This document shows positions 1 to 39,292 of a DNA stretch of 39,292 nucleotides, in pieces; position 1 is the first letter of the stretch, and each line of letters begins with the position of its first letter. The notes beneath the pieces are model-generated. The model saw nothing but the letters and a program-made list of their open reading frames with translations. It did no database searches and was not told where the DNA came from. Source of the stretch: Octopus bimaculoides (taxonomy: Eukaryota); the NCBI RefSeq assembly GCF_001194135.2, contig NC_068995.1, positions 29,710,796 through 29,750,087 of the forward strand, written 5' to 3'. Made by a program: the position numbers and the translations under genes.

Positions 1-257
1 CAAATATTTCCAGACGGTCAACCCTTTAATAATTGCTTTCTTTTAGTACTTTTAGTAATTGTTACATACCTAATTAATAAGCAGCTTCCTCCATTATAGT
101 ATAGAGATATACATATGTATACATATATATATATAAATATATAAACATATTGTTGTATTTGGGGATGGTCATGTTGCCAGTTTAGCCAATAAAAACACAT
201 GCACCTATATATTTGGTGTTAATTTGCTTCAGCTTTATTTTACATTAATGGTATTTC

Positions 258-302
258 GGCCAGAGTTCTTTCGTCACACTTTTGTGACCTCATCAGTGGT
301 CC
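258..302 (-). ncRNA. Minimal type-I hammerhead ribozyme motif (HHR1)
   Basis: Minus strand reads GGACCA-CUGAUGA-G-GUCACA(AAAG)UGUGAC-GAAA-G(AA)C-UC-UGGCC: intact core, 6-bp stem II, 2-bp stem III, CUC cleavage triplet, partly paired stem I. Confidence 0.75.
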
Positions 303-686
303 TTTGCTTTCTTCTTTCTTATTTGTGTGTCTTTCCTTACTAACAATCAGCCATTTTGTATTCCTATAGTATGTGTCTTTATTTGCGCATGCGTATACCC
401 CTATGTGTGTCTATGTTTAGGAAGTGCATGTGTGTGGGGGGGAGTGTCTGTATTATCTGTATCCCCTGTTTATACACGTTCATTTAATTTTGTTTTTATT
501 TATTTGTTCATGTGTTTATACCTACTTATTATTTATTCTATTCTTTTCTTTTTTTTTTGTATTTAATTTAATTTAATTTTGTTAACGTATATAGTTATTT
601 AATTCCATTTGTTTATGTGTATTGTATTATATTTTGTTCATATTGTTATCAGTTTATGGGGATCTTATTCTGTCATATGCTGTGGT

Positions 687-1300
687 TTATTGGGGATGTG
701 TGCTAGTGTTCCGTTCCGGTTTCCTATTCAGGCTAGGTTTATCTTCTATTATGTGTGTAGCTTCTGTAATTTGTCTAAGCGTTGCGTCTGTTCTATGTAT
801 GGACAAGATTTTAACTTCTATGTTGTTGAGTGAGCCCCTGTGTTCCTGCTCGGCATGCTGGTACAGAACCGATGAGCTCTTCTCTTCCTTAAGTTCCCTC
901 CAATGTTTCATTCACCCGCTCTCCTATGCTCCGTGCCGTTTCCCCTATGTACATCATTGTCTTGTTACTGCATCGTCTCTCTGTACATCTTATACTATAG
1001 ACTACATTTCTGGCTTTGCAGTTTGTTTGTGGGCTAAATCTACATACAGTACAGTTCCTATCAGTACAGGGGGTTCTACTGAAAGGGTAGGTTCTACTGA
1101 TTAGGTATTTGATAGGGTTGCCTGGTCTTTCAACAACCTTAATTCTTAGCTTAAGTTTGTCTAGGGCCCTTCTAAAGTGGTATGCCAGTTTGCCTCTAGG
1201 GGTGGTATCGACGAACATGACACTCTGATATTTGTGGCTATCATACCATGAGTTGGCCTTCCCTATTTTCTTCTTAGTCCTTTCAATAGTGTTCCGTGAC
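687..1300 (-). pseudogene. PLE GIY-YIG endonuclease domain, frameshifted
   Basis: SWY..SVMFVDTTPRGKL, Cys-rich C..C..C..C linker, NVVYSIRC...YIGETARSIGERVNE/HWREL...RQITEATHI..KPSLN. A 1-nt insertion near 905 joins ORFs 889-1218 and 687-911. No RT upstream. Confidence 0.9.
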
Positions 1301-4059
1301 GTTAATATTTTTAGTGAGTTTAAGGATTTGATATTTTAATGACACTATAATTTTTATAAAATTAATAATATAAATATTTTTATTAATTAATTTAATTTTA
1401 GTATTTTAGCTTATTTCATATATATTATTTAATTTATGTATCTTAGTTTTATTCTTTAGAATCTATAATTACTTAGATTTTAATGTTCAATAAAATGTTT
1501 ACAATATAGTTAATTGTTTTATTATGATTTAAGTTATATAAAGTTTAATTTTTCATTCATGATTTTATAAATACAACTTTCATTCATGTTTTTATGTCTC
1601 TTTATTCTATTCTTTTTCTTTACGCAATATCTTCACGCGACTTCTTTCTAATAAACACTTTAGTTCTGAGTTTAACGTCTAAAATTTCTAGTTTAAACTA
1701 TAGCATTGTTGAGATAAGTATTGCTTTTATCTTTATTAATATTGTTAAATGATTTTCTATCATTGTTTGGAAAAATATGTATTTTTATATTAATTCAATT
1801 GATATTTAACGTTAGCCGATACCTTATTTAACACTAAGTTAATAGTATTAAGTTTATCATCATAGTTTAAACCAAAACTTCGATTAGATTAGGGTTGAAT
1901 TTTTTCCAATAATACTGTTTAATATTTCTTTTTGATTTATGAGATAAATAAGTTTTTTTTTTATATAATTTCTTTGATTATTAGTTTATATTCTAATTAA
2001 GGTTAAGTCAATAGTACAACATTTATAATTTTATTTAAACTAAAGATTCGATTAGATAAATTTTGTATTTCTTTTCAATANNNNNNNNNNNNNNNNNNNN
2101 NNNNNNNNNNNNNNNNNNNNNNNNNNNNNNNNNNNNNNNNNNNNNNNNNNNNNNNNNNNNNNNNNNNNNNNNNNNNNNNNNNNNNNNNNNNNNNNNNNNN
2201 NNNNNNNNNNNNNNNNNNNNNNNNNNNNNNNNNNNNNNNNNNNNNNNNNNNNNNNNNNNNNNNNNNNNNNNNNNNNNNNNNNNNNNNNNNNNNNNNNNNN
2301 NNNNNNNNNNNNNNNNNNNNNNNNNNNNNNNNNNNNNNNNNNNNNNNNNNNNNNNNNNNNNNNNNNNNNNNNNNNNNNNNNNNNNNNNNNNNNNNNNNNN
2401 NNNNNNNNNNNNNNNNNNNNNNNNNNNNNNNNNNNNNNNNNNNNNNNNNNNNNNNNNNNNNNNNNNNNNNNNNNNNNNNNNNNNNNNNNNNNNNNNNNNN
2501 NNNNNNNNNNNNNNNNNNNNNNNNNNNNNNNNNNNNNNNNNNNNNNNNNNNNNNNNNNNNNNNNNNNNNNNNNNNNNNNNNNNNNNNNNNNNNNNNNNNN
2601 NNNNNNNNNNNNNNNNNNNNNNNNNNNNNNNNNNNNNNNNNNNNNNNNNNNNNNNNNNNNNNNNNNNNNNNNNNNNNNNNNNNNNNNNNNNNNNNNNNNN
2701 NNNNNNNNNNNNNNNNNNNNNNNNNNNNNNNNNNNNNNNNNNNNNNNNNNNNNNNNNNNNNNNNNNNNNNNNNNNNNNNNNNNNNNNNNNNNNNNNNNNN
2801 NNNNNNNNNNNNNNNNNNNNNNNNNNNNNNNNNNNNNNNNNNNNNNNNNNNNNNNNNNNNNNNNNNNNNNNNNNNNNNNNNTATATATATATATACATAT
2901 ATATATACATATATACAAATATAACATCCTACGTATATTTCTATTTTTATTTTTATTCTCTTATTTCCCTTTATACTTCTTGTTCATGAGTCTGTCCACT
3001 TGAGGCTGCCTAGAGTCTAAACCTTAATATATACACAAAGTCATACACATTTCATGTTGCAGTTACCTCTTCACATCATTACCCAGAAACAGTTGCATCA
3101 GTATGCCACTCTATATAAACCTCCTGACCCTAAACCAACAGACTAAAACATAGTTCCTACTAAATCCAAATCCTCCCTTCTTACCAGAAACACCAACTAT
3201 TACACAAAAAATAATAATCATACCACTACTGAGAATTGTTGTGTTTAAGCCAGTAGGATGAATGTACCACATATAATTACCTACATTATGTCAAAATGTG
3301 TAATATGGACCTCAGCTAATCAGAAGTATGATATATCTTGCACTATAGATCTGTAGATTGTACCTAGTCATTTAGCTAACCTCTGTCAAAGTTGATCTGG
3401 AACCATCTATATCACAAATAACATTCACAATATACACAGAAAACAAAGTCATGAAGTTAAGAATGCAAAGACACACTAAGAATACTCACAGGCCCACATT
3501 TGATCAAAGCAATGAAAGCAATATCACAGGCTGAAAATCCTGCCTGAATCTCCAACTGGAAGATTCATAATTTGTTGTTACAACACCCTCTAAACTTCAG
3601 TCCCTAATACTACATACACAATAACTTCCAAATAGCCATCTTCAATTTAATGTTGACTTCTTCCAAATCTTACTCGGTTTCTTCGTGTCTAGAGATGGAT
3701 AAAATAATTGTTTTCCTGAGGCCATGTTTAATCTTCAATTGTGTACTTTCTTCTTTCTGTTACCTCTGCTGTCTTTTACTTTCCAGATCCTGCACTAAAT
3801 ATTTCAATCCAACTCTTTCTTTCTTCCAAGAATGGCAAGTATCTGCAAAACTCCTCCTTGTTAGCAATAATCTACATTTGTTCTGTTTAAACTGAGCACC
3901 AGCTGCATTGTTCTCATCTGTCTAGGTGAAAACTGCATAGGTCACTGCCTTCCTCCTTTAATTAATATATTAGAGAGGAAGAAATAAAATTTGCATCTAT
4001 TTAATCCCTCAATATTACTATCATGATCCTAAAATCAACAATCCTTCCACACAATATAG

Positions 4060-5870
4060 ACAGCATAAAAAACATATGCACACAAAAACAGCAACAGTAT
4101 CGATAACAAGATTAACCCAAAATATTGGGCTGAGATGAGTTCAACTGATCAGTAATTTAATTATCAGTAACAGCTTAACATGGATGTCTTGTTAGAACAC
4201 CAAATATTGTGTTATTAATCCGAAGAGATGTTCTCATATAAGTGCTTGCTACACACATACATTATAGCAGGTGAGGATTGTCTTTTATGGACTCCTGAAG
4301 TCCCATATCACATGGTTTCAGTTTATGGGACCTCTTCAGAGGGAGGTGTCTGGTGACTGCATACCAATCAAATTTGCCACGGCATGTAGAATATCAGCAT
4401 GTTTTCAAACGCTGATGTCACAAATAGCCAGAAGACTTATTAAAAATTAATTATTAGTGACAGAAACAATATTAGCACCAAAACGTAAGGTCTAAACAAA
4501 CCAGTAGACACATCACACCAGATAGAACATGAATAGAATTGTAGTAATCTACCAAAGGTCCAAAGAATGTGAATCCGATGACAATTCGGTATCTTGTTGA
4601 TTTGAAGCTAACTGTTATAGATCGATTGAGTCCATGGTATGCAGAGCATTGATGTGCATGTGGGATAAGGCACCAGCTGCAGAATTGCTTGCACCTTTAA
4701 CATATTGTATGCTCAAAGCATACTAGGAGATGAAGTCAAGATGTAATAAATCTCTTGGAGAATATTTGTCAGACTTCAATTTCAAGGCAAAAGTTAAAGG
4801 ATTATGGTAAGTAAACACTGTAAACTGCTGTCCTTCAAGAGAGTGTCAAAAATGTTTAATGGTTAGGTAGACAGCGAAAAGTTCCTTGCTGAAAGCATTA
4901 CATCAAGTCTCGGCAGATTTAAGGCATCGAGAAAAGAAGGAAATAAGTTGCCAGGCACTTGAAACGAATTGTTGAAGAACTCTACGAACTCCAACATTGG
5001 ATGCATCAACTATTAATGAGAGCGGTGCATCAAAAGCATGGGGTGACAATAGAGTTACTCTGGATAATTTTTCTTTGATATTTTCAAATGCTTGCAGGTG
5101 AGAAGAATTTAGCTATATAGCTTCACTTTTCTTTTTACGGTTTCATAAAAGTTCGGTCAGAGGACAGACAGTCTCTGTACAATGAGGAATGAATCTACTG
5201 TAAAAATTAATCAGTCCAAGAAATTCTCGCAGTTTTCATAAGGAATGAGGAGTAGGAAAATTACAAATAGCTTCCACTTTAGATGGCAAAATACGTATGC
5301 CATCTTTATCAATAGTATGTCCAAGAAAAGTAAGGGAAGAAACACAAAAGACATTTACTGAGATTGATGTCAAAGTTGTATTGCAACAGACATGTAAAAA
5401 GCTGTTGCAGATGTTCCAAATATTCTTCTTTTGTAGAACTAGCTATCAATATATTATCAGTATAGGTGAAAACGAAATTCAAACCACAAGTGACTTCATC
5501 CATAAATTGTTGAAAGGCGCTAATGGCGTTATGTAACCCCAAAAACATTCAAATAAATTCAAATAACCCAAAAGGAGTAGTGGTAACAGTTTTAGGAATG
5601 TCCATGAGCTTGATCGGAATTTGTTTATAGGCACATGCCAAATCGAATTTTGAGAAAATCATGCAACTGTGTGAAGAGGCAGAAAAATAGTACACGTTGG
5701 GGATCGGATAATGGTCTGGCACTGTAAATGGCATTCAAACCTCTGTAATCACTGCACAGACACCAGTCTCCTGATGATTTAAATATGAGATGTAATGGAG
5801 AAGATTGATTGCAGCTGAAAGGACGAATTATACCAAGGTCTAGCATATGACAAAATTCTTCCTTGCTTCT
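4060..5870 (-). mobile_element. Degenerate Ty3/Gypsy pol relic (RT, RNase H, probable integrase start)
   Basis: MLDLGIIRP..SPLH..DYRGLN, PDHYPIP..FSKFDL..AY.QIP..TPFGLFEF, FQQFMDEV..YTDNILIAS, then RNase H-like DASNVGV..LQQ..ISFFS..ELFAVY. Many stops and frameshifts. Confidence 0.85.
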
Positions 5871-6670
5871 TTAAATATAGTTTATAGTTTCAGAAATTTT
5901 ATATGAATGGAGTACCTTGAAAAAGGTGTAATTCATAATTTCGCCACACACAATTATGAATAATAAAGCAAGGTATGTTTAATATTTCATGCACAACACA
6001 GCGTGAATCAGAAGTAGTGAACTAACTATTAATTATATAGTTCCACAGTTTACTCTCATGGCTAAGGTTGTCTTGGATTTAAATTCATTTCAGTGTCTTT
6101 TGTTGTTTACTTTAACACAAAGTGAACTAGTAATGTTTTTATTTGATCTCCAAAGTACCACAAAGTTAGAAAGATTCAGAACCACTGCCCTAGAAATTTG
6201 ACAAAATAAAACACGCTGGATAATAAAGTCCTAGAAAGAAAGAGTGGTCACATTTGGAATGCTTTTAATCATAGATCTGCTTGATCAGGCTTGTGCTAGA
6301 GGAAAACAAGGGCCTCTGGAACTTATTTTATGTTTTGTCTTGTCTTATTTTTATAGAAGTGGCATTCATCAATAATAATGTGGATCTTTCACTCGAATGA
6401 TACATCTGAATTTAACAACAAATAAAATTTCTTGATATTTGATTTTTCTGCTTCTAGTATTTGTTGTAAACAGTCAACAAATACAAGAGGCAGCAAAATC
6501 CAACGACAGGGAGATAACTCTTTTGTATATAAAGGGAGCTAACTTAGTCCAACACCTATCACTAAAATACCTCTGAAATTTTCATCGGCCTGAATTATTC
6601 GAAATAAAACACATGTGTTTGTATGTATTTGTTTTGCAAGATTCTTCATGTGAAATCGTATGTTGGAACA

Positions 6671-6968
6671 CATATTGTTATATTGGTGATAGTCATCTTT
6701 GCCAATTAAACATACGCACTATTTATCTTCACTTCAGCTTTACATTTGTTATTTTAGTTTTTTTTCTCAAAACTCTTCCAAATGCAATAAGCAGAACAAG
6801 AAAAAACACGTGGGATAAAGAGTCGTTGAAGAGGTCACAGAATATGTGACGAAAGAGATTTGACCCAAAGAAACTAAAATGATAATAATAATAAACCTGA
6901 AGTGAAGACCAAATAGATAGTGCATGTGTTGAATTGGCAAAATATGACCATCCCAAGTATAACAATAT
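6671..6968 (+). mobile_element. Solo PLE pseudo-LTR relic with inverted partial duplication
   Basis: 6820-6968 is homologous to the minus strand of 130-300. 6671-6745 is an imperfect inverted copy of 6891-6968. Confidence 0.7.
6820..6866 (+). ncRNA. Degenerate hammerhead motif (HHR2), homolog of HHR1
   Basis: GAGUCG-UUGAAGA-G-GUCACA(GAAUA)UGUGAC-GAAA-GAGA-UU-UGACCC. Same stem II as HHR1, C3>U core change, stem III mismatch. Confidence 0.6.
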
Positions 6969-6970
6969 CC

Positions 6971-7337
6971 TTTACTTGTTTCATTTGCCTTGCTGGGGCA
7001 CAGCCTTGAAGGGTTTTAGTCAAACGAATCGACCCTAGGACTTATTCTATCAGTCTTTTATGCTGAACTACCAAGTTATGGGGACATAAACACACACCAC
7101 CACCAGCTGTCAAGTGGTGGTGGGGGACAAAGACACACACAAACATATATATATGTGTGTGTGTGTGCGTGCATATACATATATATATATATATACACAC
7201 ACACACGACAGGATTATTTCAGTTTCCATCCACCAAATCCACTCACAAGACTTTGGTCAGCTGGAGACTATAATAAAAGACACTTGCCCAAGGTGCCACT
7301 CAGTGGGACTGAATCCACAACCATGTGGTTGAGAAGT
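6971..7337 (-). mobile_element. tRNA-derived SINE, family A (internal CA/TA microsatellite)
   Basis: Matches the copies at 23157-23552 and 35606-35999 (gacacttgcccaagg, acttattct, tttacttgtttca motifs). Confidence 0.85.
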
Positions 7338-7786
7338 AAGCTAGAATTTAAGTATTGAGATTTGAGGAAAAGCTGATCATGATACCAATCAATCCAGTTT
7401 CATTACAATTAGTCCTGGGTATGACTTTAAACTACATCCAGTAGTGGGGCCCTGCTTCAGAACTTCCAGGATTTTGAGGAGTGTAGATCCATCCCTTAAT
7501 CACTGTTGTTCCCAGGTCTATTATGACCCAGAGTTGTAACACCTGTCAAGGTCCCTGCTATGGGTTAAATAGCATGTAGCCACCTGAGCCAGGGTACATT
7601 AAAGTAAATTATGGGATGCAGCATGGTGGGATGAACAGACAACTGTCAACGGCCAGGATCAACTAATTTAGTCAGCAAAGTACAACTATCAACTGTAGTC
7701 ATGGAATGTGCAGATGAGATATTCCTGTCAGGCAAGTTGTCTGATTCAGATTCAGACAATTAGAATAAATCGTCCTCTCTAGTTAG

Positions 7787-7898
7787 TTTGTGTGTGTGGG
7801 TGTGTGGGGGTGTGTGTGTGGGTGGGTGGGTGTGTGTGTGTGGGTGTGTGTGTGTATGGGTGGGTGTGTGCGTGCGTGCGTGCATGCATGCGTGCGTG
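7787..7898. repeat. Compound (GT)/(GGGT)/(GCGT) microsatellite
   Basis: Directly visible. Confidence 0.95.
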
Positions 7899-8667
7899 AA
7901 ATTAACCTTATAATAAAAATATAGATTTGATATTTAGTGCATGAAGAAGTTGCTTAACACTCAATTAAAAAAATATCAATAAATATAACAACGATCATCA
8001 ATAATAGAAAAGCAAAGTTGACATTTCAACTTTATCTTTATTTTTGTAAGAGTAGAAAAACAAAAACAGTAATTATAGAGAAGCAGAAACGACAAAGAAA
8101 ACAATGAAGGCAAGAACAATAATGGAAGTACTGGACAAAAAGTTAGGGAATCAGCATTGTGCCAATAAACGAGACACTTGGCACTTGTCAAGTGAGTTCG
8201 TCTGTTTCTAATAAGATGTTGGTGTTATCATTGTTGTTGTTGATAACTGATTGAGTAGGCCTTTAATCAAAAGCTTTCTGGCCATATCCATCCTGCATTG
8301 TTTTCAAAAATAGTGTATTTTAGGATTAGATAGTTCAGTATACTTTTCTTTCCTTTAAAATGCTAGGGTGTAATTTGTGGGAGACGAAATGTTTTCTAAT
8401 GACATTGAGAGTAAGAGAGAGAGATGGTTTGACAGTGAAGAATAATAGAGGTGTAGAGGTAATATGGAGAATTATGTCTGGTAGCAGGATCAGACATCTG
8501 CAGAAGGCTCATCATAGACATAACAGATACCAGTCTCAGAGATAACTCCATCTCACCCAAGGCTTTGCCAATAAAGTTTCAATGAGGAATTTTTTTGTTT
8601 GTTTTTGACAAAATTAACTGACCATGACGTTTTCTTCCCTTCAGTTGTAGAGAGGTTATGTGCCTCC

Positions 8668-8742
8668 GGTCATTTGAGTCTGATGAGTCACCTATTCAGC
8701 CAAGCACTTTATAGGTGTGAAACCAATGGTCACTCTATGACC
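8668..8742 (+). ncRNA. Type-I hammerhead ribozyme motif (HHR3) with canonical GUC site
   Basis: GGUCAU-UU-GAGU-CUGAUGA-GU-CACCUAU(15 nt)AUAGGUG-U-GAAA-CC(AAU)GG-UC-ACUC-U-AUGACC. Stem I 4+6 bp, stem II 7 bp, stem III 3 bp. Confidence 0.8.
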
Positions 8743-8874
8743 AGCCTTAACAAACAACCTCTTAAATATATTATATATCTAATATATATTCTGCTGTGGT
8801 GGACAGATCTTCTTGAGTACAGCAAGGTGTCAAATATCCTTTGTCAGATTTCAGTCTTTGATATATGTGAGTGT

Positions 8875-8878
<4 letters not shown>

Positions 8879-8957
<79 letters not shown>
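8879..8957. repeat. (AT)n microsatellite
   Basis: Pure AT dinucleotide run. Confidence 0.98.
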
Positions 8958-8961
<4 letters not shown>

Positions 8962-9114
8962 CAGCAACTTATGTATCACAATTAAAGCCAATACATCATA
9001 GAAAGCCTAATTGACAGCAGTATTCATCTTGAGATAGCATCTCTTGTAGATACACATTGTTAAAAACAAAAATATATCAACCCAAACAGAAATTGGCCAG
9101 CAGCTGTGGTGGCA

Positions 9115-9159
9115 TTGCTAAATGCGCATTTCTGCCTCTTTGGGTTTCATCAGTTGCAA
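9115..9159 (-). ncRNA. Decayed minimal hammerhead motif (HHR4) with palindromic stem III
   Basis: UUGCAA-CUGAUGA-AACCCAAAGAGGCA-GAAA-UGCGCA-UU-UAGCAA. AUGCGCAU palindrome, stem I 5/6 paired, stem II eroded. Confidence 0.6.
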
Positions 9160-9470
9160 GTATCCACTGACAAATGCATGCTAAGACAATCTGCCATTAC
9201 CAGTATAGTATAAGTGATCGAAAAATCATTTACAATTAGCTAACTGGATTAAAATTTTCGTGTGTGTGTGCTTGTATACACTCACTTATAGTCATACAAT
9301 AATGTACAGAATATAGACTTTAATTTCATATCCCCAGTAGTATTTCCTCCCAGAAGCCTAATGCATCGTTGTACTGAAGTTTTACCTAGCTCAACTTCAA
9401 CTGAAATGACCTTCTTTATTTTGTAATTCGTGTTTGTGTTGAGCATGTTTAAAAACCTGATCTTCAATAT
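9160..9470 (-). pseudogene. Possible PLE GIY-YIG C-terminal relic upstream of HHR4
   Basis: Frameshifted DQVFKHAQHKHELQNKEGHF/SVEVELGKTS..IRLL..MKLK resembles the H...H...(I/V)L...R..E..KP.LN tail seen at 687-911. Placement 5' of a hammerhead fits PLE layout. Weak similarity. Confidence 0.4.
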
Positions 9471-9769
9471 AAACTTAAGGAAGTTTTTTCAGAAATTGTA
9501 TCATTTAGCTATTGTTTCTAGCATGCCCCACCCCACTTTTTTCCAAAAATTTCCCATGTTTTTGGTATAGATTAGGATTCTGCCCAGAAAACACATTTTC
9601 AAAATTAGAAGTGGGGCTGGGGGTATATATATATATTTTAAAATTGAAATTATACAAATAATTTTTTTTCAGAATCGGATTCTCCATAGCTGAAAACGTG
9701 GGATTCCGTAAAAGAAAAATATCAATATAATAATAATAATGAAATTATTGTAAACAGTGCTCAGGTGCA

Positions 9770-9890
9770 CTACAACATATATATCTATTTTTCTGAAAGT
9801 TATGAGGGAAAAATCGGATCTTATGAATTTTCCGAATGTCCTCCCTCAGGTTCGTTTGCGCAAAATTTTTTTTCTTATTCGTTTTCTAGT
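9770..9890. mobile_element. Remnant related to the long TIR of the 12308-14093 element
   Basis: ctgaaagttatgagggaaaaatc..gaattttc..gtcctc..gcaaaattttt..tattcgttttc matches about 13900-14005. Confidence 0.6.
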
Positions 9891-10407
9891 TGTTAACACT
9901 CAGCAGGCTGTTCCTTTTTTTCTTTTATTCGTTAACGGGTGAGGATCTTTATATTGACCTAGAAAACTTGCATGCTTAATATGCTCGTCCACTAATTCTC
10001 TGAATCGAATAAATAAATCTATTTTTAAGAAAACATACAACACACACACACACACACAGAGGCCACAGATGAGATTCAGAGACTGTAAGTATAGAAGATA
10101 CTTAGTAGTGCTCAAAAGATTCGAACTTAGACGCCGGTACCTTCACCGGGGATTGATTTCGCAAGGTAAAGAATGATTGGAAGAGCGATTATTAAGTTGA
10201 GCGGATATAGAGGCAATCATGCAGATAAACAAATCTAGCACAAATCCGAAAAAAAAAATGTTTTTTAATTTTTAATTCCAAAAATAGGTGATGAAAATTA
10301 ATAACTTAACTTTTCAATTGTTAAAATAATATTTTTTTCACCACTGCCTTCCTATTTTCTCCGTGGTAGTTGTCTGCAGACTGCAGAACTGCTAAAACAC
10401 TAGTTAA

Positions 10408-10512
10408 ATGGCTAAGCCGATGCTAAATTCGACACCGAAATTAAAGGATTATATATTTGCCGAAAAACTTGGCAGTGGGAGTTATGCAACTGTATATAAA
10501 TCATGTAGAAAG
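10408..10512 (+). CDS. ULK3: ULK3 kinase, coding exon 1 (MAKPMLNSTPKLKDYIFAEKLGSGSYATVYKSCRK)
   Basis: ATG at 10408, Gly-rich loop GSGSYATV, donor AAG|gtaagt, phase 0. Splices in frame to 34648. Confidence 0.92.
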
Positions 10513-10739
10513 GTAAGTGTAACCGAAAATAAAAATAATTGAACTATATTGTTAATTTGAGGGTATTTTTATTGTTTTTCTTTATTTAAGATACGAAGAA
10601 AACAACATGTCCCGATTCGTCATTTATCGTCTGCTTTTAACAGCAAACAACACACCTTGACACTTTCGAGGATGGGAACATATCTTTATTTCTAATTTAG
10701 GAACAAGGTCCTAAATTTTTACTAAAAGTATAGTCGATA

Positions 10740-11090
10740 ATATCAACGCCAGTACTTAACAGTAACTTCTTTTATATCGGCTCCGGATACTGAAAGCCGA
10801 CGCCAGCGAGATTTGAACTCAGAACTTAAAGGGCTAGAGTTAAACACCCCAAGGCACCTTATTTTCAGTTCTAACGATTCTGCCTGTCCAAGAAAATATT
10901 GATTTCAAATATAAAGACGAGAAGCAAATTTTTGGATAGCTCTTAATTGATTATATCGCCCCCACCACCACCACCAGTGCTTGACTGGTACTTTGTCGAC
11001 CCAAGATGTAAAGCAAAGTTGCCCATGGCGGGATTTGACCTTAGAACGTAAAGATCTGGAACTAAATACTGCAAGGTATTTTGTCTTGTC
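10740..11090 (-). mobile_element. Two degenerate family-B SINE fragments
   Basis: gactggtactttgtcgaccc..aaagcaaagtt..gggatttga..cagaac, the reverse complement of the 29267-29463 type. Confidence 0.55.
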
Positions 11091-12307
11091 TGTTAAATTC
11101 GTGCTTTGAATGGTGTTTGACAAATTACATTCTTCTTATGTTTATATACCGTGTTTGTTCAATGTAAATTTTCGTCGACTGTGTAAATATAGATTTTTAA
11201 TTAAAGGTAATGTGCGTTTTAATAAATGGTTATTTGTTACCTGTTTATGTTTAATTTTAATTCAAGTGTTCCCAAATTGTCTTTGAAATACGGGAATACA
11301 AGACGCTAGCTAAAAGGTTGTCCTTGTTAACAATGCAGCACTGTTTTATTGTCAAGTTTATTAAGTCCCCATTATGTAGCTGTGAATAGGTTATTTTAAG
11401 TTACGTAGTTCCTTCCTGTAATTAGAGAAGATTCATTGGGTTTGAATATATCGTAAAACACATCTAAACAATTTCAGTATCGCTAGCCACACGTATTCTG
11501 TTTTATAAAGGTGCTACGTAACTCAATTTGTATCTTTAAGAATACAAGACTGCAACGAACCAACTAAACCCGAACATGCATGTTTCCAAGGAAGCATGTT
11601 AGGACCTAGGACCTTCAGTTGATGCAACATCATCTGCCCCATTGCACACCACAGGTCTAACCCAGCAGTGCAGAATGTGCAGTATATTGTGAAGACACCT
11701 AAGCATTTGATTAGCCACACGTAAGCGGAACTATCTTACTATAATGAAGGAACCTCTGCGTAGTTGCTCGATCTGCTAGAAATAGCAGCCAACACCGCTT
11801 CAAACTACACCCTACTCTTAAAAAAAGGACACAGAATGTAGTCCTACATCAGCGTGTCGGAATTTTAATTTATTTAATAATCCTGCTCTGAGGGTGTCTA
11901 AAATATACATCATCATCATCATAACGTCTAGTTCTCTATGCTTGCATAGATAAGAAGAGTGTTCATTGAGGCAGAGCTTTCTAAGCAAAATTTCCTTCCT
12001 GATGTCAACCCTGACCTGCTTCCAAGCAAGATCATAATTCCCCAGCCTGTTGAACTACAAACAACCTGGACATGGTTAAGCGGAGAACTGCAAACAAATG
12101 ACGTACTATGAAAATAAGATCGGATGGTATGAACGAGCCTTTTGTTTACAAAGAGCGCACATGTCAAGAAGCCTGGTCATGCTTTCATGGTGGACTGCAA
12201 GCAAACGACACCGTCATGGAACGCAGGTGAACACAAGGGAAACACCGAGACACACGCAAACACACTTTACATGCATATATGTATACACACACAGACTTGC
12301 TTCTTTC

Positions 12308-14093
12308 GGTTAATATATAGTTTAACACCCGGTTACCAAAAAAAAAATTGTTTAATAGTTGTAAAAAAACTGTGTAGAAAACGAATATGAAAACAAAAAT
12401 TTGCACAAACGAACAGGGTGGGTTGAGGAGAGGACTTTCAGAAAATTTACACAATCCGATTTTGCCTCAAAACTTTCAGGAAAACGGATATATATTAGTG
12501 AAATTTTATAGAGATACCTTTTAAATGGCATTGATTTAGAAATAGGGCTTTTTATTGCCACACATACATACACACACATACATACATACACACATACATA
12601 CACATATACACACTGTACTGGTACGTTTTGCTCAACAAAGACTGTAGTGTGCCTAGCGAGATTTGGTTATTTCTAAAAGGACGAATGCTACTGGAAAGGT
12701 TCCCTTGCCAACAAGTATTGTAAAAATTTGCCAAAAATGTTTCCCTGTGAAATTGTAGAGGGTGGGGATTTCCGAGGGTTCCAGTCCCCTCCCCGTTTTC
12801 TGGACAAAAAAATGGGTTTTGTGGCATATTAAAAGCTCACCATAATTCATTCAACGAAGAAAAACAAATTTTCTAAAGAATCCGAGGTGGGGCGGGAGGT
12901 CACCCCTCACTTTTTTTCCGAACCACCAAAATAAGGAATTTGTGGGAAAGTAGATCAGAGGAGTTGATTCCACGTGAAAAATCCGATTTTGTTTTTTGTC
13001 TTGGTGCAAATTGTGAGGGTGAGTTGGTAAAAATTTACTAAAATTTTTTCCGGGATGTGGGGAGAAAAGTTTTGAAACAACACTGAGTTTTGGATCAGGA
13101 ANNNNNNNNNNNNNNNNNNNNNNNNNNNNNNNNNNNNNNNNNNNNNNNNNNNNNNNNNNNNNNNNNNNNNNNNNNNNNNNNNNNNNNNNNNNNNNNNNNN
13201 NNNNNNNNNNNNNNNNNNNNNNNNNNNNNNNNNNNNNNNNNNNNNNNNNNNNNNNNNNNNNNNNNNNNNNNNNNNNNNNNNNNNNNNNNNNNNNNNNNNN
13301 NNNNNNNNNNNNNNNNNNNNNNNNNNNNNNNNNNNNNNNNNNNNNNNNNNNNNNNNNNNNNNNNNNNNNNNNNNNNNNNNNNNNNNNNNNNNNNNNNNNN
13401 NNNNNNNNNNNNNNNNNNNNNNNNNNNNNNNNNNNNNNNNNNNNNNNNNNNNNNNNNNNNNNNNNNNNNNNNNNNNNNNNNNNNNNNNNNNNNNNNNNNN
13501 NNNNNNNNNNNNNNNNNNNNNNNNNNNNNNNNNNNNNNNNNNNNNNNNNNNNNNNNNNNNNNNNNNNNNNNNNNNNNNNNNNNNNNNNNNNNNNNNNNNN
13601 NNNNNNNNNNNNNNNNNNNNNNNNNNNNNNNNNNNNNNNNNNNGAGAGTAAAAAAGTTCATAAATTTTCCAAACTACTGTTTTCATAAAAAGATGCTCTC
13701 CATCATTTTGAAGGCTGTGGTGAAAAACAATTGGAAAAATCCCCGTCAAAATGGAGAAATTCCAACTTATGTGGTCTTCTTAATCTGAAATGCCTCTCCT
13801 CACCCACTTGGAAAAAATTTTCTCCCACAAATTTCTTTATAATTGTAATCTATGCCTTTTGAAAAATATTTGTATAAACTTTCATTAAAAGATATCCATT
13901 TTCCTGAAAGTTATGAGGGAAAAAATCAGATTTTGTGAATTTTCTGAAAGTCCTCTCCCCACCCACCCTGTTCATTTGTGCAAATTTTTGTTTTCATATT
14001 CGTTTTCAATACAATTTTTTTACACCTATTAAACTGTTTTATTTATTTATTTATTTTTGTTTTGGTGACCGGGTGTTAAACTATGTATTAACC
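12308..14093. mobile_element. Non-autonomous DNA transposon with >200-bp TIRs, GG termini and 8-bp TSD (Merlin-like)
   Basis: Ends GGTTAATATATAGTTTAACACCCGG / CCGGGTGTTAAACTATGTATTAACC. Perfect TSD CTTCTTTC at 12300-12307 and 14094-14101. Contains an N-gap. Confidence 0.8.
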
Positions 14094-14190
14094 CTTCTTT
14101 CAGGTTTCATCAACCAAATGAAATCACAAGGATTTGGTCAACCCGGAGCCAAAGAAGACACTTGCCCAAGGTGTCACACTGTGGGATTGA
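14094..14190 (-). mobile_element. Family-A SINE split by the TIR element (other part about 12230-12307)
   Basis: The SINE motif gcttctttcag|tttc..caaatccactcacaagg is continuous across the insertion. Confidence 0.7.
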
Positions 14191-14319
14191 ACCATGGTCT
14201 TTGCTGGTCACCCCCCAAAAAAACCTACTGCGCCTCACTGTAGATTCACTTGTCATAGGTTCACCATCACTGTCCTAGATACTCTGTCTGAAAATAAGGT
14301 GAGCTGGCCATGGCTAAAA

Positions 14320-15158
14320 TACAAAGTGCATTCCAGAAGTTTTGAAATTTTTTTAGGTGAGGCAGTTTTTTTAGCTGTTAGAGATTATTATGATTTTAGT
14401 CTATCATTATTATATATCTTATTAGCTGACATGCAGCCAACTTTTGTTATTCCAGATTGAAGGATACGGTTGTAACATTACTTTGAGCACACCCTACTAA
14501 ACAGTGCTTGTCACAGCTGACTAGTTTGCAGAATGCAGTCAGGATGTGAAAATAAGTTGGAAGCTTCCTCTGCAATAGAATTTTGTATTAAACAAGGCAA
14601 AAACGTTACAAAAACTTGCTCCAGACCATTTATGGATCAACTTTCTGTGCCAAGCATTTTTTTTCCTTTCCCTGGCACAAGAAGCCAGGAAAAGCAAGTC
14701 CTATGGGAAGTTCATGATGATCCCCTTTTTTTTGACAGCAAGGGCATCATCTACTGGGTTCTCTCTGACTAAATGGTTTTAACAAAGAATACTTTGTGGA
14801 GGTTTTGAGAGAGTTCAGGAAAAGATTTCATCACAAAAGGCCAGAACACCTGCACCAGGACAACACACCAGTCCACAATTACATCCTGGTAACCAATTAC
14901 TTGGCAAAGATGGGCATCAAATCTAGCTCTTTGTGACCTGTGGTTGTTCCCCAAGCTGAAGGAGACTGACAAGGGTCCTGGACACCTTCGATTTGGAGGA
15001 CTTCCATGGGGCTTTCATGAAGTGTTTGGAGCACTATCACAATTTGCATTAAAATCAAAGGATCCTAATTTGAAGAAGATTAGAATTTTGAACTTCTTGG
15101 AAATTAATGAATGTCATGCCTGAAAAAAAGTCTCAAAACTTCTGGAATGCACCTTGTA
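14320..15158 (+). mobile_element. Internally deleted mariner element
   Basis: About 36-bp TIRs tacaaagtgcattccagaagttttgaaattttttt / aaaaaaagtctcaaaacttctggaatgcaccttgta. Remnants AIEFCIKQGK and FFDSKGII. Confidence 0.8.
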
Positions 15159-15789
15159 CCTTTGATTCCTAGGACTGCTCAATCAAGCTGACCTGGAGCC
15201 CAACAGCAAACACTTATTTTGTTTTGATAGAAGACAAAATAGGCCTCCATAAGTTTCCAACTAAGAGTGGTTGTGTAGAAAACTAAGCTCCAGTGTTTTA
15301 GATACACTCATTTTTCTTGTAATTATGATTTAAAGATTTGGTGTTTTGCTAACTTTCACTGGGCACAAGGCCAACCATTATGATACTACTTCAGTCAATT
15401 ATTCATAGTTCTGACCTTGTGCTAATGTAAAAATTGTTATCATTATTATTCATAGTTAGATAAATACAGTAAAAATTTTCTTTTATTACATAAAAAATAG
15501 TTAAGTACATCTTGGAAAACATACATGAAGGTTAGTAAATACTCTGTGAGAATAGCCTACACTATCTACAGATCCTAGTATTTGTGTTTTCTGGTACATG
15601 TAAATCTACCAGTGTTGCTACACAAGTGATTGTATATCACTGCAGCTGTACCTGTTACAAATTGGAAGGCAGATAACTGCCATAATGGTTTTAATTCAGA
15701 TCCTAACTAGTTGCAGTTCCTTAGCTTTTCAGCAACACATAATAGTCCTTTAGTATTTCTATGTCAATTATAAATGTACTGTTATTATT

Positions 15790-16028
15790 TGGCAGAATCA
15801 CTAAAGTGTTAGACAAAAATGCTTTGCAGGCAGAACTGTTAGTATGCTGGGCTTAGCAGTATTTCATTCAGCTTTACATTCTGAGTTCAAATTCAGCCGA
15901 GATTGACTTTGCCTTTCATCCTTTCAGAGTCAGTAAAATAAGTACCAGTTGAGCACTGGGGTTAATGTAATCAACTTAGCCCCTCCCCCAAAACTGCTGG
16001 CCTTGTGCCAAAATGTGAAACCAATATT
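15790..16028 (+). mobile_element. tRNA-derived SINE, family B
   Basis: gagttcaaattc B-box and gcctttcatcctttc..aaaataagtaccag core. Homologous to 29267-29463. Confidence 0.75.
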
Positions 16029-16319
16029 TATTCCAGCTCTTATGTTCTGTGTTCAAATCCTGCTGAACTCAACTTTGCATTTATTCTTCAAGGGTCCTTA
16101 AAAAAAGTACCTGTCAAATACTTGGGACAATATAATTGATTGTTGGGTCCTTTCAAAATTGTGTCCTGTGTTTATGTAAGAAATCATTATTGTTAGCCTC
16201 ATATTTTCAACAGTTTTATGTGAGTTCCTTCTGCACAAGCAGATGTACCTCTGTATTACTGAGAGGTGTGTACTTTATTGCTATCTGGGAATATAGAATT
16301 ATGTTTCTGTGTTATATCA

Positions 16320-17070
16320 GTTGCTTCGATGAAGCACCTTGTCAAGACTAACTGTGAGTCTGAAATGTACACATGTAATGCAAAATCTGTCCATTATATG
16401 TTGCATATCCCCCTCTGAATGTGCCAACAAATCAGCATCATCAGCGTAAAGTCATTCTCTTACAAGTGCTTTTGAAGTCTTTGTTTTGCTCTTAAACTGA
16501 GTCAGATATAAAATGCAACCAGATGTCTGAAATCTGATTCCGATTCCCCTGTTGCAATCCTTGGAAGCATACCAAAGCAATGCAGCAAAATAAATAGAGA
16601 AAAATATAGGGCAGGAATATCTCTCTGTCTGACACCATTGTCCACTGAAAATTCATGAGATAGCTCTCCATTAAAGACTACCTGAGCTTTCATGTTTCTG
16701 TGTAGTTCCTTAAAGATGCTCACAAAATGTGTTGGGCAAACAAGTTTATACAATACAATCCACAGTGCCTCCTTGTTTACTGTGTCAAATACCGTAGTTA
16801 AATCTAGGAAGACCTGGTATAGTAGCATTTGCTTCTCTAAGCATTTCTTCTGAACCTGCCTCACAGAAAATATCATGTCCATTGTTCCTCGCTCAGGTCT
16901 GAGACCACACTTTTTCTTTGAGAATCACATGTGGACACACATTCTAGCATGGAAATTATCTTCCCAGTATGTACCAGGATAGTTATCCCTCTAGAATTAC
17001 CACACTCTGCTTTTGGGCCCTTACCCTTGTATATAGAGATTAGAATGCCATTTATACATTCCTGTGACAC
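16320..17070 (-). pseudogene. RTE/BovB-like LINE reverse transcriptase fragment
   Basis: IYKGKG..CGNSRGI, DMIFSVRQVQKK..VFLDLTTVFDTVN, NGVRQ, YADDADLLAHSE. Frameshifted. Confidence 0.88.
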
Positions 17071-17124
17071 AGAAGATTCATTCCAAACTCGAGTTGTTAG
17101 GCTATGAATTTCAGACGAAATGTA

Positions 17125-17988
17125 TACATGGTCTGATCAATAAGTATCTGGACTGTTGCCATTGTAATGAAGTTAAAGCATGCAGGGTGAAGTCGCTCTA
17201 AATTTTAACATTCTAACTCACTTCTGCTGTTTACAGCAGTGTTTGGAAGGAAGGTATGTTGCGTGTAATCATTGCTTTGATGATGACTGAGAAAATTGAG
17301 CAGAGAATCTGCATCAAATTTTCCCAAAAGCTTAGCAATACCTGCTCAGAGGCCTATCTAAATTTTTCAAAAAGTTTTCATTGTTCTTGACACAATCAAG
17401 GAGATCTTGTGCAACTGAAACCCAAGTGTCTTTTTGGTCAGCTGGAAGCAGTTTTGGCTCAAACTTGGCAGACACGCGTCTCATATCCAAATCTTCAGTG
17501 ATAATGGACTGAACTGAACTATAGCTAATCTGCACATCCCCTGATAAGTCATGGATGGTGATTTGATGATTTCCTGTCACAGTTACATGCTTATCTGCAA
17601 TGTTTTTCTCACTTCTACTGGTTACAGGTCTCTCTGAACGTTTGTCAATACCAACATTTTATCGGCCATCTCGGAAACATCTGAACCTCTCATACACTTG
17701 TGTGCAGCTCATACACCCCGCCTCTCCATACACTTTCTGCAACTTTGTGTAGGCCTCTGAGCAGGTATCTCCATGACAGCTTTCTCTGTCATGGTCAATG
17801 TGACGATCACATGCTACACACCTTCCTTCCAAGCATTGCTGTGAACAGGGAAAGTAAGCTAGAGTGTTAAAACTTAGTGTGCATGCATAGCAGAGTTCAA
17901 GGTCAATCTTTGCCAAGCGGCTTCACTCTGTGTGCTTTAGCTTCATTACTATGGCAACAATTCGGATACTTATTGATCAGACCTCATA
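17125..17988. mobile_element. Mariner derivative with the 5' end duplicated in inverted orientation (about 235-bp inverted arms)
   Basis: Both ends read tac/atgaggtctgatcaataagtatc.. TA-flanked. Transposase N-terminus appears on both strands (MTEKIEQRICIKF; TCSEAYTKLQKVYG..RRVSAKFEPKLL). Confidence 0.85.
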
Positions 17989-17989
17989 T

Positions 17990-18210
17990 ATATATATATA
18001 AATATATATATGTAAACACACATATGTGTATGAGTGTGTGTGTGTCCTTATGTCTGTTTGTCCCCCACCACTGCTTGACAACTGGTGTTGGTGTGTTTAC
18101 ATCCTCCATAACTTAGTGGCTTGGAGAAAGAGACCAATCAAATAAGTACTTGGGTCTTCAAGGTGGTGCTCTAGCATGGCCTCAGTCTAATGACTGAGAC
18201 AAAAGAAATG
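17990..18210 (+). mobile_element. Family-A SINE, 3' half
   Basis: tttgtcccccaccactgcttgacaactggtgttggtgtgtttacatcc.. matches the other copies. Confidence 0.8.
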
Positions 18211-18319
18211 CTATTATTTATTACAGAGGGCAGTGAAGTTGCAGAATCATTAGACCAATATTTGTTCTGGTTCTTCACATTTCGATTCAAATCCTGCAAA
18301 GGATTACACTAATTTTTTG

Positions 18320-19100
18320 AGCTCGGGTCAAACGTTATAGTTTAGAGGCCATGGACTGACAATGTGAATGTTCTGAGTCCTCTCTCCACTTTCGCGAGTA
18401 CACATTTTTTTTTCATATTTGTTCAGAACAAGTTGTTTTACATCTTTTACACTATCTTTCTTTTGTTTCTTGGCTCCGGTGAGGCGTCTCGGAACATTCA
18501 CGAGCCCTCCCCGCCCCCGTTCGCGAGTGCGCCTTTTTTTTTTTTCATATTCATTCACAGCAAGTTGTTTTACATCTATTACACTAATTTNNNNNNNNNN
18601 NNNNNNNNNNNNNNNNNNNNNNNNNNNNNNNNNNNNNNNNNNNNNNNNNNNNNNNNNNNNNNNNNNNNNNNNNNNNNNNNNNNNNNNNNNNNNNNNNNNN
18701 NNNNNNNNNNNNNNNNNNNNNNNNNNNNNNNNNNNNNNNNNNNNNNNNNNNNNNNNNNNNNNNNNNNTGGTTCCGGTGAAGCGTCTCGGAACATTCACGA
18801 ATGTTCCGAACCCTCTCCCCCCCCCTTTCGCGAGCACGCATTTTTTTTTTATATTCGTTCACAGCAAGTTGTTTTACACCTATTACACTCATTTTTTTTC
18901 GTTTTTGAGGTCGAGACAAACACTGTAGTTTAGAGGCTATGGACTGACGATGTGTAATGATGTGAATGTTCCGAGCCCTTTCCCCACCCCCATTCACGAG
19001 TGCGCATTTTTTTTTTCCATATTCGTTCACAGCAAGTTGTTTTACACCTATTACACTATTTTTTTTTTCGTTTTTGAGCTCAGGTCAAGCGCTTTAGTTT
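18320..19100. repeat. Satellite-like tandem array (at least 4 visible units, N-gap inside)
   Basis: Recurrent cgcgagtgcgc-Tn-catattcgttcacagcaagttgttttacacctattacact core with two alternative linkers. Confidence 0.85.
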
Positions 19101-19969
19101 AACCAAATTCTTTCCCATAAATCCCTATATACTCTGAAAGCACACCATATAAGAAGTATTTGTAAAAAATTTTGTTAAAAAGTCTCCATTTTTCTGGATT
19201 TTATGAGGCAATAAAGTCGGGGACATATACATCTATGGTAATGCCCTTTTATTTATATGATTTTTTCATTTCATGTTTATTTAATTCATTGTTTGCAATA
19301 TTCTCTCTCCCCCTCTGTCTCTCTCTCTCACACACACACGCACACATACACACACACACACTACTAAGCATACAGATGGGCTGCTGAATTGAAATCTCCA
19401 TGTTGCTTTGAGGGGAAGGTAAGACTTGACAAACTGCCTCTTCCTCTGTTGTTGGACTACTGTGATGTTTGTTTAAAAAAGAGAGATTTATGACTGATAA
19501 AGTAATGAAAGCAATATTTACTAAGCAAGTGAGCACTATTATACAAAGAAATAATGAGACGTAAAATATAAAAATTATTAGAATTAGGAATCAAATGAAA
19601 ATATTATCAAGGGGCTAGCAGAAAACCGCTTGAAGGGTGCTAGTATATATAATGTAAAATTTTGGTTACATATGGCTGTGAGATTAAATTTCTGGACTTC
19701 TGACTGCACAACCATCATCATCATTATAAGTTAAAAAACTGAATTACTTCAGTTCTTAGAAGGGCATATAACATGAATTATAAGAACATATCTAGATAAT
19801 GCTTCACAATATCCCCATACTCTAAGCTGCTGTGTTTAATTTTATATTGGTTTAACTTTGAAAATATTCATTGGTTCTTCAGTTAAAATAGGTGGTGCAG
19901 GAGGGACTATAACCGAAAGATGCCATACATTTTTATTAAACTTTAAATCATGAAAAATTATTAAATGAT

Positions 19970-20122
19970 ACAGGTGCAGGCGTGGCTATATAGTAAGAAG
20001 CTTGCTTTCCAACTACATGGCTCTGGGTTCAGTACCACTGTGTGCCACTTTGGACAAGTGCCTTCTACTATAGCCTCAGGCTGACCAAAGCATTGGGAAT
20101 GTATTTGGTAGATTCAGTCTGA
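19970..20122 (+). mobile_element. Family-A SINE, 5' half (tRNA-like head)
   Basis: tggctatatagtaagaagcttgc..gggttcagtacc (A/B-box-like) ..gacaagtgccttctactatagcc. Confidence 0.8.
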
Positions 20123-20141
20123 AAGGTCACCTTATAACTTG

Positions 20142-20208
20142 CAATCGCCCAGTTTCCTTCAGTTATCGGGACTCTTAGTCACTGTAACTGAAGGAAACTG
20201 GGAGATTG
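20142..20208. repeat. 67-nt hairpin (24-bp arms, 1 mismatch)
   Basis: caatcgcccagtttccttcagtta (20142-20165) / taactgaaggaaactgggagattg (20185-20208). Confidence 0.9.
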
Positions 20209-20834
20209 TGTGTGATGCTTTTAGGCAAGGTGAGAGAGAAGTATAAGGAGAAGAACACCTAATTGTGAGGAGGGGTTAGTGGAGAGAGTAACAGAGTATT
20301 CACTATTGTGGGTGGGATTATGCCAAGAACAGGGGAAAAGAAAGTGATTAGGGTATATGATTAGTGGGAAAGGGAGAGATAGAGTGGTGTGATGAGGTGA
20401 GTCGTCCATGACTATCCCACAATAGTGAGTATGGGTGGAAGGGAACGTGAGATAAAATAGATGAAGGTGCAAAGGGTACAAAAAACGCTGTTAAAGGAAA
20501 GAGATGTATGGGGGTAATAAGGGCTGATAAGTCAGAGTAGGAGAGATGAGAGGGTGATGAAGTAGTGAAGAAGTTGTAGGGAAATGACAGTGAGAAAAGA
20601 AGCAATGCAGGAAGTGAAATGAGAGATATGAATGATAATTAAAGTGAGTGGGGATATGGATTGTAGAGGGAAGATGGGCACAGGTAAGTAAGAGGTGAGG
20701 TCAGAGCCGCAAAGGGCACTAGTAAATCAAGTAGCAGGATAAAGTCTGCAATACAGAGGTTCTTGCAAGATGTGACATTCAAGGTGTAGAGAATTACCAT
20801 ACCAAAGTACAACTGAAGTGGGTTGGCCATGTGG

Positions 20835-20988
20835 TATGCATGGAAGAAACTTGCTTACCTAAAACACTCTTTTATGGTCAGCTTAACTCTGTTGCCAGGC
20901 ACCAAGGTCACTTGCTACTCCATTATAAAGTTACTCTAAAGACCTACTTGAAAATCTTCAAGATGAATATGAAGACATGGGAAATAGT
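20835..20988 (+). pseudogene. RTE/BovB-like LINE C-terminal relic, left part (interrupted by LTR element)
   Basis: MEETCLPKTLFYGQL..HYKVTLKTYLK..TWEI. Continues at 22731. Confidence 0.8.
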
Positions 20989-21280
20989 TGTGGTGTATGC
21001 GTGCAAGTAGAAGTAATCGACTTACCTCGTTTTCCTTCCTTTGCACGAGACTGTTCTGCAGTATCTGATCCTCGCGACTGGCCCGACCCGAAGAACACTA
21101 GAAATAGCAGCTGCTTCTCCCAACACCTAGACGATCGCTTGGCACGTCCTCTCCTCACAACAACCCCATTCAAAAAGGGCACCAAATCCCAATTGAGGCA
21201 CCCTCTGCCCTTCTTCCTCTTCTGGTCAGCTCGCCGTTCCGGTCAGCGGTCAACTCCCCAGTTGCTGACGTCATACCACA
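20989..21280 (-). repeat. 3' LTR (292 bp)
   Basis: TGTGGTGTATG...CATACCACA. Roughly 88-90% identical by eye to the other LTR. Confidence 0.92.
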
Positions 21281-21312
21281 CGCAACCCTGATCTTAAAGA
21301 TCACGTCCACCC

Positions 21313-22383
21313 CTACTCCACTTCGAAGTCCGCCATCCAACCGGGCGGGCGCCTTACGCGTCGAGATCTTCTCAAGCCAGGTGCCTTGTTTCCCTCTCTG
21401 CACTCTTCATCCGACGAAGTGGCTATCCTGTGCAGGTCCAGCACATGACGTGGAATTCCATCCACGGATACATTGTTTCTGGAATTGACTGCCGTCACCG
21501 TTCCCCTGCCCCATTGCGACATGCAGCGTGCCTTTGGCGGCTTGACCCAAACTTCCTCCCCTACTTTCACACTGGCAGGTCCCTTCTCTTCTTCGCAGAA
21601 CTCCGGCGTCTTACTGGGATGCCTCCATTCATACTTGAACACTGCTCTGTGCGGCACAGATTCTTCCGCTTGTCCGGATCAAGGAGACATCTTATACCAG
21701 AAAGCCGCTTCCAGGAGTGAAATGTGCCCCCTTTCAGCCATGGCCTTGATCGTCCGATGGTGCCTCTCAACGATTCCATTGCCGCTCGGCCTATACGCCG
21801 CTCTGAACAATCGTCGCACCTTCCACCGGTCGAGCATCTCCCCCAACGTTTCCAAATGAAACGCCACCCCATTGTCCATCAGCAATTCTTCCACAGGACC
21901 CCTCTCTAAGAATATCCCGTTCAAAATCCGGGCAATCTCATCAGCAATGCCTGTCCTCAACTCCCTCCAAATGGCCAGCCAGCCCGGCCCGCAGTCGACC
22001 ATGGTGAGATACATTCCTTGGTGGTAGTGCGTCACATCTACAGGTAGTCTCCTCCAGTTGCACTCTACTGAGAGGTTCCCTTGCTCATACCCACCCGTGG
22101 CGGGGTCAATGGACTGGCATCTGTCACAGTTCCCGCCCACTTTCTTGACGCTTCTCCTAGTGACGTCAGCATCAATCATCTTCGCACTTAACCTCTCTTC
22201 CTCGTTCATCTCTAAATACAGGGTCAGGGCGCTTCCTTCCAAGTATAGCTCCATAAGACTCACCACATCGCTTATCACTTGCAGTTTCGCCACAAGCCTG
22301 ATCTTTTGCATCCATGCCATTACATCTCCCTCGCCATTAAAAGGCCTGATCATGTCGCTGGCGATTCTATTCTTGGCTGCCAT
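21313..22383 (-). pseudogene. Gag N-terminus fused in frame to integrase; one internal stop at 21679-21681
   Basis: RPFNGEGDVMAW..LYLEG.AL.LYLEM (gag), then CDRC, VDVT/MDNG/VERHHRT with D(35)E spacing. Same-frame C-terminal domain ..VWVKPP..LRRSRRVRRPP. Confidence 0.88.
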
Positions 22384-22418
22384 CGTGGCGAAGTTTTACA
22401 CGTGGTGCCAAAATAGCT

Positions 22419-22730
22419 TGTGGTGTATGCGTGCGAGTAGAAGTAATCGCCTTACCTCGGTTTTCCTTTCGTCGACTGCGACTCTGTCCTGTGGTATCCG
22501 ATCCTCGCAGCTGGCCCGACCCAAAGAACACTAGAAATAGCAGCTGCTTCTCCCAATATCTAGACGATCGCTTGGCATGTCCTCTCCTTACAACAACCCC
22601 GTTCAAAAAGGGCACGAAATCCCGATCAAGGCTCCCTCTGCCCTTCTTCCTCTTCCGGTCAGCTTGTCATTTCAGTCAGTTCACGGTTCCGGTCAGTGGT
22701 CAGCTCCCCAGTTGCTGACGTCATACCACA
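22419..22730 (-). repeat. 5' LTR (312 bp)
   Basis: Same termini as the 3' LTR, with an extra segment of about 20 bp. TGACGTCA palindrome near the outer end. Confidence 0.92.
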
Positions 22731-22925
22731 GTAGTAGCACTGACTAGAGCTCAGTCAAGAAACTTTTGCTACAAGACCATCTCCGACTTTGAGGCAGCCA
22801 GGAACAACACCATGAGAGAGAAAAGAGCTCAGCACAGAGCCAGGTCCAATGTACCACCACTGCAACATCTGTAACAGGATCTGCAAATCCCAGATAGGTT
22901 TGTATTCCCACATAAGACAACATGA
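22731..22925 (+). pseudogene. RTE/BovB-like LINE C-terminal relic, right part
   Basis: VALTRAQSR..DFEAARNNTMREKR, then frameshifted C2H2 CNICNRICKSQIGLYSHIRQH. Confidence 0.8.
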
Positions 22926-23156
22926 CAAAATGTCAAACTAAGAACAATGTAATATGTATGTATGCATCTGTATGTATGTATATATGTATGTATGTATGTC
23001 TGCACACCCACGTACATGCGCCTGTATGTATATACTCATCCACCCTCATATATATATATTTATGTATAGATATATATATATTTATATGTGCATATATATA
23101 TATTTATATATGTGTATATATATTTATATATGTGTGTGTATATATATATATATATA

Positions 23157-23552
23157 CTCTTTTACTTGTTTCCATCATTTTGACTGTGGCCATGGTGGAG
23201 CACCACCTTTAGTCAAGCAAATAGACCCCAGGACTTATTCTTTGCAAGCCTAGTGCTTTTTGTATTGTCTCTTTTGCCGAACCGCTAAGTTACAGGGACG
23301 TAAACACACTAGCATCAGTTGTCAAGCGATGTTAGGGGGACAAACACAGACACACAAACATACACACAAACATATATATACATATATACGACAGGCTTCT
23401 TTCAGTTTCTGTCTACCGAATCCACCCACAAAGCTTTGGTTGGCCCGAGGCTATAGTAGAAGACAATTGCCCAAGGTGTCACACAGTGGAACTGAACTTG
23501 GAACCATGTGGTTGGTAAGCAAGCTACTTATCACACAGCCACTCCTACGCTT
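23157..23552 (-). mobile_element. Family-A SINE, near full length
   Basis: tRNA-like head (ggctgtgtgataagtagcttgc..agttcagttcc), central TA/CA repeat, 3' tail. Confidence 0.88.
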
Positions 23553-24244
23553 ATATATNNNNNNNNNNNNNNNNNNNNNNNNNNNNNNNNNNNNNNNNNN
23601 NNNNNNNNNNNNNNNNNNNNNNNNNNNNNNNNNNNNNNNNNNNNNNNNNNNNNNNNNNNNNNNNNNNNNNNNNNNNNNNNNNNNNNNNNNNNNNNNNNNN
23701 NNNNNNNNNNNNNNNNNNNNNNNNNNNNNNNNNNNNNNNNNNNNNNNNNNNNNNNNNNNNNNNNNNNNNNNNNNNNNNNNNNNNNNNNNNNNNNNNNNNN
23801 NNNNNNNNNNNNNNNNNNNNNNNNNNNNNNNNNNNNNNNNNNNNNNNNNNNNNNNNNNNNNNNNNNNNNNNNNNNNNNNNNNNNNNNNNNNNNNNNNNNN
23901 NNNNNNNNNNNNNNNNNNNNNNNNNNNNNNNNNNNNNNNNNNNNNNNNNNNNNNNNNNNNNNNNNNNNNNNNNNNNNNNNNNNNNNNNNNNNNNNNNNNN
24001 NNNNNNNNNNNNNNNNNNNNNNNNNNNNNNNNNNNNNNNNNNNNNNNNNNNNNNNNNNNNNNNNNNNNNNNNNNNNNNNNNNNNNNNNNNNNNNNNNNNN
24101 NNNNNNNNNNNNNNNNNNNNNNNNNNNNNNNNNNNNNNNNNNNNNNNNNNNNNNNNNNNNNNNNNNNNNNNNNNNNNNNNNNNNNNNNNNNNNNNNNNNN
24201 NNNNNNNNNNNNNNNNNNNNNNNNNNNNNNNNNNNNNNNNNNNN

Positions 24245-27200
24245 ACAACATGCAGGGGTCTTCCATGGCATACATGGAGGCTATGGTTTTGGTTCCTGCA
24301 ATGAGGAGGAAACCAAGCTGCTGGAGTTCTACGATGCAAATGACCTTATGGTTTGCAATACTAACTTCAGGAAACCTGCCTGTCACCTAGTCACCTACCG
24401 TTCTGGCAGACACACTAGCCAAATTGACTACATCCTCGCGAGACAAAGGGAAAGAGAGCTGCTTATAAATGCCAAAACTTTCCCAGGCAAAGAATTTACC
24501 CCTCAACATAGATTAGTAGTTAGCGACTTCGGGATCAGGGCTAAATGGATGCCCAGAAGTAGACTAGCTTGGAGGAGAAGGGCGTGGAAGCTTAAAGATC
24601 CTGCAAATGGACAGAGATTTAAAGCTTTTTATGAGATAAGAGGATATAGCTTCACACAATGTGGAAGACAACTGGAGGTTTCTACGGGACAACCTGCTGA
24701 GGGCTACTGACCAGATCTGGAGATGGTGCAAAGTCCCCTCTCGACCCAAAATAACGTGGTGGTGGAACAATGTTGTTGACAGGGCTATTAGAGTAAAGAA
24801 ACAGGCTTGGTAGGACTGGAAGAACAGTGGTAGCAGGGAATTGTATCAGACTGCCAGAAGGGAAGCTAGGAGACTGGTTTATTTAGCCAGAGGAAAGCAG
24901 ATAAGAAAAAATTTGCCATTGTTCTGCACTGTGAGGACCAAAGACTCGAGGTATTTTGTGTTGCAAGAGAGTGTGTGAGAGAGAAACGTGATGTTTTAGG
25001 AGAGAAATGTGTTCGCATGGATGATGGTACGCTTGCACTAAACAAGGCTACAAAGAGAGAGATTTGGAGACACCACTATGAAATGTTGCTCAATAAAGAG
25101 AATGAATGGGAGAAAGAGAGTCTGCCAGATGTCGACCCAACAGAGGGACCAGCTATCCAAATTGACAGTACCATGGTAGATAAAGCAATTAAGAGTATGA
25201 AGACAGGGAATCACTGCAGAGATGCTCAAAATATCTGGCGGTGTTGGCTATAGCCTCATTACCCATATAGTTAACTAGGTGTTACAGGAAGGAGTCATAC
25301 CCAATGACTGGTGTAGCAGCACCATAATCAACTGCTACAAAGGCAAAGGTGACGCTTTAGATACAAATAATTACAGAGGTATCAAGTTGTTGGATCAGGT
25401 AATGAAGGTCATGAAGAGGGTCATAGCCCAACTAATTAGGGAGCGAATCAGCTTAGATGAGATGCAGTTTGGGTTCGTGCCAGGGAAAAGCACCATTGAT
25501 GCTATATTTCTGGTAAGACAGCTGCAGGAGAAATACCTAGCCAAAGATAAACCTCTGTACCTGNNNNNNNNNNGACAGCTGCAGGAGAAATACCTAGCCA
25601 AAGATAAACCTCTGTACCTGGCTTTCGTTGACATGGAGAAAGCCTTTGACAGGGTCCCCTGATCCCTTATCTGATGGTCAATAAGGAAACTAGTGATAGA
25701 AGAATGGTTAGTGAGAGCTGTACAGAGACGCTGCCAGTAAGGTGAGGGTTGGCAAAGAGTACAGTGAAGGATTCTGGGTAGAGGTAGGGGTCTACCAAGG
25801 TTCAGTCTTCAGCCCCCCCCTCTATTTATCATAGTCCTCCAGGCAATAACACAGGAATTCAAGACAGGATGCCCCTGGGAGCTCCTCTATGTTGATGACC
25901 TTGCTCTAATTGCTGAGTCACTATCAGAACTAGAGGAGAAGTTTCAGGTGTGGAAGCAAGGATCAGAATTGAAGGGCCTTAGAGTCAACCTAGCTAAAAC
26001 CAAAGTCCTAATAAGTAGGAAGGCAGACAAACCACAAATCCCTTAAGGTAGATGGCCCTGCTCGATCTGTAGAAAAGACGTAGGTAGAAACTCTATAAGA
26101 TGTACCCAGTGTAAGCTCTGGACACATAAGTGGTGCAGCAATATCAAAGGAAGGCTAACTGGGAAGATAGTTTTGTATGTGGTAGANNNNNNNNNNNNNN
26201 NNNNNNNNNNNNNNNNNNNNNNNNNNNNNNNNNNNNNNNNNNNNNNNNNNNNNNNNNNNNNNNNNNNNNNNNNNNNNNNNNNNNNNNNNNNNNNNNNNNN
26301 NNNNNNNNNNNNNNNNNNNNNNNNNNNNNNNNNNNNNNNNNNNNNNNNNNNNNNNNNNNNNNNNNNNNNNNNNNNNNNGACTGCTGAGGATATGCGTAAG
26401 CTTGCAAGGAATGAAGCCAGTATGCACCGCTGGATGTGTAATGTCAGTGTGCATACTCGACAGAGTGTAAGTACCTTAAAAGAAAAGTTGGACCTAAGAA
26501 GCATCAGATGTGGTGTGCAAGAGAGACGATTGCACTGGTATGGTCATGTGGCGAGAATGGATGAGAATAGCTGTGTGAAAAAGTGCCCCACCCTAGTGGT
26601 TGAGGGAACCTGTGGAAGAGGTAGACCCAGGAAGACCTGGGATGAGATGGTGAAGCATGACCTTTGAACATTAGTCCTCACTGAGGCAATGACTAGTGAC
26701 CGAGACCTTTGGAAATATGCTGTGCTTGAGAAGACACGGCAAGCTAAGTGAGACCATAACTTGTGGCCTATGCCAAGGGTGTAACCAGCCCACTTATGTG
26801 TACCTTTCCTTCATTGGACACTAAACTCTGCTTGCGAAGACCTGTTGAGGCAAGTGAAATCAAAATTGAAATCAAATTTGATGACTGGCATCCGTACTAG
26901 TGGAGCGCTAAGAACACCATCCGAGCATGATCGTTGCCAGAGCAGCTAACTGGCTTCCATGCTGGTGGCATGTAAAAAGCATCATTCAAGCGTGCCTTAC
27001 TGGCACTTGTGCCGGGGGCACGTGAAAAAATATTCGAGCGAGGTCATTGCCAGTGCCGCTGGACTGGGTCCTGTGCAGGTGGCACGTAAAAAACACCATT
27101 TGAGCATGGTCGTTGCTAGTACTGCCTGACTGGCCCTCGTGCCGGTGGCACATAAAAGCACCCACTACACTCTTGGAGTGGTTGGTGTTAGGAAGAGCAT

Positions 27201-27323
27201 CCAGCTATAGAAACTCTGCCAGATCAGATTGAAGCCTAGTTCAGCTATCTGGTTTGCAAGTCCTCAGTCAAATCGTCCAACCCATGCCAGCATGGAAAGC
27301 GGACGTTAAACGATGATGATGAT
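24245..27323 (+). mobile_element. RTE-clade LINE, degenerate (APE end, RT, Cys-rich module, 3' UTR, (GAT)n tail)
   Basis: GFGSCNEE..NTNFRKP..SQIDYIL, YKGKGD..NYRGIKLL..QFGFVPGKSTIDAIF..FVDMEKAFDRVP, YVDDL, RLHWYGHVARM..RGRPRKTW. Ends in gatgatgatgat. Confidence 0.93.
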
Positions 27324-27809
27324 NNNNNNNNNNNNNNNNNNNNNNNNNNNNNNNNNNNNNNNNNNNNNNNNNNNNNNNNNNNNNNNNNNNNNNNNNNNNN
27401 NNNNNNNNNNNNNNNNNNNNNNNNNNNNNNNNNNNNNNNNNNNNNNNNNNNNNNNNNNNNNNNNNNNNNNNNNNNNNNNNNNNNNNNNNNNNNNNNNTAT
27501 ATATATATATATATATACATATTTATTTGTGTATATATATATATATATATTTGTATATAAAACTTAGTTATGTTTTGACCAAAGATTGGTCCAGGCCATG
27601 TCTAACTTAATAGCACCACCTGATAGGATTATCTAAATCCTTTTTACAGTCAGGTTTTGTCTATGGTCTATTCAAGTAGTGAGTTCTTATTGAGTGAGTT
27701 GTATCCAGGTATGGGTGGCTGATATGCACATGCATATACATACGCGGAAAGACGTGTATACAAATAAAAACAAGTACACAAAAACACACGCATCATTATG
27801 TTCATATGC

Positions 27810-28560
27810 ACATCTCTATACCTAGGGGGAAATATTGAGTCTGCCCTCCTAGGGCACTGTGAGTTTGACCACAGTGATTGTTTTTGTACTCCTAGTGAGC
27901 AGGAAAATATCTGGTCAGAATGATGTTACTACTTTCTACTCTGTGAAGATGAGCCTGCCCTTCAGGTCCACTTTCATTTCTCCATCTGAGGCTGAATGCA
28001 AAATAGAAAATGGGGCCACTGCCATTACTTTCATCTTGGATGCCTTGTCACTTTCCCTTTGGAATCTGATGCCTTTGATGGTGGTGGTAGCTGGTGTTTG
28101 TTACCCTTCACGTTTTGCACATCTACTTGTATCAACCTACTCTCAATTCCCTAGGGCATCTGGTCAAAGTGTGATTCAGGTTGCAAAGATTTGATCCACA
28201 CTGCTTGCAGGATGGGTCTTCTTCTTTACCCCATATTTTAAGGTATTTGGAGTTGGCAAGAGGTCAGTGACAACATGAAGGAGAAGGACAATCTTCTCTG
28301 ATCAGTGCCCAGAGTTCCTACCGTGACAGTGAATGCTTGAGTGCCTGGTCCCACTGTATCCATTGTCCCTGAGGTCTTGCTGTTCAGATCAACTGAGCTG
28401 AAAGCTGGAGGATTTCCCAGCCACCTTTCCATGACTTACTGCACAGCCTTTCTTTTGCTTCCACTCAAGTAGTTGCACAGTTGTAAAGCAAAAATTGACT
28501 CAGCAGTCTGTTTATGATGCCATGCTGGAAGTAACATACCTTGAACCTTCCTAGTCTAGT
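27810..28560 (-). pseudogene. HERO/NeSL-like RLE non-LTR retrotransposon relic (zinc knuckle and restriction-like endonuclease)
   Basis: QGQWIQWD..DLLPTPN../WGKEEDPSCKQCGSNLCNLNHTLTRC (CX2CX8HX4C), and TSF*PDIFLLTRSTKTITVVKLTVP*EGR (RPD..ELTVPWE-like). Confidence 0.8.
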
Positions 28561-29266
28561 TGGGTCCTTAAGTGTACAATATAATTTTTCTCAATGCATC
28601 AAATTCTTTTTTCATGGATTGTCAGAAACCCAGAATGCTGAATATTGAATATGTCATTTGTCAGCTTGATACAGCTTCTAAAATGACTAAGTGCTTTGAT
28701 CAGATGAACTTTATTCATGTTGGTAATAATGTCGCCAATTGCAGATACAGAGTCCTTGATATTGTGGGCATGCTTGTTAGTCTCCAGATGTAGTAGCCTA
28801 GTGGGTTTGAAGCAGGAAAGCTATGAGGCCAAATATTAGGGGTAACACGATCATGAAATTTTTTGGCCTATAATCCTGGGTCATGCAGGCTGTATGAGTG
28901 GGATCAGACAGCCCACATAAGTTGGAATTTCTCCATTTTGATAGGGATTTTTTCCAATGTTTTTCACCAAGACGCATCTTTTCACAAAAAAAAAGAAAAA
29001 AAATTTTGAAAATTTATTTTCTTTCACTCCCCTCCTCACCACTGCAGTCTGAAACGATTTTGACCATTTCTGTTTTATTTTCAGTACGCACTTAAAACCT
29101 GCGAGAAAAACATTTTCAGTTTAGAAAAAAATTGTTAATAATTTCAGAGAAAAATGTGTGATTTAAGGGAGAGCTGGCTGTTGTTTCTAGCACGTCCCCA
29201 AACCTCCCTTCTCGTTTCTTTCTCACTCACACATCTATTGATATTTTTCAATATTTTTCTCCCCGT

Positions 29267-29463
29267 AAGGTGGCAAGCTGTCAGAAACATTAGCATGCCA
29301 GGCGAAATGTCTTTACGTTCTGAGTTCATATTCCACTGAGGTCAACTTTGCCTTTCATCCTTTCGAGATCGATAGATTAAGTACCAGTTGCATACTGAGG
29401 TTGATTTAATCAACTGCCCCCCTCCCCCAAAATTTCGGGCCTTGTGCCTAGAGTAGAAAAGAA
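29267..29463 (+). mobile_element. tRNA-derived SINE, family B (core recalls Deu/Nin-domain SINEs)
   Basis: ggtggcaagctgtcagaa..gagttcatattcc (A/B boxes), gcctttcatcctttcgagatcgatagattaagtacc. Domain assignment is from memory. Confidence 0.8.
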
Positions 29464-30471
29464 TATTTTGGAAAGACTTCCGCCCCCTCCCCATTTTCTN
29501 NNNNNNNNNNNNNNNNNNNNNNNNNNNNNNNNNNNNNNNNNNNNNNNNNNNNNNNNNNNNNNNNNNNNNNNNNNNNNNNNNNNNNNNNNNNNNNNNNNNN
29601 NNNNNNNNNNNNNNNNNNNNNNNNNNNNNNNNNNNNNNNNNNNNNNNNNNNNNNNNNNNNNNNNNNNNNNNNNNNNNNNNNNNNNNNNNNNNNNNNNNNN
29701 NNNNNNNNNNNNNNNNNNNNNNNNNNNNNNNNNNNNNNNNNNNNNNNNNNNNNNNNNNNNNNNNNNNNNNNNNNNNNNNNNNNNNNNNNNNNNNNNNNNN
29801 NNNNNAAAAATAATTTTTTAAAAAGGGTAGTTTTGGTGGAGCATGGGTGGAAGTCTTGCCCATGTTATTTGTGTGTGTACAAAAAAAGCACCTAAAAATG
29901 ACGCGTACAATATTATATGCGCTAAGACAATCTGAAAACAATTGAAACTTTTAAACGTTTACCAGTTTTTATGAAATTCTGGACTTGAGTTAACAGAAGC
30001 TAAATGTAACGGAAGTTAATTAGTCCAATAATGATTTTCAAAGTTAACTTAAAAGTGAAATCGTTAACGAAAATGTTAACTTCGTTAATTAACGATTAAT
30101 GGACTTATGCCCAGCTCTCTGTTTTTGTGTGTCTCCTGTCCTAGCTTGATTTACGTTTTCGACACCACAACCTCATTTAGGCTTAGCAGCCCTTCCTGTT
30201 TGCTTTCACTGTCCTGTTTGTATTACCTATTTTGACCCTCCACAAAATCCCAAATTTTACTTAATTTGCTTTGCGGGAGCAACTGTTTTATCGAAAGCGT
30301 ATCTTGTTAAATGCTCGAAATACGAGAGGAGAAAAACAGCCAACAACTGATGGAGGGTCGTTCTTTATGTTTTGTTTTCCATTTGTGCCTTTCGTTGTTC
30401 GAAAAAATAGTTCATGTTCCATGTACTCATGCGTTGTCCTTTTTGGTTGTACATATACGTATATATATATG

Positions 30472-30529
<58 letters not shown>

Positions 30530-30623
30530 TGGTGAAGGTAAAGAATATGCACACCACCCGTTTTCAGCATAACCCTAACCCCTAACCCTAAACACCAGTT
30601 GTGCATATTCTTTACCTTCGCTA
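30530..30623. mobile_element. 94-bp MITE-like hairpin enclosing (TAACCC)3
   Basis: Perfect 20-bp inverted repeat 30534-30553 / 30600-30619, set within TA/CA microsatellite. Confidence 0.75.
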
Positions 30624-31149
30624 TATATACATATACCCATATTTATGTATATATTTGTATTTATGTATGTAGGCATATTCTCAAATCTACATGTTCAATT
30701 TTATTGACTATCTCTCAATTCTCTTATACCTTTATCATTCAACCCTAAATTGCACATCTCTCTTATCACACATCTGTCTTGTTACTCATCTGTCTAAAAC
30801 ATCCCACTATCACTCATGTCTCAGTTACCTCAACCTTTATCAATCATACCTCCAGTTCATGCTACCTTTATATACGACTTCTACATATGCCCTATTCACT
30901 CAGCCTACACTCCCTGATCAACATGCGCTCTCACCATTTATCCATCTTTTGCTGTCCATCATTCTTTCACCCTTATTCTCTCTAGTGCTGATGTCATGAT
31001 AAGATGCATTCAATGCACTCTGTTTAGTATTGGTTTAAGAGGACCCTCTAGTACTAGAGAGTACTGGTGCCATAAGAAAATATGCCCAGTAAACACTGTA
31101 ATGCGGGTGGCTCTAAGAAGAGTACCCAACCATAGATACCAAACCAAAA

Positions 31150-31970
31150 ATGAAACTCATGCTGAGATGTAGAACCATGTGTTTGCAAAATTAGGAGTTG
31201 GAAGAAATTCCATTTGCTGCACCCAGTGTAAACTATATACACATAGGAGGTGCAGTAGAATAGCAGGTAGATTAACAGATAAAGTCGTCTTTGTATGTGG
31301 CAGATGTGCTGGAACAATAAGCACTAAGAGCACATGAGACTTAGATTCTATCAAATGCCCAGGAGGCTCTCTTGAGGTTGTAGATAGTTTCTGTTACCTA
31401 GGTGACCAAATTATCAATGGTGGAGGATGTTCTGAAAGTATTGTTTCTAGAATAAGAATTGGGTGGAGGAAGTTCAGAGAGCTATTAACTCTGTTGGCAA
31501 CAAAAGGACTCTCTCTCAGAGTGAAAGGTAGACTATATAATGCTTGTGTGCGAACAGCTATACTCCATAGTCGTGAGACATGGGCACTGAATGCAGAATA
31601 CATGTGTAGATTGGAGAGAAATGAAGGTAGTATGCTACCTTGGATGCACATCAGTGCACTTGTATGGCAAAGTGCAAATGTAGTGAGAGAAAAGTTGGGC
31701 ACAAGAGGTATCAAATGTAGCATGCAAGAGAGAAGACTATGTTGGTTTCAACAAGTGATTCGTATGAATGAGGACAGAAGCATAAAGAAGTGCCAACCAC
31801 TGAAAGTAAATGGTACCCGCAGAAGAGGGAGAGCCAGCAAGACATGGGATGAAGTGGTGAGGAGCAGTCTCAGAATGTTGGGCTTCAAAGAGGAAATGAC
31901 AATGAACTGAGATATCTGATGATATGAAGTTCTTGAGAAGACTGCTCATGCCAGCGAGACCTGAGTTCTA
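31150..31970 (+). pseudogene. Second RTE-clade LINE, 3' coding fragment
   Basis: GVGRNSICCTQCKLYTHRRC..VCGRC, FCYLGD, LSLRVKGRLYNACVR..ETW, RRRGRASKTWDEVVR. Confidence 0.88.
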
Positions 31971-32342
31971 GATGCAGTGAGTGTCCCACCCACACTTAAC
32001 AATTAGATTTTTCACACACTCTACCACAATAAACTAAACTACATCTCTGCATCTCTTCTCTTCCTCACATTTCCACTTCATGCACTAGGCTTACCTCCCA
32101 CTCCCCAGTCTTGTCCTCTTGACCCTGTGCCACTGTATCATTGCTCTCCGCTAGCTTCTGACCTGCACATTCCACCCACACACTGTCTCACTGTATCATT
32201 ATGTATGCCTGGCGCTTTGCCACCCTCTCTCTCTATCCTGGTGTCTCCCACTCTTTCTCTCTCCTTCACCTGCACTTCCCTCAGGTTGGGTAACCATGTA
32301 TTTCCTTCGTGGCAACACACCTGTTTCTGTCTACATTCCTGA

Positions 32343-32395
<53 letters not shown>

Positions 32396-32559
32396 GACCA
32401 GGTAACCTTTTACCTCCCCTACAGCAAGACACTTGTTTCTGTCTCTGCCTCATTATAACCTTTCATCATCTGACACAAGATCACCTCCTCCAATGCCCCC
32501 AACCCTCTCAAAAGACTTTTTTGTTTTCTTTTGTCTGGAAAGTACTTGGTGACCCTGTC

Positions 32560-32825
32560 AATGCAAGTGCCACTTAAAAGCACTCAGTCCACACTGTAAA
32601 GTGGTTGGCATTTGGAAGAACATCCAGCTGTAAAAACCTTGCCAAAACTGACCTCACCTGTGCTTGTGCCATGTAAAAAGCACTGAGTCCACTCTGCTGA
32701 GTGGTTGATGTTAGAAAGGGCAAAAACAGTTACAGAAGTCTGGTGCAGGTTTCTGCCTGGCCAGCTCTTGTCAAACTGTCCCACCCATGCCAGCATGGAA
32801 GGCAGACATTGAACAATGATGATAA
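32560..32825 (+). mobile_element. RTE 3'-UTR-type repeat ending in gatgat
   Basis: catccagctgtaaaaacc..cccatgccagcatggaaggcagacattgaacaatgatgat, homologous to 27170-27323. Confidence 0.75.
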
Positions 32826-32967
32826 CCATACAGTTCATGTGCAGGTTAAAATTTCGCTGACCACAATGACTCACTCTATAATAATGCAAATGTTACATAC
32901 ATTCCCCCCCCCCCACCACACACACACACATATGTACATTCATGCATACAAACACACATACATTATT

Positions 32968-33200
32968 ATCATCATCCTTTAATGTCCTTCTTCCCTGTTG
33001 GTATGGGTTGGATGGCTTGACAGGACCTGGCAAGTCAGAAGATTGCTTTTGGCATGATTTCTATGGCTGGATGCCCTTCCTAATTCAACCACTTTATAGA
33101 GTGTACTGAATGCTTTTTATGTGGCACCAGCAGCAGTGAAGCCATCAAGTAACTTGCAAGGCACATCCCCTCAACTAAGTGGGGACTAGTATTGAGGAAT
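32968..33200 (-). mobile_element. RTE 3'-UTR-type repeat
   Basis: catcatcctttaatgtcc..atgggttggatgg..ggctggatgcccttcc. Confidence 0.7.
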
Positions 33201-33926
33201 GTGGCTTTGTACTATATGATGAGATGTTAGGATAATGAAAATGCACAACATGCCTTTTAGATATATTAAATAAGAAAACAAATATTTCAACATTTAGTTC
33301 CAATTGGGTTTTTTTACTCTAAGTTATTCAAAGAAAAATAATTTTAAGTAATTTTAAAATAAACATTAGTTTGCAACACTTGTCTCTGTATAATTGTTTT
33401 TGTTTTTTTTATACTGAATATTTTTCACAGTAATAATTAAATATTTAAGCATGGTTTGTGTTTCTAAGTTTCTTTCATTTTTTCTTTTTTGATATTGTAT
33501 CATTGTTGATCTGAGAATTTCTAAATGGGAAGTATTTTAAAATCTGTACATTAGCTTAGGTTAATGAAACAAATATTCTTTCAACAAGATTAATTTCCTC
33601 ATAGAAACACATCAACTGTGATGTAGAATTAGTAATGGTACTTTAAAATATGTATTAGTGAGATCATGATGTAAAGATATATGCCACAATGCTATAAGGT
33701 CATGACCATTTCGTTATCTATCCTGAATATCTTAATGCAGAACTCAAGTTGTCATTTAAGGTGAAATGTTTAACATAGTTTGTTCTTGTATGCTATGATG
33801 ATGGTGATAGTTATTATTATTACTGGAGATGTTCATGACTGTAACATTGAGATTAATAATGAGGATTACAGTAACAATATAAGCAATGTTGATTGTACAA
33901 AAGATAATAGTAATGATAATGTAGAT

Positions 33927-34336
33927 CAGTGGTTCTCAATGTGGTTGGTACTAACCCCAAGAGGGTGCTGGATATGTCAAAGGAGGCTTTAGCGGGCAAT
34001 GAGGTAACATAATTAGTATACTAAATTTGACCTGTAGTAGTAATCAAATTATACAGGATAAAACTAGCAATGGTTATTAAAAAAAAAAATCTCATCAGGC
34101 AGAGTGAATTCATTAACTTGCCACGTATAAAATAAATTTACAACTTTTGTCATTATTATTTTTTTTTATCATTTTACTGTTAAAAGTTTATACAATCCAT
34201 TTTAGAGTAAAATTTACAAGCTACCATCCATGTTAAGTTAGTTTAGTCATGGTGCTTCACTCGTCACTTAAGTGTGTGTTAGGCACAACAACTGCTTGAT
34301 GGGATGGGGGATTACAAAAAAGTTTAAAAACCGTTG
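33927..34336. mobile_element. hAT (Charlie/Buster-type) MITE
   Basis: CAGTGGTTCTCAA left end, degenerate ttaaaaaccgttg right end. Perfect 8-bp TSD ATGTAGAT at 33919-33926 and 34337-34344. Confidence 0.8.
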
Positions 34337-34647
34337 ATGTAGATAACAAAGATATGATATTGATATTGTAGAAGAAGAAGAAAGATAGATGAATATGACC
34401 ATATACCTGAAACAACTTACATTTAAACAATGATGTGAGAAGAATGTTTATATGTCCTACAAAACAAGCTCAACCTGTATAGCTATTTACTATATTTGAT
34501 ATGATTTCTCCTGAGAAAAAAAAGATCAAAGTTGGTTGGACTATATATTATACATTATCTATTGCTTTTGTATTCATTGTGTATGCATTATTTTGCTCTT
34601 GTATTTTACTGTATTCATGTTGCATAGTTTAACTTATCTTTTCACAG

Positions 34648-34788
34648 ACTGGTGTTAGAGAAGTGGTGGCTATTAAATGTGTATTGAAAAGTACACTAAA
34701 CAAAAGATCAACAGAAAATTTACTCACTGAAATTGAATTATTGAAAAAATTAAAACATGAACACATTGTAGAGTTGAAAGACTTCTTG
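34648..34788 (+). CDS. ULK3: ULK3 coding exon 2 ([47 protein letters not shown])
   Basis: ttttcacag| acceptor, |gtaaat donor, 141 nt, phase 0/0. VAIK lysine and alphaC Glu present. ULK3-specific ENLLTEIE. Confidence 0.95.
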
Positions 34789-35293
34789 GTAAATATATAT
34801 TTCAGCTAATCATATCTTTAGTGTTTTATGGCAAAACATATAGGAAAACAAATAATTTCATATTTGATAAAATATTGTCTTTACTTTGTACAGTCCCTCA
34901 TATTATTCCCCTGCCCACAGTTCTTTTTTTTAAAAGGCAAATCTCTCCAAAAGTGTTTTTAATGTTTAGTTTTACAACTGGATAAAGGCACACGTCAAAC
35001 TAACCACATTTTGCTACACTGAATTTAATAGAGACAGTGGTTTATTATTTTTTTTAATCAAGACTTGATTGAAAATTTGTGTACTGCAAGATTAAATGCA
35101 TTTTTAGTTTTACTGGCTTCAGTCATTAAACTGTGACAATGCTAGGGCAACATCTTCAAAGTTTAGCCAACCATATCTGTGTCTGTTTGTTAAACTGCTA
35201 AAGTTACAGGTCTTGAAAGGAAACAACATAAACACAAAGGCAAGGGACAAACATACAGTTATGTACACCTGTGTGTATGTGCATGGGCATGCG

Positions 35294-35361
<68 letters not shown>

Positions 35362-35367
<6 letters not shown>

Positions 35368-35495
35368 TTGGAGGGGCATCCAGCTGTAAAAACCCTGCCA
35401 AAGCAGTCACAGAAGTCTGATGCAGGCATCTACGTGGCCTGCTCCTGTCAAACTGTTCCACTCATGCCAGCATGGAAGGCGGACATTAAACGTTA
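35362..35495 (+). mobile_element. RTE 3'-UTR-type repeat fragment
   Basis: ggcatccagctgtaaaaacc..catgccagcatggaaggcggacattaaacg. Confidence 0.7.
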
Positions 35496-35605
35496 ATCTT
35501 GTCTGATGCAGCAACAATTTTGCCAGCTTGCTGCATTATATATAGCTATATATTGATATGTATTTTACACACACACACATACACACACACACAATACATT
35601 ATACA

Positions 35606-35999
35606 TGTGTGGCTGCATGGTAAGAAGCTTGCTTCCCAACACATGGTTCCAGACTCAGTCCTACTGTGTGATACTATAGGTAGTGTCTTCTACTATAGCC
35701 TTGGGCCAACCAAAGCGTTGTGACTGGATTTAGTAGACAGAAACTGAAAGAAGTCTGTCATATATATATGTGTGTGTGTGTGTGTGTATCTATGTGTTTG
35801 TGTTTGTCCCAACACTGCTTGACAACTGGTGTTGGTGTATTTACATCCTTGCAACTTAGCAGTTCGACAAAAGGAACCAATAGAATAGGTTTAAAAAAAC
35901 AATGTCTTGGGATCAATCTGTTTGACTAAAATCCTTCAAGGCAGTGCTCCTGCATGGCCACAGTCTAATGATTGAAACAAGTAAAAGTATGAAAGAATA
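35606..35999 (+). mobile_element. Family-A SINE, near full length
   Basis: Head ggctgcatggtaagaagcttgcttcccaac, central microsatellite, tail acaagtaaaag. Confidence 0.88.
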
Positions 36000-36295
36000 T
36001 ATCATCATCATTTAACATCTGCCTTCCATGTTAGCATGGGTGGGACATGTATATATATAACACTGCAAAAATTATCACAGAATTATTATTCAGTTTCACG
36101 TTCACATTTGTTGTGATAAATACTGAATTAAAATTGGGATTGTACATGTAATATAATATTACGTGATATAATTCAAATTAACAAATAAGCATTTAAATTT
36201 GATTGGGTGGCTGGTTTTAAAACATAATGGTGTAATTCTCATTACAAGTTGGGTGGTAGGGGGATGTGAAAATTATAAATATAAAAACATATAAA

Positions 36296-36660
36296 AACAA
36301 GAGCACTCAGAAAGTGCAAACCTCTGCTAAGGCAACACCAACATCCTCTCAACCATTACTCAGAGATGATTTTTAAAATGAGAATATCTGAAATAAATTC
36401 AACTGCTCTCAGAAACAAGAATACTAAAAATGAACCTGACTGCTCTCAAAAATTAAGTAAAAAAACAGGAAAAATAATCCAGAATCCTTGTCCGGTACTG
36501 GATCGATCCCAAAATCTAACCAGTTTGTGCCAATCATGAGGCCAAACATCCCTGAAAGTTTCATATGAATCCATCAAGTGGTTCTTGAGATATCTTGTCC
36601 ATGGACAAACAAACATGACTGAAAACAACACCTCCACCTTCAGTGAGGTGGAGGTAATAA
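36296..36660 (+). mobile_element. Non-autonomous Helentron/HINE-like element
   Basis: 5' aacaagagcactcag..cctctgctaagg. 3' subterminal hairpin ACCTCCACCT-tcagtg-AGGTGGAGGT (36630-36655). Internal gaaagtttcat..aatccatc motif. Confidence 0.6.
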
Positions 36661-36876
36661 AAATTATTATAAGATCACAGAAAAACCTTGTGTGGAATAG
36701 GTGGGAATGTCCAAAAATAAATGATTAATAATCAATAATGAGAGCGAAAGAATGAAATTGTGTGCTGGATAAATAAATGGAAAGTTACATTAACAAATTC
36801 GCAGCATACAAATAAATATATGCCTACGTAAAAACATATTTGAGCATATATACTTACATATATATATAGATACATA

Positions 36877-37310
36877 CAGGAGTTGGACAAAATAATGGAA
36901 ACACCTTAAAATTTCAAAGAAATTTATTTTAATATGGGGTAGGACCACTTTTGGCAGTAAATACAGCTTGAATTCTACAAGGTACGAACTCGTACGAAGT
37001 TTGAATTGTTTCCAAAGGAAATTTTGTCCATTCTTCAACTAAAACAGATTCCAGTTCTTGTAGTGATGATGGTGGGGGATATTGATTCTTTACTTGTTTT
37101 TCGAAAATGCACCATAAATGTTCAATGATATTGAGATCTGGGGACTGTGGTGGCCAGATAAGATGTTCAACTTCACTAGAATGTTACTTGTGCATTTCAG
37201 TAACAACTTTAGCTGTGTGAATTGGTGCATTATCATCCTGAAACAGTTCCGCAACCATAGGATGAAATTGATCAGATAAAATGCTTAAATAGTCTTGACT
37301 ATTAACTCTG
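36877..37310 (-). mobile_element. Tc1-like transposon 3' fragment
   Basis: FQDDNAPIHTAK..WPPQSPDLNIIEHLW..GPTPY*, then TA-flanked terminus caggagttggacaaaataatggaaaca. Confidence 0.85.
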
Positions 37311-37399
37311 CTATTAAGGGAAACCATTGGGCTGGCAGATCAATGCCTTTATGTGTGTTCGTGTGTTACTTAGAGACTCGAAAACTACTGCACTGATCC

Positions 37400-37910
37400 T
37401 AATGAAATTTGGAGCACAAAATCCAAGCCTAGGGAGAAGGGTAATGCTGTATGTTTCATACAGTTTCAATGGACCAAAATTACTGAATGGATTCTTATGA
37501 TATTTGGAACTTAGATTCAATGCATAAGGGCTGGTATAATGCAGTATGTTTGGTTTGAATTTGAGGTGGCTTAAAGGGGGCAGAACCCCCCATGAAAATT
37601 CATAAATTTCTGATGTCGATGAAATTTCAATCATAGGTAATTGACACACATCAAGAAGTATTCCTAAAGTTTCTACTTCTTGTGAGGATTCTAAGACCCC
37701 TTAATGGGGGCTTTAACACCCAAATTTTCGTCATTTTTTATGATCAAAAGTACTGAATGGATCTTTATGAAATTTGGAAATTGTATTCTATGCATGACGA
37801 CAGATGTAATGCAGTAATGCTTGAAAGGGAGGGGGCATAAATGAGGCCATAACCCCCATGAAAATTCATATATTTTTGCTGTTGATGAAATTTTAACCAT
37901 ATTTGGTTGT
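37400..37910. repeat. Degenerate direct duplication (about 300-bp period), possibly Helitron-related
   Basis: tactgaatggat..tatga.atttggaa..cccccatgaaaattcata..gatgaaattt occurs twice. Confidence 0.6.
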
Positions 37911-38125
37911 GATAACCAATGAGGGAATGAACATATCCATCTCAAGTGTGTATATTTTGTCTTGCTTTTTCCATCTGTTATTCATCATTCTCCTGTGCTA
38001 TATTTCTATTATTATTTTTTTTAATTACACACACACATGTATATATATATGGTGTTTGTAAATCAAAATCTTGTGATTGTGCTACCATTACAATCTTCCT
38101 CATCATCATTACTTTCTTGTTTCAG

Positions 38126-38246
38126 TGGGATGATAAATTCATTTATCTCATCATGGAGTATTGCATTGGTGGAGACTTATCACACTTCTTGAGAAAGAAG
38201 AGAGCTTTGCCAGAACTTGCTGTACGTCGGTTCCTGCAACAAATAG
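38126..38246 (+). CDS. ULK3: ULK3 coding exon 3 (WDDKFIYLIMEYCIGGDLSHFLRKKRALPELAVRRFLQQI)
   Basis: tttcttgtttcag| acceptor, G|gtaatt donor, 121 nt, phase 0/1. Hinge IMEYC.GGDL. Gene continues beyond the window. Confidence 0.95.
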
Positions 38247-38984
38247 GTAATTCATTCATTTTTATTTTCTACCTCCTTATTTTATATTTTTGGTTGATGA
38301 ACAGAGAGAAAGAGAGGGCGAGGTAGGGACAGTGAGAGAAACAGAGAGAGACAGAAAGAGATAAAGAGATGGAGAAAGAGAAAAGGAAAGGAGAGGAGAT
38401 GGTGGTGAAGATCTACGAGGGTGTACCTTCAAGGAATATGGAGGTGAATGTAAGTGGAGTGATACACAGGATTGGACAAGGTGAGTGAGCAGAAAGTTCA
38501 CGAGAGAGGAAGAGGATAGTAAAAGATAGAAAGGAGGGGAAGGGGAATGTGTACGCATGCACACACACACACACACACACACAGTTATAGGGTGGTACAA
38601 TAAAAAAAGATCCTGGTACAGGAAGTAGTAAGCATCAAACATATGCACAGCCTGCATAAATAATAAAAAGCAGATAATATGCAATAAACAAAGTTTAATA
38701 ACTGGGGTGTGTTATGCACTTTGTTCCATATTGAAATTGATGGAAATTTCAATAAGTTGACAGCCATCATGCAACTCATGGTTTAGAGGCTGAGTGGACA
38801 AAACAGAGCAAGGGAGGTAATGTGTCTGAGAAGCAAGGCAATAAAGCAAGAACTTTAGTGCTGAAGTGATAGTAAAAGATATATAGAATAAAACAAAAAT
38901 TAAGAACTATATGATTAGGCATGACAGCTAAGATAGGTAATTTAAAGTAACACTCAGTAGAGACTACCACACATAAAACATAGA

Positions 38985-39064
38985 TAGATAGATAGATAGA
39001 TAGACAGATAGATGGATAGAGAGAGAGAGAGAGAGATTTGTATATCTATATATTTATGTATGTT

Positions 39065-39103
<39 letters not shown>

Positions 39104-39120
39104 TTATATGTATGTATATA
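38985..39120. repeat. (GATA)n/(GA)n/(TA)n/(GT)n microsatellite cluster
   Basis: Directly visible. Confidence 0.95.
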
Positions 39121-39130
39121 TATTTGTATT

Positions 39131-39292
39131 ATCATCATCATCATCATCATCGTTTAACGTCCGCTTTCCATGCTAGCATGGGTTGGACGATTTGACTGAG
39201 GACTGGTGAAACCGGATGGCAACACCAGGCTCCAATCTAATTTGGCAGAGTTTCTACAGCTGGATGCCCTTCCTAACGCCAACCACTCAGAG
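39131..39292 (-). mobile_element. RTE LINE 3' end with (CAT)n tail, runs off the window
   Basis: Reverse complement of 27170-27323. Confidence 0.88.

Follow-up and report, generated by a model that had tools for sequence, protein, structure and literature searches.

What is a hammerhead ribozyme motif doing upstream of the ULK3 gene of Octopus bimaculoides? A sequence-only reading of the window analyzed here, the whole stretch of 39,292 nucleotides at positions 29,710,796 to 29,750,087 of contig NC_068995.1, had proposed that the motif is possibly still active and that it could cut read-through or upstream-initiated transcripts on their way into ULK3. Alternatively, the motif could be a remnant of a retroelement, as hammerhead motifs of the type found in Penelope-like elements (PLEs) and retrozymes are known by the thousands in animal genomes. 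These possibilities are weighed below from the anatomy of the motif, its likeness to known hammerheads, its surroundings in the window, and its predicted folding.

Organization of the motif and the ULK3 locus

Direct reading of the sequence gives a complete type-I hammerhead motif with a full catalytic core on the plus strand at 8668-8742, in the order GGUCAUUUGAGU CUGAUGA GUCACCUAU-UCAGCCAAGCACUUU-AUAGGUGU GAAA CCAAUGGU C and, beyond the predicted cut, ACUCUAUGACC. The 5' strand of helix I (8668-8679; GGUCAU-UU-GAGU) is complementary to its 3' strand (8732-8742; ACUC-U-AUGACC), and the two form a stem of 4 bp proximal to the core, a UU/U internal loop and 6 bp distal to the core. The core box C3-A9 at 8680-8686 matches CUGAUGA exactly, and it is one of only 8 occurrences of CTGATGA across the window when both strands are counted. 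Helix II (8687-8718) is closed by the pair G8687.U8718, followed by a bulged U8688 and seven Watson-Crick pairs (8689-8695 with 8717-8711) that enclose loop 2, which has 15 nt (8696-8710). Directly 3' of helix II is an exact match to the core sequence G12 A13 A14 A15.1 (GAAA, 8719-8722), the last base of which opens helix III (8722-8730). Helix III consists of A8722-U8730, C8723-G8729 and C8724-G8728 (ACC/GGU) around the loop AAU, and its 9-mer, ACCAAUGGU, is nearly palindromic, being self-complementary at 8 of 9 positions. C8731 is C17 of the GUC site, which places the predicted scissile bond at 8731/8732.

The general features of a hammerhead core are thus all present, namely CUGAUGA, GAA at 8719-8721, the A8722-U8730 pair and C8731 at position 17 (H17, not G), and the three helices stand around the core in the correct order with 4+6 bp in helix I, 1+7 bp in helix II and 3 bp in helix III. 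The list of elements given by the sequence-only reading (CUGAUGA, GAAA, GUC, stems I to III and a 15-nt loop 2) agrees at every position with the anatomy described here.

Exon 1 of ULK3 (MAKPMLNSTPKLKDYIFAEKLGSGSYATVYKSCRK) lies at 10409-10513 on the plus strand, and was located by tblastn, with a ULK3 sequence as a lead, and by protein matches. When the translations of the three exons in the window are concatenated, they show 61-74% identity to ULK3 proteins. A protein search with these concatenated exons returned short ULK3 fragments from vertebrates, cnidarians and bivalves, and none from a cephalopod. The exon starts 1677 nt after the cut site at 8731 and on the same strand, which bears out the earlier placement of the motif in the sense orientation about 1.7 kb upstream of the ULK3 start codon. 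Intron 1 extends from 10514 to about 34640, roughly 24 kb, and is full of the remains of retroelements, with several N gaps. Among these remains are RVT_1 fragments at 16502-16882(-) and 25279-25662(+), as well as an integrase-like open reading frame (ORF) at 21679-22383(-) flanked by direct repeats (21046-21246 and 22479-22679) that are 88% identical. The window also has a dispersed repeat of about 160-170 nt, with copies at 7172-7343 and 23355-23526 and inverted copies at 19968-20125 and 35684-35803, which are 77-85% identical and contain '...CCAAGGTG(C/T)CAC(T/A)C(A/T)GTGGGA(C/T)TGAA(T/C)...'. This repeat looks like a SINE family, and one of its copies is 1.3 kb upstream of the hammerhead.

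Likeness to hammerheads of Penelope-like elements

In metazoan PLE hammerheads, helix II has 7-8 bp and helix I has 4-5 bp, loop 1 is ill-defined, an extra nucleotide between A9 and 10.1 is left unpaired on the 5' side of the base of helix II, the G10.1-C11.1 pair is highly conserved, and 15.2-16.2 and loop 3 form a palindromic sequence (Cervera & de la Pena 2014, PMC4209133). In these hammerheads the functional unit is a dimer, and self-cleavage in vitro is low. Most copies are single and dispersed and have been attributed to truncated PLEs, and some are found in pairs, on opposite strands and 100-700 bp apart (PMC4209133). A double-hammerhead arrangement has been described for the newt, axolotl and PLE motifs (PMC4209133, PMC7229834).

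The motif at 8668-8742 resembles the minimal PLE hammerheads in its type-I topology, its full catalytic core, and a short, near-palindromic helix III suited to the formation of dimers. The combination of a long helix II (6-8 bp) and a short helix I (4-5 bp) that characterizes the minimal class is seen here as 8 pairs and 4 proximal pairs, and the near-palindrome of helix III occupies the place of the palindromic 15.2-16.2/loop 3. Like many of its presumed relatives, the motif is solitary and dispersed, and the opposite strand carries another hammerhead at a distance of a few hundred bp. There are also differences. In place of the G10.1-C11.1 pair the motif has G8687.U8718, and the base left unpaired at the start of helix II, which is either a bulged U8688 following the G.U pair or an additional G8687 ahead of a U.U mismatch, sits at 10.2 in the first reading and not strictly between 9 and 10.1. 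Helix III has 3 bp and a 3-nt loop compared with 0-2 bp in the minimal motif, and loop 2 is larger than is typical for the class. No identifiable PLE terminal repeat or ORF adjoins 8668-8742. U8718 precedes G8719, which is a CpG/TpG context, and it is plausible that the G8687.U8718 pair arose from an ancestral G-C pair by CpG-to-TpG decay. Substituting "GUGAC" for "GUG-U" would give a perfect helix II of 9 bp that begins with GUCAC.

In common with 8668-8742, the canonical metazoan hammerheads of non-LTR retrozymes and satellite DNAs (newt, Schistosoma, mussel and coral; Rfam Hammerhead_1, HH9 and HH10) have type-I topology, a helix I interrupted by an internal loop, and a helix III that is palindromic but weak. 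Their origin is in retroelements, which is the probable origin of 8668-8742 as well. They differ from it in having 6 bp in helix I, 4 bp in helix II and conserved loop bases for tertiary contacts, compared with 4 and 8 bp in the motif described here. In addition, 8668-8742 scores against no Rfam hammerhead model.

A PLE-linked hammerhead in the same window and the reach of Rfam

The Rfam result needs to be read alongside that for a second hammerhead, which served as a control and is located at 302-258 on the minus strand. It was recognized by sequence reading and with a descriptor, and reads GGACCA CUGAUGA G GUCACA-AAAG-UGUGAC GAAA GAACU C followed, after the predicted cut, by UGGCC. This control has a 6-bp helix II, an extra G after A9, and a predicted cut after C263, and its helix II begins with GUCAC as does that of 8668-8742. 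About 390 nt on its 5' side is a frameshifted ORF remnant at 1218-687(-), which encodes a CX4CxxC motif followed by VVYSIRC...YIGETARSIGERVNE (GIY-YIG-like). A zinc-finger-like linker joined to a GIY-YIG endonuclease is the arrangement found in Penelope-like elements of the Neptune/Nematis type (PMC8557442). In Pfam the remnant gives a weak GIY-YIG match (E=0.027) that is below the cut-off, and the remnant may be called a PLE endonuclease, if weakly, from this match together with the CX4CxxC and ...VVYSIRC...YIGET.RS...R.NE motifs. The control hammerhead occupies the position expected of a PLE hammerhead.

None of the models of Rfam clan CL00010 (Hammerhead_1, HH9, HH10, types II and III) matched 8668-8742 at its gathering score, nor was there any match to it at E<=10 when the whole window or 201-nt and 91-nt stretches around the motif were searched. 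The control at 302-258(-) was likewise undetected by Rfam at E<=10. The Infernal scan that had been suggested as a check on the motif is therefore negative but carries little weight, since a PLE-linked hammerhead in the same window is equally missed and a negative result is what one would expect for this class. Hammerheads of the PLE type are outside the coverage of the Rfam models.

The sequence-only reading had described 8668-8742 as unrelated in sequence to the other hammerheads and as lacking a clear PLE ORF next to it. Both observations held up, as the motif has nothing in common with the other hammerheads of the window beyond the core, and neither the window ORFs nor Pfam revealed an adjacent PLE ORF. 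No reverse transcriptase or GIY-YIG ORF was found within several kb of the motif on either strand, and a 96-aa stop-free translation that spans it yielded no relatives. The flanks contain no recognizable PLE sequence and no homology to the PLE copy of the window, and when 8000-9000 was compared with the window by BLASTN only microsatellite matches were obtained. Since there is no flanking PLE ORF or sequence, and no second copy of the flanks in the window, the assignment of 8668-8742 to a family rests on architecture and context and not on homology.

Searches beyond the window were directed at the PLE endonuclease ORF and at the motif itself. Homologues of the endonuclease ORF comprised three proteins and four loci, and no hammerhead was found in the four loci. 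Three of these loci, which are short contigs from public sequencing runs (Logan SRR11869391, SRR11869394 and SRR11869384), have an endonuclease region with about 73% DNA identity to 762-1300 of the window, and these diverge 3' of the endonuclease region and are without a hammerhead. An exact-pattern scan of metagenome contigs for helix II of 8668-8742 gave 0 matches. The broader pattern CTGATGAGTCAC...GTGACGAAA gave 17 loci with mixed hammerhead types, among them minimal-type hammerheads without ORFs on three contigs (L011 61-91, L021 1885-1915(-) and L020 275-305) that have a helix II of the form GUCAC..., a single A-U pair in helix III, and palindromic tetraloops (CUAG, CGCG). These three low-GC contigs with PLE-like architecture are presumably eukaryotic DNA in the metagenome samples. 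The result for the 17 loci has no bearing on the parentage of 8668-8742.

Two hammerheads facing one microsatellite

Downstream of the motif, tract detection identified a (TA)n microsatellite at 8870-8965, a probable insertion target, which begins about 140 nt from the cut site. On its other side is a second, decayed hammerhead of the canonical type I at 9171-9099 on the minus strand. This hammerhead matches Rfam Hammerhead_HH9 with 20.2 bits, below the gathering score of 52, and the E-value of the match is 0.0058 when 151 nt are searched and 1.5 for the window as a whole. By direct reading it has CUGAUGA at 9153-9147, GAAA at 9132-9129, and AUGCGCAU at 9129-9122, the last of which is perfectly palindromic and supplies helix III and loop 3. 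Helix I of this hammerhead has 6 bp with one mismatch plus a distal 4-bp helix, and two basal pairs of helix II are broken. Two different hammerheads, 8668-8742(+) and 9171-9099(-), are thus arranged tail to tail with both pointing at the tract at 8870-8965.

For the control at 302-258(-), too, a TA-rich tract lies downstream, at 105-151. All three credible hammerheads of the window accordingly have a TA tract 30-200 nt downstream in their own orientation, and such a tract is absent for a minimal motif at 4339(-); the probability that a random position and strand in the window has a TA tract 30-200 nt downstream is 0.055. PLEs are reported to be heavily 5'-truncated and to favor microsatellites as targets (PMC8557442), and octopus genomes carry expanded PLE families (PMC13282606). 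The TA tract about 140 nt downstream of 8668-8742 fits a PLE 3' junction, and hammerheads located at TA tracts are the expected signature of the 3' ends of hammerhead-bearing retroelements that have inserted into a TA repeat.

A probable relic of a truncated retroelement

From its architecture and its surroundings, 8668-8742 is probably a solo, slightly decayed hammerhead from a 5'-truncated PLE or retrozyme that inserted at a TA microsatellite, with the proximity to ULK3 being incidental. Hammerheads of this kind are carried in the terminal repeats of PLEs and of their non-autonomous derivatives, the non-LTR retrozymes. In the parent element the proposed task of the ribozymes is the processing of multimeric or tandem transcripts, for which two ribozyme copies join into a double hammerhead by way of a longer, palindromic helix III. 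Target-primed reverse transcription would have placed a 5'-truncated copy within or next to the (TA)n tract at 8870-8965, and 8668-8742 most likely marks the 3' end of that copy. The insertion site would just happen to be 1.7 kb upstream of ULK3. The copy would now be solitary and slightly decayed, in that the partner of G10.1 is U instead of C and helix II has one unpaired base, and as a monomer it would cleave weakly, if at all. Parentage from a PLE or retrozyme, the history of the insertion and the low activity are all inferred.

Of the alternatives, the one that fares best is a close variant, in which 8668-8742 comes from a non-LTR retrozyme (a short tandem repeat expressed as circular RNA), as one monomer or as its edge, and not from the 3' end of an autonomous PLE. 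Invertebrate type-I hammerheads are mostly found in retrozyme repeats of about 200-400 bp (PMC7229834), and retrozymes are reported to derive from the terminal repeats of PLEs (bioRxiv 10.64898/2026.07.22.740005). The fact that no ORF is attached to 8668-8742 also suits a retrozyme. The window, however, contains neither a tandem repeat nor a second hammerhead on the sense strand, and where a retrozyme has head-to-tail repeats about 150-400 bp long, with a type-I hammerhead in every unit, no such array is seen at 8668-8742. Furthermore, the 8-bp helix II and the missing conserved loop nucleotides fit the minimal PLE type rather than the canonical retrozyme type, and the lack of a match to any Rfam type-I model also argues against a canonical retrozyme. 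We therefore regard a retrozyme origin as unlikely, and the difference between it and a PLE relic is one of degree within the same lineage of elements.

Could the motif have arisen by chance?

It is also conceivable that CUGAUGA, GAAA and three helices came together fortuitously in AT-rich non-coding DNA, without any ribozyme ancestry. The frequency of such motifs was estimated with our own type-I descriptor, which demands an exact CUGANGA and GAAA, a helix II closed on both sides with no more than one bulge, an A15.1-U16.1 pair, H17, and a helix I adjoining the core. Applied to the window, the descriptor gave three matches, which were 8668-8742(+), 302-258(-) and the minimal motif at 4339(-). 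For 8668-8742 the descriptor values were n1=4+6, n2=8 and n3=3, and none of 3000 dinucleotide-preserving shuffles of the window equaled the motif helix by helix. Its total of 21 pairs was reached by only 6 matches in the 3000 shuffles, which places the motif far outside what chance would give in this window (p about 0.002 or less). A lax form of the descriptor gave 0.46 matches per shuffled window, and the motif at 4339(-) (n1=3, n2=3, n3=1), being at this chance level, was dismissed.

Several observations are in keeping with a chance assembly, including the failure of any Rfam model to score 8668-8742 at E<=10, the 0.46 lax matches per shuffle, and a thermodynamic z-score for the 75-mer of only -1.5 relative to shuffled sequences. 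On the scale of a whole genome, which comprises tens of thousands of such windows, the rate of 6 in 3000 means that a few chance motifs with 21 pairs are to be expected, and for this reason the context of the motif matters. It is the context, together with the helix-by-helix comparison, that speaks against chance. Traits that were not part of the search agree with a known class (the long helix II, the unpaired base at its foot, the near-palindromic helix III and the downstream TA tract), and the same 39 kb contains two other hammerheads and a PLE endonuclease remnant, so real elements are far more frequent here than chance motifs. A fortuitous origin is accordingly very improbable.

Predicted folding and a possible role in ULK3 expression

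A quite different possibility is the one advanced by the sequence-only reading, that 8668-8742 is an exapted, active cis-acting ribozyme that cleaves upstream-initiated or read-through transcripts before ULK3 and thereby shapes expression of the gene. Gene-embedded hammerheads are found in amniotes, where HH9 and HH10 are located in introns and a discontinuous hammerhead is present in the 3' UTR of rodent Clec2 genes. The amniote hammerheads are found within transcribed regions, and different species have kept them at orthologous positions. These examples lend the idea some weight, and 8668-8742 is likewise a hammerhead in the sense orientation at a protein-coding gene, 1677 nt from the start codon. 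It differs from them in being upstream of the first coding exon.

Predicted folding gives a mixed picture. In the monomer, ViennaRNA assigns probabilities of 0.93-0.998 to 9 of the 10 pairs of helix I, the exception being the core-proximal pair U8679-A8732 (0.64), and 0.93-0.96 to the seven pairs of helix II, with the closing G8687.U8718 at 0.017. The intact core and the predicted stability of helices I and II are in favor of a working ribozyme. Another point on that side is an 8-bp complementary pair at 8650-8657 and 8756-8763 (GAGAGGUU / AACCUCUU), which flanks the hammerhead on both sides and makes up an outer helix when the 151-nt stretch 8630-8780 is folded; this helix could be due to chance or be part of the structure of the parent element. 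Against these points, the three pairs of helix III have probabilities of only 0.04-0.06 in the monomer. The minimum-energy fold of 8668-8742 pairs the GUC site with G5-A6-U7 of the core and so sequesters it, and the canonical hammerhead secondary structure is 5.3 kcal/mol above this fold. A homodimer is predicted to form an intermolecular helix III of 4+4 bp, at -44.6 kcal/mol compared with 2 x -19.5 for the monomers. An unstable helix III in the monomer and a dimer helix are the behavior that has been described for metazoan type-I and PLE hammerheads, and the same is predicted for 8668-8742. A second sense-strand copy that could serve as a dimer partner in cis was not found in the window either by the descriptor scan or by BLASTN.

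The internal loop of stem I and the 15-nt loop 2 had been put forward as a layout that allows tertiary loop contacts. This argument is weak because the canonical contacts use a geometry of 6 bp in helix I and 4 bp in helix II together with conserved loop bases, and 8668-8742 has 4 and 8 bp. Given the instability of helix III, the lack of a second sense copy and the weak case for tertiary contacts, we expect that the monomer would cleave little or not at all. The suggestion that the motif is possibly still active is further weakened by its 10.1-11.1 pair, which is G.U with a bulge, and by the poor cleavage in vitro of PLE-type hammerheads (PMC4209133). Moreover, the presence of a microsatellite and a second hammerhead relic between the motif and the ULK3 start codon is the picture of a landing site for transposons. 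What stands of the sequence-only reading is the motif, its orientation and its isolation from a PLE ORF, and what lacks support is its activity in the present form and the argument from tertiary contacts.

We consider it very unlikely that 8668-8742 is an active cis ribozyme that has been exapted at this gene, and a role in the regulation of ULK3 is unsupported, a speculation of low probability. Less likely still, by a little, is that octopods have kept a retroelement-derived hammerhead as a functional ribozyme, possibly one that dimerizes in trans, which cleaves upstream-initiated or read-through transcripts before ULK3.

Implications

If the motif did turn out to act on ULK3, it would represent a case among invertebrates in which a transposon ribozyme has been co-opted to control a gene, and it is only if it is conserved at the ULK3 locus and cleaved in vivo that 8668-8742 would be of interest in its own right. 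As a transposon relic, which is what it probably is, it matters little by itself. The two hammerheads that face a single (TA)n tract are a local illustration of microsatellite-targeted insertion of PLEs. In addition, both PLE-type examples in the window are undetected by Rfam, and annotation of cephalopod genomes with Infernal only will under-count their ribozymes.
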